Below are positions 1 through 64,000 of a DNA stretch of 64,000 bases, piece after piece (the first letter of the stretch is position 1; each line of letters starts with the position of its first letter). Both the position numbers and the translations under genes were made by a program. The DNA lies in contig CAVSBO010000005.1 in the NCBI GenBank assembly GCA_963726195.1, forward strand, positions 1 through 64,000. The letters are read 5' to 3'. The DNA is from Candidatus Thorarchaeota archaeon. Its GTDB lineage: Archaea > Asgardarchaeota > Thorarchaeia > Thorarchaeales > Thorarchaeaceae. The notes beneath the pieces are model-generated. The model saw only the letters and a program-made list of their open reading frames with translations, had not been told where the DNA came from and did no database searches.

Positions 1-2
1 TT

Positions 3-2596
3 CCTGACTTTGAGATGGCACTCCCGATGCTGGACACAGGCAGACTTGCAGACATTTCGTTCCCAAGAGTGATACTTCCCTACAAGTTACCCAGCACGTA
101 CACTCAGATGGAAATAGGTAGACATCAAGAGATTCCGTACAAAGACGCGGTCATCGCCAGGGTCCGCAGCGGGGAGCCGACACTGCAGGATGTTGCAGAG
201 GTACGCGCCGAATCCAGCACCCTCCCATTCCATGAGACTGTCCTGAGTACTGTGTGGAAGTCGAACGACCCACTGATGGGGCAGACGGACTTCAAACAGA
301 GCGACAACACGGTCAACAGGGCTCTGACCAGAATCCACTTTGAGCCTACAGACTCTTACATCTATTCACATGGTTCTGTGTCGCCGTTCTACTGGCAGGT
401 CTTGACTTCTAACGGTTCCTATCCAAAGATTGGTGGCAACGACCCCATGTACAAGCACTGGATGCCCGAAGTATCGGTTACCCTTCAGAGGACCGCATTC
501 GGTGGGCAGGCAACAGAGATTGGCTCCATGCTCTACGGTGACCTCTCCCAGTACACTCCCGAGTGGGGTGTGAGGGTAGACTACCTCCAGTCAATCGGCA
601 GGAGATACCTTGAGTATGGGACCTTCAGTACCACCTCCACCGCGCGCATCGGAACGCCAATATCGTTCCAAGCTGACAACTACGGGGGCGGCATACTCAG
701 TGCTACGGTCTCTCGGAGGATGTCACACGAGACCACGTTTGGGCCAACTGTTCTGTGACTGAGGCATACATCGACTACCTTGTCAGGTCGTACCACATGA
801 ACATGTGGGGCCATACCATTGTCAAGGACGCTGTCAGCTTCGCTTCTCTCTCTTACACACAAGAGGACCGGCTCGAACTGTTGAACAGCGAAGGTTGGGT
901 CGACGAAGTCGCCGCCTGCTGTCAAGACCCAGTGAGTCAGTTGTTGTTCTCACTCAGTCCTGCTGGGTCTGTTGTGTCTAGGATGATGTATTCACAGGCA
1001 TCTCAGAACCGTCTGGAGAAGATGAGCGGCACTGACAGTAGTTCGCAGGATCCACGCAACCTCGGGACCAATACATGGATACTTCGTCCCGCGGAGGGCT
1101 CAGCAAGGAGTACTACGATACCAGCAGGCTCGGCAACGGGAAGATGGACACGTTCGTCCAAGAATGGGCGGTTGACTACAATGGTGCAAACTGGTACTGG
1201 GACCCCAACTACGGCGGCATCAACGAGGCAGGAACAGGTATCCAACGTACAGAGACAGTTCGAACCTTGAGCAGCCCTGCGTTCAGACCATGTTCATGAA
1301 TAACGAATCAATCAAGGTCAGGCCCAGCTTATACGAATCCTCCACCTCTGACCCCGACTCCCCAACATTCAGCATATGGTGGACCGGCAACTACCTGAAA
1401 TCGCCGGGCACGATATACCGACATCAAGCAATCCGCGGTAAGAGCGTAACGATTGGGCTGGACTGGAAAACGCACTTGCAGGGTACTCTCAGGTCTACGC
1501 CAACATAACCGTGCAGACTTCGAAGGGTCTCGGCCAGAGATTCCAAATCAACAGGATTGTGACAAGGGCACAAGGGAGCATAACGATAGACCTCTCTCAA
1601 CTGGTCAATGAGAAGACAGGTCTTCCCATATGGGTCTCGACAGACTCTGAGTTCCTATCTCCTGTCATAATCGTCACTCTGTACGAGAGGAATCCATCTC
1701 AAGAATGCAGCGACATTGTACAATGCGTTCGCAACATGCTCTATATCAATGTCTACTATCTGCGGGCTGAGCTCGACAGCAAGTACCTTGACACATACTT
1801 CGCGAAGCAACAGCAAGCGGCAAGAGATGAGATGAACACAAGGAAGCTCATGTGTGTCATAGGTGCAGGAATGATCATTGTGTCACCATGGGTCGGGCCC
1901 GAATCAGCCATATTTGGCATTGATTTTATCACGCAGGCCGTCACTGGGAAGTCCATGTTTGATTGGGCGATTCAGGCCGGTATGAGGGCCTTTGGTGTGA
2001 ACTCGAAGTTTGTGGATAGTTTCAGTTTCTGGCACTTCACATCCGACACAGGAACAGACCTAATACTCATGGAGGCGGCGTGTCTTGGCATCTCGGGCAT
2101 TACTGCGGCCGCGCGAAATGCGGCTTTTGGTGCCTTTTGGGGAGTGGCAGGGGGCGTGGGCATCGGAGGGATAGTCAGGTCATCTCTCACAGCTGTGTAC
2201 AACGGGCTCAAAGGTGCTATTGCAGGAATGTTTGCGAAAGGCATTGTCCGAGGTGCGGTCTCGGCTGCAGGGAATTTCATGTTCAAGACATTCAATCTCG
2301 CACTAGTTATACTGGCCTTCTCCGGCCTCGACAGCGATAGCCGTGCCGCGCAGCCCTTCTTCGGTGTGTTCGGACAGTTCGGCAAGTACCTATTTGCAGC
2401 CGTGATGTTGGCATCCATGGCGACAGGTCCGTTGCTAAAGATGAAGTATCCTACTGGGGGCGCACTTCGATTGGCTGCTGAAGCCAATGCTGATGGTGTC
2501 AGGGCTGCAAGGTACATTCAACTGCTTTCTTTCCTGATGCCATTTTGCGTGCTAAAGGCATACTGCGTGCTACTGGCGGGACTACGTGGAGGATGA
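3..2596 (+). CDS. 3' portion of a very large hypothetical protein, broken into five ORF pieces by apparent single-base frameshifts; Gly/Ala-rich hydrophobic C-terminal domain
   Basis: Frame is open from the window edge. ORFs 15-758, 755-1270, 1075-1299, 1290-1508 and 1511-2596 are same-strand and abutting or overlapping. One extra G in the G run at 684-688 joins the first two. The last ~250 aa are multiple hydrophobic helices. Confidence 0.55.
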
Positions 2597-3381
2597 GGAA
2601 TTGAATCGCAAATTCAAGGCATTGGGATTTATGACAATCATCGCACTAGCGGGAACCACTGTCCTGTTGGTGGTAGATCCCTATGGCCTGAGCTTCCACT
2701 CAGAGATGCGCTTCTCAACCTCAAGTAGAGACGCATATAACATACAGGTTGGATTGCTGAACTTGAGGGACTGTCGCCTGAGTGTTTCGTTTGTGAATGA
2801 TACAGACCTGATATACCGAATGAATATAGTGCTGTTTACCGCGACTCTCATGAGCTCGGCATTCAAGCTCACATCACGGCACGGTGGAACACCAATCGGA
2901 TGGTTCATTGAGCTTGATGGGTATTTGCCCATGAGGTCTCTGGACCTTGTTCTTGGCATGGGTCTTCCCTATGATATTTTAATCACAGGCACAAACCTCA
3001 CGTCGAAGGTGGTCTACGGAAACGGTTCGCGGCTTACTTGGGTCTTTCCCGGGGGAAACGAGAACCGACCCATCTAGTTTCCGATACGATGCAACTGGTA
3101 GCCTTCAGTTCTACTTCCTTCAGGATGTCAACTTCACCAGTCGTGGACTCTCCGCTTCGATTGGACGCTACGGGTCAAGACCATCAACAACCTTCTTCAT
3201 CACGCTGCCAGAGGGGTTGAAAGGGGCGTTCAGTCCATGGGCGAGTGAGCACGTAGAGATCATGCTTAGCGGCAGGTGGGTCTTGGAAGAAGCAGGACTA
3301 TATGCCACGCGTGAAGGATACACCGACCCTTATCTAGGAATCAGCGTGTCCAGTCCGGACCTCGTTGCTTACTTGGGCTAG
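2586..3381 (+). CDS. Membrane-anchored hypothetical protein (frameshift near 3035)
   Basis: N-terminal TM helix in ORF 2586-3077. A second frame stays open from before 3035 (GSFPGETRTDPSSFRYDATGSLQF...LVAYLG) to TAG at 3379-3381. Confidence 0.55.
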
Positions 3382-3424
3382 CGTGTCAACTCCATGGGCG
3401 GACATAGGACAGACAACGTCTCGA

Positions 3425-3709
3425 CTGGCCATGTTGGTGCTCTTTCGACTTGATAGTGAAAACCCCTCTGCACAGCCCTTCTTCGGAATCTTCGGACAGC
3501 TGCGCAAGTACCTCTTCGTCGGAATGATGTTGGGTTCTATGGCGACTGGTCCATTGCTTAGGATGAAGTATCCTACTGCAGGTGCTCTTCGATTAGCTGC
3601 CGAGGCCAACGCTTATGGAGTCACGGTTGCGGGTTACATGCAACTGCTTTCCTTCCTGATGCCGCTTTCCGTGCTCAAGGCGTACTGCGTTCTGTTAGTG
3701 GCATCATGA
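3425..3709 (+). pseudogene. Orphan diverged copy of the C-terminal ~90 aa of the large protein
   Basis: AQPFFGIFGQLRKYLFVGMMLGSMATGPLLRMKYPTAGALRLAAEANA...LLSFLMPLSVLKAYCVLL aligns without gaps to the end of ORF 1511-2596. Many differences are synonymous. Confidence 0.75.
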
Positions 3710-3747
3710 TAGATTCACACTGAGCCGTGTCGGTGGAGCCCGACCCA

Positions 3748-4692
3748 TTAGGGACGAATGGTGATTTGGAGGCTGACACATAGGTCTTTGTACCTATTGC
3801 GAACAGTTACTTCAGTGACGTTGGACGCCTCAGCAATTTCCCTCTGAGTGCGTCTATCGTTCTCGATTATTCCCGCAATGTAGAGCGCAGCAGCTGCTAG
3901 GCCACCCGGATCTTTGCCTGCGGTGAGACCGTGCTGTCTGGCTTTGTTAATGATGTCCATTGCGCATTGCAGAGTCTTGCCGTCAAGGGACAGGTCCGCA
4001 GAGATTCGCGGCATGAGATCATTTGCTGACGGGATCGGGACCCTGATGTCAACATTGCGTAGAATGAGTCTCACGCACTGGCCAAGTTCCTTCCTATTCA
4101 CTCTTGCCTCAGTGACTATTTCGTCCAACTGTCTGGGAATCTTGTGAATGCGACACGACAGGTATATTCCAGCCGCTACCATGCCTTCGATGCTTCTTCC
4201 TCGGACTAGGCGTCTGCCAAGGGCTTTTCTGTAAATGAGGGCTGCAGTCTCCTTTGTCTCTCCCGGAATACCGAGCTGTGAAGTGAGCCTATCCATCTCG
4301 CTCATAGCAATGCTCAGGTTCCGATGCTGAGAGCTGTGGACGAGAGTTCTAATCTGCCACTTCCGCATTCTGTAGATCGCTGCCCTGTTGTTTGCAGCAA
4401 TAGAACGACCGTTGGCATCCCTGTCGCTCCACCCTATGGTCGTGGCTAGACCCTTGTCTGCCATGGTGAGCGTCGAGGGCGATCCAGTTCTGGCCCTGGC
4501 ATTCTTTTCTTCAGCAGTGAATGCCCTCCATTCTGGTCCAGTGTCCATGATTCTGTCATTGATGACACAACCGCAGGAGATGCAGATGTTCTCTCCTCTG
4601 GTGAGGTCCTCGTAGAACTGGCTTCCACCGCATATGGAACACACTGCTAGGCCTTGTCGCTTGTCGGCCATAGCGCGGGCTGGTTTTGCCAT
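3748..4692 (-). CDS. tfb: Transcription initiation factor IIB (TFB)
   Basis: N-terminal CxxC...CxxC zinc ribbon, DTGPEWRAF B-reader motif, two cyclin repeats (GRSIE, GKDPGGLAAAALY, TQREIAE..VTEVTVRNRYK). Confidence 0.97.
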   Translation of the reverse strand: MAKPARAMADKRQGLAVCSICGGSQFYEDLTRGENICISCGCVINDRIMDTGPEWRAFTAEEKNARARTGSPSTLTMADKGLATTIGWSDRDANGRSIAANNRAAIYRMRKWQIRTLVHSSQHRNLSIAMSEMDRLTSQLGIPGETKETAALIYRKALGRRLVRGRSIEGMVAAGIYLSCRIHKIPRQLDEIVTEARVNRKELGQCVRLILRNVDIRVPIPSANDLMPRISADLSLDGKTLQCAMDIINKARQHGLTAGKDPGGLAAAALYIAGIIENDRRTQREIAEASNVTEVTVRNRYKDLCVSLQITIRP

Positions 4693-4802
4693 ATCGATTC
4701 ACCTTCATTCGCCCTCCCCGGCGATTTGGGCCCAGATTTGGGAACCAACAATCAGCAAACAAAACTGCTGTCGGGGAGAGCTATTCCGTGACGGAGTTAT
4801 TT

Positions 4803-4812
4803 GCATATATAA
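4803..4812 (-). promoter_or_regulatory. Candidate TATA box for tfb
   Basis: TTATATATGC on the minus strand ~110 nt upstream of the tfb ATG. Confidence 0.35.
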
Positions 4813-4995
4813 GCTTAAGCGTATGCATGCCTTTTACGGCCACTCTGACTCCAGAGTGAGGACGTTAGCTAAACCAATGCTCACCGAACTTTAATCATTT
4901 TAAAGAAAGCCAGGCGGATGAGCTCATTGGTGCTCGGTAAATCCGCCCGAATCTCTGGATTTGAGTCCCAGAAGTATCACTCGATGTCTTTGTTC

Positions 4996-5574
4996 CTAGT
5001 CGATGCATGACCAATTGTTGACTATCTCCTCTGGGATTACGTGGATGTTATCGTAGTATACTGTTCCGTCGTCGAGCACAATTTTTGACTGAGCCACCTT
5101 AAACAGTCCTTCGCTTCTACCTAGGAGGTAGCCTGCCAGATACTGTACGGGCACTCGTTGCTGGTCAGCGTCTTCTTTGGACATGGCACAGCACTCGACT
5201 CCGGGGCTCTCAAATACGACCTCTATCTTCTCATGTTCGGAACATGCGTTGCTACGAACGAGACGCTTAGAGCTATCGAGCCGGTCATCTCCAGTCACAG
5301 CAAGGACTCTGTCCCTGTCATAATGGAATGGTTCTCCGGCGAGTTTATGGATAGATGGCGCCATATAGACAGTCTTCTCGGCAACCTGATCTGGTTCGTC
5401 ATTGCCGCTATCTACGAATCTTCTGTCATCGCTCTCGCCAACGACATAATGAACATAGTAGCGCCTGGCATCCACTTGCTTGTCGTCATCGCCATCCTTG
5501 ACGGTGACCCTAGTATCGTCCCATGCTTCTATGGGAACGAACGGATTTGTTGGTACGTTTTTCATCACAATCAC
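4996..5574 (-). CDS. Hypothetical protein (acidic, 192 aa)
   Basis: Long ORF with normal composition and a TTATAA element ~40 nt upstream. Confidence 0.7.
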   Translation of the reverse strand: MIVMKNVPTNPFVPIEAWDDTRVTVKDGDDDKQVDARRYYVHYVVGESDDRRFVDSGNDEPDQVAEKTVYMAPSIHKLAGEPFHYDRDRVLAVTGDDRLDSSKRLVRSNACSEHEKIEVVFESPGVECCAMSKEDADQQRVPVQYLAGYLLGRSEGLFKVAQSKIVLDDGTVYYDNIHVIPEEIVNNWSCID

Positions 5575-5734
5575 CTTTGCCTTAACTATTGTTAATCATC
5601 TCCTTCTCGCCTTATAACCTTATAGCATTGTGAGCTCTCAGTTGCCTCTCCGTTGCAGAATCCTTTGACGCGCAACCCTTGCCACAAGCATTGCTTTATT
5701 CAGGCCCGGCCGCCGTTCGAATCGGTCCTGTCCA

Positions 5735-6343
5735 TTGAAAGAGTACTTGATTATCGTGCTGTGCGTCACGCTGTTTGGCCTTCAACACAGCGGGCTGTCG
5801 GCATTAAGGATCAAGTCGAGAATAGTTGGCAGGTGGGGTACTTCTGGCTACGCAAACATATACAAGGGAACAAGCATCATTGCACTCGTTCCCCCGTTCT
5901 TGTCCATGAATTTCTGGGATTGGTTCTATTTCATTCAATCTCCCGAATCAGTCAATCCTCTTTACCTCGTGATTGGACTTGCGCTAATAGCAGGAGGTCT
6001 CGCGATAGCGACCGCGGCTTCTAGAGTGCTTTCCGTGAGCACCGTCGCTGACATGCGAACGGATAGGAAAGCTGAGTTGGTTACCCGTGGCATCTACGGA
6101 CGCGTGCGCCATCCATTGTACTTGGCCACAATCCTCCTGTTTCTTTCATTGATTGCTGTGTATCCTTTTCTGCCAGTCGCAGTCTTCTCTCTTTCATTCT
6201 GTATCTACATCTTGATTGGAGCCCGACTCGAAGAGAGAAAGCTGATTGTCCGCTACGGGCAGGAGTATCTAGAGTACCGCAAGAAAGCCGGGTTCATGCT
6301 GCCGTCGAGAGGAACCAAACAAACGATTATGCACTCCGCTTAA
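5735..6343 (+). CDS. Isoprenylcysteine carboxylmethyltransferase (ICMT/Ste14/nurim-like) family membrane protein
   Basis: LVTRGIYGRVRHPLY and EERKLIVRYGQEYLEYRKK motifs, several TM helices. Confidence 0.88.
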   Translation: MKEYLIIVLCVTLFGLQHSGLSALRIKSRIVGRWGTSGYANIYKGTSIIALVPPFLSMNFWDWFYFIQSPESVNPLYLVIGLALIAGGLAIATAASRVLSVSTVADMRTDRKAELVTRGIYGRVRHPLYLATILLFLSLIAVYPFLPVAVFSLSFCIYILIGARLEERKLIVRYGQEYLEYRKKAGFMLPSRGTKQTIMHSA

Positions 6344-6397
6344 CATCGAAACTGGAAAAGAAGGGGAGGATTTGAGTTACTCCTCCCTCTTCGGAGC

Positions 6398-6766
6398 TTA
6401 TTTCACTTGGTTAATGAAAATACCGCCAAGCGTTATCAGAAGGCCAGCGCCAATAGCTATGAAGTCAGTAAGCAAGGGCCCACCAGCTATCATAACGATG
6501 AATCCGATAATCATTACTACCAAGCCAGAGGTCAAGCGCATTGTCTTTTCTTTAGTGAAGTATCCCATGGATGCAAAGACTAGGACCAAGATGGCAAAGA
6601 TGACTCCGAGAATTCCGACGAGTTCATCGTGCTCTATTATTAGATACACGATAGCATCGACAAGTGTAATGATTGCACCGAATAGGCTAAGAACAAATCC
6701 TATTATTGGTTTTGCATTTGCCGTTGACGTATTTCTCTCTCCTATGCTCTTGTCAAAGGACGCCAT
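6398..6766 (-). CDS. Small 4-TM membrane protein
   Basis: Four hydrophobic segments; likely start at MASFDK (ORF track extends to 6808). Confidence 0.7.
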   Translation of the reverse strand: MASFDKSIGERNTSTANAKPIIGFVLSLFGAIITLVDAIVYLIIEHDELVGILGVIFAILVLVFASMGYFTKEKTMRLTSGLVVMIIGFIVMIAGGPLLTDFIAIGAGLLITLGGIFINQVK

Positions 6767-7048
6767 GATGTGCTCGCCACATCTTAGATTGTTGGAAGAG
6801 GGCTTCACCTGTTATTAAGCCTGATTATCGTCGGCTCCCTTAACGAGTACAAGACTAGGGACATGCTCCCCGCTTACATACGACCAAGTAAAGAGGTAAG
6901 CATACTTCAGGAACGTTTTGAGAACTTTCTTCAGATTGATCTGATTGGCGTTTGTCGACCATTTCCCCGGAATAACTACGTTGCCAACTCGCTTCTCGAG
7001 ACGAACACCCTGCCCTTCCAAGAACCAAAGAACTCACGTAGACCGGAC

Positions 7049-7992
7049 CTACCATTTCCTTCTCTTTGGCACTATCTTCTCTTCAGTAGACTCCGCTTCA
7101 ACTCGCTGCTCGGCTACTGGTGTTGCGATTCTTCCGATGATATCTCCTTCGAATACGTAATTCATCTCGCTAAGTGAGAACAACTCTGCCGTCATATGGT
7201 GACATTATGTGGCCCTTGTCCTGAATCTGGCCGATGACATCATTGCGGCGGACAGCTTCGCCTGGACGCGTTGTGGGAACGAAGAACCCTTCTGCATCTG
7301 AGTTGACTGATTGCATTCTTCCAGCAAGAACACAAGATGTTCTCGATTTTCTCCCCCGGAATCATGTCCTTTATTCTCAGGAAGTTGAGTATTGCCTCCC
7401 TTACTTCCACGGCCGCTTGCGGTTCGACTTGATACCTGTTTCCTCTGGTCTCAATAGTGACGACCGCAATCCCCTCATGTGCCGCTTCCGTGGTAAGCGA
7501 ACCTCTGCTTCCAGATGCTTGAACGACGAGTGGCAGACCGATCTGTGTGGCCATATTCCTCACGTGGATGTATTCACGATGCATCGCGACCATATGACTC
7601 ATGCACGACTGCCATCCTGTACGGAGGCTTATCACGTAGTCAGCTTGAGAAACTCTTCTCCATATTTCCCAAGCAGTGTGCTGCGTTACAGTTCCTCTTT
7701 CATCACCAGGGAACACAGTGTCAAGATCAAGGGAGTCCAGAGGAGATAATTTCGCCCCAAGTCGAAACGATAATGGGTTTGCTACGGGCAACAAGGTGAG
7801 CGAGCCATCAATCCTCGCTAATCCCTCCAAGTGCTTCATTATCAGGTAGGTGGCATATACTCCTGTTGCCGACGAGCCATCCATCGCGGAGAGAATGAAA
7901 ACGTTTGGACGATCTGCACCGAATCTGTAGAATCCAAGAGTGTTGCCGGTCTTCGCGTCTATATCAACAGCATCCACTTCTGGTTTGACCAT
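7049..7992 (-). CDS. Succinylglutamate desuccinylase/aspartoacylase (AstE/AspA, M14) family protein; two apparent frameshifts (~7345, ~7187)
   Basis: LTLLPVANP, DLDTVFPGDERGT, ADYVISL motifs. After the shifts it continues AEGFFVPTTRPGEAV...YVFEGDIIGRIA...RRKW* (TAG 7049-7051). The usual zinc-binding His residues look degenerate (MDGSS, SLRTG). Confidence 0.75.
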
Positions 7993-8111
7993 GTGGGGGC
8001 CTTCTTCACACTGCTGTGGTCTTTTCGGCCTCACTCAATATGAAGGGGTGTATAACATGAGTTCTGATACGCGGCCAAACTGCAAGTTGTTCATCTCTCG
8101 ACGCGAGTTCG

Positions 8112-8759
8112 CTATGAGAACCATTTCTCCTTGCAGTTGAAAAGAAATACGTCGCTCACGAATTTTCCCTCAGCAAATGAATCATGCCGGCACAATGCGT
8201 AACGGCTGTGTTTCTCGATGTACTTTTTCTTGAAGAGGTCAACATGGCCGCACTGTTCTGGGTTTCCAATCCAAGCGGTTGGTACTCTCTTGTCAATTGC
8301 CTTCAACCCGGTCTCCGACAGAAATGGCTCCCAGCTGATTACGAGAAAGGACGGGTGATAATGTTCGATTGAATCAAGTGCGTCCATCTTCTCCACCCAT
8401 TTGGGGTATGCTATGTCATAGCGTCCATCCTTGCTGTCGGTTGCAGTGATCTCACGATTGACCAGCGGCCTAAGAAACTCAGTGAGTCTTCCATCGCCTG
8501 CCATGACTTCCAACACAGGTCCCTTACCTCGTGTGGAGACAAGAGCCTCTCGGATTACTTCTGCCAGCTCCGCGACAAACTCTTTGTTGAATATCTGGAA
8601 GACCCACCTCCCTCCCGCATTAGAGCCATTGCAATACTCCTTGACATCAGCTTCGGCCTCCACTGTCTGGAAGAATGACAGGGCCTGATCATAGGTGAGG
8701 AGGTCCTTGTGGATATCTATGAACTCCCCGGTTGAGTCTCTCATCCAACTGGTATCCAT
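8112..8759 (-). CDS. SAM-dependent methyltransferase-like protein
   Basis: Motif I VLEVMAGDGRL followed by ITATD. Confidence 0.7.
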   Translation of the reverse strand: MDTSWMRDSTGEFIDIHKDLLTYDQALSFFQTVEAEADVKEYCNGSNAGGRWVFQIFNKEFVAELAEVIREALVSTRGKGPVLEVMAGDGRLTEFLRPLVNREITATDSKDGRYDIAYPKWVEKMDALDSIEHYHPSFLVISWEPFLSETGLKAIDKRVPTAWIGNPEQCGHVDLFKKKYIEKHSRYALCRHDSFAEGKFVSDVFLFNCKEKWFS

Positions 8760-8989
8760 GCGTGCCTTGCCACCGACGACCTTTTCATCCTATTCGCGTC
8801 GATGCGAACTGATTGGCCAAATCCAGTCATCCAAAGCTCTATTAAGATGCCATTGCGTGCGAGTGTTCGAGTGAGCCAAGGATGGATTGTCTTCTCAGGT
8901 CATAGACGACACTGTTTCTGCGTTTCCTTTATAGCACGTATGGCTTGTGGCTCCTCCAATTCCGTAGACATTAGCCGAGGCTTCCACAA

Positions 8990-11892
8990 ATGAGTGAGTA
9001 CGTCAAGGTTGAGAAGAAATGGCAAAAGCGTTGGGAACAAGAAAGGATTTTCGAAGCTGACCCTGACCCGAAGAAGCCGAAGTTCTTCATCACTGTTCCA
9101 TATCCTTACACCAACGGCGCTCTGCATATCGGCCACGGCAGGACCTACACTATAGGCGACCTGATAGCTAGATACAAGCGCATGCGAGGATACAATGTTC
9201 TCTTTCCAATGGCATCGCACATGACGGGCACGCCAATCGTGGGAATGGTAGAAAGGATCAAGGCAGGCGACCATGATGCGATTGAACAGTACAAGCGAGA
9301 CTTGAGGCTCTATCTTGGCACTGAGGAAGAAGTAGATGCTCAGCTAAAGAAGTTCACAGATCCATGGGTCACGGCCAAGTTCTTCGCCGACGTAATCTCT
9401 GCAGATTTCAAGGCACTCGGCTACAGCATAGACTGGCGAAGGAAGTTCACAACAGGAGACCGGATTTACAATCAGTTCGTTACATGGCAGTATCATAAGT
9501 TCATGGACAAAGGCTACATTCGCCAGGGGGCCTACCCAATTCTGTACTGCCCTCATGACGGCAATCCTGTGGGCGAGGACGACCTGCTCAAAGGCGAAGA
9601 CGCCAAGATTAAAGAATTCACTGCGATCAAGTTTGGTTTTCAGGACGGATTTCTAGTTCCCGCGACACTGCGACCCGAAACCATCTTTGGTGTCACTAAC
9701 ATGTGGATAAACCCCAGTTCGACTTATGTCTGGGCGCGTGTCGACGGCGAGAAGTGGTTGATTTCACAAGCGGCGGCCGAGAAGCTGAAGCTGCAGGCAA
9801 AGAAGGTGGAGATTCTTGAGACCTTCCCGGGGCGAAAATCATCGGCAAGAAGTTTCGTGCTGTACATGACCAGCATGAGATGCCAATTCTCCCAGCTGAC
9901 TTCGTCGATGCAGACAACGCTACTGGTGTGGTCTACTCAGTTCCTGGGCACGCACCGTTCGACTACATAGCTCTGCGAAATCTCTGGGATAACCCATCAA
10001 GTGTAGCGAGGTTCGGAATATCCGCGGACAGTATTCGGGCCATCAAGATGATTGGCATGATTGCCATCGAAGGCTACGGCGAGTTTCCAGCAAAAGACAC
10101 AGTGGAGAAACGAGACATCAAGTCACAGGCTGAAGCGGAGAATCTCGAGGAGGCAACTCAGGAGATATACAAGGCAGAATTCTACAGCGGAGTAATGAAG
10201 GACAACTGCGGTCAGTTCTCGGGTCGTGCCATCAAGGATGTCAAGGATCAGGTTGTCGCATGGATGAAGTCGAAGAAACTCTGCGACGTTTTCTACGAGC
10301 CTGACCGACGCCCTGTTGTATGCAAGTGTGGAACCAATGTTCAGGTCGGCGTTTTTGCAGGTCAATGGTTTTTAGATTACCTCAGTCCAGGTTGGAAGGA
10401 AACGGCACGCCAAGCACTCGATACGATGTCAATAATCCCTGAAACGTTTAGGAATCAATTCGAAGCGACTTTCGATTGGCTGACCCAGAGACCTTGTGCC
10501 CGTAAGAGAGGCATAGGAACCAGACTCCCATTCGACCCTGACTGGATAATCGAATCACTGTCAGACTCAACGATCTACATGGCATTCTATACAATCGCCC
10601 ACAAGATAACTGGCAACAACCTGAAACCAGAACAGCTCACCCTGGGCTTCTTCGATTATGTGTTCTTGGGCAAGGGGACTCTGAAGGATGTCTCGAAGGA
10701 GACAGGAATAGAATCTACTCTGCTCAAGTCTATGCGTGAAGAGTTCCTCTATTGGTATCCCAACGATCAACGGCACACAGCCCCATCACACATATCGAAC
10801 CATCTCAGCTTCGCCATTTTTCATCACGTAGCCATATTTCCGAAGGAGCATTGGCTCAAGTGCATCAGTCTCAATGAGCACGTGAACATGGAAGGCATGA
10901 AGATGTCCAAAAGCAAGGGGAACGTAATCCCTCTTGTTGAGATTCCCAAGAAATACGGGGCAGATGTCTATCGAACCTACGTAGTATCGGCCGCAGAGCC
11001 CGGCACGCTCATGGATTGGCGAGAGAAAGATGTGCCCACCGTGAAGAGCAAGGTGAACCAGTTCACCGAGACAGTCAGCAAGTATGCGACCAAGGTTCCT
11101 CGTGTCTATACCAAGAAGGACAAGCCCACGATGATTACCCGCTGGCTGCTATCCAAGGTGAACACCATAGCCAAATCGTCAACAGATAGTCTTGATAGCT
11201 TCAAGCTGCGTGACTATGCATTACTGGTAATGTCGGAGATGCCACGCGTCGTCTCTTACTATCTGAATCGGACAGAGGTTCCAGCTGATGAGCAGCAGTC
11301 AACTTTGGCATATGTATGTGACATATGGGTTCGTCTGGCCGCACCTCTGGCGCCCCACATCTGCGAAGAGCTGTGGTCGAAGATGAAGCGTGAAGGATAC
11401 GTTTCACTAGCACCTTGGCCTGAGCCAGATCCCAAACTTATGGATCCGGCTGTCGAAGACGCACAGGCTGTTGTGGAGTCTACGATTCGTGACGTGCGAG
11501 AGATTGCGAAGCTCATGAAGGGCAAGAAGCCGAAGAAGGTTTACATCTATGTAGCCCCGGGATGGATGTTTGACGCCATGAAGAGTATCCGCGAAGCGAA
11601 TCTTCCAATCATAGTGGGCGACATCATGAAACACTTGATGTCGAGCCCTGAGTTCAAGCAATATGGCAAGGAAGTCAAGGGAATTGTAGACCGAATTGCA
11701 AAAGAGAACGGCCTCTGGGGTCATTCCGCAACTGCAAAGGACGAGCAGGATGTATTGAGGAGTTCGGCTTCGTACATGCAGTCTGAGCTCGGCATGGAAA
11801 TAGTCGTACGCTCAGCTGAGAAACCCGAGTACGATCCTCAGAACAAGGCGCGCTTCGCTCTGCCTGGAAGGGTATCGCTCTTCCTAGAATAG
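8990..11892 (+). CDS. leuS: Leucine--tRNA ligase, archaeal/eukaryotic type (frameshift at G run 9830-9833)
   Basis: PYPYTNGALHIGH (HIGH), TLRPETIFG, KMSKSKGN, C-terminal YDPQNKARFALPGR. One extra G joins TFPG to AKIIGKK...MPILPADFVD. Confidence 0.96.
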
Positions 11893-11919
11893 GTGTAGGC
11901 AAAGAACCCGATGGGGACT

Positions 11920-11996
11920 GTGACAGGCTGGCTCTTGCGAGAGCTGTCAGACCATGCCAAAGCTTTGAGGCTTAGTCTTCATTCGTCGCCTGTCAC
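11920..11996 (-). promoter_or_regulatory. Eukaryote-like SECIS element at the 3' end of vhuU
   Basis: Minus strand: AUGAA (11982-11978), GACUAAGCC, UC-AAA-GCUUU, GGCAUGGUC, UGAC (11949-11946). This gives a tandem GA core, a 9-bp upper stem and AAA 11 nt above the core. Outer helix GUGACAGGC (11996-11988) pairs with GCCUGUCAC (11928-11920). Confidence 0.8.
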
Positions 11997-12131
11997 GAGT
12001 TCTCTTTCTGCGATTATGTGCCCTTCATCGTCCACTATAGTGAGATGAGCGGCACACGATAGTCAGCAGTCATAGCACCGCACAACCATCTCAAGAAGGT
12101 TGAGCAGTCCTTCGTCGATATCCTCTTTCAT
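11979..12131 (-). CDS. vhuU: Selenocysteine-containing [NiFeSe] hydrogenase small peptide subunit VhuU (50 aa; Sec at codon 23, TGA 12063-12065)
   Basis: GGAGG RBS then ATG. Translation MKEDIDEGLLNLLEMVVRCYDC-U-LSCAAHLTIVDDEGHIIAERELVTGDE*. It supplies the L2 motif (D-x-U-x-x-C-x-x-H) missing from the upstream large subunit. Confidence 0.92.
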
Positions 12132-12142
12132 TCGTATCCTCC

Positions 12143-13456
12143 TTAGCTAATCATTGGTTTTGGAAACTTGAGCTTCTGGTGAACTTTCTGCTCAAACACC
12201 TGTTTCGCCACTTCCATGAGGCTCTTCTCGATGCCACCGATGTTGTTGTTTGTAGCCACAATCATGTTTGCCTTTGTGATGATGCCTCGCTCGTCAGTCC
12301 AATAGTGATGTATCAGGGTGCCTCTTGGCGCTTCCACGCAACCGACACCGTCTCCCTTCTTTGGTTTAACATCTAGAAGCTTGACATCTTTGCTCACAAT
12401 CTGGGGGTCCTTAAGCAAGCCTTCGATCTCTTCAATGGCTTGGACGAGCTCGATTATCCGGGCCCAGTGGTACGCGAATGTGGCATGGACTGGGTGACCG
12501 AGCTTGTCTCTCATCTCCTGCAACGCTTGCTGAGCGAGAGGAGTAGCCATTTTGTCGACTACATTGATTCGGGCTAACGAGCCAGCCCGCCATATGCCCG
12601 CAGGATATCCTGCTGGCTTGTAATAGACATGAGTCGCGTACGAGTGATCTGGTACATACTCTGCGAAGGACTTGCGGTAGTCCTTTGACTTTACATCTTC
12701 AACGACGCCGCCCGTGGGGTCCATAATCCGAATACTACCATCGTAGATCTCGAGAGCGCCCTTGCTGTGTGTCCCGATGTAGTACGTGGGTCCGATGGCA
12801 ATCTTTGTGATGACATCTGTGTAATCATCCATGATTTTCTTTGCTAGAGAAACGGTACTTACTGTCCATTGTTTTACATCGCCAATCCGTTTCAGGAACT
12901 GGTCCCGCTTCTCCTCGGAAAAGGGATTGAGCATTCCTCCGGGCACGGCAGTGACAGGATGGATTGCAGTTCCGCCGATTGCCGCAGCAAGTTCTTGGCC
13001 GAATTGCATCATCTGCAGCGCCATCTTGCTCACGTCAGGTAGTGCCTTGGTTATGGCAACTAAGTTTCTTTTTGCAGGATCTCCAAAGGGTCCGGCCAAG
13101 AAATCAGGAGCGGCCAGAGCGAAGAAGTGAAGCGAATGACTACTGAACTGCTTCGCGTTAATCAGAAGTCTTCTCAGTTTCACAGCTGGCGCTGGAGGAG
13201 TCACATCCCAAGCTGCCTCAACTGCCTTCACTGCGGCTAGATGGTGAGGTTCGGGACAGATACCGCAGATTCTTGATGCGAGCTTCGGGGCCTCCTCAGC
13301 GAATCTTCCTTCAAGGAATTTCTCGAAGAACCGCGTGGAGGTGACATTGAACTGTGCGTCCTTGACCTTCCCATCCTTTCCAATCTTGATTGTTATGTCG
13401 CCATGACCCTCAAGCCTAGTGACAGGCTCAATCTTGACTATCTTCTCCCCCGTCAC
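12143..13456 (-). CDS. vhuA: F420-non-reducing [NiFe(Se)] hydrogenase large subunit (group 3c), split form lacking the C-terminal L2 motif
   Basis: IEPVTRLEGHG, L1 motif RICGICPEPHH, VEAPRGTLIHHY; ends without DPCxxC. Confidence 0.93.
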   Translation of the reverse strand: MTGEKIVKIEPVTRLEGHGDITIKIGKDGKVKDAQFNVTSTRFFEKFLEGRFAEEAPKLASRICGICPEPHHLAAVKAVEAAWDVTPPAPAVKLRRLLINAKQFSSHSLHFFALAAPDFLAGPFGDPAKRNLVAITKALPDVSKMALQMMQFGQELAAAIGGTAIHPVTAVPGGMLNPFSEEKRDQFLKRIGDVKQWTVSTVSLAKKIMDDYTDVITKIAIGPTYYIGTHSKGALEIYDGSIRIMDPTGGVVEDVKSKDYRKSFAEYVPDHSYATHVYYKPAGYPAGIWRAGSLARINVVDKMATPLAQQALQEMRDKLGHPVHATFAYHWARIIELVQAIEEIEGLLKDPQIVSKDVKLLDVKPKKGDGVGCVEAPRGTLIHHYWTDERGIITKANMIVATNNNIGGIEKSLMEVAKQVFEQKVHQKLKFPKPMIS

Positions 13457-14364
13457 TTCTTCTTGCTCCTTGCCTTGTCACGCATCCTAGAGAGATAGGA
13501 CGCCGCGTAGTCTGTGAAGTAGAATGAGCCGATAGGATCCGGGAAGGATTCCGTAAGCTGCTCTGGTTCCATTTCGGCTATTGCACCTAGGGCTGATATG
13601 ATCTTAGCACCATGGTCCTTGACCCTAGTGACCGGGCCAAAGCATCCCTTGCACGGCGAATTCACGGTCGGACAGATGGCTCCACAGAATCCAATGGTTG
13701 CGAATCCAAGACAAAGGTATCCTTGGTCCAACAGGCACTTGCTCGGATCGATTTTGCCTTCGTAGCTCCTGTGGAACTTCGAAACATGCTTGTCTTGCTT
13801 CACTTTTGGGCACTGGTCGCATACGCTCTTTTCAGGAAGGTCGAAGGGCTTCCCGGAAAGGATTGCAGACAGTGCCTCGACGATATTCTTGCTTGTCGGC
13901 GGGCAACCTGGCAGCATAATGTTGAACTGAACCACATCGACGTTCGGCCGCACATGCGACACAAAAGCGGGCACGTTTTCTGAAGGCACCCGGGGGTCGG
14001 TCACTGTATCTGCTTTCATGAATTTCCTGTCAACCAACTCGTCAAGCTCCCATTGGTTGGCAAGACCATGTATGCCACCGTAGCAGGAACAGACTCCCCA
14101 CGCAACCAAGATTTTACTCTTGGCTCTCATAATGTTGAGCAAGCGCACGTCATCTTCTGTCCTGCAGCTTCCTTCGACAAGACCGATGTGTATTGACTCG
14201 TCAGGCATTGATTCGAGGTCCTTAATCTTGAAGTCGACGACCGCAGGCCAAAACACTATCTCTAGTTCGGGCAGCAGCTCGAGAAGGCCCAGATGCAAAT
14301 CCAAGAGAGACTGATCGCATCCCCAACAGGAGGTCAGCTGGGCCATGGCAATGCGCTTGGTCAT
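13453..14364 (-). CDS. vhuG: F420-non-reducing hydrogenase small (Fe-S) subunit
   Basis: SCWGCD, VEGSC, GVCSCYGGI, PGCPP, CDQC, CLLDQGYLCLG, PCKGCFGP. Confidence 0.93.
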   Translation of the reverse strand: MTKRIAMAQLTSCWGCDQSLLDLHLGLLELLPELEIVFWPAVVDFKIKDLESMPDESIHIGLVEGSCRTEDDVRLLNIMRAKSKILVAWGVCSCYGGIHGLANQWELDELVDRKFMKADTVTDPRVPSENVPAFVSHVRPNVDVVQFNIMLPGCPPTSKNIVEALSAILSGKPFDLPEKSVCDQCPKVKQDKHVSKFHRSYEGKIDPSKCLLDQGYLCLGFATIGFCGAICPTVNSPCKGCFGPVTRVKDHGAKIISALGAIAEMEPEQLTESFPDPIGSFYFTDYAASYLSRMRDKARSKKK

Positions 14365-14370
14365 GTTCTG

Positions 14371-14847
14371 TTAGTCCTTCCTTGCGGGGTTTGGTCCCAG
14401 TTCCTTGATGCGCTCGACCATCGACGTGACGCCCTCAGTGAAGACATCGCCTTCCGCGGCACTCGCCCACTGCAGATGAATCCTGTCCGGTTCGACGCCT
14501 GCTTCTTCTAGCGTCTTCTGAAGAAGGGCGAAGCGCGACTTCATCTTCAGATTGCCGCTCGTGTAGTGACAATCGCCGGGGTGACAGCCAGAAATCAACA
14601 CTCCATCCGCGCCTTGGCTAAGAGCGTCTAAGATGAACCCGGGATCCACGCGGCCTGTGCAATTGACTCGGATGATGCGCACGTTCGGAGGCATTTGCCT
14701 TCTGCTGGTGCCTGCGAGGTCTGCACCTGCGTATGAGCACCAGTTGCAGCAGAAAGCCAGGATCCGTGGTTCGAAGTCACTCTCTCCTCGAGATTTCTGC
14801 CTCTGACTGCTGGTCGCCTTGTGACCGGCTGCCGTCAATCTGTTCAT
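14371..14847 (-). CDS. mvhD: Hydrogenase iron-sulfur subunit MvhD/VhuD (Cys form); start uncertain
   Basis: FEPRILAFCCNWCSYAGAD, RVNCTGRVD, GADGVLISGCHPGDCHY. The homologous part begins near 14783. Confidence 0.92.
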   Translation of the reverse strand: MNRLTAAGHKATSSQRQKSRGESDFEPRILAFCCNWCSYAGADLAGTSRRQMPPNVRIIRVNCTGRVDPGFILDALSQGADGVLISGCHPGDCHYTSGNLKMKSRFALLQKTLEEAGVEPDRIHLQWASAAEGDVFTEGVTSMVERIKELGPNPARKD

Positions 14848-15034
14848 GACCCCCGTGGGCAACGAAGCCCGGAGTCTCTGTAATCTAATTAAGATTCCTG
14901 ATTTCAGAAGCGCTCCTGTGCACCGAGTGTCGTTCTCCACTCGTGTGCCATCCCGGCCGGAGGCTTCAAGACAGCTGCTTTTATTATCGGAATTGCTCTC
15001 GTCTTTCTTGGCTCTGTGAGACTCTGGGTGTGTG

Positions 15035-15277
15035 ATGGCAGTGGTGCTTGCGTTCATCATGGCGAAAGTCGAGTCTTCTAAATCACGTGAGGTTCTGAAT
15101 CGTGTGAAGAAGCTAGAAGGGGTTCAGGAAGCCTACATCATCTATGGAGCTTACAACCTACTCCTGAAAGCATTATTCAAGACACCTGAGGCTCTGAGTT
15201 CTTTTGTTGTGGACACCCTGAGAAAGATTGACGGAATTCGCGATACTGTTACGAATGTCTGTGCTACTTGCGACTAG
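15035..15277 (+). CDS. Lrp/AsnC ligand-binding (RAM) domain protein
   Basis: ~80 aa, GVQEAYIIYGAYNLLLK...LRKIDGIRDTVT pattern. Confidence 0.85.
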   Translation: MAVVLAFIMAKVESSKSREVLNRVKKLEGVQEAYIIYGAYNLLLKALFKTPEALSSFVVDTLRKIDGIRDTVTNVCATCD

Positions 15278-15310
15278 GAAGAACAACATAGGGCATGTTT
15301 ACGGCTTTTC

Positions 15311-17198
15311 TCACCGCCGTGCCAGAACACTGCCTTCTCGTTCAAGGGCGAGTCTCTTCAAGGTGCCTTTTGTTGGCAGTCCGCTCTTCAAATCCCATCC
15401 CCTGTGAGAATAGTACTCATTCAACATCAAGTCCAACTCGACAACCTGACCCTTCGAAGGACCTGTCGGGGCCTCTTCCTTTACCAACCTGTCAGGAAGA
15501 ACATCGTCATCCCGCGTGATTCCAAATCTGGCATTGAACAGACGATTCAGGTTGACAATTCGTTCTCCGATTGTCTTGAGTTCCTTTACCGTGAAGTTCA
15601 GTCCATTGTGAATCCTCAAGGCTAGGGCCACATCATCATAGTAGAACTCCGGGGGAATCTGTGTACCATATTTGCATAGGCCGACACTCTCCACGACGAC
15701 CATGTAATCCTCGCACTCTTTGACCATTATGCCCTTGTAAGTTGGATTCAGTCTGTCTGCCATCTGAGGTAGGTATTTGTCACCAAAGCGTTTTCTTATC
15801 TCGTCATCGAAGCCGACCTCATCAAGAACTGGAAATGAATAGAGATGGTCAGCCCCTCTTGCCGCCGTGACAGCGGCGAGCCCCATTGATTTCTGGGCTC
15901 GCGGTTCCTGTCCTGCGATTTCCTGTTTCTTCACAGCCATGACGAACTTTTCACTCCCACGCCCTGTTTTCTGAGCGGCCCCAAAGCTTCCTTCAGCGAG
16001 CCTGTCTCCGAATCCCTTCCTGAAAGCAATCATCTCAGTAAGCTTCACTATTGACTCATGATTACCCCAGCTGAGGTCTATCCCTCCAGTGTCCTTGGCC
16101 GTGAGGATTCCCTTCTCCCAAGCCTCCATGGCCCAAGCGATGGTGCCCCCGAGCGATATTGTATCAATTCCATACTTGTTTGCGAGATGATGGCTGTAGA
16201 GAATTGATTCTATGTTATCATTGCCGCAGCGTGACCCTAATGCCGCCAGACTCTCAAACTCTGGGGATCCACCTGTGTATGCATACGGGCCATCCGATAC
16301 CGACGTGAAGCGACCGCATCTTTGAAGGCAACTCCAATCTGCCCTGGGCTTGATGAGGTATCCTCGGTTGATGGCATGACCGCCTATCTTCTCGTAGCCA
16401 TCGAACACGCCTTGCTGCATGTTGTAGGTGGGCAGACGTCCGATATGCTGCATCAATTCGATCAGACTTGTCGTACCAAACTCGGCGCGGCCGCTCGTGA
16501 AGGGATTAGCAAGCATTCTCTTGTACAACTCGTCCATGTGTTTGAGGTAGTTTACAGGATCAGCAACATCGAGCTTTCCGGTGCCCCGTACACAAATGGC
16601 CTTGAGTTTCTTGAAACCCATCACTGCACCGAGACCTGAACGAGCAGAGGCCCGGTCTCTGTCGTTCATTATAGCGGCAAAGCGAACAAGATTCTCGCCT
16701 GCTTGACCGATGGAAAGGACCCTTGATCTGCCTGCCGTGTTTGGTTCTCAGAATCCCATCGGTCTCAAAGACGTCCTTGTCCCAAATCCCAGTAGCATCT
16801 AGTAGCTCTACCTTTGAGTCCTCAATGTGAAGATATACGGGTCTGTCCGAAGCCCCTGTGAAGATCATTGCATCGTAACCTGCGAATTTGAGCTCAGGAC
16901 CCCAGAAACCGGCAGCATGGCTTTCGCCCCATATCCCCGTAAGTGGAGATAGAGCGGCTATCACATGCCTCGAAGATTGAGGGAACATCGAGCCCGTGAG
17001 CAATCCAGTTGCAAAGCCCAAGACATTCTCGGCGGACAGTGGTTCAGTGCCTTCCGGAATCCCATCGAAGAGCATCTTTGATAGGAATCCGGCCCCTAGC
17101 AGGTACTTGCGAATCATATTCTCGTCTAGTGGTTTCTTTTCGATTGCCCCACTTGTCAGGTCGATGTGAAGCGTCTGGCCGCCTACGCCCTTTATCAC
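15311..17198 (-). CDS. Aldehyde:ferredoxin oxidoreductase (tungsten AOR) family protein 1 (frameshift at 16720-16722)
   Basis: SPLTGIWGESHAAG, GQAGENLVRFA, ARSGLGAVMG.KKLKAI, GSPEFES, DTISLG, RGADH, LNEYYSHRGWD. Removing one G joins the two ORFs. Confidence 0.92.
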
Positions 17199-17686
17199 AG
17201 GAACTCCCCCTTAGAATACAACTCTTTCTTATGCTTATCATAGAGCAAAGCAATTCTGTTGTCTCTATCCCTCTCCTTGAGATCTTTGTCGGTGGTAATC
17301 CATATTGCATTGACAGGACATCGCTTCACACACTCGCCACATGCTATGCACTTGATGGCTTTGTTAGAATCCGGATTGATGGAGATGGCATCGTATGGAC
17401 AAACCTTGACGCATGCGCCACAGCCGGTGCATTTTGCATTGTTTACGGTCACGATTCCCTTCGACGTGCGCGCTATCGCATCCTCTGGGCACGCATCCTT
17501 GCATGGAGCATCCTCACAGTTACGACAGAATAATGGGAAGTCCAACCCGTCTTCGAAGCGCATAACTCTGACTCTGGACCGGGTCGGACCCAGTACCTTG
17601 AAGTAGAACATGCTGCAGACGTTGGCACAGATCATGCAGCCGGTGCATGCCATTGGGTCACCGAAGACGAACTTGAGGTCGGGCAT
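17195..17686 (-). CDS. 4Fe-4S dicluster (DmsB/HycB-like) electron-transfer subunit of AOR
   Basis: Four CxxCxxC...CP-type cluster motifs. Confidence 0.9.
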   Translation of the reverse strand: MPDLKFVFGDPMACTGCMICANVCSMFYFKVLGPTRSRVRVMRFEDGLDFPLFCRNCEDAPCKDACPEDAIARTSKGIVTVNNAKCTGCGACVKVCPYDAISINPDSNKAIKCIACGECVKRCPVNAIWITTDKDLKERDRDNRIALLYDKHKKELYSKGEFL

Positions 17687-17689
17687 ACC

Positions 17690-19099
17690 TTACTCCTCGA
17701 AGGGTGCGCCACCTTCGCCCATCCTCAGGAATGTTCCGTGACCGGGTTTCACTGTGGTCCTGTCCTCATTGAAGACCTGTGTTCCCCGGACGAATGTCAT
17801 CACGGGAGCTCCTTTCATCTTCATTCCTTCGTAAAGACTCCAGCCGCACTTTGAAAACATCATGTCAGCGTTGATGGTCACTTCGCGCGTAGGGTCCACT
17901 ATGACCATGTCGGCGTCCGAGCCCACCTGCAAGACACCTTTCTTCGGATAGACTCCGAAGATTCTAGCCGGGTTTCGCGCCGTCACTTCAACCAGCCGTG
18001 TGAAAGATAGTCTGCCCCTGTTGATTCCTTCTGAGAGCAGGACCCTGAGTATCATCTGAATACCATCCACACCAGCCCATGCATCTCTAATGTCGTTCGC
18101 TCCCTTGCTCTTGTCCTCGATTGGGCAGGGTGCATGATCACTCACAACCATGTCAATTGATCCCATCAGGAGACCTGACCAGAGAGCAGCCCTATCTTCC
18201 TTGGATCTCAATGGCGGGTTCATTTTGCTCTTAGGTCCAAGCCTATTCATATCATCCCTATTGAAGACGAGATGATGCGGGCACACTTCTGCTGTGACTG
18301 ATATCCCGGCATGTTTTCCGCGTTCAATCTCGTGAATTGCCTCCCGTGTCGAGACATGAGCGATGTGAAGATGCCCGCCTGTCTGTTCAGCGATGCCAAT
18401 GGTCTGGCGCACAGCCAATTGCTCTGCCAAGTTCGGTCGGGCCAGCGAGTGGCTGATGGGAGCGTCCCACTCTCCTTCCATATCGTTCTTGAATTCATCG
18501 AGCACACCCTGATTCTCGCAATGGACAGTAAGATGACCACCATGTTCCGAGACTTCACTTAGCAGCCTTGCTAAGACTCCATCGTTCGCATAATACGGCT
18601 CGCAGGTGAAGGCCTTGAAAGCAGCGACTCCGCTCTCGATTAGGAGCGGTATTGTCGCAACACTCTCCGAGTTCATCATGCCCGCATACATGGAGAAGTC
18701 AACGATTGACATGGCCGCTCCCTGCTTGGCCTTGTCCTCCACCTGTTTCTGCGTCAATACTGGGCTCGTCAAAGGCATGTCAATGACCGTGGTCACTCCC
18801 CCGGCGGCAGCAGCACGAGTCCCCGTCGTGAAATCCTCATGGTCTGCCTTTGCGGGGTCATGAATGTGGGCGTGACCATCAATGAGTCCAGGCATGAGGA
18901 TTCTATTATGGGCATCAATCACAGTCTCTGCGGGTGGCAGGTGCTCATCGGTGGCTACACAGCAGATGCGTCCGTCGGACACAGCAACTCCTCCTCTGAG
19001 CATGCCAGACTCCATCAGCAACTTGGCGTTCTTTATGACGAGCTGAACTGACCCTGTTTTCACTGATGGTGCACTCGCTATGGGTTCGGGGCGCTTCAA
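17690..19099 (-). CDS. Cyclic amidohydrolase (allantoinase/dihydropyrimidinase-like)
   Basis: DGHAH, GTRAAAAGGVTTVIDMP, FKAF carbamylated-Lys site, HCEN, HIAHVS, KMNPPLR, SDHAP, AWAG. Lacks the HxR of dihydroorotases. Confidence 0.88.
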   Translation of the reverse strand: MKRPEPIASAPSVKTGSVQLVIKNAKLLMESGMLRGGVAVSDGRICCVATDEHLPPAETVIDAHNRILMPGLIDGHAHIHDPAKADHEDFTTGTRAAAAGGVTTVIDMPLTSPVLTQKQVEDKAKQGAAMSIVDFSMYAGMMNSESVATIPLLIESGVAAFKAFTCEPYYANDGVLARLLSEVSEHGGHLTVHCENQGVLDEFKNDMEGEWDAPISHSLARPNLAEQLAVRQTIGIAEQTGGHLHIAHVSTREAIHEIERGKHAGISVTAEVCPHHLVFNRDDMNRLGPKSKMNPPLRSKEDRAALWSGLLMGSIDMVVSDHAPCPIEDKSKGANDIRDAWAGVDGIQMILRVLLSEGINRGRLSFTRLVEVTARNPARIFGVYPKKGVLQVGSDADMVIVDPTREVTINADMMFSKCGWSLYEGMKMKGAPVMTFVRGTQVFNEDRTTVKPGHGTFLRMGEGGAPFEE

Positions 19100-19101
19100 G
19101 T

Positions 19102-19389
19102 CTATCCTCCTCCAACGGGGGGAAACAGGGCCACAGCGTCGCCATCATTGAGCTTTGTCTGATAACCGTTGAGGAGCTCAATTCGCTTCCCATTCACCAT
19201 GCACGAATAGAATCGTTTGAGCCCCCCGGACTGAGGCTCTATGACGGCATCGGAAAACCGCTTTCCAAACATTCGAGTCAGTTCTTCCAGTAGCTGTTTG
19301 ATGTCGGCTGCGTCAATCTCCACGCTCTTCGTGCCGGTGATTTCGCGCACAGTTGCAAAGAACTTCACAGTCACTGTTCCCAACGGCAT
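19102..19389 (-). CDS. MoaD/ThiS/SAMP ubiquitin-like sulfur carrier
   Basis: VKFFATVRE..., VNG, DGDAVALFPPVGGG C-terminal diglycine. Confidence 0.92.
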   Translation of the reverse strand: MPLGTVTVKFFATVREITGTKSVEIDAADIKQLLEELTRMFGKRFSDAVIEPQSGGLKRFYSCMVNGKRIELLNGYQTKLNDGDAVALFPPVGGG

Positions 19390-19574
19390 TGACCCAGTTC
19401 CACAATTAGACCAAGCTATTTTAATGGTTGTTGACTGGCCAAGTTAGAGAGACGATTTTGGTTTTCAAGAGACTCTAGAGGATCATTCGTTGGTATGTCT
19501 CGGACGCGTTTGGCAGCGCTCACCAATAACAGTGGAGTTATAGGCGACAGGAAATCCCTGCCTGCTGGAACCTC

Positions 19575-20489
19575 ATGTCGCCGACGCGGCCCAGTCCAGA
19601 GATAGTCGTCGTAGGTCACCTCAGCAGGGACCTGTTGATTTCTCCAGAGATTACCCGCGAGACTCTTGGAGGCGGGACGGCCTACGCTATGTTGGCTCCT
19701 GCGGTCGGTGCTAAGGGCGCAGGCATTGTCACATGCGTCGGTGACGATTTTGAGCAGGAGTATCTCGGCATTCTCAAGAGATCTGGCCTAGACCTGACGG
19801 GTCTGAAATCTAGAGGTCCGCATACAACGCGGTTCGTGAATATTTACGACCCGGCGGGCAAACGGACACAGCGCGTGGAGGCCGTTGCACCTCGCTTGAC
19901 GGCGAAGGATTACTCGAAACAACACCTTCGTTCCAAGGCAATACACTTCTGTCCCCTCACGGCCAGCGAGCTGGACTTCTCCTGTCTTGAGCAGGCTCGC
20001 GCGAGTGGTGCTCTGGTCTCGCTTGATGTTCAGGGCTTCCTAAGGGCAATAGAGGGTGACCAGGTGGTCCCCCGAGAATGGGACGAGAGAGATGAGGTTC
20101 TAGGATATGTTGACCTATTGAAGTTTGACAGCCAGGAACTAAAGACTGCATATGGCGACATACCAAAAGCGTCTGCCATCGAACAGATTACGAAGTTAGG
20201 GCCACGTATAGTGATAGTCACTCGTGATCGAAGAGGGTCAATCGTGTTTACTCGCGACTCGCGCGTCGATATTCCTCTCGTCTTGGCTCACAAGTTCGTA
20301 GACGCCACTGGATGTGGAGACACTTACGTCATCGGGTTTCTTCTCGAGTACATGCGAACTGGAGAGGTCTGGCAATCTGGATTGTTCGGGGCCAGTTGTG
20401 CTTCATATAACCTTGAAAGCGTGGGACCCTACAACATGCCGACGAGAGAGCAGGTCGAACAAAGGATGAAGCCGTACTTGTGTTCATGA
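19575..20489 (+). CDS. PfkB/ribokinase family carbohydrate or nucleoside kinase
   Basis: GGGTAY, VGDD, DATGCGDTY signature. Confidence 0.92.
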   Translation: MSPTRPSPEIVVVGHLSRDLLISPEITRETLGGGTAYAMLAPAVGAKGAGIVTCVGDDFEQEYLGILKRSGLDLTGLKSRGPHTTRFVNIYDPAGKRTQRVEAVAPRLTAKDYSKQHLRSKAIHFCPLTASELDFSCLEQARASGALVSLDVQGFLRAIEGDQVVPREWDERDEVLGYVDLLKFDSQELKTAYGDIPKASAIEQITKLGPRIVIVTRDRRGSIVFTRDSRVDIPLVLAHKFVDATGCGDTYVIGFLLEYMRTGEVWQSGLFGASCASYNLESVGPYNMPTREQVEQRMKPYLCS

Positions 20490-20517
20490 ACCGACGAGTC
20501 CCTTTTTGGCATCACGC

Positions 20518-20526
20518 TTTAATATA
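20518..20526 (+). promoter_or_regulatory. Candidate TATA box (leaderless-type spacing)
   Basis: TTTAATATA ending ~33 nt before the ATG at 20559. Confidence 0.45.
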
Positions 20527-20558
20527 GGCTGGTTCTTGACTGCAAACGGTCTTCAACC

Positions 20559-21005
20559 ATGGTATATTGTCATAGCTGCGGGACGCAGAATCCGGACAAC
20601 GCTGAGACTTGCGTGAAATGCGGGGCTCAGTTGTACCCTCAGAGGATGAGAGGCGGCTCGAGGAGAGGCGACAGAGATCGAGATGAATGCTTCGGCCTTC
20701 CAAATGGTGGCGCCGTATTTGGCCTTGTTTTCGGGGCGATTGTTATCATCGCTGGGCTTGCGTGGTATTTGCACTATGATTGGAATCAGTTATGGAACAC
20801 AGCGCTGGGCCCATTCTTCGTGATCGTCATAGGCCTCCTGATTGTCGCAGGCGCTATCTACGGCATGAGTCATAGAAGAAGCTTAGCGAAAGCCGCTGAA
20901 CAACAAACAAGGGGACGATTTGAGGAAACGCAGCCATCTGTCTTGAGATGCCCGAATCGCCTGGACCAGCTATCCGGCTTGATTCACGAGGAACGGGCGG
21001 CTTGA
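20559..21005 (+). CDS. Zinc-ribbon domain membrane protein
   Basis: YCHSCG..N...A..CVKCG plus two TM helices. The true stop may be TAG at 20884-20886 if one T is spurious. Confidence 0.8.
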   Translation: MVYCHSCGTQNPDNAETCVKCGAQLYPQRMRGGSRRGDRDRDECFGLPNGGAVFGLVFGAIVIIAGLAWYLHYDWNQLWNTALGPFFVIVIGLLIVAGAIYGMSHRRSLAKAAEQQTRGRFEETQPSVLRCPNRLDQLSGLIHEERAA

Positions 21006-21030
21006 AGCAGATGGCCTTCTTTTCATAGAA

Positions 21031-21798
21031 CTACCTTGATTCCCACGAGGGAATCGATTGGTGTACATTACAGTGCAATTCTGTACACTTAGCGCAGATT
21101 CTCGAGTGTTCACTTCTGGACATTACTATTCTGGTCGATATCCAGAACAGTATGACAAGAAGGACGTAAGCGTCAATTCCGAAATTGCCTGCGAGTTCAG
21201 TGACAGCTAAGAGAACAAGAAACGCTCCGTTCACGAAGGCAACGTTGACGCCAACGCGGACAAGCCCGTTCTTTACCTTTAAGGCTCTATAGATTGGATG
21301 CTGAAGTAAGCCCACGGCAACCCCCGCGAATCCAAGCCAGAACAGCAATACGCTGCTGCCCAATGTAATACCCGAAATCAGATACATCGCGCTTCCAGTA
21401 GCCGCGATTGTTCCGCCCAGTGCAAGCCCCGTGCATCCCGCACAGTATACCCTGCCACCGAAGGATATGACATGGCCGGCATATGAGCTGCAAGAATAGT
21501 GATGTCCCCTCCTGTAAACAGCACCGTCTTCCTTGTTGGCTTGTTGGGATTCCCCTAATCCTCTGCGAGAACGCGTGTCGGCCGAGCGCCTCGAACAACC
21601 GGAGGGTCGAACTCCTGCGAGTGTCCCAGATATACAGACTGCAATGAACGCGTACCAGACGATCTGTGATTGCCATCGTGAGATGGCAGGACCTACGCTT
21701 CCCGAGAACACAATTGCCGGGATGAACCCAAGGCTGAGGAGCGACACTGCAAGAAACCAATATGCCTGCATTCTGCTAGAACCGCGGTTCAGTGCCAC
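21031..21798 (-). CDS. Hypothetical multi-TM protein with Cys/His clusters
   Basis: ~6 TM helices; GHHYSC..YAGH...YCAGCTG and C-terminal HSRICAKC..LHC. Confidence 0.75.
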   Translation of the reverse strand: MALNRGSSRMQAYWFLAVSLLSLGFIPAIVFSGSVGPAISRWQSQIVWYAFIAVCISGTLAGVRPSGCSRRSADTRSRRGLGESQQANKEDGAVYRRGHHYSCSSYAGHVISFGGRVYCAGCTGLALGGTIAATGSAMYLISGITLGSSVLLFWLGFAGVAVGLLQHPIYRALKVKNGLVRVGVNVAFVNGAFLVLLAVTELAGNFGIDAYVLLVILFWISTRIVMSRSEHSRICAKCTELHCNVHQSIPSWESR

Positions 21799-23345
21799 TA
21801 GAACATTCCTCGAAATGCTTGAAGGACTCCTTGTCGTGCCATGTATCTGTATGTTCTCCTCTTGATTTTGTTACCTGAGAACACTCCAGTCATTCTTCTG
21901 CTCCAGGATCCATAGAAGCCACGATAACAGTTGTAGAGCTCCTCTTGCACTTCCTTACGCGTAAGATGTTCAGTTGGCATGATCGCATGTGCCATGTCGT
22001 AATGGGCCCAATTCGTGTCCTCAATCCAGCCATTCATCTTGGCTTTGTCGAAGAATGCAGTCCCAGGAAACGGTGTAAGGCACATGAATATCGCGATATC
22101 CGGGTCGAGATCGTTGACATAGGCTCGTAGTCCTTGAATCGTTTCATGGGAATCACTGCGTGATCCTATGATTAGTGTGCCCTGCGCAAAGATATCGTTG
22201 AGTTTCAGAAGACGAAATGCCTCCTTTGACATGGATGGCTCAATCCCCTTATTGAACGACTTCAGTATCTCGGGACTATGACTCTCCACGCCCGCTAGTA
22301 TCCACATCAATCCGGATTTCCGCAGTATTGGAAGGATGTCCTGCTGATTGACGATATCGTCGCATCGTGCCTGCATGAACCACATGATATCGTCTGCAAT
22401 ACCTTTCTTCTGAAGTTCACTACACAGTTCTCTTGTTCGTGGCCCAAGACCGAAGTTGTCGTCAGTCAGCCAGAAGAACCGTGTGCCAAAACTGGTGTAG
22501 CAGTATTCGAACTCATCAGCAATCCGCTTGGGAGACTTAAGTCGCCACTGCCATTGCCAAAACGCGCATTGCGAACAGAAGGAACAGTCATGAGGACAAC
22601 CCCTCGAGGCCTCAATAAGCGCATAGGGGGTCTTTGAGCCTGCCATCAATGAGAAATGATATTTCTTCATATTGTTCTCCACAAGCTCGTATCCCGGAAA
22701 AGGCAGGTCATCCAAATCCTCAATGAGCGGACGGTCTGGCGTTGCTATGATTCTCCCGTTCTTCCTAAAAGAAATGCCTTTGACCTGCGAGAGATCGTAT
22801 TTCCCTCTCAGAGCATCCATCACTTCTGCCAAGGTTTGCTCGCCCTCTCCTCTCACGACCAAGTCAATTTCCGGATAGGATTCAAGTGCTTGTTCAGCCA
22901 AGGCAGTGTAGTGTTGTCCTCCCACAATCGTAGTTATGTTCGGATTGACCTTCTTTGCGATTCCAGCGATTCTGAGTCCTTTGTATGCGTTGCATGTGGC
23001 AAGGGAGTTAGGTGCGACCACATCAGGTCTGAGCGCCTCGATGCGTTTCTCCACTGTTCTCCAATCTATCAGCTCGACTTGGCAATCGAGGACCTCTATG
23101 TCAAGACTGGGATCATGACGCCGCAAATATGCAGCAAGGTTCAGTATGCCTAGTGGAGGGGGAAGGTACTCACCCATTACGAACCAGAAGTCTTTCGGAG
23201 GCTCTACAAACAGTATCCTCAAGCTGAGCTCACCGTTAGTCGTGGTCTTTTCTTTGGGAAGCATGATATAACAACTTCCTCCTTCAACGCTATCAGTGTG
23301 AGTTTCACTCAAGAAGAGAGCATTCAGAATTAGGGCTTCTCCCAC
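21798..23345 (-). CDS. B12-binding radical SAM protein (start probably ~23230-23263)
   Basis: PPLGILNLAAYL cobalamin domain; SRGCPHDCSFC; GVES. Confidence 0.93.
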   Translation of the reverse strand: MGEALILNALFLSETHTDSVEGGSCYIMLPKEKTTTNGELSLRILFVEPPKDFWFVMGEYLPPPLGILNLAAYLRRHDPSLDIEVLDCQVELIDWRTVEKRIEALRPDVVAPNSLATCNAYKGLRIAGIAKKVNPNITTIVGGQHYTALAEQALESYPEIDLVVRGEGEQTLAEVMDALRGKYDLSQVKGISFRKNGRIIATPDRPLIEDLDDLPFPGYELVENNMKKYHFSLMAGSKTPYALIEASRGCPHDCSFCSQCAFWQWQWRLKSPKRIADEFEYCYTSFGTRFFWLTDDNFGLGPRTRELCSELQKKGIADDIMWFMQARCDDIVNQQDILPILRKSGLMWILAGVESHSPEILKSFNKGIEPSMSKEAFRLLKLNDIFAQGTLIIGSRSDSHETIQGLRAYVNDLDPDIAIFMCLTPFPGTAFFDKAKMNGWIEDTNWAHYDMAHAIMPTEHLTRKEVQEELYNCYRGFYGSWSRRMTGVFSGNKIKRRTYRYMARQGVLQAFRGMF

Positions 23346-23411
23346 GCATGTTGGCTAATGGAAGGCTTTTTCATTCGCTCCTATCTACACGTCCGTCTCG
23401 GATGTGACTTC

Positions 23412-24596
23412 ATGCTCGAGGATTTGGACTCGCTGATGGAGGCCGCCGGCGTCGATGCCATCGTTGCTGAGGGTAATGCCTTCACGACCCCGGACATATT
23501 CTGGCTGACTGGTTTCCGGTCTCCGGATCAGATTACATACTTCAAGGCTCGTGGTGACGATGGTGTAGTTGCAGCCGGATTCAACGCACTGGATCGGATT
23601 CGAAAAGAAAGCTTCGTGACACGCACTCATGATCTTACAGACCTCCTTACTCAACTCATGAGGCAGAACAAGAGAGCAGAGGACAACCCCGACCTGGTGT
23701 ACGGGGACATCTTCAGGAAGCTCTTCACTGGCAAAGTCGTGGGCGTGCCCGACCATATACCTGCAAGAGTACTGGTTGCGATACAGCAGATGGGGTATGT
23801 GGTCAAGGTTGTTCCCAACCTTCTGAAAGATGCTCGTGCCACCAAGTCGGGCGCAGAGGTCAAGGCAATCAAGAGAGCAGGAGACGCCACAATCGAGAGT
23901 TTGTCACAGGTTGTTCAGATGATAAAGGAAGCCAAGATCGGTCCCAACAAGACCTTGCTCCATCGCGGAGAGCCTCTTACTGTGAACGATATCAAGCTGG
24001 CTCTTGAGCGAGCTCAGCTTGAGAGAAGTGCCGAATCGGCCGAGGACACCATTGTCGCAGTGGGGCGAAAGGCGTTCGACTGGCACTACCTAGGAGCTCC
24101 AAGGGACGTGCTCAAGGCAGGGGAACCAATTATCATCGATGTATATCCTCGGCTGAAGCTTGACCGCTATGTAGCCGATGTCACCCGCACTGTGGTTAAG
24201 GGCTCTCTGAGCGAAAAAGTGCAACTCATGTATGATTCTGTAATGGAAGCCTCTGATGCTGCCATTGATGCCCTGAGGGATGGAGCACTAATTGATGATG
24301 TCAACATGGCGTGTTACCATTCATTGAAAGCACATGGTTTTGATTCAAGACGTCTCAACCCCTCTGCAACCGAGGGCATGACCCATGGTCTCGGTCATGG
24401 TATTGGACTTGAGGTTCACGAGAATCCCAGCATGTACCGATACAAAAACCGGTTCTCTGAAGGGCATGTCATGGCAATTGAACCGGGCGTCTATCTCAAG
24501 TCCATAGGTGGCGTTCGTGTCGAGAATGACTATGCCGTGACAAAGGGAAAAGCCAAGCGCCTCACTCCGGGTTTGGACGATGTGATTTCATTGTGA
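23412..24596 (+). CDS. Xaa-Pro aminopeptidase (M24)
   Basis: YVADVTRT, HGLGHGIGLEVHE, IEPGVY, GGVRVEND. Confidence 0.94.
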   Translation: MLEDLDSLMEAAGVDAIVAEGNAFTTPDIFWLTGFRSPDQITYFKARGDDGVVAAGFNALDRIRKESFVTRTHDLTDLLTQLMRQNKRAEDNPDLVYGDIFRKLFTGKVVGVPDHIPARVLVAIQQMGYVVKVVPNLLKDARATKSGAEVKAIKRAGDATIESLSQVVQMIKEAKIGPNKTLLHRGEPLTVNDIKLALERAQLERSAESAEDTIVAVGRKAFDWHYLGAPRDVLKAGEPIIIDVYPRLKLDRYVADVTRTVVKGSLSEKVQLMYDSVMEASDAAIDALRDGALIDDVNMACYHSLKAHGFDSRRLNPSATEGMTHGLGHGIGLEVHENPSMYRYKNRFSEGHVMAIEPGVYLKSIGGVRVENDYAVTKGKAKRLTPGLDDVISL

Positions 24597-24612
24597 GATT
24601 GAACTGCAGCCG

Positions 24613-25707
24613 CTAGCGGGCGCTCAGAGCAAACTGAGGACAAATGGTCACACACAGTCCACATCCAGCGCAACTTCTCCGATCAATCCGAATAGATTCC
24701 CTGTCTCGATCAACAGAAATCGCCGAGTAGACGCACGACTTTGAGCAAAGCCCACAGAAGTTGCATTTCGTCGCATCCACTTTTGGCGGATAGGCGGGTG
24801 CAGTAGCCTTGCTGACACCCCTGAGGGCACGACCTCGGACTGATTCAACGCTTTCATGACCGTGGTTATCGAGCCAATCACTAATCTCCGCTGATATCCT
24901 ACCGTACACAGCCGGTCCTTCGAGTATTGCCGCCGTGCAGACTTGCACTGCCGAAGCACCAGCCATGAAGAACTCGATCGCGTCCTCGCCGCTGATTACT
25001 CCGCCGACTGCTATGACGGGTAACTTCACAGCTTGGGCAACATCTGCAACGCACCTGAGTGCGAGTGGCTTAATTGCAGGTCCGCTCAGCCAGCCGTAGC
25101 CCTTCTCACCACCGAGCACGGGCTGACCTGTTTCTATGTCAATATGCAAACAGGGCCCCAGAGTGTTAATTGCAACAATCCCATCGACACTTGACTCGAC
25201 TTCTTTGGCGACCTTAGCCACATCCACCTGTGGGCTTATCTTCGCGAATATCGGGACCGAAACACTGTCTCTCAGAGCCTTGGCAATCTCTCTGTGACCC
25301 CCGACATAATGAGTACTGAATTCGATAGCACTAACCCCCGCCTTCTCTACCATGGGCCCGATCTGCGAGACCTCCTGAGGTGTGTACCCAATGCTTGCTA
25401 TCACAGGCAAACCCGAGCTTAGTGCCATTCGGTACTCTTGCTTAATCCACCTCTCAAGTGGAAGTTCACTCCAGAGTTCGGCATTTAGCATTCCTCGCCT
25501 AGATCCAAGTTTGCCGGGCTGCAAGACTGCCATGTTGGGCTTCGTCACGACCGCAGGCTTGAGGCTGACAGTCTTGGTCACGAGACCACCCGCACCTCCT
25601 GAAGCGGCTTTCAGGAGAGATTCTCCATCACGCGATGTGGGTCCAGCTGCTGTCAAGACCGGATTCTTGAATTGAATCCCTGCTATCTCTACGGCGAGGT
25701 CAGCCAT
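24613..25707 (-). CDS. Dihydroorotate/dihydropyrimidine dehydrogenase (PreA-like) FMN protein with C-terminal 2x[4Fe-4S]
   Basis: NPVLTAAGP, VTKTV, AKISP, AINT, GWLSGPAIKP, AVGGV, AGASAVQV, two CxxCxxC motifs. Confidence 0.88.
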   Translation of the reverse strand: MADLAVEIAGIQFKNPVLTAAGPTSRDGESLLKAASGGAGGLVTKTVSLKPAVVTKPNMAVLQPGKLGSRRGMLNAELWSELPLERWIKQEYRMALSSGLPVIASIGYTPQEVSQIGPMVEKAGVSAIEFSTHYVGGHREIAKALRDSVSVPIFAKISPQVDVAKVAKEVESSVDGIVAINTLGPCLHIDIETGQPVLGGEKGYGWLSGPAIKPLALRCVADVAQAVKLPVIAVGGVISGEDAIEFFMAGASAVQVCTAAILEGPAVYGRISAEISDWLDNHGHESVESVRGRALRGVSKATAPAYPPKVDATKCNFCGLCSKSCVYSAISVDRDRESIRIDRRSCAGCGLCVTICPQFALSAR

Positions 25708-25765
25708 ACTCAATTCTCAAGGCGCGTCTGGCATAAGAGTTCTGCCCTCTTGGGCTGTGGGAGCG

Positions 25766-27699
25766 TTACGCACATGCAAGCATTCTTCTGGCCTCAAGAT
25801 CCTTGGCCACTGAACCCATGTCTAGCCGAATCAGGGTCTCCTTCTTTGGATAACCCGTCTTGGGATCGCAACCCCGGAACTTGTAGTATTCATCAAGCAT
25901 GTAATCGAGATTCGGAAGTCCGCCCTTTGCTGGTCCGGTAGGCATCGGGTCGGATAGGAGTCTCTTCGGCAAAGTTTCTTGTTTCCGCGTTATGCCAAGA
26001 CGGTGATTGTATGCCCTTCTCAGATGACAGATTCTCTCTGCAGCTTCCCGGACATACTTCAGGTCGCCCCACTCGGTCATGCCCGTGAGAGGCGGAATGA
26101 CATTCACAAACGTGTCAAAGTAGTAAACCGGAGGCCACATCGTTGAGTATTTGCAAATCACCGCAGAGTCCACGAGAGCGTAGAGGTCTTCAACATCCTT
26201 GACCACCTCGCCCTTGTAAATCGGCGACATAATCTTCATGATTTCGTCGGACTTCTCTTTCCCGAATCTCTTGATGATGACCTCCGGATAGCCTAGTTCT
26301 TCAAGACTTGAGAGACTTCTGAGGTGATCTGCTCCCCTGACATTGATAGCATATGAGAGTCCAATCGATTGGTGCGCACGCGGGTCTTGTCCCGAAGCCT
26401 CTAAGCCCTTTGAGTGGATGGCGTAAAGCGACGCATTGCCTCCAATCTTCTCTGCAGCCCGCCTTGTCCCTTGAGCGAGTAGAGCCCCAATCCCTTCCTT
26501 CTTCGATATCATCTCAACAAGCTTGACCATCGAGTCCACATTTCCCCAAGAGAGGTCGAGTCCCCCGGTGTCCTTGGATGTGATTATGCCCTTTTCCCAC
26601 AGCTCCATGGCGAAGCCAATGCTCTTGCCGCATGAGATCGTGTCCATGCCAAGACGATCGCATCTGGTTCCGAGGAACAAGATGGATTCGAGGTTGTTGT
26701 TGAGGCAGTTGGAGCCGAACGCCATGATGCTCTCATATTCAGGACCCCCGACGGGCCCCGTCGCGAACTTTCCCTCTTTGATTCGATAGACATACTTGCA
26801 GCCTATCGAACAACCATAGCATGCTTCCTCTGCGATTCTGTACGTTCGCGCAATAGCCTCCGGACCGATTTGGTCTGCTTGTTCATAGAATCCTGTCCAG
26901 TGATTCTTGGTCGGGAGCCTCCCGATTTCGTTAATCTGGGCCACAAGGCCTGTAGTCCCATAGTTCCTCAATGACCCAATCGACTCTTTCCACAACGGGT
27001 CCTTGAGTTGGCCATCTCTTGCTCATTCGCTTTCAGGTAAGCATCCATGTCATATGCTTCGAGACCTAATGAGCCGCTCGCAGCAATACCTTTCAGATTC
27101 TTTGAGCCCATGACCGCTCCGAGTCCCGTTCGTCCTGCAGAACGATGGGCATCGACAGAGATACAGCCGAAGAGTACTTGATTCTCGCCTGCCGGTCCTA
27201 TGACAGCGGTTTGTATGGAGGGGTCTTTATGCTCTTCGCGAATCATCTGAATAGTAACATCTGTCTCTCGCCCCCAGAGACTCGATGCATCACGTATCTC
27301 GGCCTTTCCGTCACACAGGTAGAGATAGACTGGCCTCGGAGACCTTCCATGAATAATGATGAGATCGAACCCTGCGTACTTCAATTCTGGACCAAAGAAG
27401 CCGCCAACATGGCTCTCGGCCCATATGCCCGTGAGAGGCCCCTTCGATGCAAACATCATCCTGCCCGAGGGAGAAAACGTCACGCCTGTGAGAGGTCCCG
27501 TTGCAGCGACCAGCACATTGTCGGGAGAAAGCGGCTGGGTCTGAGGGCCAGTGCGATCCCAGAGAATCTTGGCGGCTACACCGGTTCCGCCGAGGTAGAG
27601 TCTGGCCCACTCTTTCTCCATCTCTTGCTTGTGCAGACTCCCCTTGGTCAAGTCAGCTTCGAGGTAGTAACCTGCATAACCCTTGTACGGGAATGACAT
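25766..27699 (-). CDS. Aldehyde:ferredoxin oxidoreductase (tungsten AOR) family protein 2 (frameshift ~27008)
   Basis: GPAGEN, GRTGLGAVMGSKNLK, ACYGCSIGC, GPEYES, GMDTISCG, RGADH, LDEYYKFRG. One added A joins the two ORFs. Confidence 0.92.
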
Positions 27700-27701
27700 C
27701 C

Positions 27702-28187
27702 TCAAGCTCCCTCCTCAGTGAGATGGTACGACTGCAGTGCTCTCTTGGCTCCCTCACATCTTATCAGAGCGCCTTGAGGTTCTCTGAGCAGGATCGTGAT
27801 TGCACCATATGAGCATGCCTTCACGCATGCCGGATTGCCCTGACACAAATCGCACTTGATGGCTTTCCTCGTTGCGGGATCCAGGACCACCCCTCCGTAA
27901 ATGCATGCGGTTACGCAATCGCCGCAGCCGACACATTTCTTAGCATCGACCATCAGCGTCCCTGAATCATCCTTGACGATAGCACTGGTCGGGCATGCAC
28001 CCACGCAGAGAGGTATTTCACAATGCAAGCAGACAATGGGCAAGATGACGTTCTTGGACTCGTCCCTGAGAACTTGGATTCTTGACCTGCGGGGATTGAA
28101 CGTCGATGTGTGTCTTTGACTGCAGGCAAGTTCGCAATTACGACATCCTGTGCAGAGTCTAACATCTATAACGAGGATGTTGTTCAT
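27702..28187 (-). CDS. 4Fe-4S dicluster electron-transfer subunit of AOR
   Basis: CTGCRNCELAC, CLHC..PLCVGACP, CVGCGDCVTAC, KCDLC...PACVKAC. Confidence 0.9.
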   Translation of the reverse strand: MNNILVIDVRLCTGCRNCELACSQRHTSTFNPRRSRIQVLRDESKNVILPIVCLHCEIPLCVGACPTSAIVKDDSGTLMVDAKKCVGCGDCVTACIYGGVVLDPATRKAIKCDLCQGNPACVKACSYGAITILLREPQGALIRCEGAKRALQSYHLTEEGA

Positions 28188-28360
28188 GCCTTTTGGACAC
28201 TCCAAGCTCGGTAGCGTAGCCTCTGAGCACAGGTCTTTCGCTCATTTAAGATATTGTTATTCTAGCACTCCCTCCATCACATGAAAGTACTAAAGTCATG
28301 TATATCTTGGCTGTCCGCCGGATTGCACGTCATATGCTGATGCGCGTCTGATGTAGTTCT

Positions 28361-30172
28361 ATGTTGGCTTCCGCTATGAAAAGCCCCAGTCTACGGAACA
28401 CTAGTCGCCCAGACCAGACCCAGTTCAGACAGTTCACAGAGGATATGCCCATAGCGGTAGCTGAACTCGATGCTGACCTGAATATTGTCTACGCCAACCG
28501 TTCTGCTCTTGACCTGCTTGGCCTGACACCTTCCGATATCAAAGCGGGTGTTCACGCCGACCAGCTCGTAGTTCCAGAGCAAGTTCGGATGATTCATGAT
28601 GGCCTGAGACAACTTGCCGCTGGCGCGAAAGCCACATCCATGTCGCTCAGGCTATTGCGTCGGAATAGCATCCAAATCCTCACAGAGGTTTTTTCTCAGC
28701 CGATTCTGTCCGGAGACAAGCTGACTGGCTTTCTGGTGTACGCCTTTGACCTATCACGCAGAGAAGTCGTTGAGGACAAAATCAAAGACGAGATGGACGT
28801 GTTCACAATGATTATTGAGCACGCCTACGCCGGAATGTTTGTCATAGACAACAAATACTCCTTTGAATATGTCAATGACCGGCTGTGCGATATCCTCGGA
28901 AGACCCAGAAGTGGGATATTGGGGCACGACTTCAGGGAGGTTCTGCATCCGGACAGTCTTGAGCTCACTGCTGAAAGGTACCGGAAGAGACAGGCCGGGG
29001 AGAGCGTCCCATCGGAGTACGACATAAAGGTAATCCGCAGTGATGGCGTAGTACGCGACCTCAGGCTGAGCAGCCGGACAATGACGAACCGACGGGGGCA
29101 GGTCAAGACTGTATCACAGGTCGTGGATATCACTGAAGATAAAGAAAGGGAAATGAGGCTAGAGGCTAGCGAGCACCGGTATCGCACTCTGGTTGAGACG
29201 ATGGACTCCGGACTAGCCGTGGACGACGAGAATAGCCTAATCGTATTTGCAAATGCCGCTCTCTGTAGGATGCTAGGCTATGATTCAAGTGAAGGTCTTG
29301 TCGGACGACCGGTGACTGACATGATCCATGGATGGTCAAGAGATGACGTCGAAGAGAAGATGAAGGCCCGACGAGAGGGCAGGGTGGAGCACTATGATGT
29401 GGACCTTATTCGCAAGTCGGGGGCACTCATTCCCGCCATGGTCGCAGCATCGCCTTTATTCGATTCCGCCGAAAGATATCTTGGCAGTTTCGCAATCTTC
29501 ACCGATGTGTCTGAGTTGAAAAGCGCAGAGGAGGAAGCGAAGTTTCTGCTTGATTTACTTCTCCACGATGTTGGCAATCAACTGCAGCTGATACTCGCAG
29601 GTGCTGACCTTCTTGAAAATGGTTCTGTCACACCAGAGGTGGAGAATGCCAGACGCTACGTGACTGAGGGTGCCAACAGGTGCATTGAGCTGATTAACAA
29701 GGTCAGAAGGGCAGAGGAAGCGAAGGCCGAACCACTCGTGACGATGGACCTTATGGAGGTGCTTGACGCTGAGACACGATTACTGTCTAGGCAATACCAT
29801 ATCGAGCCCGAAACTGGATTTCTTCCCGAACACCTTTACATTCTGGCGGACAGCTCACTTAACCATCTACTGTGGAATCTAATGGAGAACGCCATCAAGC
29901 ATAATCCTTCACTCGACAAGCGCTTGTGGATAAACGGCGAGTTCTCTGGAAGCATGTTTGAGCTAAGAATTGGAGACAACGGTCCGGGCTTATCTGACTC
30001 AAAGAAGAGGCAGTTCTTCGACCCTAGGCGTCGATACGGCGGTGTGGGTCTCCACCTTGTTCATCGACTTGCGGACAAGTATGGTGCATGGGTGGAGGCA
30101 AAGGATAGAGTTCCCGGCAGTCCCGAACAAGGGCTTGAGGTTCGCATCCGCTTTCTAGTGATGTCCCAGTAA
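28361..30172 (+). CDS. Multi-PAS sensor histidine kinase (cytoplasmic)
   Basis: Three PAS domains; H-box LLHDVGNQL; NLMENAIKH, DNGPG, GGVGL. Confidence 0.92.
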   Translation: MLASAMKSPSLRNTSRPDQTQFRQFTEDMPIAVAELDADLNIVYANRSALDLLGLTPSDIKAGVHADQLVVPEQVRMIHDGLRQLAAGAKATSMSLRLLRRNSIQILTEVFSQPILSGDKLTGFLVYAFDLSRREVVEDKIKDEMDVFTMIIEHAYAGMFVIDNKYSFEYVNDRLCDILGRPRSGILGHDFREVLHPDSLELTAERYRKRQAGESVPSEYDIKVIRSDGVVRDLRLSSRTMTNRRGQVKTVSQVVDITEDKEREMRLEASEHRYRTLVETMDSGLAVDDENSLIVFANAALCRMLGYDSSEGLVGRPVTDMIHGWSRDDVEEKMKARREGRVEHYDVDLIRKSGALIPAMVAASPLFDSAERYLGSFAIFTDVSELKSAEEEAKFLLDLLLHDVGNQLQLILAGADLLENGSVTPEVENARRYVTEGANRCIELINKVRRAEEAKAEPLVTMDLMEVLDAETRLLSRQYHIEPETGFLPEHLYILADSSLNHLLWNLMENAIKHNPSLDKRLWINGEFSGSMFELRIGDNGPGLSDSKKRQFFDPRRRYGGVGLHLVHRLADKYGAWVEAKDRVPGSPEQGLEVRIRFLVMSQ

Positions 30173-30242
30173 TCAAATGCGGCTGACCACAATCATTATG
30201 TTCAGGCCAGCGAGTTTGCATGCATTGACTGAGGATTGACAA

Positions 30243-31641
30243 TTGCCGGCGCACAGTTCGCTTCTTATCAAGAATGGCTACGTTGTTACAATGAATGCTC
30301 AGAGACAGATCATCCGTGACGGCGCGGTGCTGATTGAGGACGACAGGATTGTCTCGGTGGACAAGACAGACAAGATTCGAGGACGTGACGCAGAGACAGT
30401 AATCAACGCAAAGAACATGCTGGTCATGCCAGGGCTGGTAGATACTCACGTCCACCTTGCTCAAGCCCTTCTCAGAGGTTGTGCTGACGATGTGGCGCTT
30501 GTGGACTGGTTGAAGAACCGCGTGTGGGTGCTTCAAGGCAACTTCACTCGGGAGGATGGTAAGACATCTGCCAAGCTGTGCATGGCTGAGATGATCAGGA
30601 CTGGCACAACCTCCTTTGTGGAATGCATGATTCACACCCGGTATGGATTTGATGGAATTGCGAAGGCCGTCGAAGAGGCAGGCATGCGGGCTGCCCTATC
30701 AAAAATCATCATGGACTCCACCGGGTACGCGGACAACCCTGACATCATGTATCCGGGCATGGTCGAGGAGAAGGATGCGTCCCTGAATGAAGCAGATGCA
30801 ATGTTTGCGAAATGGCATGGCAAATCAGAGGGCCGCATTCAGATCTGGTACGGGCTCCGATCTCTCGGAGCGGTGAGCACGGACCTGTTCAAAGAGGTTG
30901 TTCACAGGGCCAAGTCTCATGAAATGAGAATGACAATGCATCTAGGAGAAGTCATTGACGATGTTCGGTATGTCAAGCAGAAGAACTACCCCAATCTAAC
31001 GAGCTTTGCTAGGGACATTGGCCTCTTGGGACCGAGCATGGTGTTCGCCCATGGTGTGCACTTCGACGACGCAGACCTGAAGGCCTTAGCCGAGACCAAG
31101 TCCAATGTGTTCTCACTGCCCGGCGAGCAACATGAAACTTGCATCAGGTTTCGCTAGGATTCCCGACATGCTCAGACTTGGTGTTGCGGTCTCACTTGGT
31201 TGTGATGGAGGCCCGAGCAACAACACTTACGACATGATTCGAGAGATGCGTTTGGCCGCTCTGATTCACAAGCCCATTCAGAACGATCCAACGGTGGTCA
31301 GCGCAGAGAACGTTATGGAAATGGCGACGATTGGAGGTGCCGCAGCCATCGGTCTCCAAGACAAAGTCGGATCACTGGAGAGGGGTAAGCTCGCTGACCT
31401 CATCCTCGTTGACCTGAAAGACATTGGGTTGACTCCGGCGTGGAATCCGGTTTCGAATCTGGTTTACGCAGGCAGCGGTAAATGTGTGGACACTGTTATT
31501 GTCAATGGACGTGTGCTCCTGAGAAGAAAGCGGCTCCTAACCCTGAACGAAGCTGAAATCATGGCTGAGGCAAACGAGCGGCTTGCTGCGCTGCTGTCCC
31601 GGGCTGGTGTGAAAATAGAGCCGAAATGGCCAGTGACCTGA
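30243..31641 (+). CDS. Amidohydrolase/deaminase (MtaD/SsnA/TrzA-like; frameshift ~31110)
   Basis: MPGLVDTHVH, HLGE, AHGVH, SHCPASNMKLASG, GCDGGPSNN, GSLERGKLADL. Confidence 0.9.
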
Positions 31642-31705
31642 TGGTTGACCGCACTCTTCCGAAGATCTCAGCGTCCTATTGATAGTATTGGTTCCGTGAG
31701 GCGAA

Positions 31706-32956
31706 TCAGCTGATCATCCCTTCTCTTTCGAACAGCTTCGCGCCGATTATGAGAAAGACCGCTGTGAAGCCCAACATATACAGGACATTGAGTGCGAGGC
31801 TCAACGGAGAAGCAACTCCCGAAAGGACGCCGTTGAGGAACACAATTGCTTGACTGAATGGGATGGCCATTACAATGAAACCAAACAGGCCACCGTACTG
31901 GAGGATGCTGCCAGTGAAGGCAAGGATACCGATGACTGTAGTTGGCAAGAGTAGAACGAGATTGTTTATGGACTCTGAAGTAGCCTGATCTCTCGAAAGG
32001 CAAGAAATGACCACACCAATGCCGATGGCACAAAGGAGAATCAGGAACTGGCAGAAGAAGATGAGCGGAAGGCTTGCGATGTTCACTGAATAGAGATTCA
32101 CGAAGTATGCGACCACATCCGCCGGAAATCCCTCAACTCTCGCCAAGATTGACCAGTTGTAAATTAGTATACCCACAATAGTGAAGGCCGAGTATATCAT
32201 CGTGAGGACTAGCCCCGCAACAAGCTTTGCGCCGAGAATCTTCACGCGTTTCATCGGAACGACAAGCAATGCCTCAAGCGTATGCGTCTCTCTTTCACCC
32301 GCGAAGGACGCACTCACATAGGGAGCGGGAGCGAGTACCGAGGTGATCATAACAAGGAAAATGGCCAGCTGATGGCCATACGTGGCTTCCGGCGCAATCG
32401 TGTACCAGTTCACCTGAAGTTCCCTGATGACTATGCTCCGATCGATAACCCACCTTGCGAAAGTATCAATCCTCTGCGCCGCAGCTGTTGACCTTATGCT
32501 GCCTGTGTTAACCCAGATTACGAGTGTGCTCTGATTGGCCGTCATGAGTTGTTGTGTGAAGTTTTCAGGTATTAGTACCCACACAGACACGCTCCGGTTG
32601 GCGACAAGGCTCTCTCCCTGTGCTTGTGTCACATTGATTAGAGGGTCAATCAGTAGGTTGGTCGTATTGGTCTCAATGGCGTCATAGAGTGTCATGCCCC
32701 AAGTGCCATTGTCGGCTAGGGTGATATAGACCTGCTCGGGTTCTACGGTTGTCTGTGCCACAATAAGAGAGAGGAAGGCGCCTTGGAAGAGCCAAGCGAA
32801 CAGCGGGCTGATCACGAAACCGAACAGTAGCCATCTGGATCTCAAGACGGACCTGATTTCCTTTCTGAGCAACCAAACGGTCTTCGTGTCTATTCTCACA
32901 GGGCTCACTGTCCAAGCACAGTCATTCTGCTTTCTGACCCTGCAGAATTCGCACAC
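31706..32956 (-). CDS. ABC-2 type exporter permease (NatB-like); start likely ~32900
   Basis: LLRKEIRSVLR, GERETHTLEALLVVP..RVKILGAK, 6 TM. Confidence 0.88.
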   Translation of the reverse strand: MCEFCRVRKQNDCAWTVSPVRIDTKTVWLLRKEIRSVLRSRWLLFGFVISPLFAWLFQGAFLSLIVAQTTVEPEQVYITLADNGTWGMTLYDAIETNTTNLLIDPLINVTQAQGESLVANRSVSVWVLIPENFTQQLMTANQSTLVIWVNTGSIRSTAAAQRIDTFARWVIDRSIVIRELQVNWYTIAPEATYGHQLAIFLVMITSVLAPAPYVSASFAGERETHTLEALLVVPMKRVKILGAKLVAGLVLTMIYSAFTIVGILIYNWSILARVEGFPADVVAYFVNLYSVNIASLPLIFFCQFLILLCAIGIGVVISCLSRDQATSESINNLVLLLPTTVIGILAFTGSILQYGGLFGFIVMAIPFSQAIVFLNGVLSGVASPLSLALNVLYMLGFTAVFLIIGAKLFEREGMIS

Positions 32957-32993
32957 GGTAATCGGATAACGTTTGCGTTCTCGTTTACGGCAG

Positions 32994-34454
32994 CTAGGGT
33001 ATGCGGGAGACTATAGGGTCCGTGATCTTCTCCAAGACTTCGGCAGCGGCCCGCCCCAACAGTCCACCCTTTCGCAATCGATGCTGAGCAAGCCCCTTGT
33101 ATGATGCAAGACGCAGCTTGGCTTCGCTGAAGTTCGTAGCAAACAGGAGGTCATGTCTCCCCGCCGCTCCTCGCTGTTTACGCCATTCCGGTTCTGTAAT
33201 CCGTTTCTCGACTTTCGTGTAAAGACCTGTGCCGATTATTGGATATGGGAAGGAGTAGGACAGATAGTCGAGAGGCAGTCGAGAGGAGAAACGAAGAGTC
33301 TCGAGGAGAGATGAGTTTGTCTCACCCGGATAGCCGATGATGAAGAAACCACCTGTCTGAATCCCTGCGCTTCTCGCAGCAGACACAGCAGACTTGACAT
33401 CGCTAAGCCGTATCCTCTTGTTCATGATTTTGAGCATTCGTTCGTTTCCCGATTCGATTCCGAAGAAGACGCGCACGCAACCTGCTTTTCTCATCTTTCT
33501 GGCAAGGTCATCAACAAACCCGTCAACGCGGCTCAAACACATCCACTCGAGGTCGATTTTCTCCCCGATGATAAGGTCGCAGATTTCCTCAACTCTGTGT
33601 GGATTCTGTGTGAAGCAGTCATCCGCAAAGAAAACCCTGTCGTAGCCGAGCTTCTCTATGCCCTCCATCTCTTTCACAACATTTTCGGCAGACCTTTCCC
33701 TGTAGGATCTGCCAAACACAGGATTGCTGCAGAAATCGCAGGAATAAGGGCAGCCCCTCGTAGTGATTTGGCTGGTGGCAGTATAGCCATGGTACATTCT
33801 CCAGTATCTCATGTATGCCCGATTGGGATACATATCACGGGCTGGAAATGGAATCGCATCGAGTTCCCTGCACACCTCACGGGGTTCTGTTTTTCTCAGC
33901 TCACCTCTTTCACCAGCGAAAGCGATGCCTTTGGTTTCCTTCCATTCTTCGCCGGTCAGATACTTGGTCACCAGCTCAAGAAAGGTCTTCTCGCCCTCAT
34001 GTAGTACTACAGCGTCGAACAGGTCCAGAAAGGTTTCAGGGACCAGTGTGGGAAGAGGACCACCGGCAACGAGGAACTCCACATGATCTCTCAGGTCCTT
34101 AGCGAATGCTGTGGCATGATGGTTTATTGTCACCATTGAGTATATGCCCACTATTCGTGGTCTGAGTTTTCGGACAGCGGAAAGAGCATCTTCATACCTC
34201 GAAAAAGTGCAATCAATGAGTTGAACCGATATGCCCGCCTCTCGGAGGGTCGACGCGAGGTATCCGAGTCCTAGGGGAGGATATCTGAAGATTGACCGAT
34301 CGCGTTCTTCGTTAAAATAGGGGTTTACCAATACTACCTCGGTCAAATCTGTTCCGTCCGAAACAGGAATGCTGTTGTCACGACCAGCTTTTTTGACCAC
34401 AAGCCGCAATATGTTCTTTTTCTCTTGACCTGAGGAATCACAAGACCTACTCAA
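32994..34454 (-). CDS. B12-binding radical SAM protein
   Basis: YPPLGLGYLAS, TRGCPYSCDFC, GIESG, GYPGET. Confidence 0.93.
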   Translation of the reverse strand: MSRSCDSSGQEKKNILRLVVKKAGRDNSIPVSDGTDLTEVVLVNPYFNEERDRSIFRYPPLGLGYLASTLREAGISVQLIDCTFSRYEDALSAVRKLRPRIVGIYSMVTINHHATAFAKDLRDHVEFLVAGGPLPTLVPETFLDLFDAVVLHEGEKTFLELVTKYLTGEEWKETKGIAFAGERGELRKTEPREVCRELDAIPFPARDMYPNRAYMRYWRMYHGYTATSQITTRGCPYSCDFCSNPVFGRSYRERSAENVVKEMEGIEKLGYDRVFFADDCFTQNPHRVEEICDLIIGEKIDLEWMCLSRVDGFVDDLARKMRKAGCVRVFFGIESGNERMLKIMNKRIRLSDVKSAVSAARSAGIQTGGFFIIGYPGETNSSLLETLRFSSRLPLDYLSYSFPYPIIGTGLYTKVEKRITEPEWRKQRGAAGRHDLLFATNFSEAKLRLASYKGLAQHRLRKGGLLGRAAAEVLEKITDPIVSRIP

Positions 34455-35307
34455 TATGACCTGCCAATTCCCTCAGGCTGCCAAAACGGACTTTGTACTC
34501 AACGATATTGACGGTCGGCGGTACGGAAAGTATCACCCCGCTCCAGGAGGTGTGATTAGAGAAGGTCTCTCTGCCACGAAAAGCAGAAACACCCTGCGGA
34601 ATGTCAATCCGAAAACCAAGCTTGATTGATGGCGCGTATAGCACTGCCGACTTCGCTCGCATCACTGACCAGCCAGATATGCTGTCTCCACTCAATTTGA
34701 GTCCGCTGTCATCGAGATAATGTTTGAAAAGATGGCCGCCCATTTCGTTTGACACATAGACCTTCTGCAATCCGTCGTGAGATACGTCATCAAGGTTGAC
34801 GCTAACATTGATGACCCCTCGAGTAGTATCTAACGCATAAGTGCTGGACGCCCAGCCGCGATCACGCACGTGCACAAATCTAGAGTATGTTACACGTACC
34901 AGATGCCGCGATCTCAGTTCGGGTGGGCCAATGGCGTTCATGATTATACCTCCCAGTCCGGACTTATACACTCGGTTCCAGAGTCGTCGGCCTACCCATG
35001 AGAATGTATTAATCGACACATCATCCTTGTCCTCTGTGCGTTCGACGAGATCGTATCTGAAGCGTTTCTGCCAAGTACCAGTGAGCAACTTGCCTTCTCT
35101 TGTTGCATCCGCTGAACCGGGAAAGTAGAAGTCTCTCGCGTACTGGAGGATTGGGAGCCCGAAACCAACACCCTCTTCGCAGAGCTCACCTTCGCTCTTC
35201 TCCAAGCCCGGCACCAAACCCTTCTGTACGGGCGAGGATCTTCCTGTGTGTGGTCGTGAGTCGTTGTAGAGATAGTACGCGAGATTGGCCTTGGCAACGA
35301 CCGTCAA
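34447..35307 (-). CDS. Hypothetical protein co-transcribed with the radical SAM gene
   Basis: 286-aa ORF abutting the neighbouring minus-strand genes. Confidence 0.7.
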   Translation of the reverse strand: MTVVAKANLAYYLYNDSRPHTGRSSPVQKGLVPGLEKSEGELCEEGVGFGLPILQYARDFYFPGSADATREGKLLTGTWQKRFRYDLVERTEDKDDVSINTFSWVGRRLWNRVYKSGLGGIIMNAIGPPELRSRHLVRVTYSRFVHVRDRGWASSTYALDTTRGVINVSVNLDDVSHDGLQKVYVSNEMGGHLFKHYLDDSGLKLSGDSISGWSVMRAKSAVLYAPSIKLGFRIDIPQGVSAFRGRETFSNHTSWSGVILSVPPTVNIVEYKVRFGSLRELAGHIE

Positions 35308-35325
35308 GTTGAGGTGCCCTCTCTC

Positions 35326-36135
35326 CTATTTTTCGTAGACACCTTCTCCTGTCACCAAGCCGGTGAAGACTTCCTCGAGGTTGGCTGCCTTGAACTTCGT
35401 CTCTAGTTCGCTTGGTTTGCCGATGGCCACAAGTTTGCCTTCGTTTAGGATAGCCACCCTAGAGCACAGTTCCGATACTTCGTTCAAATCATGAGTTGTG
35501 AGGATTATGGTCTGTTTCTTTTCGGAGCTGAGCTTCTTGAGTAGGTTCCTTACCACCCTCGCCCCAATCGTGTCAATCCCCGTCGTGGGCTCGTCCATGA
35601 AGATGATTTCGGGCTCTATGATTAGAGCGCGCGCAACCAAAACCTTTCTCTTCATGCCTCCACTGAATCCCTTGACTTGGTAGTCCTGTTTGTCAGTAAG
35701 ACCTACTATGTCGAGCAGGTTGTCTGCTCTGTGCTGCAGTTCTTCGTTTGGGATTCCATACATCCCCCCGTAGTAGACTAGGTTCTCCCGGGCTGTAAGC
35801 CTTTCATATACTCCCGCCTCTTGAGGTAGAAGTGCGACCCGCGGACGGATGTCATCAATGTATTGAACAACGTCCTTGCCAAGGACCGTGGCTTTTCCAG
35901 ATGTGGGAGTAAGAAGACCTACAAGAATCCGAATCAGTGTTGTCTTGCCCGCACCGTTCGGACCCAGCAATCCGAAGACCTCTCCCCTGCCTATCTCCAA
36001 ATCCACGTTGTCAAGTGCGATGACCTCACGTTTTCTGCCCTTCTCGAAAATCTTGGTGAGCTGCTCCGTCTTGATAACAACATCGTCCAATTGGTCTGGC
36101 CTCCCAGCTCTCCATGCCTCGTCATACTTGGTCAT
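35326..36135 (-). CDS. ABC transporter ATP-binding protein
   Basis: GPNGAGKTT, FSGGM, IFMDEPT, TTH. Confidence 0.95.
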   Translation of the reverse strand: MTKYDEAWRAGRPDQLDDVVIKTEQLTKIFEKGRKREVIALDNVDLEIGRGEVFGLLGPNGAGKTTLIRILVGLLTPTSGKATVLGKDVVQYIDDIRPRVALLPQEAGVYERLTARENLVYYGGMYGIPNEELQHRADNLLDIVGLTDKQDYQVKGFSGGMKRKVLVARALIIEPEIIFMDEPTTGIDTIGARVVRNLLKKLSSEKKQTIILTTHDLNEVSELCSRVAILNEGKLVAIGKPSELETKFKAANLEEVFTGLVTGEGVYEK

Positions 36136-36902
36136 GCAACGTTGTCAATATGCGGGAAGGGTGGTTCTCCTTTAATCTTGGATAAGAGAAAGTCGTGAGC
36201 TTCCTTTACGTCTTCGTCCTCTCCTTCCACAAACAGAGTAACAGACCCTTCAGCACCATTGACCCCGCCAGCGGCTATTGGTGTTGCCGTCACTCCAAAG
36301 AGTGTGTCGAGTGCTTCAATCTCCGTGAACGGGATTCCTTCCAGAACTGCGATTGCTCCCACAGGCATGCCCACTGTGTAGTCCCAGTCAGAGAGTCCAA
36401 ATGAGTGACAAAATTCGGCATAGGCCACAGGTATGCACTTCTCCAAGCTGGCGGGCATAATCACTGTTATGTTCCTTGCCGCGGCGGCACCAATGAATGA
36501 GCCAATTGATCCTCCCGTCGGATTCGCGAGTAGTATTATGGGCACAAAGTCTGAATCCAGTGCGTTAGGGCTTTTTACTATGACATCCCCCGGCCCAAGT
36601 TCGCCGAGCACATCTACGATTTTCTTGTTATCGATATACCGCCCCTTGTAAAAGATTGCATCGTATGAACGGGTTTCTCTCATTGTCACAGACAATCCCT
36701 TTGGTACAACTACTCCCGCGACGTGCTTAGCCTTGTCGTACTTGCCGAGTATCTCTTCCACAAGATACGACGAGGTTGTTCCCAGAGCTATGCATAGGTG
36801 TCCTTCTTTCAAGGCATTGCGAACGGAATCAGTGGCCAGAAGTCCCTTTGCGATGAGTCTCTTGCCTTCAGCAGGGGTCAATGTAACTAGAAGCTTCTTC
36901 AA
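36132..36902 (-). CDS. Conserved hypothetical protein
   Basis: LTPAEGKRLIAKG, GTTSSY, GGSIG, LEK, TEIEAL..LFGV...IAAGGVNGAEGS; 4-nt overlap with the ABC ATPase gene. Confidence 0.75.
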   Translation of the reverse strand: MKKLLVTLTPAEGKRLIAKGLLATDSVRNALKEGHLCIALGTTSSYLVEEILGKYDKAKHVAGVVVPKGLSVTMRETRSYDAIFYKGRYIDNKKIVDVLGELGPGDVIVKSPNALDSDFVPIILLANPTGGSIGSFIGAAAARNITVIMPASLEKCIPVAYAEFCHSFGLSDWDYTVGMPVGAIAVLEGIPFTEIEALDTLFGVTATPIAAGGVNGAEGSVTLFVEGEDEDVKEAHDFLLSKIKGEPPFPHIDNVA

Positions 36903-37035
36903 GATGCTGCTCTCCGCAGTGATGTTATCCAGTCGCAGTATTCATGCAACCATCATTGTGCTGACAGCGGACACCTTTTAATAACTCGATTGGATTCAAT
37001 GTTGTTCTCACTCGGGCAGTATCCCTCTGCCACGA

Positions 37036-38037
37036 GTGACATCACATGCCGATGCGATAGTAATGAGCATGACTTCATCGCGAAAGCTTGAGCCCTCGGT
37101 TATCCGCCAGATCATCACTGCTGCAGAGTCGCTCTTACATGGCGGGTTCGATGCAGTATCAAACGGGATCAAGAAACCGTTCGTTATTGGTTCCATGTTC
37201 CATGATGCACCAGCTTGGGATTCAACGATAGCAGGTCTGACCGCAGCGAGACTGGGCTGTTCTCATGTTGGTTTTCCCGAAGAGGAAGGCCGCGCGATAT
37301 CATCTGAAGAGACAATCAGTCAGCTCGAGTGGTTTGGCCGGTTGGTTGACATCCTGTTAGTGGCTTACATTGATAGAAACTCGTTCGGAGCCGGCCATTT
37401 GCTGATGGAACGTCTTTGCTCCAACCTTGAATTGCACTCGGTGTGCGTGCGAGATGAAGTGTTCGCAGATCAGTCTGCCCTTGCCGAGCTTCTTGGCTTC
37501 TCTCATGCATTACGTGGTCTCGAGAAACGCAGGATTGTGATAAGCTGGGGTTTTGGCTCTCAGTTTGTTCTCCCTAGCACGGCACACAGCCTGCTCCTCT
37601 CTGCCTTAACCATGGGCTCCAACGTGCGTGTAGTCTGTCCATCAAGGTTTCCGCTTCTGAAACGTGTTGCCAGAGAGGCCCGAGACATAGCCAAGTCGAG
37701 TGGCGCCGGTTTCGAAGAGTCCCAAGAGTTTGAAGGTTCTTTCAATGATGCAGATGCTGTCTTTGCCTCGAACTGGTGCAGACTTGATGACCTCAATCAC
37801 CCCGAGAGATATCCAGCCTACGCATCAGAATTCAAGGACTGGTACTTTGATTCCGGGACTCTCCCTGAAGACTGTGTTTTTAGCTCCGAGTATCCGACAG
37901 AGACCGAGTTGCTGGTTGCGCCCTCGGTCATTCATGGTGATGACAGCATCGCATCGTCTTGGCTTAGCCGCAGAACCTCAACTTTGGCTGCATCGATTGA
38001 CTGGTTTCTGCAGACACACGGGGATCGGGCCAAGTGA
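37036..38037 (+). CDS. Carbamoyltransferase-fold protein, YgeW-like, with degenerate catalytic motifs
   Basis: ISWGFGSQFVLPSTAHSL, GSNVRVVCP, FEESQEFEGSFNDADAVFASNW, FKDWY follow the YgeW/OTCase pattern; no STRT, HPxQ or HCLP. Confidence 0.7.
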   Translation: MTSHADAIVMSMTSSRKLEPSVIRQIITAAESLLHGGFDAVSNGIKKPFVIGSMFHDAPAWDSTIAGLTAARLGCSHVGFPEEEGRAISSEETISQLEWFGRLVDILLVAYIDRNSFGAGHLLMERLCSNLELHSVCVRDEVFADQSALAELLGFSHALRGLEKRRIVISWGFGSQFVLPSTAHSLLLSALTMGSNVRVVCPSRFPLLKRVAREARDIAKSSGAGFEESQEFEGSFNDADAVFASNWCRLDDLNHPERYPAYASEFKDWYFDSGTLPEDCVFSSEYPTETELLVAPSVIHGDDSIASSWLSRRTSTLAASIDWFLQTHGDRAK

Positions 38038-38247
38038 CCGAGGGCAAGAGGCAGCTGCGGAAAGATGGGACAAACTTGGACATCGACTCGTAGGAGCTTA
38101 CAAGCTCGGGTGAGGAATCCAGTCGTCGAGGCTGGAGCGACACGAACTCGACCTCAAGCAGTCTGAGCCCAGTGCCGTTTCTGGGCGGACGAAGGCTCCT
38201 GTGTCCATCTCTGTCCGATTAACAAATGAACGGTTCGACAAGCCGAC

Positions 38248-39447
38248 TCAGTTGACGATATGCTTCGCATACCTTTTGTCGACTACCGGCGACCAAAGTC
38301 GCGGGCTTGCCACTGTGATCAGTGGTAGAAACTCTACCTCGTCATTTCGCGCGACATTCGGGCGGTCGACTTTCGCCCTCCCGACCACAGCATTGCCACG
38401 GTCGGATATGTTCCTGGCGGCATTCAAGTCTGCGTGAATCGAGAACCCGCATCGCTTGCACACGAACTCGGAACCGTGCCGATTGCTCTTGGCAACATGC
38501 CCGCATCGCGAGCACCGCTGGCTCGTGTATTTCGGGTTCACAAAGAGCACCATCTTGCCCGCTTCGAGCGCCTTGTTCTCCATGGTCTGCTCGAGCTGAT
38601 AATATGCCCAGTTCGCGAACTTCTTGCGGGCCTGCTTGCCAATGCGACGATCTTTCTTGCTGTTGGTCTTAATCCCCTTCAAGTCCTCCAAGACGATGCA
38701 ATCGAACGGCTTGGCCACAAGCCACTTGGCGATTCTGCAATTCTCTTCAGTCATAAACCGTCTTTCCCGCCCCGCGAGCGCCTTGAGCTTTCGCTTGCAG
38801 CGGCGGGTGCCTTTTGACTGGAGGGATTTCCGCAAGTACTGGTACTTGTATTTCACGTTCTTGATGTGGTTCGAACTGTAGAACGTGTTGTCAGACGCGA
38901 CGACTGCGTTGTTGATGCCGCGGTCCACGCCTAGGAAGGTAACCGGGTAATCATTCACAATGGGGTCGGGTACCTCGATGTTCAGGAACGCGATTATCTT
39001 GTCCTTCTTTACCCTGAGCACGACAGCATTCACGGTCGAGAATTGATACTTTCTAAAATACTCCGGAATGACGAGCGGATAGGTCTTGCGCCCGTCAACG
39101 GTCGAAATGGAGATTCTCCCGCTTTCCAAGAACGGGGTGAATGTGCGCTGGTTCAATCGTATCGAAGACATCGGTTTCTTCACTGGCTTCCCGCATTGCC
39201 AGTTCTTCTTGTTGGCCAGTTTGAGCGATGCCGATGCCATGTCCCGCGCACATTGCACGAGCGATGACTGCAAGCGCGGCAATCGTTTCCGGATGGATGA
39301 ATAGGTCGCCGCGTGGAGCACGTTCTTATTGTACGTTCTCCGATTCCATCCAGCGCCCATAACACCGTTCGCCGCGTCATTGTACTGACGGATGGTCTCG
39401 GCCAGAGAGGAGTCGGGCGGCAACGGGCATTGGATAGTGCGAATCAT
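38248..39447 (-). CDS. tnpB: RNA-guided endonuclease TnpB
   Basis: RuvC-I GVDRG, RuvC-II VLEDL, YTSQRCSRCG...CKRCG zinc finger, RuvC-III HADLNAARNI. Confidence 0.95.
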   Translation of the reverse strand: MIRTIQCPLPPDSSLAETIRQYNDAANGVMGAGWNRRTYNKNVLHAATYSSIRKRLPRLQSSLVQCARDMASASLKLANKKNWQCGKPVKKPMSSIRLNQRTFTPFLESGRISISTVDGRKTYPLVIPEYFRKYQFSTVNAVVLRVKKDKIIAFLNIEVPDPIVNDYPVTFLGVDRGINNAVVASDNTFYSSNHIKNVKYKYQYLRKSLQSKGTRRCKRKLKALAGRERRFMTEENCRIAKWLVAKPFDCIVLEDLKGIKTNSKKDRRIGKQARKKFANWAYYQLEQTMENKALEAGKMVLFVNPKYTSQRCSRCGHVAKSNRHGSEFVCKRCGFSIHADLNAARNISDRGNAVVGRAKVDRPNVARNDEVEFLPLITVASPRLWSPVVDKRYAKHIVN

Positions 39448-39550
39448 AGATCTGTGATTTCCGTATACCTCATTAGAGCTTAAATCCTCATATCCCGGGG
39501 CAGCGATTTGTCCCCCGACTGAAGTCGGTTCTTCCTAGTTGCGCCTCTTT
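38278..39550 (-). mobile_element. tnpB-only IS200/IS605-family element (non-autonomous)
   Basis: Left-end hairpin CCGACTTCAGTCGG (39515-39528), related right-end hairpin CCCGCGACTTTGGTCGCCGG (38286-38305) ending GTAGTCGAC; TTCAT immediately outside the left end; no tnpA. Confidence 0.75.
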
Positions 39551-39579
39551 ATGAAGAGAATAGAATGTGGTCCTGAGAT

Positions 39580-40683
39580 ATGTGGCACATACTGAGACCG
39601 GACTCTGCAAGTGTCTGGAAAGATGCCGAGACTCTGCAAAGACTTCGGAGATACAGAGGCATCATTGACGGTCGTCGTGCCGCGAAGTATCTAATAGCCA
39701 AGCAAGTGGAGTCCGACTTGGATTGCAGTGCCTCAATCAAAGAGCTTTGGTCTCACCATACTGCGCTCGCTAGTAGGTTTGCAAAGCGCCTAAAGGAGGT
39801 CGACGGCAGGAAGGGAGCATTGCCACCGACAGAACCCCCTGAGACGACATTCCTTGATGTGAAAATCGAGCTGGCGCGCAGAATCTTGCAGAACTGTCAT
39901 TTTTGTGAACGAAAATGCGGAGTGGACCGCACGCGTGATGAGAAAGGGTGGTGCAAGTTGGGCCCCGAGTCTCGTGTATCCTCAGCTTTCATTCACACTG
40001 GTGAAGAGGCCCCACTCGTGCCGAGTGGCACCATCTTCTTCGCATCCTGTTGTTTTTCCTGCGTCTTCTGTCAAAACGCAGACATCTCAACGAATCCAAG
40101 CTCAGGGGACATTGTACAGCCCCATCAGTTGGCCTCTATTGCAGAGGCCCTTTACCGAGAGGGTGCGCTAAACATCAACTACGTAGGCGGGGACCCTATC
40201 CCGAACACGTACTCGATTCTATCCTCGATGAGGTTCCAGTTATCCAATGTCACTCAGTTATGGAATTCCAATCTCTACTGCTCCGAAGACACAATGCGTC
40301 TGCTTGGAGAGGTCATCGACATATGGCTTCCAGATTTCAAGTACGGCAATGATGATTGTGCGCTGAGGCTTTCAAGTGCGAGGGACTACTTCGCCATTGT
40401 TTGCAGAAATCACGTCAAGGCCTACAACTCGGGCGAAGTGGTTGTCAGACACCTTGTGTTGCCGAACCATGTTGAGTGCTGTACCTACCCGATTCTGGAT
40501 TGGATATCAAAGAATATGCCCGACTGCATGGTCAACCTGATGGATCAGTACAGACCTGAGCACAAGGTAAGAACCCGGCCACAGGACTTCCCTGACATAA
40601 GCAGAAGAGTCACGACGGAAGAAATGCGGAAGGTTAGAAAAAGAGCAGACGAATTGGGTATATGTTGGGCGCCCGTCAGCTGA
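39580..40683 (+). CDS. PflX-like radical SAM protein
   Basis: CHFCERKCGVDR, GEEAPLVPSGTIFFASCCFSCVFCQN, VGGDP, DFKYGN, VRHLVLPNH, MDQYRP. Confidence 0.9.
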   Translation: MWHILRPDSASVWKDAETLQRLRRYRGIIDGRRAAKYLIAKQVESDLDCSASIKELWSHHTALASRFAKRLKEVDGRKGALPPTEPPETTFLDVKIELARRILQNCHFCERKCGVDRTRDEKGWCKLGPESRVSSAFIHTGEEAPLVPSGTIFFASCCFSCVFCQNADISTNPSSGDIVQPHQLASIAEALYREGALNINYVGGDPIPNTYSILSSMRFQLSNVTQLWNSNLYCSEDTMRLLGEVIDIWLPDFKYGNDDCALRLSSARDYFAIVCRNHVKAYNSGEVVVRHLVLPNHVECCTYPILDWISKNMPDCMVNLMDQYRPEHKVRTRPQDFPDISRRVTTEEMRKVRKRADELGICWAPVS

Positions 40684-40758
40684 ACTCTCTTTTCCATTTG
40701 ATGACACCCAGTTCGCAACGTTCTAAAGGCCAGCATCTGAGATTCGTTCGGTGGTACT

Positions 40759-40989
40759 ATGTGTCTGGCAGTCCCTGGTCTCGTTGAGAGTATTGAAGGG
40801 GATTATGCTGAAGTGGACTTCGGGGGTGTTCGCAAAAGAGTATGCATAACTCTCTTGCCAAACCTGCGAGTGGGCGAGTACGTCATCGTTCACACGGGAT
40901 ATGCCATCGAGAGTCTGAAACCGGACGAAGCGAAGAAGACCCTGGCACTCTTCGAAGACATGGCTCGAATAGCAGACAAAAGCGAATAA
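40759..40989 (+). CDS. hypC: Hydrogenase maturation chaperone HypC
   Basis: MCLAVPG...AEVDFGGV...VGEYVIVHTGYAI. Confidence 0.96.
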   Translation: MCLAVPGLVESIEGDYAEVDFGGVRKRVCITLLPNLRVGEYVIVHTGYAIESLKPDEAKKTLALFEDMARIADKSE

Positions 40990-41121
40990 TGATGGACGCA
41001 TGCCTGCATTGATTCCGTATCTCGTTAGCGAACAGCAGGCAATGTCTGCCAGAATCCACTAGGTTCATATCGCAGGTAATCTGCTGCACCATCAATACCG
41101 CGTTTGAGGAGATAGAGCAGC

Positions 41122-43194
41122 TTGGAAACGCCTTTGCGGTCCTCGAGAGTTGTTCACATGCTCTTCGTTTCCACAATTCTCCTCAACATCCTCATGCCCT
41201 TCCTGATGAGACTCTATGGCGCCCAAATGTACCCCTTCTACTTCATAGTTTACACATGGATTGGACTCTATGCTCTCTTTCTTGCGGTTCTGGTGCGAAA
41301 GCACCGGCTGGGCGACTACCGCTTGATTGGCAATCGGGCATCATTGATAATTGCAGTCGTCTTGACCCTACTGACACGATTTGCTTTCCTTGGAATGTCC
41401 GAGCAGATTTCCCTTGATGCTCTCTGGTATCTTGACTTCGGCACTTTCATGAAAATGGGCATGGTGCCTTATTCCGGGTTCTATTTTCCGTATCCCCCGG
41501 CATTTGCTTACGTCATTATGGCCGTTGCCTTTCTTCTGCCTTCCATAGACAGCTTCAGAGTAATCATGACCATCGCTGACATAGGTGTCGGTCTAGTTCT
41601 CTACAAGCTAGCGCAGAAGATCATCGGGAAACACTGGGGCGAGTCCACATTTCTAATCTATGCTCTGCTACCAATAGCTGTGATAGAATCCGGATGGAGT
41701 GGCCATTTCGAGGCGATTGTGAATCTCCTCATGCTAGCAGCAATCTGGTTCATGCTTATGAAACGTCCGCTGCTCACGGGTCTATTTGTCGGTCTAGCGG
41801 CCGCGATGAAGATCTACCCAGCTCTATTCTTTCCGGTAACTCTTTTCTATCTTCATGGTTGGCGTGAAAGAACGAAGCTAACGATTACTACGCTAGTTGC
41901 GGCGGGAGTAACCTACGTCCCATTCCTGGTTCTAGATCCTTTCTCGACGGCTGGTGCTGCATCAGCAGGACAGGATATCGTTGGTTCGTTCTGGTCTCGT
42001 TTGGTGGGTATCTTGGGAGAAGGCCCGGCACTTCCAATGAACATCATGGCGATAATCGCAGCATGTCTCGTCGTCCTAGCCTCGATTTGGTTTGCCTATC
42101 ACAGGGATCCTGATACCCGCTCGACGAGCTTCAACTTGGCCGTGCTCTTGTTAGGAATCATGCTTGTCGCCATGGGCGGCCTCGCTGGAATCTATCCCTT
42201 GACATCTGAATCCATTCTGGTTTCTTGGCGCTTTCCTGCCGACATTGGGATTATGAGAGGAATCTGCACAATAGTTGTAGGAGTGGCCATCATGTATCAG
42301 GCTGCACGGGGATTGAAGCAACCCACTGGCATGAGTCTCTCAACAGAATCCCTTGCCTTCTTGGGGGCTGCGATTGCGCTGTTGCTCGTGAGTATGTCTC
42401 GTACTCAGATGTTCGGATGGTATCTGCTATGGTCTCTGCCCATTTTCCTTCTTCTCAAAAACCGGAGACTGGCTCTGACGGTTGGTCTATGCTTGCTGTT
42501 AATCTATCCTGGCTACACACATGACAACTTCGCTTCACTTGGTTTCCAAGAGCAGAGCATATGGAGTAACGATATGACCAATACTGGAAACTGGTCTATC
42601 AATGTCTACAGATTAGGCATCCGTGCTGACCCGGGTAACATAAGCGCCGGGGTCGAATCCACCGAATCCGGTGCTCGCTTTTGGTTTGACACGACCAAAC
42701 TCGGAGATTCCAATTCTCTCAACGGCGTGACGCTGTGGTACACAGAAGCTGCATACATCGAGTTTGGACCCTTGACCGAATTCGCGGCTAGAATCAAGAG
42801 TGGCTGGGACCCAACCTTCGGGGAGCTCGCTGTGTTTAGGCTCATTTTTCAAGGAATCCTTGAAAACGGGACTGACGTATGGGCCACCATTGCCTCACCT
42901 TCCACTGCGCTGACGAATCTAACGTGGACCTCTTGTCGAAGCAATTTCATCTCACACTCCGAAGCAATAGGTGGCCATACTTTCAACTTGACAGTGGTCA
43001 TAACGCCCCGTGTGCTGGTTAGGTCCGGATACGAGATTGGAGTTATGTACACAACTTACGATGGACCTCTAGACACGGCATACTTACCAATCGTCGGTTC
43101 AGTAATGATTTTCGTTCTCGCATCATGTTTTCTGCTAAGGAGAGAGCTGGCCGAGCTGGAACGCTCAGAATTGGGCGTGACAATCTCTGAATAG
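41122..43194 (+). CDS. GT-C superfamily (GT87/PIG-M-like) membrane glycosyltransferase with C-terminal extracellular domain
   Basis: PYSGFYFPYPP, GHFEAI, GLAAAMKIYP, WYLLWSLP; >10 TM helices. Confidence 0.75.
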   Translation: METPLRSSRVVHMLFVSTILLNILMPFLMRLYGAQMYPFYFIVYTWIGLYALFLAVLVRKHRLGDYRLIGNRASLIIAVVLTLLTRFAFLGMSEQISLDALWYLDFGTFMKMGMVPYSGFYFPYPPAFAYVIMAVAFLLPSIDSFRVIMTIADIGVGLVLYKLAQKIIGKHWGESTFLIYALLPIAVIESGWSGHFEAIVNLLMLAAIWFMLMKRPLLTGLFVGLAAAMKIYPALFFPVTLFYLHGWRERTKLTITTLVAAGVTYVPFLVLDPFSTAGAASAGQDIVGSFWSRLVGILGEGPALPMNIMAIIAACLVVLASIWFAYHRDPDTRSTSFNLAVLLLGIMLVAMGGLAGIYPLTSESILVSWRFPADIGIMRGICTIVVGVAIMYQAARGLKQPTGMSLSTESLAFLGAAIALLLVSMSRTQMFGWYLLWSLPIFLLLKNRRLALTVGLCLLLIYPGYTHDNFASLGFQEQSIWSNDMTNTGNWSINVYRLGIRADPGNISAGVESTESGARFWFDTTKLGDSNSLNGVTLWYTEAAYIEFGPLTEFAARIKSGWDPTFGELAVFRLIFQGILENGTDVWATIASPSTALTNLTWTSCRSNFISHSEAIGGHTFNLTVVITPRVLVRSGYEIGVMYTTYDGPLDTAYLPIVGSVMIFVLASCFLLRRELAELERSELGVTISE

Positions 43195-43274
43195 TGCCCC
43201 TCAAAGGCATCTGAGGAAAGGCGAATATTCAGCAAACTTTTTCACTGATACGCGTAAGTTGCGATTGATGAATC

Positions 43275-44138
43275 ATGCCAGAGACCTTGCAATCCATCAT
43301 GGCTGAGCTCCGTTCACGTATCAACACAGAAGATACCACAACGAAGGTGTACCACAGAGAGATAGAGTCTCTCAAGGCGAAGACACAGGTTGCAATGCCG
43401 TCAGGCGGCAAAGGCACGAGAATTCGAAGTGAAACCCAGAATGATGGAATTAACAAGGTGATGATTCCAGTCGACGGGAAGCGAAGCATGATTGAGAAGG
43501 CCATAGACGATTATGCAAGTGCTGGATTCAAGCGATTCGTCGTTCTCACGGGGTATCTCGCCGACAAGGTGAAGGCACATCTGGGTGATGGGTCAAGATG
43601 GGGCGTTGAGATACGCTATTCAGACGATCCTAGCGGAAAGAAGGTGGGCAACGCAGGAGCTATCCTCAATGCTCTAAACAATGGCGCATTAGACGATTCT
43701 CTTGTCACCATAGTTCACAATCCGGACGACGTGATTGTCGGTATGAATCGTTTCTACGGAGACGTATTCTTGGAGGGGCATCTCAGAGGTCGAAAGAATG
43801 GTTGCATAGCAACCTATGTTGTAGTTCCAGAGACACCCTACCAGTACTCTGGCATGATAATAAAGAAAGGAAAAGTAGTCGATACCACCAAGTATCCCCA
43901 GATTGCAGTCCCAGCTCACACTGGCATCACGGTCTTCGATCCAGATGTCTACGAGTACTTCAGGCAGTTGGTCTCACTCGAAGTCGAGTCTTCGTTTGAG
44001 AGCGTTGTATCTCCTACGCTTGTAGAAAAGGGCATTTTATTCGCAGTTAACATCCCATCAGACAAGTGGATTCCAGTCAATAGCTTGAAGGAACTGGAAG
44101 CCGCCAAGGAAGCCTTGTCTAAGGGCACACATGAGTGA
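43275..44138 (+). CDS. Sugar-phosphate nucleotidyltransferase
   Basis: SGGKGTRI, K.MIPV.GK, HLGDGSRWGVEIRYS, GNAGAI. Confidence 0.88.
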   Translation: MPETLQSIMAELRSRINTEDTTTKVYHREIESLKAKTQVAMPSGGKGTRIRSETQNDGINKVMIPVDGKRSMIEKAIDDYASAGFKRFVVLTGYLADKVKAHLGDGSRWGVEIRYSDDPSGKKVGNAGAILNALNNGALDDSLVTIVHNPDDVIVGMNRFYGDVFLEGHLRGRKNGCIATYVVVPETPYQYSGMIIKKGKVVDTTKYPQIAVPAHTGITVFDPDVYEYFRQLVSLEVESSFESVVSPTLVEKGILFAVNIPSDKWIPVNSLKELEAAKEALSKGTHE

Positions 44139-44253
44139 AGAAAAGACAGAGGAAGATTCCAGTGAGTGCTAGGGCCGTGTCCGCATTGAATCTGCCTCTT
44201 CTAGGCACGACGACATTGTTGTATCTGTGCAGTCTTTCGGAGGCCTCAACAGC

Positions 44254-44958
44254 ATGAAGACAGTGATAGTGCCAACTCTGAATGAGGCCGACAACGTTGG
44301 TCGTTTGATAGAATCCATCTTCAAGATTGTGGGGCCAAACAATGTATCTGTGATGGTGATCGATGATGACAGCAGAGATGGCACACAACAGATTGTGACC
44401 GATCTCAGCAAACGGTTCGAGAGCGTACGGTTGGTCGTGCGAAAGAACGAGCGTGGCCTCGGAAGCGCCGTGCGGCTAGGGGCCAGTCTTTCGGGCTCCG
44501 ATGCAGTGGTGGTGATGGATGCTGATTTTTCCCATGACCCTAGGTACTTGCCAGCGTTCCTCGCGAAGCTCGACGAGGGGTTTGACGTGGTCGTAGGGTC
44601 AAGGTATGTTCGTGGTGGTAGAATCGTGGGATGGCCGGGGAGCCGTATCGCAGTCAGCAAGATCGCAACTCTCATTGCGAGGCTGATGTTTCACTTGCCC
44701 GTCAAGGATCCAATGAGTGGCTTTGTGGGATGCCGCTCCGGACAGAGTCTCTCCGATGGTTTCAAGATTGCAGACTTCAAGTTTCTTCTCGAGATGATGG
44801 TCAGGAATCCAAGGTTGCGAGTCACAGAGACGCCCATAGTATTCCATGACAGGACAAGAGGCAAGAGCAAGCTTGGTACTTCCTCGATACTTCTGTATCT
44901 CAAATTGGTAGTCGACCTCTTTTTCCGTAGACGTAGGCGAGTGACGAGCTCGCATTAG
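44254..44958 (+). CDS. Polyprenol/dolichol-phosphate mannose synthase (GT2, Dpm1-like)
   Basis: IVPTLNEADN, IDDDSRDGT, GLGSA, MDADFSHDP, GSRYVRGG, DPMSGF, F.DR.RGKSKL. Confidence 0.9.
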   Translation: MKTVIVPTLNEADNVGRLIESIFKIVGPNNVSVMVIDDDSRDGTQQIVTDLSKRFESVRLVVRKNERGLGSAVRLGASLSGSDAVVVMDADFSHDPRYLPAFLAKLDEGFDVVVGSRYVRGGRIVGWPGSRIAVSKIATLIARLMFHLPVKDPMSGFVGCRSGQSLSDGFKIADFKFLLEMMVRNPRLRVTETPIVFHDRTRGKSKLGTSSILLYLKLVVDLFFRRRRRVTSSH

Positions 44959-45088
44959 AAGTGCGAATGGATGCGACTTGCGACGATCATGATTCTTCGT
45001 AGGCGCAAGATTGTGAGCTTCCATCGTGTCAGAGTCCTTAATAGTCAATGCAAGTCGACTGAGTGTGTCAAGCTAACAGACGGTCTGC

Positions 45089-46373
45089 GTGTTGAGTCCT
45101 TCGAGCCGAATGCCACATCTTGCCATATTGGTTGAGCATTTCCCTCCTTTCCTTGGCTCAGATAGGACTGTCTTTGAGCTTGCTAAGAGAGCGGCAGAAC
45201 AGAATGTCAAGGTGCATTTTGTTGCTACGCAACCGCTTCGATATCTACTTGGCCAGCGCCCTCCGGACTGGAAATACAAAGACAACTGGAGTCATCCGCC
45301 TCTTCGACTCCATGCCAATGTCTCTGCAAAGTACCTTCTTCTAGGCAATCGAATGCTGAGCCTCTGGCGCGTGGCAGTGCCTCTGGCGTACATCATTACC
45401 ATCATCCTGTTCACTGGGCGCGCAATAAAGGAGGTCAATCGGTGCAAGGCTGACATCGTGGTTGTTGCTAATGCTTCTCCACTCTTAGGCGTGGTTGGGT
45501 TTCTATGTGCGCGGCTTGCCGGGCGTCCTTTGCTCATGGGTTGTCCTGACTGGATGTCTGCTTATGCCGCCGGTCTAGCAGGCCGTAAGATGGACAGCAT
45601 CCGTCTGGTGCTCATGAATGCAGTCGAAATGCACCTGTACAAATGGGCTGATGGAGTGTTTGCAGTGACTGCATTCTTGGGAAAGGCGCTAGCGAGGTAT
45701 GGAGTGAAACCCGAAAAGGTGTCAGTCATCCCAAATGGTGTAGATACGCAAGAATTCTCTCCACAGGTTGACGGTTCAGATGTGCGCAGGAAGTATGGAC
45801 TCGGCAATCGTTGTGTCGTACTGTTAAGTGGGCATCTAGAAGAATGGGCGGGGGTCTCTCTCATGCGTGACTTGGCTATGAAGCTTGACAAGGAGTTTCC
45901 AGACTCTCGCATTCTGCTGGTTGGTGCAGGCTCGTCCATGACCTCCCTGCTAGAGAGGCTTGCCAAAGACAACTTGGACCACATGGTGATCTACGCGGGT
46001 CTGCAGCCTTTCGAACAGATGCCGAAATTCAACAGTGCCTGTGACATAGCGGTCTGTGTGTTCCCTAGGACTTTCACTTCTCACGCGGCTTCTCCTCTCA
46101 AGATTTTTGAATACATGGGCGCGGGGAAAGCTATAGTTGCCACGCAAGTGGCTGGCACGGCAGAAATCCTCAACGAGAACACTGGGATCCTCGTGCGACC
46201 TGACGACACTGCGGCGATATGCGATGCTGTCGTAAGGCTCTGCCCGCGACCCTCATCTTAGAACACGCCTAGGGGCAAATGCAAGAGCACTTGCAGAAAG
46301 ATCCTTCTCTTGGGCACACCTTTCACAGAGGTTTCTTGATGAGTGCTCCAAGGTCATGGAATCAAAACAATGA
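45089..46373 (+). CDS. Glycosyltransferase family 4 (frameshift ~46244)
   Basis: IPNGVD, PLKIFEYMGAGKAIVAT; removing one C restores RTRLGANARALAERSFSW...* (TGA 46371-46373). Confidence 0.9.
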
Positions 46374-46382
46374 TGGAGTAAC

Positions 46383-47615
46383 CTAGGGCAGTGTCATTGT
46401 TATCCGATAATTGCTCATCGTCCTTCTGATAGCCAGAGCCCATGTTTCGGTTTTCGCATATTGCCTGAGTCTTTCACCAATCTTCGCGGCTGAATCGGCA
46501 TCGCTCAGGATGTGCACCAGTTTCTCAGCCATGTCTTCCGTGCGTCCTGCTTGAAAGAGGACGAGAGCACCCCCGAGTGACTCTCTCATATGATGTCCCG
46601 TGTTGGAAGCAGCTATTGGGACGCCATATCCTGCTGCGCCGTGAGCAGGTCCGCTGGCACCAACACTTTCCACATACGGCAACAGGATTACTGACGCGGC
46701 CGACATATACGTCGGTACCTCCTCCTCAGGAATGAACTTCGTATCAAATCTCACAACGTCGTTGAGGGAAAGCGAAGATGCGCTTTCATGAAGCTCAGTA
46801 AGGTACTGCAAATCTTGCTTATCCAGAGGTGCACCGGCGATCAACAAGACCGAATCTGGTACAACCTTGTGCACATCGTTCATTGCCAGCAGAGCTTTCT
46901 CTAGCCCTTTTCCTCGCCGGATGAATCCAAAAACCAGAATGACCTTCTTCCCTGGGAGGCCCAGATTCTCAAGTGCCGATTCTCGGTCAATTACCCTCTG
47001 AGGAAGTCGGCAAGGCATGGGTATCTCCAGAGTTTTCTTCTCTTGGAACCCCCATTCCGCAAGGAATCTCTCTCTGAGCGTCGAGCCGGTTTTCACAGTG
47101 CTGAGCTGAACTGAGCTGGTTCCGAAATCGAGCAACCGCATGTAAATCCGGAACAGTGCCGGAGCCAGAACCGAGAGCCCACCGATTGTCCTGTATCCTC
47201 TGACCCGTTTCTGTAACTGGTCGCGCATCCAGGTGCTGTGAAGGGTCATTGTTGTCTTGATACCTAGCGCCCTAAGCAGGATTAGGAGTAGCAACATTGG
47301 TTCTCCGAAGAGTCCTCCGTAAACCTTCCCGTATGGTCCAAACTGAACATGGACGATATGCGGTCTCAACTTGCTGAGTATTCTCAGAAGCCTGAATGGA
47401 TACATTAAGCTACGTCCATTCCATACCCGATAAATCTCGGTGTTCCTCGTCCCTTCGAGAAGCGGTCTTGCATCTCGACCAGTAATGGCGAATACTCTAA
47501 TGTTGCTGATGCTATCGAGACCGTGGATTAGCTCTGCGGCATAACTGGACTCGCCTGTTCTCTGTGGCGGCAATGGAGAAATCATGGCGACTCGAAACAT
47601 CGGGCTCGGGCGCAC
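46383..47615 (-). CDS. Glycosyltransferase family 4
   Basis: FGFIRRGKGLE, FIPEEEV..YMSAASVILLPY, SG. Confidence 0.9.
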   Translation of the reverse strand: MRPSPMFRVAMISPLPPQRTGESSYAAELIHGLDSISNIRVFAITGRDARPLLEGTRNTEIYRVWNGRSLMYPFRLLRILSKLRPHIVHVQFGPYGKVYGGLFGEPMLLLLILLRALGIKTTMTLHSTWMRDQLQKRVRGYRTIGGLSVLAPALFRIYMRLLDFGTSSVQLSTVKTGSTLRERFLAEWGFQEKKTLEIPMPCRLPQRVIDRESALENLGLPGKKVILVFGFIRRGKGLEKALLAMNDVHKVVPDSVLLIAGAPLDKQDLQYLTELHESASSLSLNDVVRFDTKFIPEEEVPTYMSAASVILLPYVESVGASGPAHGAAGYGVPIAASNTGHHMRESLGGALVLFQAGRTEDMAEKLVHILSDADSAAKIGERLRQYAKTETWALAIRRTMSNYRITMTLP

Positions 47616-47795
47616 GATGGTGCCCTACCTTGAAAAAGCCTTCCGAAGCCGATTCTTCAAGAGCTTGCGAAGTCTGAGTCTCGGAGCATTAGGAGTAGGT
47701 TTATTCAAGGGGTATATTGTAAAGTTCTGCGCCTTTCAGAGATTGTCCCTTGCAACAAGCCAGCACGATGAGACAGACAACCTAGAGCTGAGAAA

Positions 47796-49338
47796 GTGTC
47801 CGATGGAACTCTGCATCCTGCCAAGGGTACTTCGATTTTCCTCGTGCAGTCAGTATTCTCCGGGGTCTTTCGGCTAGGTAACATCATGGTCTTGACCAGG
47901 TTGCTGTTTTCCCAAGACCTTGGCAGGGTTGCGATAATGGGCATGGTCTATGCTTTCATGCAGTTCCTAGGAGCTTTCGGGTTGAACAACGCCTCCCCGC
48001 TTGTGGTACCTCAAGAGGAAAGAAGTGGCCAGATGGGACGAGTACGATTCTTCCTGAGGCGTTCAATCGTGATTGTTCTCATATCATCCATGTCACTCAT
48101 CCTGCTTCTCCACCTCATCTTGCCGCTTTTTGTCTCTCCACAGACTCTTGCGCCCAGCCTGCTGTGGCTGATTCTCATCATAGGACCATTTTCTTCCCTT
48201 GAGGCCTTTCTTGATTCCTTTCTCCTGGCAAGATACCATGTGGGTCCTCTCATAGTCGGGCGAATCATGTTCGACGCTTCTCGTTTTGCATTCACTGTGC
48301 TTCTTGTGGCCAGCGGCTTTGGCGCAACAGGTGTGGCAATTGGTTGGTTCATTGGTGAAATCATTGCAGTCGCGGTTTTTGGCAGCGCAGCGGCAAGAGG
48401 CTTGCCTAAGATTTCGTCGCCTATTATCATGAGACCGATTCTTGGCTTTGCTCTATCTACCATGCTCTTTCAGACAGTCGATGTGACAATTCAGAACACA
48501 GACAGAGTCATTCTGCTGCAATTCGCTGGTTTGTCATCGTTAGGCGTGTACGACATCATTCTGGGGATGCTCTTCCTAATTCAGCTTCATTTCTCTTTCA
48601 GTCTCCAGCGCTGTGTACCCCATTCTAACGCGAACCAGAGTCAGCCTTCAGGGGCTCCCTGGCTGGGGTCGTAGCATGGGGCGCCTTGTTTCATTGCTCC
48701 TGAGGTACATACTGCTGTTGCTTCTGCCCATTTCGACGATTGCGTCGATTAACTCCTACTTAGTATTGAGTGTCGTACTTGGAAGTAGTTATGCTGACTA
48801 CCCGGGTGCATCGCTTTCATTCTCGGTGTTGGTGCTGTCCTACGTCGTTTGGGGTGTGGTGTACGGCATCCATGCCAGTCTGCGGTCACTTGGTGAAGTG
48901 AAGTTTTTTGCTGTCGTTGGCATTGGAATCGTGTTTTTTGAAATCGGAAGCTGCTGGTATCTGACATCGTTGCTGGGCCTATTCGGATCAGCGTTAGTCC
49001 GTGCGATGTACATAGCACTACTATGCATAACGGGGCTTGTGCGATTGCGTCAAAGGGGTATTGTTGGACTGGCCTCACTTGCGGTGTCAGTCGGCAGAAT
49101 CACGGCCGCCTCAATTGCCTGCGGGATGTTGGTCTTTTTGGCCGCGCCGTCGGGTTTTCTAAGCTTCCTCTTCTGGGTGGCTGTTGCGATGGCTCTCTAC
49201 GTCCTGTTGTTGTTCCTATTTCGAGAGATCACAGAACGTGACTTCCGCATTGCACGTTCCGTTTTTCCATCGTCGCTTCTGCCGCTGGTTAACAGAATAG
49301 AACGCGTATACCACAAGGGGTCTTCGGGTTCAACCTGA
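47796..49338 (+). CDS. Oligosaccharide flippase (Wzx/MOP family; frameshift ~48578)
   Basis: ~14 TM across two ORFs, TDRVIL...LGVY motif. Confidence 0.85.
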
Positions 49339-49341
49339 GCA

Positions 49342-50391
49342 TTACCATCTCTTCCACAGCCTGAGGTACTTGCTGACGAGATTATCCCAAGTCATTGATG
49401 CAGCGAAAGCGACCCCTTCTTTTGACACTCGCGAATAGAGCTCGGGATTCTGCGCAAGCACTGCAATCTCCTTTGCTATTCCCTTTGGCGTTCGATGCAC
49501 GGAGATTGGGCCTCCTTCTTTCCAAACGGCCCCCAAGTAGTGCCATCTCAGAGATGTCTTCGCGACGCCTACAACCGGCAGCCCCAGTGCCATGGCCTCA
49601 AGAATAGAGAGATATCCTGCGGCAAGGCAGATGCTGCAGCTGTTCACTATATTGATCGGCTCTGCAACCCATCCAAGGATCGTCAATTGGAGCTTTCTTG
49701 CAGCTGCAAAATCAGCCAACTCGTCGCACATGCTGCCTGACCCACATACCTTCAGTTGAGTGGTAATCCCGTATTCCGTCTTGAGGATGTCCAAGGCCTT
49801 GACATAATCTTCAATGCCTGTGTCAGGTTCGGCTCTTCCTACGAAAACCAGACCATTCCGCGGGACTACGGACAGCTGATTTGGGTTCACGGCCCCCAAG
49901 GATGTCTCATCGCATTTTGTGCCATACAGCTCGTGGATATACGGCCCCATGCAAAGGCATCCCCGGGTGAACTTTACTATAGCTCTGCGTAGAAGTATGA
50001 ACCGCATGGGCACTGGGTCTTTTTCGTACCCATGAAACGTCACATATAGCGGCTTGGACGGGAAGGCTATTTTGAGCGGAAGGCTCCACAATAGTGGGAC
50101 CGCATCATGAGCATGTAGGATGTCATAGTGGCGGAATCTGCGGCAGTTTGCAATAACCCATATACATGCCAAGATGGGGTTCCGATCCCACTGGAATGGC
50201 ATCCTGATAATATCGGATGCCTCGCCTGTTTCCATTCTTGGGAGTCCAATCTCATGGCAACTTGTCAACACAGTGACTTTCATTCCCATGCCAGCGAGCT
50301 TTGAAGATATCCCCTCGATATGCCTCTCGACACCCCCGATTGACGGTTTGTAGCGAGCTGATATCATCAGAACTCGGGCTCTATCTTTCAA
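49342..50391 (-). CDS. Glycosyltransferase family 4
   Basis: P.IGGVERH, VTFHG, FVGR, LEAMALGLPVV. Confidence 0.88.
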   Translation of the reverse strand: MKDRARVLMISARYKPSIGGVERHIEGISSKLAGMGMKVTVLTSCHEIGLPRMETGEASDIIRMPFQWDRNPILACIWVIANCRRFRHYDILHAHDAVPLLWSLPLKIAFPSKPLYVTFHGYEKDPVPMRFILLRRAIVKFTRGCLCMGPYIHELYGTKCDETSLGAVNPNQLSVVPRNGLVFVGRAEPDTGIEDYVKALDILKTEYGITTQLKVCGSGSMCDELADFAAARKLQLTILGWVAEPINIVNSCSICLAAGYLSILEAMALGLPVVGVAKTSLRWHYLGAVWKEGGPISVHRTPKGIAKEIAVLAQNPELYSRVSKEGVAFAASMTWDNLVSKYLRLWKRW

Positions 50392-50488
50392 GACATGATG
50401 CTCCTTGGTTCCGTGCCACGAAGACGCTATTTAGTTTTGTGAGTTCACAGAGGTTGCTAGGTTTCACATTGAGCGAGTACGATGCTGT

Positions 50489-53189
50489 CTAGGCATGATC
50501 GGTAATCCATAGTGACATCGATTCGATGACTACGGAACCACCAGGGTTGCCGTGAATCACGATGCGGATGTCACCAAGGGTGACATTACTGACAGGACAG
50601 AAGTATGCGTCCATGTTTCCGGCGGATACGTGGTAAATCAGGTCGCCGCCTGAATTCCATAATTCGATTCTTGTAACCCCCGCAGACGTGTTGTGAATTT
50701 CACAAAGCAGGAATCCGGCAACCACATTGAGGCCCAAATCAAAATCACCTGACCGCCGCGTGCTCGTTTCATTCTGCATGCTTCCTATCACTACACTCTG
50801 CGTATCCGCTTGAGTTGGTAATGGCTCCACCGTTGGTGGCCGTCCATGCGGGACTCAGGAGATTGGCATTCCACGCCTTTGTGTAGCTCAGGTTGTTGAA
50901 CCTGAATACGCGGGTCTGTCGACCTAGGCTATCTGGAGAGTTCTCGCCAACCAAGGTAATTGAATACACGGGCCCAGTGTGGTTACCACTATCAGGGATT
51001 GAGGTGGTATTGGTCCATAATGGCAGAGAAGCACCCACTGCAATTGGATACTCCAGAAGCTCACGAATGGTCTGCCAGTGAGCAATAGTGAAAGGATCAA
51101 CAACCAAATAGCTTGCATTGTATTGTTTTGCCAGTGCGATTATCTCGTTATTCGCGTTGGCAGTTGGGAGACCTACTCGACTGAATGAGAGAATCGCCGA
51201 ATGTCTGCCAGTTAGCCATGTGAACTCTCTACCCCTGTCTGCCAGATACACTGCACTGATACTGCCCGTTTGACTAACAATCGCTGTAAGATTCTGCCAA
51301 GTATATCTCTGTTCGATATTGGTGATATCCAATCCGTACGGGATAGCTACGTACCCCGGCAAATAACCAACTGCAATGATTGCAACAAGCATGAGCGCTC
51401 TTCTTCGTCTCTTTGACATCATCTTACTCGGGGGTCCAGAGATGTCATTTGTTCCTTCCACCGATTCTCGGAAGGCAAAATACGGTCCGAGTGACATGAT
51501 AAACAGAATTGTCGCAAAAAGAAAGAACCTCGAGTCAGAGTAGATGTATTGAAGCTGGAGGCTATCCTGAACAGTGCTCAGTACTTTCAGAGTTCCTGCA
51601 GCGGCCGCTACGGCCGAAGCTACTAGCACAAACGCCATCTGCCTGTTGTGACCTCGAGCCATTGCGACAGGGATCATGCAAGTCAGCACTATCGAAAGGT
51701 GGAATATGAGAAAGAATGCAAAGCTTGCTACAATGGTTGGTGTCAGTGGCGCCAGGATCGCGGAAACGAGCTGCTCAGCCTGAGCGGCTCCCGTGTGTCC
51801 TGCAATTTCGCCTGCTATCTGAAGTGGCCATAGCCATGCAATCTCGGTAATCATGATTCCAATGAACATGGGCGCGAACCTTTGAACGCCAATCTTGGGA
51901 CGGAGAATCCTCATGATCACAAGAACTATGTATACAAACGCCCACACCCCAAAGAAGACGAAGATGTCGGCGAGATACAGTCTCGCCACCAAGACGAAAG
52001 GCAGAAGCAAAGAAAAAGACAACTCTCGTCTCTTCCTGAGGCTTCCCGTAACCAAGAACACCGCCGGAAGTGTGATGCATATCAGGTAGAAGTTTGCGTA
52101 CCAGATAGCATCGATAAGTCCCATGAGAACCCCGATAGTCAGTAGTATTCCTGCGCCGCCCTCTCGGCATTCTACAAGCAGAAGAATCGCAAACATGACG
52201 AAAAGAAGGCTAGATATTTCTGGCCCGTATGCAACAGCTGAATGAAATACAAAGAGTGGGTGAATCGCTACTAGGCTCGTTGACCAAATCGCTGCGGTAC
52301 TCCCAAACCAACGTTCTGTTAATGAGAAACACGGGAAAAGAAGTACTAGTCCTATCAGGACTAGAATCAATGTTGGTCCGGAGGTACCGGGGGAAGCCAA
52401 TAGCCAAGACAAGGCGAAAATATAGGTAGTCGCTTGGTGAACGATATAATCTACTCCCGTACCAACTGCTATGACTGCACTGTCGTTCGAGACTGAGGAC
52501 TGGAAGATGCCGTTCATGATTCCCCTCGCATAGTCTGCGTACAGAGAGGCATCTGGAGCGATGCAGTTCTGTGCAAAGCAGAGTAACATCACACGTGCCA
52601 GTAACCCCAGACCAAGAATGAGAACGAGAGGACGGTGCGCACCGAATTGAAACGCGCTTGAAAGATCGCGCCTCTTGTTCCAATGCCACATCAGGACCAA
52701 GCCAATCCCCAATGTGCACAGACTCATGAGGAGCATCCATATCACAAGAGGCATTCTGAGTCCTAGAAAGGCCATGTTGTATAGGAGGTGAATCTGAAGA
52801 ATCGCAAGGAAGATGCCCGAGAATATCGTGGTTCCTATGTTCATAAGGCGCTTTGGCAAGAGCAGGGTCGCCAAGACGGCCCCTTGAACTATGATTAGAG
52901 CCACAAGTCCTGAAACAAGCCTGACAGGAAAAGTAATGATGGAAGGAACTAGTGAATAAGAACCCAAGAAAATCATTGCACTGAGAATGTATGCGATGGT
53001 CAAGTGAAGGGTTGGGCCAAGCCTGAATAAAGAACCTACCCAGTTGGGCCACTGCCGGCGTCTCGATTCAGGAACGATTTCTTCTCCGAGCAAACGCATG
53101 AGGTCTCCATCCAAACGGGTAGTTGCCGGCGCAAGCCACAAAGATGACTGCTTATTATAGTAATCCCTGCCAACATCTGCTATCCTCAC
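50489..53189 (-). CDS. Large GT-C (ArnT/PMT-like, GT39/83) membrane glycosyltransferase with extracellular C-terminus (frameshift ~50795; start maybe 53099)
   Basis: PDASLYADYAR acidic loop after a TM helix, >13 TM; ORF 50489-50830 continues it. Confidence 0.65.
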
Positions 53190-53391
53190 GCAAAACCCTC
53201 ACCATGTCTGGGCATGAACGCGATTGCTCGTCATCCATGCTCCTTTCTGATTGTGAGAAAGTCTGAGTGTTCCTGAATCGGACGTCTCTTCGTTCTTGGG
53301 CGGAGATTTCCAAAATTCAACTTTGTCAAGTAATCAGAGAAGACTATTAACAGCACACTGCGTAAGTTGTACTACGCCTTTCATCTGAAGA

Positions 53392-54438
53392 CTAGACGGG
53401 CCGAGTGGGCATGGGTGCGATGACCCAGCCCGAGTTGTTGTACTTTGTGTCGTTGTAGTCAGTCACGATTCTGTCTAGGAAGAGCTTTCTCACGTCTCTT
53501 ATGCTACGAGCGAAAGACAATCGTGTGTCAAAGCCCATTCTGTGTATCTTACTGAAGTCAACTCGGTACGACCTAGAGTCTTCACGACTAGGCCCAAATG
53601 TCAGCTTCGCATCTCCTACTTGTTTTACCACAAGCTCAGCAAGATCCTTGATGACAATATTGTGGTCATTCGAACCTACGTTGAAGACTGAGTGAGAGAC
53701 TTGGTCAGCGTCAGCCTCCAGGAGTGTGGAGAAGGCTCTGGCCGCGTCTCGTACGTCGAGCAGAGGTCTCCATTGGTTCCCACCAAAAACCTTCACCTCG
53801 TGGTTGAAATGAGCAGTTGCAGTCATCACATTCAGGACTAGGTCGAATCTCATTCTAAATGAGGGGCCGCAAAGGGTTGATAGCCGCATGACGACAGGCT
53901 CGAGACCGCCTTCGGTGCCGAGCAGTGCCTGTTCCGACAGAAGCTTGGTTTCTGCATAGACCGACAGAGGTTTCGTCGGGCTCGATTCTGTGACAATTAC
54001 GTCCTCCATCTCGCCATAAACGCTGCAAGTGGATGCAAAGAGAAACCTTCGAATCCCGTTCGACACTGCGACTTGAGCCAGAAGTTTGGTCGCCCAGTAG
54101 TTCGTCTCAGTTGAAGCGTCTCCGTTCTTCTCACAGGCGGGCACACCTACAATTGCGGCAAGATCTATCACCGCATCAATATCCTTCATCGCTGATGTTA
54201 CATCTTCTACGTGACGTATGTCTCCCTTATGCAACTCGAAATTCGGGTTACCAGCCAGCTCCTTAAGGGATTGATCTCCAAAGATCAGCTTGTCCAGCAC
54301 TCTTACGTAGTGGCCACGTTCAAGAAGGTGCCTGGCAAGTGTTGACCCTAGGTAGCCGGCACCGCCGGTAAGAAGCACTTTCAAATTGATTGAAGCTCCC
54401 GTATTGCGTTCAGTAGTTAGAACCGTCTCCGGCTGCAT
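53392..54438 (-). CDS. NAD-dependent nucleotide-sugar epimerase/dehydratase (extended SDR)
   Basis: TGGAGYLGS, DLAAIVG, ASTCSVYG, YAETK, RMRFDLVLN, QWRP. Confidence 0.93.
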   Translation of the reverse strand: MQPETVLTTERNTGASINLKVLLTGGAGYLGSTLARHLLERGHYVRVLDKLIFGDQSLKELAGNPNFELHKGDIRHVEDVTSAMKDIDAVIDLAAIVGVPACEKNGDASTETNYWATKLLAQVAVSNGIRRFLFASTCSVYGEMEDVIVTESSPTKPLSVYAETKLLSEQALLGTEGGLEPVVMRLSTLCGPSFRMRFDLVLNVMTATAHFNHEVKVFGGNQWRPLLDVRDAARAFSTLLEADADQVSHSVFNVGSNDHNIVIKDLAELVVKQVGDAKLTFGPSREDSRSYRVDFSKIHRMGFDTRLSFARSIRDVRKLFLDRIVTDYNDTKYNNSGWVIAPMPTRPV

Positions 54439-54634
54439 TTCCTTTTATACTGTATTATAGGGAATCCTCGCGCCAGAAGGCGCCCATAGAAATGGCCAAG
54501 GATGGTCGCTTTCGGCAAGGGAACGGGTTCTGTGTTCACGCCGGTCGCTGGAATCTCAAAGGTCTGAGACTGAGAGAGCGGACGCTTTAAAACGCCGCAT
54601 TGCAGGCCAGACACTAGCCGAGGTTGATTCACGG

Positions 54635-55762
54635 ATGATACCTTTTGCCAAACCGTACTTCAAACGAGAGTGGCGGCAACGCTTTCTGAAGATTGTCAAT
54701 GAAATACTCGATTCTGGTCAGCTCACCCAAGGTGACAACGTAAAGTCTGTGGAAGAGTGTTTTGCCAACCTTCTTGGTTCAAGGAATGTTGCAGCCACAA
54801 ACTCATGTACAGCATCCCTGCATCTCGCCATGCTCTTGATTGGGATATCAAAAGGCGACGAGGTTATTGTTCCGTCCAATACCTTTGCCGCCACTGCCAA
54901 TGCCGTTGTCTACTGCGGCGGTACGCCAGTGTTCGCCGAGATTGATCCGACGACTCTCAACATCGATCCAAGTCACGTTGCCAAACTTGTCACGGACAAG
55001 ACGAAAGCAATCATACCCGTCCATTTGGGGGGTAATCCTTGCGAGATGAACAGGATACTCGCTGTGGCCGAGAAAGCGGAGATTCCTGTCGTCGAAGACT
55101 GCGCGCACGCACATGGGGCGTACTACCAAGGAAAGCCTTGTGGCGCCTTCGGAGAGTATGCATGCTTCTCATTCTATCCTACTAAGGTGATTGCTGGCCC
55201 CGAGGGAGGGCTGCTTGTTACCGCCAACAAGGATGCTGATGCTCGAGGACGGGTTCTGTTGAATCAAGGACGAGGCGGGTTCGGCCCTCTAGAGATATCC
55301 GAAATCGGCTACAACTACAGAATGAACGAGTTTCAGGCGGCCTTGATAAGAGTACAAATGGAGAGTCTCAAGGAGATTGTCGAGAAACGAACAGAACTCG
55401 TTCAAAGATATCGCAGAAACTTATCACGTACCAAACTTGTGACCATTCCGAAAGCAACGCCCGATTCCAAGCCGTCTTATTATTCGTTCACGGTCCTGAT
55501 CAACAATGTGGATAGGGACGCGGCGAGGGACAAGATGACAGAGGCAGGAATTGGGACGAGCATAATGTACCATCCAGTTCATCTTCAGCCTATCTATAAG
55601 CAGATGTTCGGGTACCAACCCGGAAGCCTACCGATAACAGAGGACGTTTGCTCCAAGATTCTCTGCCTACCTTTGCATGTGGGCCTGACGCAATCCGAGG
55701 TGGACTCGGTGTGTGAAAAGCTCTTGTCCTCGATTGAGGAACTGGCGAAGCAAAGAGGGTAG
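54635..55762 (+). CDS. DegT/DnrJ/EryC1/StrS PLP-dependent sugar aminotransferase
   Basis: NSCTASLH, GDEVIVP, EDCAHAHG, SFYPTK, GYNYRM. Confidence 0.95.
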   Translation: MIPFAKPYFKREWRQRFLKIVNEILDSGQLTQGDNVKSVEECFANLLGSRNVAATNSCTASLHLAMLLIGISKGDEVIVPSNTFAATANAVVYCGGTPVFAEIDPTTLNIDPSHVAKLVTDKTKAIIPVHLGGNPCEMNRILAVAEKAEIPVVEDCAHAHGAYYQGKPCGAFGEYACFSFYPTKVIAGPEGGLLVTANKDADARGRVLLNQGRGGFGPLEISEIGYNYRMNEFQAALIRVQMESLKEIVEKRTELVQRYRRNLSRTKLVTIPKATPDSKPSYYSFTVLINNVDRDAARDKMTEAGIGTSIMYHPVHLQPIYKQMFGYQPGSLPITEDVCSKILCLPLHVGLTQSEVDSVCEKLLSSIEELAKQRG

Positions 55763-55785
55763 GACTGGAAGTCGGAAGAACCAGG

Positions 55786-56943
55786 GTGGCGATCTTGAGG
55801 GTCCTTCTTGTCTGCGACCATTTTCCCACATACGGAGCCAAATCAGTGGCATTTCTGGCCTCGGCACTGATGAGGAAGGGAAACCAAGTTGTGATTGCAT
55901 CAACAAGCGTGGGTATTAAGGGGGAATCTCTGTTGAGCGCCGAATCGCCGTGCGAAGTTGCACGGTTTCCTTCAGTCGCGGTGCCAAGTGCACCCTACAC
56001 CTACACCCCTCTCGCTCAGCAGAATTTGGCAGCGTTGGCCAAGCGATTCCGACCTGACATCATTCACACGCAGTTCATGATGTACTGGCTCAGCCTTGCA
56101 TCGTTCTCTCTAGCTGGCCCTCGCTTACCCTTGGTTATCACTCTGCATGGATTCACGCTCCCGAACGAGCCTTCAGATCCTATAGGCCGACTAGCTTTGC
56201 ACGGTTTGTACAGTACGATGGGAGCCAGACTTCTCCATCGATCTTCGGCCATCGTCTGTGTGTCAGAAGAAGTGCGCAGGAAGATGTCCCTTGTTTATCC
56301 TGGATTCGAATCCCGCGCCAGAGTACTGCCGATTGGAATCGATCCTGAGTTTCTTGACTCGACCAAGACTAGCTCACGGGAGTCAGTTCGTATGCAGACG
56401 CAATCCGATGGCAAGACGGTGTTCATCTTTCTTGGAAGGGTCGTACCAGACAAGGGGATCATCGAGCTCTCCGAAGCCTTCAGGAGCCTTCGTATGAGAA
56501 GATCGGACGTTTCTCTTTTTGTGGTCGGCGATGGAAGCGGACTGCCGATCATGAAGCGCCTTCTGAAGGACGTTCCTGATGTTCATTTCTTCGGTTTCCA
56601 TTCAGATGTGGGGACCTACCTTAGCGCAGCTGATGTCTTGGTCCTGCCATCGTATCGAGAAGGTTTTTCCACGGCTCTGATGGAAGCGATGTACTACCGT
56701 CTGCCGTTTGTGGCAACTCCAGTGGGTTCCGCACGTGATTTGGTGCGCTCCGGAGTTAAAGGGGTCTTGGTCAAGGTCAAAGAGTCGTCAGACCTCCTTG
56801 ATGGAATGGCTCAACTAGCTGGAGATGATTCCAAAGAGCTGCACTCATGGGGAGATCAGAACCGGCGTCTCATCATGGAGCGCTTCACATGGGATACAAT
56901 AGTGAACTCATTGTTGACGGTCTATCAGGAAGTTCTATATTGA
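55786..56943 (+). CDS. Glycosyltransferase family 4
   Basis: FLGRVVPDKG, DVLVLPSYREGFSTALMEAM. Confidence 0.92.
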   Translation: MAILRVLLVCDHFPTYGAKSVAFLASALMRKGNQVVIASTSVGIKGESLLSAESPCEVARFPSVAVPSAPYTYTPLAQQNLAALAKRFRPDIIHTQFMMYWLSLASFSLAGPRLPLVITLHGFTLPNEPSDPIGRLALHGLYSTMGARLLHRSSAIVCVSEEVRRKMSLVYPGFESRARVLPIGIDPEFLDSTKTSSRESVRMQTQSDGKTVFIFLGRVVPDKGIIELSEAFRSLRMRRSDVSLFVVGDGSGLPIMKRLLKDVPDVHFFGFHSDVGTYLSAADVLVLPSYREGFSTALMEAMYYRLPFVATPVGSARDLVRSGVKGVLVKVKESSDLLDGMAQLAGDDSKELHSWGDQNRRLIMERFTWDTIVNSLLTVYQEVLY

Positions 56944-56975
56944 GGTAGTCTTAGTCCAATAACCGGCGTCCGCGA

Positions 56976-57974
56976 TTGAGTCTGAAAGTCATCGAGCTTG
57001 ACGAAATATCAGAAGAGGATTTTGCGAGCTTGCGCTCCTCAGTGAGGGTCAAGACCGAAGAGCATCTTTCGGACTGGGCAGACGATCGAAAGCTCATGAC
57101 CTACGAACTGAATTCTCTTCGGATAGGGCTAGCTTCGGGCACGAGCGTTGTCGGAGCTCGTCTATCTGGCAAGCTCATAGGTCTGGCAGCAGTTTCAAAG
57201 CTTGCTTTTGACACCGAGTTCTTTCAGTTCCCGATGGGCCGAATTGCACCATTGATGTTGTCGGACAACATTGCCTTGGAACAAAGAGGAATTGTTACAA
57301 AAAGAATCGTGGAAAAGACACTGTTGCGAGCAAAAAAGGAGGGCATGAAACAACTGACTCTTCGAGTTCCTCCCCGAGACTATGATATCATCCAGACATG
57401 TATGAGGATGAATTTCGACTTCGTCGACGTCTTGGTCACATATGCAATCGACATGAAGAAGGCGGATGAAGCCAAGATGTCCCCTCCGGCGGACTTTGTA
57501 GTGCGGACTAAACTCGAAGATGATCTCCAGCCACTCATGAGAATCGCTCAGAGCTCTTTTGTTAAGGATCGATTTCATGCGGACAAGCGTTTCAACCAGG
57601 ATAAGGCTGACCAGTTTCACTCGAAGTGGATTTACAATTCGTTGACTGGCGTTGCTGCTGACGAGGTTATCGTGGCTGAGGTTGACGGAAAACCTGCAGG
57701 CTTTACGACTCTGAAACTCAACCGTGAGTTGTCTGATGCAATTGGCATCAGAAGCGGCTCAATGATTCTATCAGCCGTAGATGACTCATTGCGGGGTCGC
57801 GGGATCTACAGACATATGATAGCTGGCGGGCTGCGCTGGTTCAAAGGCAAGTCTGACGTTGTGGATCTAGGCACTCAGATTGACAATCTTCCCGTGCAAA
57901 GAGCATGGTGCGGGCTCGGTTTCAAACCGGCCGCACACCTAGTCACGATGCATTGGTGGGATATTGGTTCTTGA
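56976..57974 (+). CDS. GNAT N-acetyltransferase, WecD (dTDP-fucosamine acetyltransferase)-like
   Basis: FDTEFF, DRFHAD, WIYNS, RGRGIY, TQIDNLP...GF. Confidence 0.85.
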   Translation: MSLKVIELDEISEEDFASLRSSVRVKTEEHLSDWADDRKLMTYELNSLRIGLASGTSVVGARLSGKLIGLAAVSKLAFDTEFFQFPMGRIAPLMLSDNIALEQRGIVTKRIVEKTLLRAKKEGMKQLTLRVPPRDYDIIQTCMRMNFDFVDVLVTYAIDMKKADEAKMSPPADFVVRTKLEDDLQPLMRIAQSSFVKDRFHADKRFNQDKADQFHSKWIYNSLTGVAADEVIVAEVDGKPAGFTTLKLNRELSDAIGIRSGSMILSAVDDSLRGRGIYRHMIAGGLRWFKGKSDVVDLGTQIDNLPVQRAWCGLGFKPAAHLVTMHWWDIGS

Positions 57975-58732
57975 ATCAGACCACTCATTCCAAACCTCTC
58001 ATCCTGATTCCGTCGTACGACGAGGAATCAAACTTGCCTGGAACGTTATCATCACTTCTAGATGTTGTGCCGCGTGACAACGTGCTCGTTATTGATGATG
58101 GTTCAACTGACAGGACTGCTATACTGGCACAAGAGGCCGGAGTCAATCTGCTGAGGAATCCCAAGAACATCGGTAGGAATAGAGCAGTTGTGAGGGGTCT
58201 ACGCTGGGGGCTTGAACGAGGATACTCGTTCTTCATCTGCGTCGATGCAGATGGTCAGCACTCAGTTAAGGAGATACCACGGATTGTGCAACGCTTCGCC
58301 ACCTCTCCGAGTCCCGATTGTGTCATAATGTCACGCTTCACCGTGACTACTCAGCTCAGGGCTGTCCCGAAGGTCGATGCTCTAGGAATACTCGTGAGTT
58401 CCTTCTTGGTGTCATTGGGCGCAAAGTGTCACATCTCCGACCCAACCACTGGCTTCATTGCCTTTTCTCCGCGGGCTGCACGGTGTCTGGTCCAATATGC
58501 CGGATTTCTACGCTCTGTTGTAAGTGACAACACATGGGCGATGGCACAGTATCCTCTGTTTGCTAGAAAGGGTCTCTCCATTGAGGAGCTGAGCACTCAC
58601 CATATCCCGCGCAAGTCTGGAAAAAGAAAGATGTTTTCACCAACCAAGCGCCTATCGTACCCGTTTAGATTGGTTGGCGCATTTCTTGCTGTACAACTAA
58701 CTCTGGCGAGACTCTCAGACGACATCTCATGA
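57971..58732 (+). CDS. Glycosyltransferase family 2
   Basis: LIPSYDEE, VIDDGSTDRT, DADGQH, SRF, DPTTGF. Confidence 0.9.
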   Translation: MNQTTHSKPLILIPSYDEESNLPGTLSSLLDVVPRDNVLVIDDGSTDRTAILAQEAGVNLLRNPKNIGRNRAVVRGLRWGLERGYSFFICVDADGQHSVKEIPRIVQRFATSPSPDCVIMSRFTVTTQLRAVPKVDALGILVSSFLVSLGAKCHISDPTTGFIAFSPRAARCLVQYAGFLRSVVSDNTWAMAQYPLFARKGLSIEELSTHHIPRKSGKRKMFSPTKRLSYPFRLVGAFLAVQLTLARLSDDIS

Positions 58733-58741
58733 GAATACGGG

Positions 58742-59875
58742 CTACACCGAATTGGGCTGCAGATCACCTCTGTGGGTTTTTGGATGACGCAGCCGCCCTA
58801 CGAGATAAACCAGCAGGACTACGGCATACCACGTCATGACAGTAATCAGTTGAGTTATAGGAGTTGGCATGTTAACTGGCCAAATCTGACCTGGAAGTGG
58901 AAGCAATCTAAGATCCAAGGGAACCACGAAAGGCAGAATACAAAGTAAGAATATCAAAGGGTGCGGTATTCGTAGTCTATCGGATATCTTTTCCATACCG
59001 CAAGCACTGAATGCGATCATCGGGACAAACCCAAGAACCAAGAGCCTGTCGATATTGCTGGCAAGGAGAAGTTGAGCATAAACTCCGAGAAGAAAAAGAA
59101 GAAATGGAGTACGAAGACTACTCTTCTTTGCCAAGCCGATGACTGCAAGTGTAATAACAAGGATTGACCAAGTTCCTAAGCTCATTCTTGTTGCCTGCTC
59201 AAGGGGATCCTCAGTGGCCCGCAGAAGCAGGATTTGCTGAATCCAAGAAACCTGAAACGGTGCGCCACCTTCTGGTGGGTATGTCATCCTGAAAAGGAAA
59301 TACAGAACGAGAGTTGGCGCTATTGCAGAGAGTCCGTTCCTTATCCATTTGGCGCCGTCTTGACGGGGGAGGTAGGTTAGAAATGGAATGATACAAAGAA
59401 GCACAGACTCTTTCACGAGTGAACCGATAAGTAGCAGAGCTCCAAAAGAGACTGTTCTACGCTCAATTGTAGTCAAGTACATGCCTACAACAAACGCAAA
59501 AGCGGCCGAATCCGTCAGCCAGAAATCCCATATATTGAATGAGGATAGAGGTTCCAGTGAGTACAACAGAAAGAGGGAAGCCAATCCAATTCCGTGTGAG
59601 ATTCCGATACAACGCAGGAAGTAGTACAGCAAGACGCCGGTAGCAATCAAACTAAGGAGAGCTACTGCTCTAAAGCAGAATTCAGCACCAAACGGGAGAA
59701 GCCAGACAAGGGTAGGGACTGCTATTCTGTAGCAGAGGGGCGCCAAGTGAATTGTGAAGGGTGACAGTGCCATCTGCAGATAGTAATAGTGATCCCACTC
59801 CATGTAGAAAACTGGATTGGGTGGAACGAGAGCAGGGTTACGGATAACGAGAATCAAGACACAGCAAGAGGCCAC
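58742..59875 (-). CDS. Multi-TM protein, putative GT-C glycosyltransferase
   Basis: WDHYYYLQMA, APLCYRIAVP, TD, LVKES; ~9 TM. Confidence 0.65.
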   Translation of the reverse strand: MASCCVLILVIRNPALVPPNPVFYMEWDHYYYLQMALSPFTIHLAPLCYRIAVPTLVWLLPFGAEFCFRAVALLSLIATGVLLYYFLRCIGISHGIGLASLFLLYSLEPLSSFNIWDFWLTDSAAFAFVVGMYLTTIERRTVSFGALLLIGSLVKESVLLCIIPFLTYLPRQDGAKWIRNGLSAIAPTLVLYFLFRMTYPPEGGAPFQVSWIQQILLLRATEDPLEQATRMSLGTWSILVITLAVIGLAKKSSLRTPFLLFLLGVYAQLLLASNIDRLLVLGFVPMIAFSACGMEKISDRLRIPHPLIFLLCILPFVVPLDLRLLPLPGQIWPVNMPTPITQLITVMTWYAVVLLVYLVGRLRHPKTHRGDLQPNSV

Positions 59876-60445
59876 TACTAACGACGATACCAGCTGTACT
59901 CGTGTTGTCTGCTGCGGATGAAGCTCTAGATTCTCGTGGCTCAGAATCTGTCACTCCTACACAATGGAAGACACAAAGCCGCCTTGTAGACAGTCTTAGA
60001 AGGATTTCGGGACAAGAATATCGTTTGTATGTCGCGCATAATGACCCAAGGAAGAACAGAGCACCGGTAATACTCTCTCAACCAAAGCGATTGGGACGGG
60101 GAATATGAATCTGGCATCGATTGGCGTGTATCACAACAGTGAGTAGTCCGCGGCAAGACTTAGAGATCTTCACCGTGTTCGAGGTTATTGGTGAACCAGG
60201 AACCGACACGAATACCGCTTTCTTCAATGACGTGCAAAACTCGACGTCATTCGATTTCAGCAGATTGGATTTTGCGATCGCTGATATCGCTATCCTCCTT
60301 ATCCTGAGAATCGATGCCCTGCATGTTCACCAATTCGATACTCCAACTAACATCGGAACCGGAAACCTCTGTCGGACGTCCATATGAATCGAAGGAAATC
60401 GATGTCGCACTTCCACTTCTGGGAGACCGGAGAAGTCTTGATGCC

Positions 60446-60669
60446 TTACGTTCCGTTGTAAGTGACAATACATGGGCTATGGGGCAATACCCACTGGTCA
60501 CGAGGCACGGGCTTTCCATTGTGGAGTGGGGTTTCATTATATTCCGCAGACATCCGGAAAGAGGAAGATGTTCTCGCCCTCGGAGCGGCTCTTGTACCCC
60601 CTAAAACTGCTGCGGGCTTTTCTTGCCGTCAGGTTAACCCTGACGAGACTCTCTTGTGCCAGCAGCTGA
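60446..60669 (+). pseudogene. Remnant paralog of the C-terminus of the GT2 at 57971-58732
   Basis: LRSVVSDNTWAMGQYPL..R.GLSI.E / SGKRKMFSP..RL.YP..L..AFLAV.LTL.RLS matches 58508-58732, with an internal frameshift. Confidence 0.8.
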
Positions 60670-60870
60670 GGCTGTTGGAACAGTGAAGCTCAGTGGAACT
60701 GGACACTCTATCGCTTCAAGCTTGAAACCGGTCTCCCGACATTGAAAGTGGTAGAAACAGAGATATGGCGACGCTTGAACCCACACTTAGTGAATTGCTG
60801 GGGTTGACAAGCTGTTGCGCACGAATCCAAGATATGCTGCGGCAAACGCCACCAGAGGAGGTCGTTCCGA

Positions 60871-62064
60871 TTGAATCAGTCTAGGCGTCCGATTAGAGTG
60901 GGGCTGATATCCACTAGAGTCTTCCCCGACCGTGGAGGACCTGCCAATCACGTGTTCAACCTATCTATGAACCTGAGTTCTCAAGGGGTTTCGAATTTCA
61001 TTGTTGCTTGCAGGCCAGAGCAAGGTGTACCAAAGGGGCTCGCTCAGCGATTCTGCGGACTCCCGATTAGAGCTCCCAATCAAGGCGGCCTGATTACACT
61101 CACTTTGTTCTCATTCGCATACTTGGTCCTAGGGATTGCATCATGTACAGGACACTTTCTGCGTGCGAAGGTCGACATCGTTCACGCTCAGAGCCCTGCT
61201 ATATCCGGAATTGTCGGGATTGTCGTATCAGGCATCTTGCGAAAGCCTCTGATATACACGGTTCATGGCCTTGCCGGACCTAGGCAACCTTGGTCCAAGA
61301 ACGGAGGCAGTATCGTACAGCAGACTGCCGAAACATGTGTCCTGCGCCGGGCCAAGGTGGTCCTTCTTGTTTCATCTGATTACGAGCAACCAGTCAGAAA
61401 CCTTGCTCCAAGAGTGAGCATGGCAAACATCGGAAACGGGGTGGATATTGAGCTATTTCACCCCTGCGCAAACCCGGCTGACCGAGAGAGCATTCGGAAA
61501 TACCTTGGGATTCCCGCTGACACGGTCGTGATGGTCTGGGTGGGTAACTTCGACCTACAAGAGAAGGTCATGGGTGTGATTGATATGATTCATGCCTTAA
61601 ACATCGTAGTCAACACTGTTGCGGCCTCGTGTTTGTTGCTGTTAGTTGGCAGCGGTGCGGCCTCTGTGTCTGTCGAGCGGCTCGTGGTGGACGGGGGCCT
61701 GTCGGATTCCATCAGGTTCTTGGGCTACAGAAAGGATGTAAGAAACATCCTCCAAGCAGCGGACATATTCACACTGGTTTCTCATCACGAGGGCTCCCCA
61801 AACGCACTGCTTGAGGCTATGGCTGTTGGGTTGCCATGCGTCGTGACCAGCGTTGGTGGTATGCCGCAGATTGTTGGAGATGCTGGGTGTCTAGTTGAGG
61901 TGGGGCAGATACAGAAGATTGCATCCGAACTAGTCAGACTCACGAGCGACTCTTCGTATCGGGCCCAGCTGTCACGACGGGCTAGGGCCCGCGCTCTGAA
62001 TCATCTATCGTGGTATCGGGTGGCCGCAGACACGATCCGAATCTACTCACGGGCGGTTGTATAG
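60871..62064 (+). CDS. Glycosyltransferase family 4
   Basis: PDRGG, YTVHG, IGNGVD, FLGYRKDV, EGSPNALLEAMAVGLP. Confidence 0.93.
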   Translation: MNQSRRPIRVGLISTRVFPDRGGPANHVFNLSMNLSSQGVSNFIVACRPEQGVPKGLAQRFCGLPIRAPNQGGLITLTLFSFAYLVLGIASCTGHFLRAKVDIVHAQSPAISGIVGIVVSGILRKPLIYTVHGLAGPRQPWSKNGGSIVQQTAETCVLRRAKVVLLVSSDYEQPVRNLAPRVSMANIGNGVDIELFHPCANPADRESIRKYLGIPADTVVMVWVGNFDLQEKVMGVIDMIHALNIVVNTVAASCLLLLVGSGAASVSVERLVVDGGLSDSIRFLGYRKDVRNILQAADIFTLVSHHEGSPNALLEAMAVGLPCVVTSVGGMPQIVGDAGCLVEVGQIQKIASELVRLTSDSSYRAQLSRRARARALNHLSWYRVAADTIRIYSRAVV

Positions 62065-62211
62065 TACGACATATACACCAGCGTTGTTGTAGACCTCTGC
62101 GTGTCCTGATGCTGCGAGATTCCCGTACAGAGGTTCCTGCACCCGACCATCAAGACCACCGGACCACCTCATTAGTCAAGAGCATAAATCCGGCAGTGGC
62201 AGCCCGGCTTC

Positions 62212-63819
62212 TTATGACTGTTGCCGAGCCCGTTTTGTCTTAGTCGTGGTTCTCCTTGCAATCGGCAGGAGGATTTTCACCATTACGAGGACAGGCACGT
62301 ACAATAGCCCCGTCCCACGATACGAGTCACGAAGTTGCTCTAGGAAGCTTGGACTGACAGTTCTAGTCAGGGCTAGCATCAACACGTAGACTGCTGTCGA
62401 CAAGGCGATAATCAGGATACCCTCCACAACCCAATGCGTCTGTGGCAGGAATCTGACGATCTGTGGCGCGACAAGATAGGCAGTCAGGCCGCACAAGATG
62501 ATGCCGGGTATCTTCCTGGGTAACGTGATGCCGAACCTTCTTCTCACCCAAATCTCACCTGCCAACAGACCAACGAGTCCTCCGGCGATATACGAGAACA
62601 GAAATGCGAGAATGCCCATCAGCGGAGCCCACAGGACACCTAGAGACAAAACAACGGCAAGGTTCAGTATTGACATCCCTGTTTCTCTGGAGGGGACACC
62701 CTGCCCTTTCAATAGGCCGCCAATCGCGAGGCTGCCGAGCGCGGTTCCAATGAATGACATCAGGTAAATCGGCAGGTATTCCACAGCGAGGTAATGGCCG
62801 GTACCAAACAGGGATTGAATAGCGAAAAGCGGCACTGCTGCAATGATGAATATCGCCGGGGTCATGAAGATCGCAACCTGTGCTGCCGTGTCTTGGAACA
62901 CCCGTTTCAATGTCACAGAGTCCTTCTCAGGGTCCAGCTTGGAGAACAGCGGAAAGAGTGTGTCCGCAAAAGGGGCCGATACAACCCAGAGGACGGTCGC
63001 ATAGGTCGCCACTACATTGAACTCGCCTATCTCCCCAAGTGTGACAAAGACTGGCAGTACCAGATTGACTGCTGGGACCATGGAATTGAGAAGCATTGAT
63101 GAGAAGGAAACTGGGAACCCATACGACACCATTTGTCTTAGCAGGGAATGACTCTCATCAGGCCCAGAATTCATTCCTGAACTACCAACCACACTTCGCA
63201 TTGTGCCTGCGATGTTGATGACGTTCAGCAAAGAAGATGTGAACGAGGCTATCACAAAACATGCCATCGCACCGGACACACCAAGTCCTATGTAAACCGC
63301 GACCGGGGCTCCTATGCTTCTGACTAAGGTCTGAATGATGATAGAAGCACTGGCTGCCCGCATCTTTTCGAAACCCAAGAGCACTGACAGAGTCACGTTG
63401 AAGAGGCTGCTCGCCAAGATCCCAAGTGCTGCGATTCTGAAGACAGGTGCGTACTGCATGTCGCTCAACAACACGAACGTTACTGGGTCCGCCACGAGGT
63501 ATACAGCAATTGAAGACACGATGCCTGTCGCTGCGACAGCTCTCAGTGCAGTTCTGACAGAGTTCCTGACGAAGGCCTTCTGCTCTTGAGCAGTTCCTCG
63601 TGCGACGAAGTATATGCTTGCGCCGCTGAGGCCGAGGTCTGCTACCAATGACAGGATAAATGGCAGAGCCCAAGCCACATTCAAGGCGCCGTAGTCAGAC
63701 GCCCCTAGGCTTCTCACCAGAAGTATCGTGCCAATGAAGGATATTACTGAAGCCGAAAGTCTGCCCGAAACCAACGTGGAGGCGTTCCTTGCGACAGACT
63801 TTCGCAGTTCTCTCTCCAA
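62212..63819 (-). CDS. Oligosaccharide flippase (Wzx/MOP family)
   Basis: VARNASTL, RSLGASDYG, DLGL, LFPLFSK; ~14 TM. Confidence 0.9.
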   Translation of the reverse strand: MERELRKSVARNASTLVSGRLSASVISFIGTILLVRSLGASDYGALNVAWALPFILSLVADLGLSGASIYFVARGTAQEQKAFVRNSVRTALRAVAATGIVSSIAVYLVADPVTFVLLSDMQYAPVFRIAALGILASSLFNVTLSVLLGFEKMRAASASIIIQTLVRSIGAPVAVYIGLGVSGAMACFVIASFTSSLLNVINIAGTMRSVVGSSGMNSGPDESHSLLRQMVSYGFPVSFSSMLLNSMVPAVNLVLPVFVTLGEIGEFNVVATYATVLWVVSAPFADTLFPLFSKLDPEKDSVTLKRVFQDTAAQVAIFMTPAIFIIAAVPLFAIQSLFGTGHYLAVEYLPIYLMSFIGTALGSLAIGGLLKGQGVPSRETGMSILNLAVVLSLGVLWAPLMGILAFLFSYIAGGLVGLLAGEIWVRRRFGITLPRKIPGIILCGLTAYLVAPQIVRFLPQTHWVVEGILIIALSTAVYVLMLALTRTVSPSFLEQLRDSYRGTGLLYVPVLVMVKILLPIARRTTTKTKRARQQS

Positions 63820-64000
63820 GAATGTACCTTCGGTTGTTGAGTTACGATTCCTGATTTAGAAGCTGCTTTAATGCTTGTCCCAGAACTGAGTAGACAAGCC
63901 GATGACTTCACCGCTGAGGAATCGAGAGTAGCCGGGTAGGCACTCTGCACCTGCATGACAGAGGTCGTGTCGCGCTAGAACGCCTATGTCACTCATCAGT

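Follow-up and report, generated by a model that had tools for sequence, protein, structure and literature searches.

Among the closest described relatives of the gene considered here are the VhuU selenoproteins of Lokiarchaeia, proteins of around 50 aa with a single selenocysteine (Sec), which are encoded with a eukaryote-like SECIS element whose AUGA core can double as the stop codon (Mariotti 2016, PMC4989117). In the available part of a broader account (Huang 2024, PMC11227280), the Sec trait is given for 77% of Thorarchaeia and the FrhA/MvhA/VhuU selenoprotein family for 68% of Sec-using Asgard genomes, with G[U/G]AAA as a Thorarchaeial variant of the SECIS loop, and a VhuU of about 50 aa is also listed in a paper of 2024 about Asgard archaea from soil. 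Here, we describe a vhuU locus from a Candidatus Thorarchaeota archaeon, lying in a window of 64,000 nucleotides (contig CAVSBO010000005.1, positions 1 to 64,000) whose numbering is used for all positions without a contig name. Judged from conservation, RNA structure and gene content, the stretch 11979-12131 is very probably a genuine vhuU selenoprotein gene, provided with a SECIS element and a complete decoding system. The protein-coding part of the locus comprises the following features.

14371-15060, minus strand: mvhD/vhuD, a 229-aa ORF with an FlpD domain at residues 100-222 (Pfam PF02662, E 1.3e-54)
13453-14364, minus strand: vhuG/mvhG, the hydrogenase small (Fe-S) subunit (Pfam PF01058, E 4.7e-21)
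12143-13456, minus strand: vhuA, a 437-aa large subunit (PF00374) without the C-terminal Ni-binding motif
12138-12142, minus strand: GGAGG ribosome-binding site read in the sequence, 6 nt 5' of the vhuU ATG
11979-12131, minus strand: coding region of vhuU, with 50 codons closed by a TGA stop, read from the sequence and from alignment
12063-12065, minus strand: UGA codon 23, read as Sec and as the terminal Ni ligand from the MvhA/9sfi_M alignment and conservation
11979-12041, minus strand: 21-residue C-terminal extension past His29 plus the stop codon, a predicted maturation peptide by homology to the FrhA tail

From upstream to downstream, the operon runs mvhD, vhuG, vhuA and vhuU. Its domain content points to a group-3c Mvh/Vhu-type, F420-non-reducing hydrogenase, as PF02662, PF01058 and PF00374 occur together in one operon, the N-terminal RxCGxCxxxH motif of VhuA reads RICGICPEPHH (Cys64/Cys67), and Vhu and Mvh are the best relatives with solved structures. 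The C-terminal DPCxxCxxH motif is absent from VhuA, and the same truncation is seen in 120/120 VhuA homologues among the matches listed, 119 of them 434-445 aa long and one a 389-aa fragment; the closest of these listed matches are named Candidatus Thorarchaeota. Residues 7-421 of VhuA align to residues 4-417 of the 418 in 9sfi_g (E 6e-123), a chain of the Methanococcus maripaludis Hdr-Vhu-Fwd structure, whose hydrogenase is VhuADGU, and the protein also aligns to residues 5-417 of the 473 in the unsplit MvhA, 5odc_F. VhuU residues 3-31 align to residues 422-450 of that same chain (RAYDPCLSCATH), and residues 5-30 to the 27-residue 9sfi_M, which reads RAYDPXYSCAAHM with X as Sec (E 4.1e-5). 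The predicted VhuA and VhuU together match one unsplit MvhA.

The gene mvhD, which the available part of PMC11227280 counts among the selenoprotein families of other Asgard genomes, was considered as a further selenoprotein of this operon and ruled out: the FlpD domain motif is AFCCNWCSYAG, with Cys, and the domain has no in-frame TGA. The start of the same ORF (14761-15060, minus strand) encodes a low-complexity N-terminal extension of about 100 residues, which the contig 3 paralogue, of 158 aa, lacks, and the true mvhD start is probably further downstream than the annotated one.

The vhuU gene opens with an ATG at 12131 and closes with a TGA at 11981-11979, with the His as residue 29 on inspection of the sequence, and its translation reads MKEDIDEGLLNLLEMVVRCYDC-TGA-LSCAAH-LTIVDDEGHIIAERELVTGDE-TGA. 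The sequence-only reading of this DNA had placed here a 50-codon ORF with UGA-LSCAAH behind a GGAGG, downstream of a vhuA (12143-13456) that stops without its C-terminal metal motif; each element is present, and VhuA does end in ...KFPKPMIS, followed by a TAA stop. It had also remarked that vhuU is missing from the ORF list, and this is so because translation table 11 gives an ORF of only 22 codons, which goes unlisted. Its placing of the UGA at the Ni-ligand position agrees with the alignment of this codon with the Cys of DPCLSC in MvhA and with the X of 9sfi_M. The motif that it quoted, RAYDPUxSCAAH, fits at the Sec/Cys position and fails at D-P-U, which is D-C-U here. As for the proposal that the 21-residue tail is a maturation peptide, the tail past His29 aligns with the C-terminal extension of FrhA (3zfs_A residues 373-403), homologous to the extension cleaved from FrhA/MvhA, and a gene for a HycI-family endopeptidase (maturation protease) is found on contig 16, so that the proposal stands as a prediction. 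The tail measures 20-22 aa in the orthologues compared, apart from one distant sequence of the Lokiarchaeial family, where it reaches 28 aa.

The 3' end of vhuU carries two RNA features.

11942-11982, minus strand: eukaryote-like (Loki-type) SECIS, from its fold, covariation and model specificity
11925-11941, minus strand: a short G+C hairpin that reads GCUCU-CGCA-AGAGC and follows directly on the SECIS

The AUGA of the SECIS, at 11982-11979, includes the vhuU stop codon, and the Sec UGA lies 83 nt 5' of it. The stem has 10 bp with one A-A mismatch (arms 11978-11969 and 11958-11949) and closes a 10-nt apical loop, UCAAAGCUUU, at 11968-11959, with GA following at 11948-11947; a minimum-free-energy fold recovers this stem (-18.8 kcal/mol, z = -2.27). 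These are the characters of the lokiSECIS, namely an AUGA core, a stem of 9-11 bp, a loop of 10-12 nt with an A-run, GA or AA on the 3' side and a position at the stop codon or just past it, whereas a methanococcal-type element would show a short G-C helix with a GAA/A internal loop beneath it in place of the conserved AUGA...GA core found here. An A precedes the stop codon, giving AUGA, in 42 of 45 loci, with U or C in the other three; among 27 distinct Thorarchaeial sequences the AUGA is present in 27/27, the loop AAA is invariant and, in the 3' GA, the G is kept in more than 90% and the A in all. Across the alignment, 84% of stem cells are paired, compared with 18-47% when the partners are slid, and 40 cells have changed on both sides compared with 14.4 +/- 3.0 in shuffles (0/500). 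Across the 2.9-Mb genome, a covariance model made from the Thorarchaeial alignment hits strongly at exactly two places, which are the 3' ends of the two vhuU genes (E about 1e-9). An Rfam scan of 11700-12300 at E <= 10 returned no SECIS family, just chance snoRNA-like hits, as is expected since the element is of the Asgard eukaryote-like type.

The same covariance model gave a third, weak hit on contig 3 (110397-110437, E 0.64), some 1.1 kb past the second vhuU. This was rejected as a SECIS: it resembles a vhuU 3' end, yet its stem no longer pairs, and the sequence is probably a decayed duplicate of such an end. The short hairpin beside the SECIS recurs at the same place in 41 vhuU 3' ends of the Thor and Loki types, usually in the form CCC(C/U)-GCAA-GGG at 2-4 nt past the SECIS. 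Of its cells 86% are paired, and its outer pairs covary modestly; the hairpin does not feature in the SECIS models published in the available parts of PMC4989117 and PMC11227280.

The machinery for Sec decoding lies elsewhere in the genome. A single cluster on contig 13 (130.5-134.9 kb) holds the genes for SelB/EFSec, SepSecS, an NF045535 protein, tRNA-Sec and PSTK. The SelB/EFSec has an aSelB_III domain and a sub-threshold match to the eEFSec fourth domain, SepSecS is matched at E 6.5e-102 to 7.6e-102, and the tRNA-Sec, with anticodon UCA, scores 57.7 bits over a cut-off of 47 and aligns across the 9-bp acceptor stem of the model. The gene selD, found on contig 7, has a single in-frame TGA of its own. 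With tRNA-Sec(UCA), PSTK, SepSecS, EFSec/SelB and SelD in the same genome, the archaeal/eukaryotic Sec-decoding trait is complete, and all five components looked for to check the earlier claim that this organism should recode UGA as Sec have been found. Between SepSecS and tRNA-Sec (contig 13, 133250-133897) lies a 216-aa gene without a Pfam hit, adjoining tRNA-Sec in 16 of the 18 Thorarchaeial loci checked. It was considered as a possible new SECIS factor and set aside, as it already corresponds, at 189.9 bits, to NCBIfam NF045535 ('putative selenocysteine system protein') and has distant homologues in Asgard families that lack VhuU, away from any adjoining tRNA-Sec; judged from these matches, the gene is neither new nor clearly Sec-specific.

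A second Vhu locus on contig 3 (103000-109350) contains two hdrA-like genes, mvhD, mvhG, vhuA and vhuU. Its vhuA is broken by a +1 frameshift into 101 and 341 aa, and its vhuU (109158-109307) is intact, with the same TGA and its own SECIS. The assembly itself is metagenome-style, in 19 contigs and 88.9% complete. Further interrupted genes occur in the window: a class I (Ile/Leu/Val-type) aminoacyl-tRNA synthetase at 8990-11892 on the plus strand is split into ORFs in different frames (8990-9970 and 9880-11892), and as this is an essential gene the frameshift suggests an indel error in the assembly. On the minus strand, an aldehyde:ferredoxin oxidoreductase (AFOR, 15311-17198) has a frameshift near 16700-16724, so that 16560-17198 holds AFOR_N and 15311-16669 the last part of AFOR_N together with AFOR_C; directly upstream of it is a 4Fe-4S ferredoxin gene (17195-17686). 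With the synthetase, the oxidoreductase and the second vhuA all frameshifted, base-level accuracy is not guaranteed, and the errors seen are indels, not substitutions.

How the in-frame TGA of vhuU is to be read can be judged from its conservation. The sequence-only reading had proposed a protein search for vhuU in archaeal genomes; made with read-through of stop codons, such a search found VhuU in 70 of 87 genomes of the class and in 207 of 400 genomes of the phylum. At class level, all near-full-length matches but one have exactly one in-frame TGA, the exception being a natural Cys form, DCCLSCSAF, and at phylum level a single in-frame TGA is found in 149/150 among the matches listed. In 45 orthologous loci inspected the motif is RCYDCULSC(A/G)AH, with one RNY and a few CFD variants as exceptions. 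Past the TGA, the residues L, S, C, A and H are invariant in 43 distinct sequences, each through 2-5 different codons, and such constancy of residues with synonymous codon turnover argues for translation through the TGA; on this comparison, the reading frame past the TGA is under purifying selection. In a public protein collection (5.8 billion clusters), the family is represented by only nine small clusters, eight of which are Cys forms (DCC), while the ninth reads DRW at the Sec position and possibly comes from a gene caller that took TGA as Trp. The near absence of the Sec form from public protein sets follows from standard gene callers stopping at TGA.

These observations can be weighed against other readings of the codon. 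A genome-wide reassignment of TGA is ruled out, as TGA is the commonest stop codon of this genome and closes 547 of 1210 long open frames. Were the TGA instead a true stop, vhuU would be a 22-codon remnant in a decaying gene set and the hydrogenase inactive, a reading that would suit the table 11 ORF, which ends at codon 23, and the several frameshifted genes of the genome, the paralogous vhuA included; with the frame past the TGA maintained through synonymous change, the same layout in 207 genomes, and both a SECIS with covariation and the complete Sec machinery present, we regard it as extremely improbable. The indel-type errors in no fewer than three of the assembly's genes could be taken to favour a sequencing or assembly error in a Cys codon (TGC or TGT), but TGA stands at the same codon in 45/45 orthologues inspected in other genomes, as well as in the second vhuU copy, and a SECIS would be pointless beside a Cys codon, so that an error at this position is next to inconceivable. 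It may also be asked whether the UGA is decoded, wholly or in part, as something other than Sec, for instance as Cys through the Sec pathway at low selenium or by near-cognate read-through, and the natural Cys-form VhuU paralogues within the class indicate that Cys is tolerated at this position. Against this, the dedicated machinery is intact, down to a Sec-containing SelD, and TGA has been kept without drift to TGC or TGT in nearly all lineages, which argues that Sec itself is selected; we consider non-Sec decoding highly unlikely.

With Sec as the preferred reading, a scheme for the enzyme can be proposed, in which we infer Sec insertion at codon 23, cleavage of the tail and coupling to Hdr-type electron bifurcation. 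VhuA would supply Cys64 and Cys67 as the two N-terminal ligands of the metal site, and VhuU the two C-terminal ones, Sec23 as terminal Ni ligand and Cys26 as bridging ligand. For codon 23, Ser-tRNA-Sec would be acted on by PSTK and then by SepSecS with selenophosphate from SelD, and the resulting Sec-tRNA would be delivered to the UGA by the archaeal SelB/EFSec, with recoding directed by the eukaryote-like, kink-turn SECIS 83 nt downstream. Since the AUGA core of that SECIS contains the UGA stop of vhuU, the second UGA would terminate translation. A HycI-type endopeptidase would then cut past His29 after Ni insertion, freeing the 21-residue tail.

The least-described detail of Asgard VhuU is an invariant Cys-Sec pair. 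The motif R-C-Y-D-C-U-L-S-C (12054-12077, minus strand) has two extra Cys residues in place of the usual Ala and Pro. The second of these, directly before the Sec/Cys ligand, is invariant, with DCU in 45/45 Asgard Sec forms and DCC in eight Cys forms, and the first (R-C-Y) is replaced by Asn in one of the 45 Sec forms. Cys before the Sec, where Pro is near-universal elsewhere, was counted as a point against the vhuU reading. The pair is not mentioned in the available parts of the Asgard selenoproteome papers (PMC4989117, PMC11227280). We suggest, as a tentative and rather unlikely idea prompted by this conservation, that the two residues might be joined in a reversible selenenylsulfide and so protect or gate the [NiFeSe] centre, or might alter maturation; if true, such a variant of active-site chemistry would have no described counterpart among characterised hydrogenases.

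As VhuU selenoproteins and stop-overlapping SECIS elements have been published for Lokiarchaeia and Thorarchaeia (in the available parts of PMC4989117 and PMC11227280), the present case is not new; the vhuU identified here is correct, but both its kind and its occurrence in this lineage were known before, and it is hidden only from standard gene callers. Its practical importance lies in annotation, which when automatic makes the Vhu hydrogenases of Thorarchaeia look catalytically incomplete; once vhuU is recognised, the metabolic reconstruction of H2 cycling in Thorarchaeial (Asgard) archaea is corrected.

Compared with known systems, the locus stands close to the Loki- and Thorarchaeial VhuU ('FrhA family'), with which it shares a length of about 50 aa, one Sec and a lokiSECIS whose AUGA overlaps the UGA stop. 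It differs only in small details, as GA, not AA, follows the stem, and the apical loop starts UCAAA whereas G[U/G]AAA is typical of Thorarchaeia in the available part of PMC11227280. The VhuU of Methanococcus (M. voltae, and VhuADGU of M. maripaludis, 9sfi chain M) is likewise a separate small gene directly past a truncated vhuA, and Sec at the first ligand position, in xUxSCAAH, is common to both. There, however, the motif is R-A-Y-D-P-U and not R-C-Y-D-C-U, the SECIS is of the GAA_A type and not the eukaryote-like AUGA...GA type, and the mvhD of our locus also differs from VhuADGU in having Cys, without a TGA. The unsplit, Cys-type MvhA of Methanothermococcus thermolithotrophicus (5odc chain F) is the same group-3c enzyme made as one polypeptide, which has Cys in DPCLSCATH and needs no recoding, whereas the protein described here is split and has Sec. 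In the bacterial periplasmic [NiFeSe] hydrogenases (2wpn, 3ze6), Sec likewise replaces the terminal Cys ligand of Ni, but the large subunit is unsplit and just its N-terminal part aligns with the present one (residues 2-199). Bacterial SECIS elements lie inside the coding region, and bacteria use SelA and a bacterial SelB.

Follow-up and report, generated by a model that had tools for sequence, protein, structure and literature searches.

Introduction

A SECIS element that overlaps the coding sequence has been described for VhuU.1 of Lokiarchaeota, in which the AUGA motif of the RNA supplies the stop UGA of the gene (Mariotti et al. 2016, PMC4989117). The same study argued from proximity and structural constraint that a UGA so near the element is not recoded, and SBP2 was reported to be absent from Archaea (PMC4989117). 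An Asgard type I model was described by Huang et al. 2024 (PMC11227280), with a GA_[G/A]A core, a stem of 7-15 bp with at most two mismatches, a loop of 8-20 nt without a ministem, a position from -30 to +600 nt of the 3' end of the gene, and an in-frame UGA aligned to Cys. According to that study, UGA stops often overlap the AUGA motif in Lokiarchaeia, and SECISearch3 fails on Asgard elements (PMC11227280).

Herein, an element at the 3' end of a thorarchaeal vhuU gene was analyzed. The window is the whole stretch of DNA that was analyzed, 64,000 nucleotides of contig CAVSBO010000005.1 (assembly GCA_963726195.1). The SECIS type, the stop overlap and the distance argument have all been published, so the window adds no new principle, and the feature is a thorarchaeal member of an already known kind. 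An earlier note on this DNA had presented the overlap of the stop codon with the SECIS core as unusual; the overlap is not new, having already been published for VhuU.1 of Lokiarchaeota (PMC4989117) and described as frequent in Lokiarchaeia (PMC11227280). Three things are added here. The first is the breadth of the overlap, in vhuU across Asgard and in selD of Thorarchaeota. The second is that the base before the stop is set by the RNA rather than by the protein. The third is a conserved second hairpin, which is to be included in the design of reporters, binding assays and search models.

Results and discussion

The vhuU gene, its operon and its genome

The vhuU ORF lies on the minus strand of the window and has 50 codons and a stop (Table 1). 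Its translation is MKEDIDEGLLNLLEMVVRCYDC-U-LSCAAHLTIVDDEGHIIAERELVTGDE-stop, which reads as ...RCYDCULSCAAH...VTGDE*. The two UGAs of this gene are 84 nt apart and carry the opposite meanings that the earlier note had given them, Sec at 12065-12063 and stop at 11981-11979. The genes on the minus strand follow the order mvhD/vhuD-like, vhuG, vhuA, and then vhuU. The C-terminal metal-binding (nickel-ligand) motif is missing from VhuA. In the split Vhu hydrogenases of methanococci, a small ORF likewise carries the nickel-ligand motif that is missing from VhuA. The convergent LeuRS gene ends at 11892, 25 nt beyond the lower helix, and the SECIS element takes up the 87 nt that separate vhuU from LeuRS.

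The assembly has a size of 2.92 Mb in 19 contigs with 51% GC. The Sec machinery was found in this Thorarchaeota MAG as a tRNA-Sec, an adjoining SepSecS, and a SelD with one in-frame UGA (Sec). The closest relatives of VhuA are in Thorarchaeota MAGs, with 91% identity in OWC5 and 82-83% in OWC3 and another MAG. A few residues differ between the VhuU of OWC5 (GCA_003345555) and that of the window, and the VhuU of OWC5, which belongs to the same genus, is catalogued among the selenoproteins in the supplement of Huang et al. 2024 (PMC11227280).

Some irregularities were noticed around the operon. The mvhD/vhuD-like protein (14371-15060, minus strand) matches the FlpD domain only at residues 100-222 and has no Sec codon. 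Its N-terminus of about 100 residues is of low complexity and rich in Ser, Thr and Arg; it is either an unusual extension or a sign that translation truly starts further downstream. A Sec-type VhuD (FlpD family) was also searched for, to see whether the second hairpin extends to the SECIS elements of hdrA/vhuD, and an in-frame stop was present in none of the 6 copies here and in none of the matches listed in 61 genomes of the phylum. The leucyl-tRNA synthetase gene (8990-11892, plus strand) is broken into overlapping ORFs at 8990-9970 and 9880-11892, and the aldehyde:ferredoxin oxidoreductase gene (15299-17198, minus strand) is likewise split, into 16506-17198 and 15299-16798. Together with a broken paralogous vhuA elsewhere in the genome, these splits suggest assembly indel errors and not real pseudogenes.

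Architecture of the element

The element spans 12000-11917 on the minus strand, from the 3' end of vhuU onward. Positions 11920 and 11996 are the outer ends of a 9-bp lower helix, in which GUGACAGGC (11996-11988) pairs with GCCUGUCAC (11928-11920), and three further pairs between ACU (12000-11998) and AGU (11919-11917) lengthen this helix. The G-A of the 3' core are presumed to be the sheared partners of the G and the A of AUGA. The unconstrained MFE fold is the three-helix structure listed in Table 1, with -33.9 kcal/mol and z = -3.46, and one of 200 shuffles was as good. The sequence, the span of 11920-11996, the 9-bp lower helix and the extra hairpin described in the earlier note are all present on the minus strand and in this fold.

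Table 1 Features of the vhuU operon and of the SECIS element in the window.
Feature	Position	Strand	Remark	Basis
mvhD/vhuD-like gene	14371-15060	-	Same operon	Pfam FlpD among operon matches
vhuG	13453-14364	-	Same operon	Pfam Oxidored_q6 among operon matches
vhuA, [NiFe(Se)] hydrogenase large subunit	12143..13456	-	Same operon, upstream of vhuU	Pfam NiFeSe_Hases
vhuU	11979..12131	-	C-terminal D-C-U-x-x-C-x-x-H nickel-ligand motif supplied by VhuU	Translation
Sec UGA, in frame, codon 23 of vhuU	12063..12065	-		Sequence, translation
Lower helix 5' strand, ACU.GUGACAGGC	11988..12000	-	vhuU codons 44-48	MFE fold
AUGA core	11979..11982	-	Last base of Glu50 codon and stop UGA (11981-11979)	Sequence
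Upper helix (helix II) 5' strand, A-GACUAAGCC	11969..11978	-		MFE fold, covariation
Apical loop, UCAAAGCUUU	11959..11968	-	Carries conserved unpaired AA(A)	Two A columns invariant in 42 sequences
Upper helix 3' strand, GGCAUGGUC-U	11949..11958	-		MFE fold, covariation
3' core GAC	11946..11948	-	G-A, then invariant C	Thorarchaeota alignment
Second hairpin, GCUCU-CGCA-AGAGC	11931..11944	-	3' (non-bulged) strand; makes a three-way junction	MFE fold
Lower helix 3' strand, GCCUGUCAC-AGU	11917..11928	-		MFE fold, covariation

Comparison with known SECIS classes

From its sequence, the element is predicted with high confidence to be a functional SECIS of vhuU, of the Asgard 'eukaryote-like' type I class. 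The element agrees with the Asgard model of Huang et al. 2024 in every stated feature, with AUGA at 11982-11979 and GA at 11948-11947 as the core. The stem has 10 positions with one A.A mismatch, and the loop has 10 nt. The element overlaps the last codons of vhuU, and the Sec position of VhuU aligns with Cys in a Cys-type homologue (L011) and in DPCxxC homologues. The lower stem also shares [U/C]GG_CC[A/G]-like pairs of the frhA type reported by Huang, Xiao and Zhang 2024 (PMC11227280).

The lokiSECIS of VhuU.1 (PMC4989117) and the window element have in common the gene family, an AUGA directly before a stem of about 9 bp, an A-containing loop, and a purine-A after the stem. The 9-bp stem and 11-nt loop of the lokiSECIS are not found in the window, where 30 nt rather than 29 (9 + 11 + 9) separate AUGA from GA. 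These 30 nt read as 9 bp + 12 nt or as 10 bp + 10 nt, and the Loki-type sequences in our sample do show 9 + 11. In the 9-bp register, the window loop is CUCAAAGCUUUG, with AAA at positions 4-6 and a G at the end, preceded by U rather than A; the loop of the lokiSECIS opens with five A-rich nucleotides and closes with a G (PMC4989117). The apical loop of the window is UCAAA..., compared with AAAAA in the lokiSECIS, and the window element is GC-rich. The published peculiarity of Loki VhuU, AA instead of GA after the stem (PMC4989117), was reproduced in our sample: Loki-type vhuU has AAC at the 3' core position where Thorarchaeota have GAC.

The AUGA...AA...GA pattern, the kink-turn-like quartet and the logic of helix I, internal loop and helix II are shared with eukaryotic type I SECIS (Rfam RF00031), and both would act at a distance on an upstream UGA. 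However, helix II is shorter in the window, a third helix stands in the place of the internal loop, and the element is located at or inside the end of the ORF, whereas eukaryotic SECIS are far out in the 3' UTR. The eukaryotic likeness named in the earlier note was not picked up by covariance models: an Rfam scan of 11500-12500 gave no SECIS family at E <= 10 and only weak C/D snoRNA noise.

Similarly, the element was compared with the euryarchaeal SECIS of Methanococcus and Methanopyrus. Both lie 3' of the coding region of an orthologous vhuU/fruA-type gene, and the distance from the UGA to the SECIS is similar to the 88 nt of M. maripaludis fruA. The predicted and conserved structure of the window element has, however, neither a GAA_A bulge between two stems nor an S-S-S upper stem. 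The reading of the earlier note, an Asgard eukaryote-like element of the AUGA_GA kink-turn type and not of the methanococcal GAA_A type, is borne out by its conservation and covariation in orthologues and paralogues.

Conservation and covariation of the fold

The sample was drawn from the vhuA loci of 40 related genomes and 80 further public contigs, in which the gene downstream of vhuA was examined. The 64 distinct Sec-type vhuU 3' ends cover Thorarchaeota (two paralogous groups), Lokiarchaeia/Promethearchaeia, Helarchaeota, Atabeyarchaeia, Borrarchaeum and LC30. The AUGA, the two loop adenines and the 3' GAC were invariant in the alignment of 42 distinct Thorarchaeota sequences. The three-helix structure that was tested in Thorarchaeota was derived from single-sequence folds. 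In this alignment, 88.3% of the cells were paired, compared with 38-51% when the partners were slid, and changes on both sides were found in 20 of 32 pairs, counts that overstate independence because the compared sequences are related. None of 500 shuffles reached the observed values. The covarying pairs are distributed as 8 of 9 in helix II, 11 of 19 in the lower helix and 1 of 4 in the second hairpin. As the earlier note had it, the lower helix is built from coding sequence, namely codons 44-48 of vhuU.

A covariance model was built from the Thorarchaeota alignment, and 64 elements were aligned with it, including those of Loki, Helarchaeota, Atabeyarchaeia and LC30. In this wider Asgard alignment, which is fitted to the model structure and positions the lower helix of Loki sequences poorly, compensatory changes were found in all 32 pairs and 89.7% of the cells were paired. 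Helix II (9/9 pairs) and the second hairpin (4/4 pairs) covary throughout in this model-fitted alignment. In the single-sequence MFE folds of 61 sequences, helix II was formed in 58 and the second hairpin in 51. Alignment of the vhuU 3' ends across Asgard, the check named in the earlier note, gave both covariation and conservation of the overlap.

A Cys-type vhuU served as a natural negative control. This gene (L011; G015 contig C63, downstream of vhuA) encodes CYDCCLSC and has CUUGA in place of AUGA, and it gave no covariance-model match and no comparable fold. Its UGA stop is retained at the same codon position although AUGA and the SECIS fold are lost.

These data bear on the view that the structure, placed between convergent genes, serves above all as a hairpin for the 3' end, the termination or the stability of the transcript. 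The element does occupy the gap between vhuU and LeuRS, and pyrimidine- or U-rich tracts follow it in many orthologues. However, the AUGA, AA and GA are invariant, the element is missing from Cys-type vhuU, the same core recurs after selD, and the element matches a published SECIS class. Such a main role is highly improbable, and the element is read as a SECIS in what follows.

The bare pattern of AUGA, stem, AA and GA gave 79 matches in the 2.9-Mb genome, mostly irrelevant. The pattern is unspecific alone, and it is the conservation that settles the reality of the element. A stricter descriptor with a GC-loop hairpin was also tried; it gave 30 genome matches, of which only the two vhuU elements were credible, and it missed selD. 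No further selenoprotein genes were found by this descriptor scan of the genome.

The stop/core overlap across Asgard

The identity of the stop codon with the UGA of the SECIS core, as claimed for the window in the earlier note, is general in the sample: 62 of the 64 distinct Sec-type vhuU end in NNA-UGA. The last codon among these 62 is GGA in 55, GAA in 5, GCA in 1 and GUA in 1. The last amino acid varies (G/E/A/V) and the third base is always A, which shows that this base is dictated by the RNA and not by the protein. As background, A-UGA ends 11.6% of the long ORFs in this genome. Among the 64 distinct sequences, the stop follows the Sec UGA with a spacing of 84 nt in 52, of 96 nt in 11, and of 39 nt in a single one. 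On the sequences compared, the overlap is ancient and almost universal in Asgard vhuU, and it is found too in thorarchaeal selD.

Two sequences keep the SECIS with an earlier stop. In the Loki-like L024 (L024:2880-3042), the one with the spacing of 39 nt, a premature in-frame UAA follows the Sec codon, and the former codons and the AUGA SECIS are kept. L023 (L023:1221-1329) ends at UAA, with the AUGA 20 nt after the stop, and the same three-way SECIS starts a few nt past this UAA. Since both keep the SECIS despite an earlier UAA, the stop/core overlap is dispensable, and its adaptive value is unproven.

The terminal UGA could in principle also be decoded as Sec, which would give a longer protein, and in the window the frame is open for 48 more codons after the vhuU stop. 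But the distance to the next in-frame stop ranges from 4 to 100 codons over 63 sequences and is not conserved, and the sequence downstream of the stop evolves as paired RNA and not as codons. The lack of a pattern in these open frames excludes read-through into a conserved extension, and decoding of the terminal UGA as Sec is extremely improbable. The terminal UGA is read here as a stop.

The SECIS of selD in Thorarchaeia

The selD gene of this genome (L120:2490-2600, at the selD 3' end on G000 contig C7) was compared with its relatives (L129-L143 and L146). In all 17 Thorarchaeota genomes examined, this one and 16 family members, the stop UGA of selD lies inside a [G/A/C]UGA SECIS core, and the ORF ends in ...E-T-E/D-F-P-UGA. 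After the core come a type II arm, UGAGGA, and a GC-rich hairpin, GCCGY-CGNRA-RCGGC, whose loop is CGCAA, CGCGA or CGUGA. The CGGUCUC behind this hairpin pairs with the codons GAG ACC G to form the lower helix, which encloses the whole. In the alignment of the 17 sequences, 89.8% of the cells were paired and 15 of 23 pairs covary. The selD core resembles a canonical k-turn, with a C-stem UUCC/GGAA, a bulge C-R-U, and then tandem G.A.

The second hairpin and a competing pairing

The second hairpin is kept in all lineages examined, and its stem is 95-96% paired. Its sequence is CCC(C/U)-GCAA-GGG in Thorarchaeota, GGCG-UGCAA-CGCC in Atabeyarchaeia, GCUC-UGCAA-GAGC in LC30, and CCCC-UGCCC-GGGG or CCU-AGCAA-GG in Loki, with a loop consensus of Y-G-C-A-A in vhuU. 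The hairpin has 4-5 bp and a loop of the Y-G-C-A-A or C-G-N-G-A kind, and its place is directly below the kink-turn core, on the non-bulged strand. The vhuU genes of at least five Asgard lineages carry it, as do the selD genes of Thorarchaeia, and in both genes the stop lies inside the core.

The main text of Huang et al. 2024 (PMC11227280) limits the Asgard model to the core, the upper stem and the loop, and the text of Mariotti et al. 2016 (PMC4989117) describes neither the lower helix nor the second hairpin. Likewise, no hairpin, tetraloop or junction of this kind is mentioned in the main texts of these two papers and of a 2026 review; this applies to main texts and text supplements, and the hairpin could still appear in the supplementary figures of Huang et al. 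2024. A full-text literature search for 'SECIS' with 'three-way junction' gave nothing relevant.

It is tentatively proposed that Asgard SECIS are three-way junctions and not simple two-helix eukaryote-like hairpins. The second hairpin probably helps the folding of the core or serves as a recognition determinant. If it is a determinant of folding or recognition, by way of a k-junction-like core or a second protein contact, the present archaeal SECIS models and search tools would omit an essential part, and the step from archaeal to eukaryotic SECIS would include the loss of this helix.

By definition, a k-junction is a k-turn whose non-bulged strand carries a third helix (Wang et al. 2014; Li et al. 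2023, PMC10573300). The Asgard elements share with it a tandem G.A-type core and a third helix on the non-bulged strand, which together make a three-way junction. A k-junction topology is therefore suggestive, as a resemblance in secondary structure only. The vhuU elements differ from k-junctions by 5-7 unpaired nt on the 5' strand in place of a clean 3-nt bulge, and the selD elements by the 3-4-bp C-stem that separates the k-turn from the junction.

A different pairing competes with the second hairpin. The G-rich 5' strand of the internal loop ahead of AUGA, GGCGGCGG (GGCGACGA in the window), could pair with the 5' half of the hairpin, CCCCGC (CUCUCGC in the window). The SECIS would then be real without a three-way junction, either as a plain two-helix eukaryote-like SECIS or as interchanging conformers. 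RNAalifold on a plain MAFFT alignment (A1) recovered helix II and preferred this pairing for the junction. The pairing is 97% paired in Thorarchaeota, yet nearly all of its pairs are invariant G-C and carry little information. Two G-to-A changes shared by the window and its closest relative (L001, L002) are answered by two C-to-U changes on the partner side; however, two of the six pairs are broken in the paralogue of the same genome (L111) and in L003 and L004 of the same genus. The pairing is unavailable in Loki, Helarchaeota, Atabeyarchaeia and Borrarchaeum, where the hairpin is kept with different sequences. The full three-way junction, and not the alternative, was formed in 50 of the 61 single-sequence folds, and in selD 4 of the 5 pairs of the equivalent hairpin covary. 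It is unlikely that the G-rich strand replaces the hairpin, and its pairing is possibly a minor alternative or a second conformer of the three-way structure.

The changes in the window concern positions 11984-11990 and 11939-11944. The Gly-Gly codons before the stop are now Asp-Glu (GGC GAC GAA), also in the closest relative. To these two G-to-A changes correspond two C-to-U changes on the 5' side of the second hairpin, for which there are matching G-to-A changes on its 3' side. Such a threefold match could mean that both alternative pairings are in use.

Proposed mechanism of Sec insertion and termination

With a ribosome paused at the Sec UGA (12065-12063), the structure would have its base about 57-66 nt downstream, well outside the ribosome, and would still be folded. 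The folded element would present a kink-turn-like core, with the AUGA 5' strand, the GA 3' strand, and the unpaired AA in the apical loop. A Sec-specific elongation factor and a putative archaeal SECIS-binding partner, as expected for the family, would deliver Sec-tRNASec. The 5' strand of the lower helix consists of about the last five codons of vhuU, and a ribosome with the stop UGA in its A site would have unwound this helix. The core and the 5' strand of helix II would be held in the mRNA channel; no SECIS would exist at that moment, and a release factor would read the UGA. The earlier note had proposed that unwinding at the stop prevents recoding, and this is a reasonable inference, the same argument as that of Mariotti et al. 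2016 (PMC4989117). One consequence would be that a trailing ribosome has to wait for termination by the leading one and for refolding of the RNA before it can decode Sec.

The overlap itself may be kept mainly because the same nucleotides have to satisfy both the RNA structure and a C-terminal tail that is removed by a protease. During [NiFe] hydrogenase maturation, an endopeptidase removes the tail after His. Since the tail of VhuU would be cleaved off, its codons are free to serve the RNA.

The overlap may also have no selected role in the discrimination between Sec and stop and be a by-product of a compact 3' end. The frame would then run to the first in-frame stop, which is the UGA of AUGA, and a UGA so near the SECIS would be unreachable anyway. 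L023 and L024, in which UAA is upstream and the SECIS is intact, fit this explanation, and the exact end of VhuU matters little to the protein because the endopeptidase removes what follows His. The idea of a minimal distance was already put forward by Mariotti et al. 2016 (PMC4989117). However, the overlap has been retained in 62 of 64 distinct vhuU sequences, from at least five Asgard lineages, and in 17 of 17 thorarchaeal selD genes, a persistence beyond that expected of a neutral accident. The dual constraint of RNA and protein could explain this persistence without selection for discrimination. The by-product explanation is a serious possibility, though held at somewhat below even confidence.

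Further copies of vhuU and of its SECIS

A second vhuU is present in the genome (G000 contig C3:109278-109390; L111:1501-1613), reading MTDEIPEGVLN...CYDCULSCAAH...VTCEE-UGA. It has its own AUGA-stop SECIS, and the covariance-model score of this element is above that of the window copy. The vhuA upstream of it is split across two frames, with in-frame TGA/TAA.

A degenerate or partial copy of the vhuU tail and SECIS was found about 0.8-1.1 kb downstream of this paralogous vhuU (G000 contig C3:110368-110480; L111:2591-2703), and similar remnants are present in L063:3518-3633 and L066:3526-3630. Between the paralogous vhuU and the remnant lies a gene for a 199-aa DUF6036/AbiEii-like nucleotidyltransferase. 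The remnant looks like a target duplicated by an insertion. In L066, the stop of the inserted gene is the UGA of the remnant AUGA.

Two public contigs with the titles 'Nanopelagicaceae bacterium' and 'Odinarchaeota' (L097 and L106) carry Loki-type vhuA and vhuU with a Loki-type SECIS; they are probably mis-binned or mislabelled.
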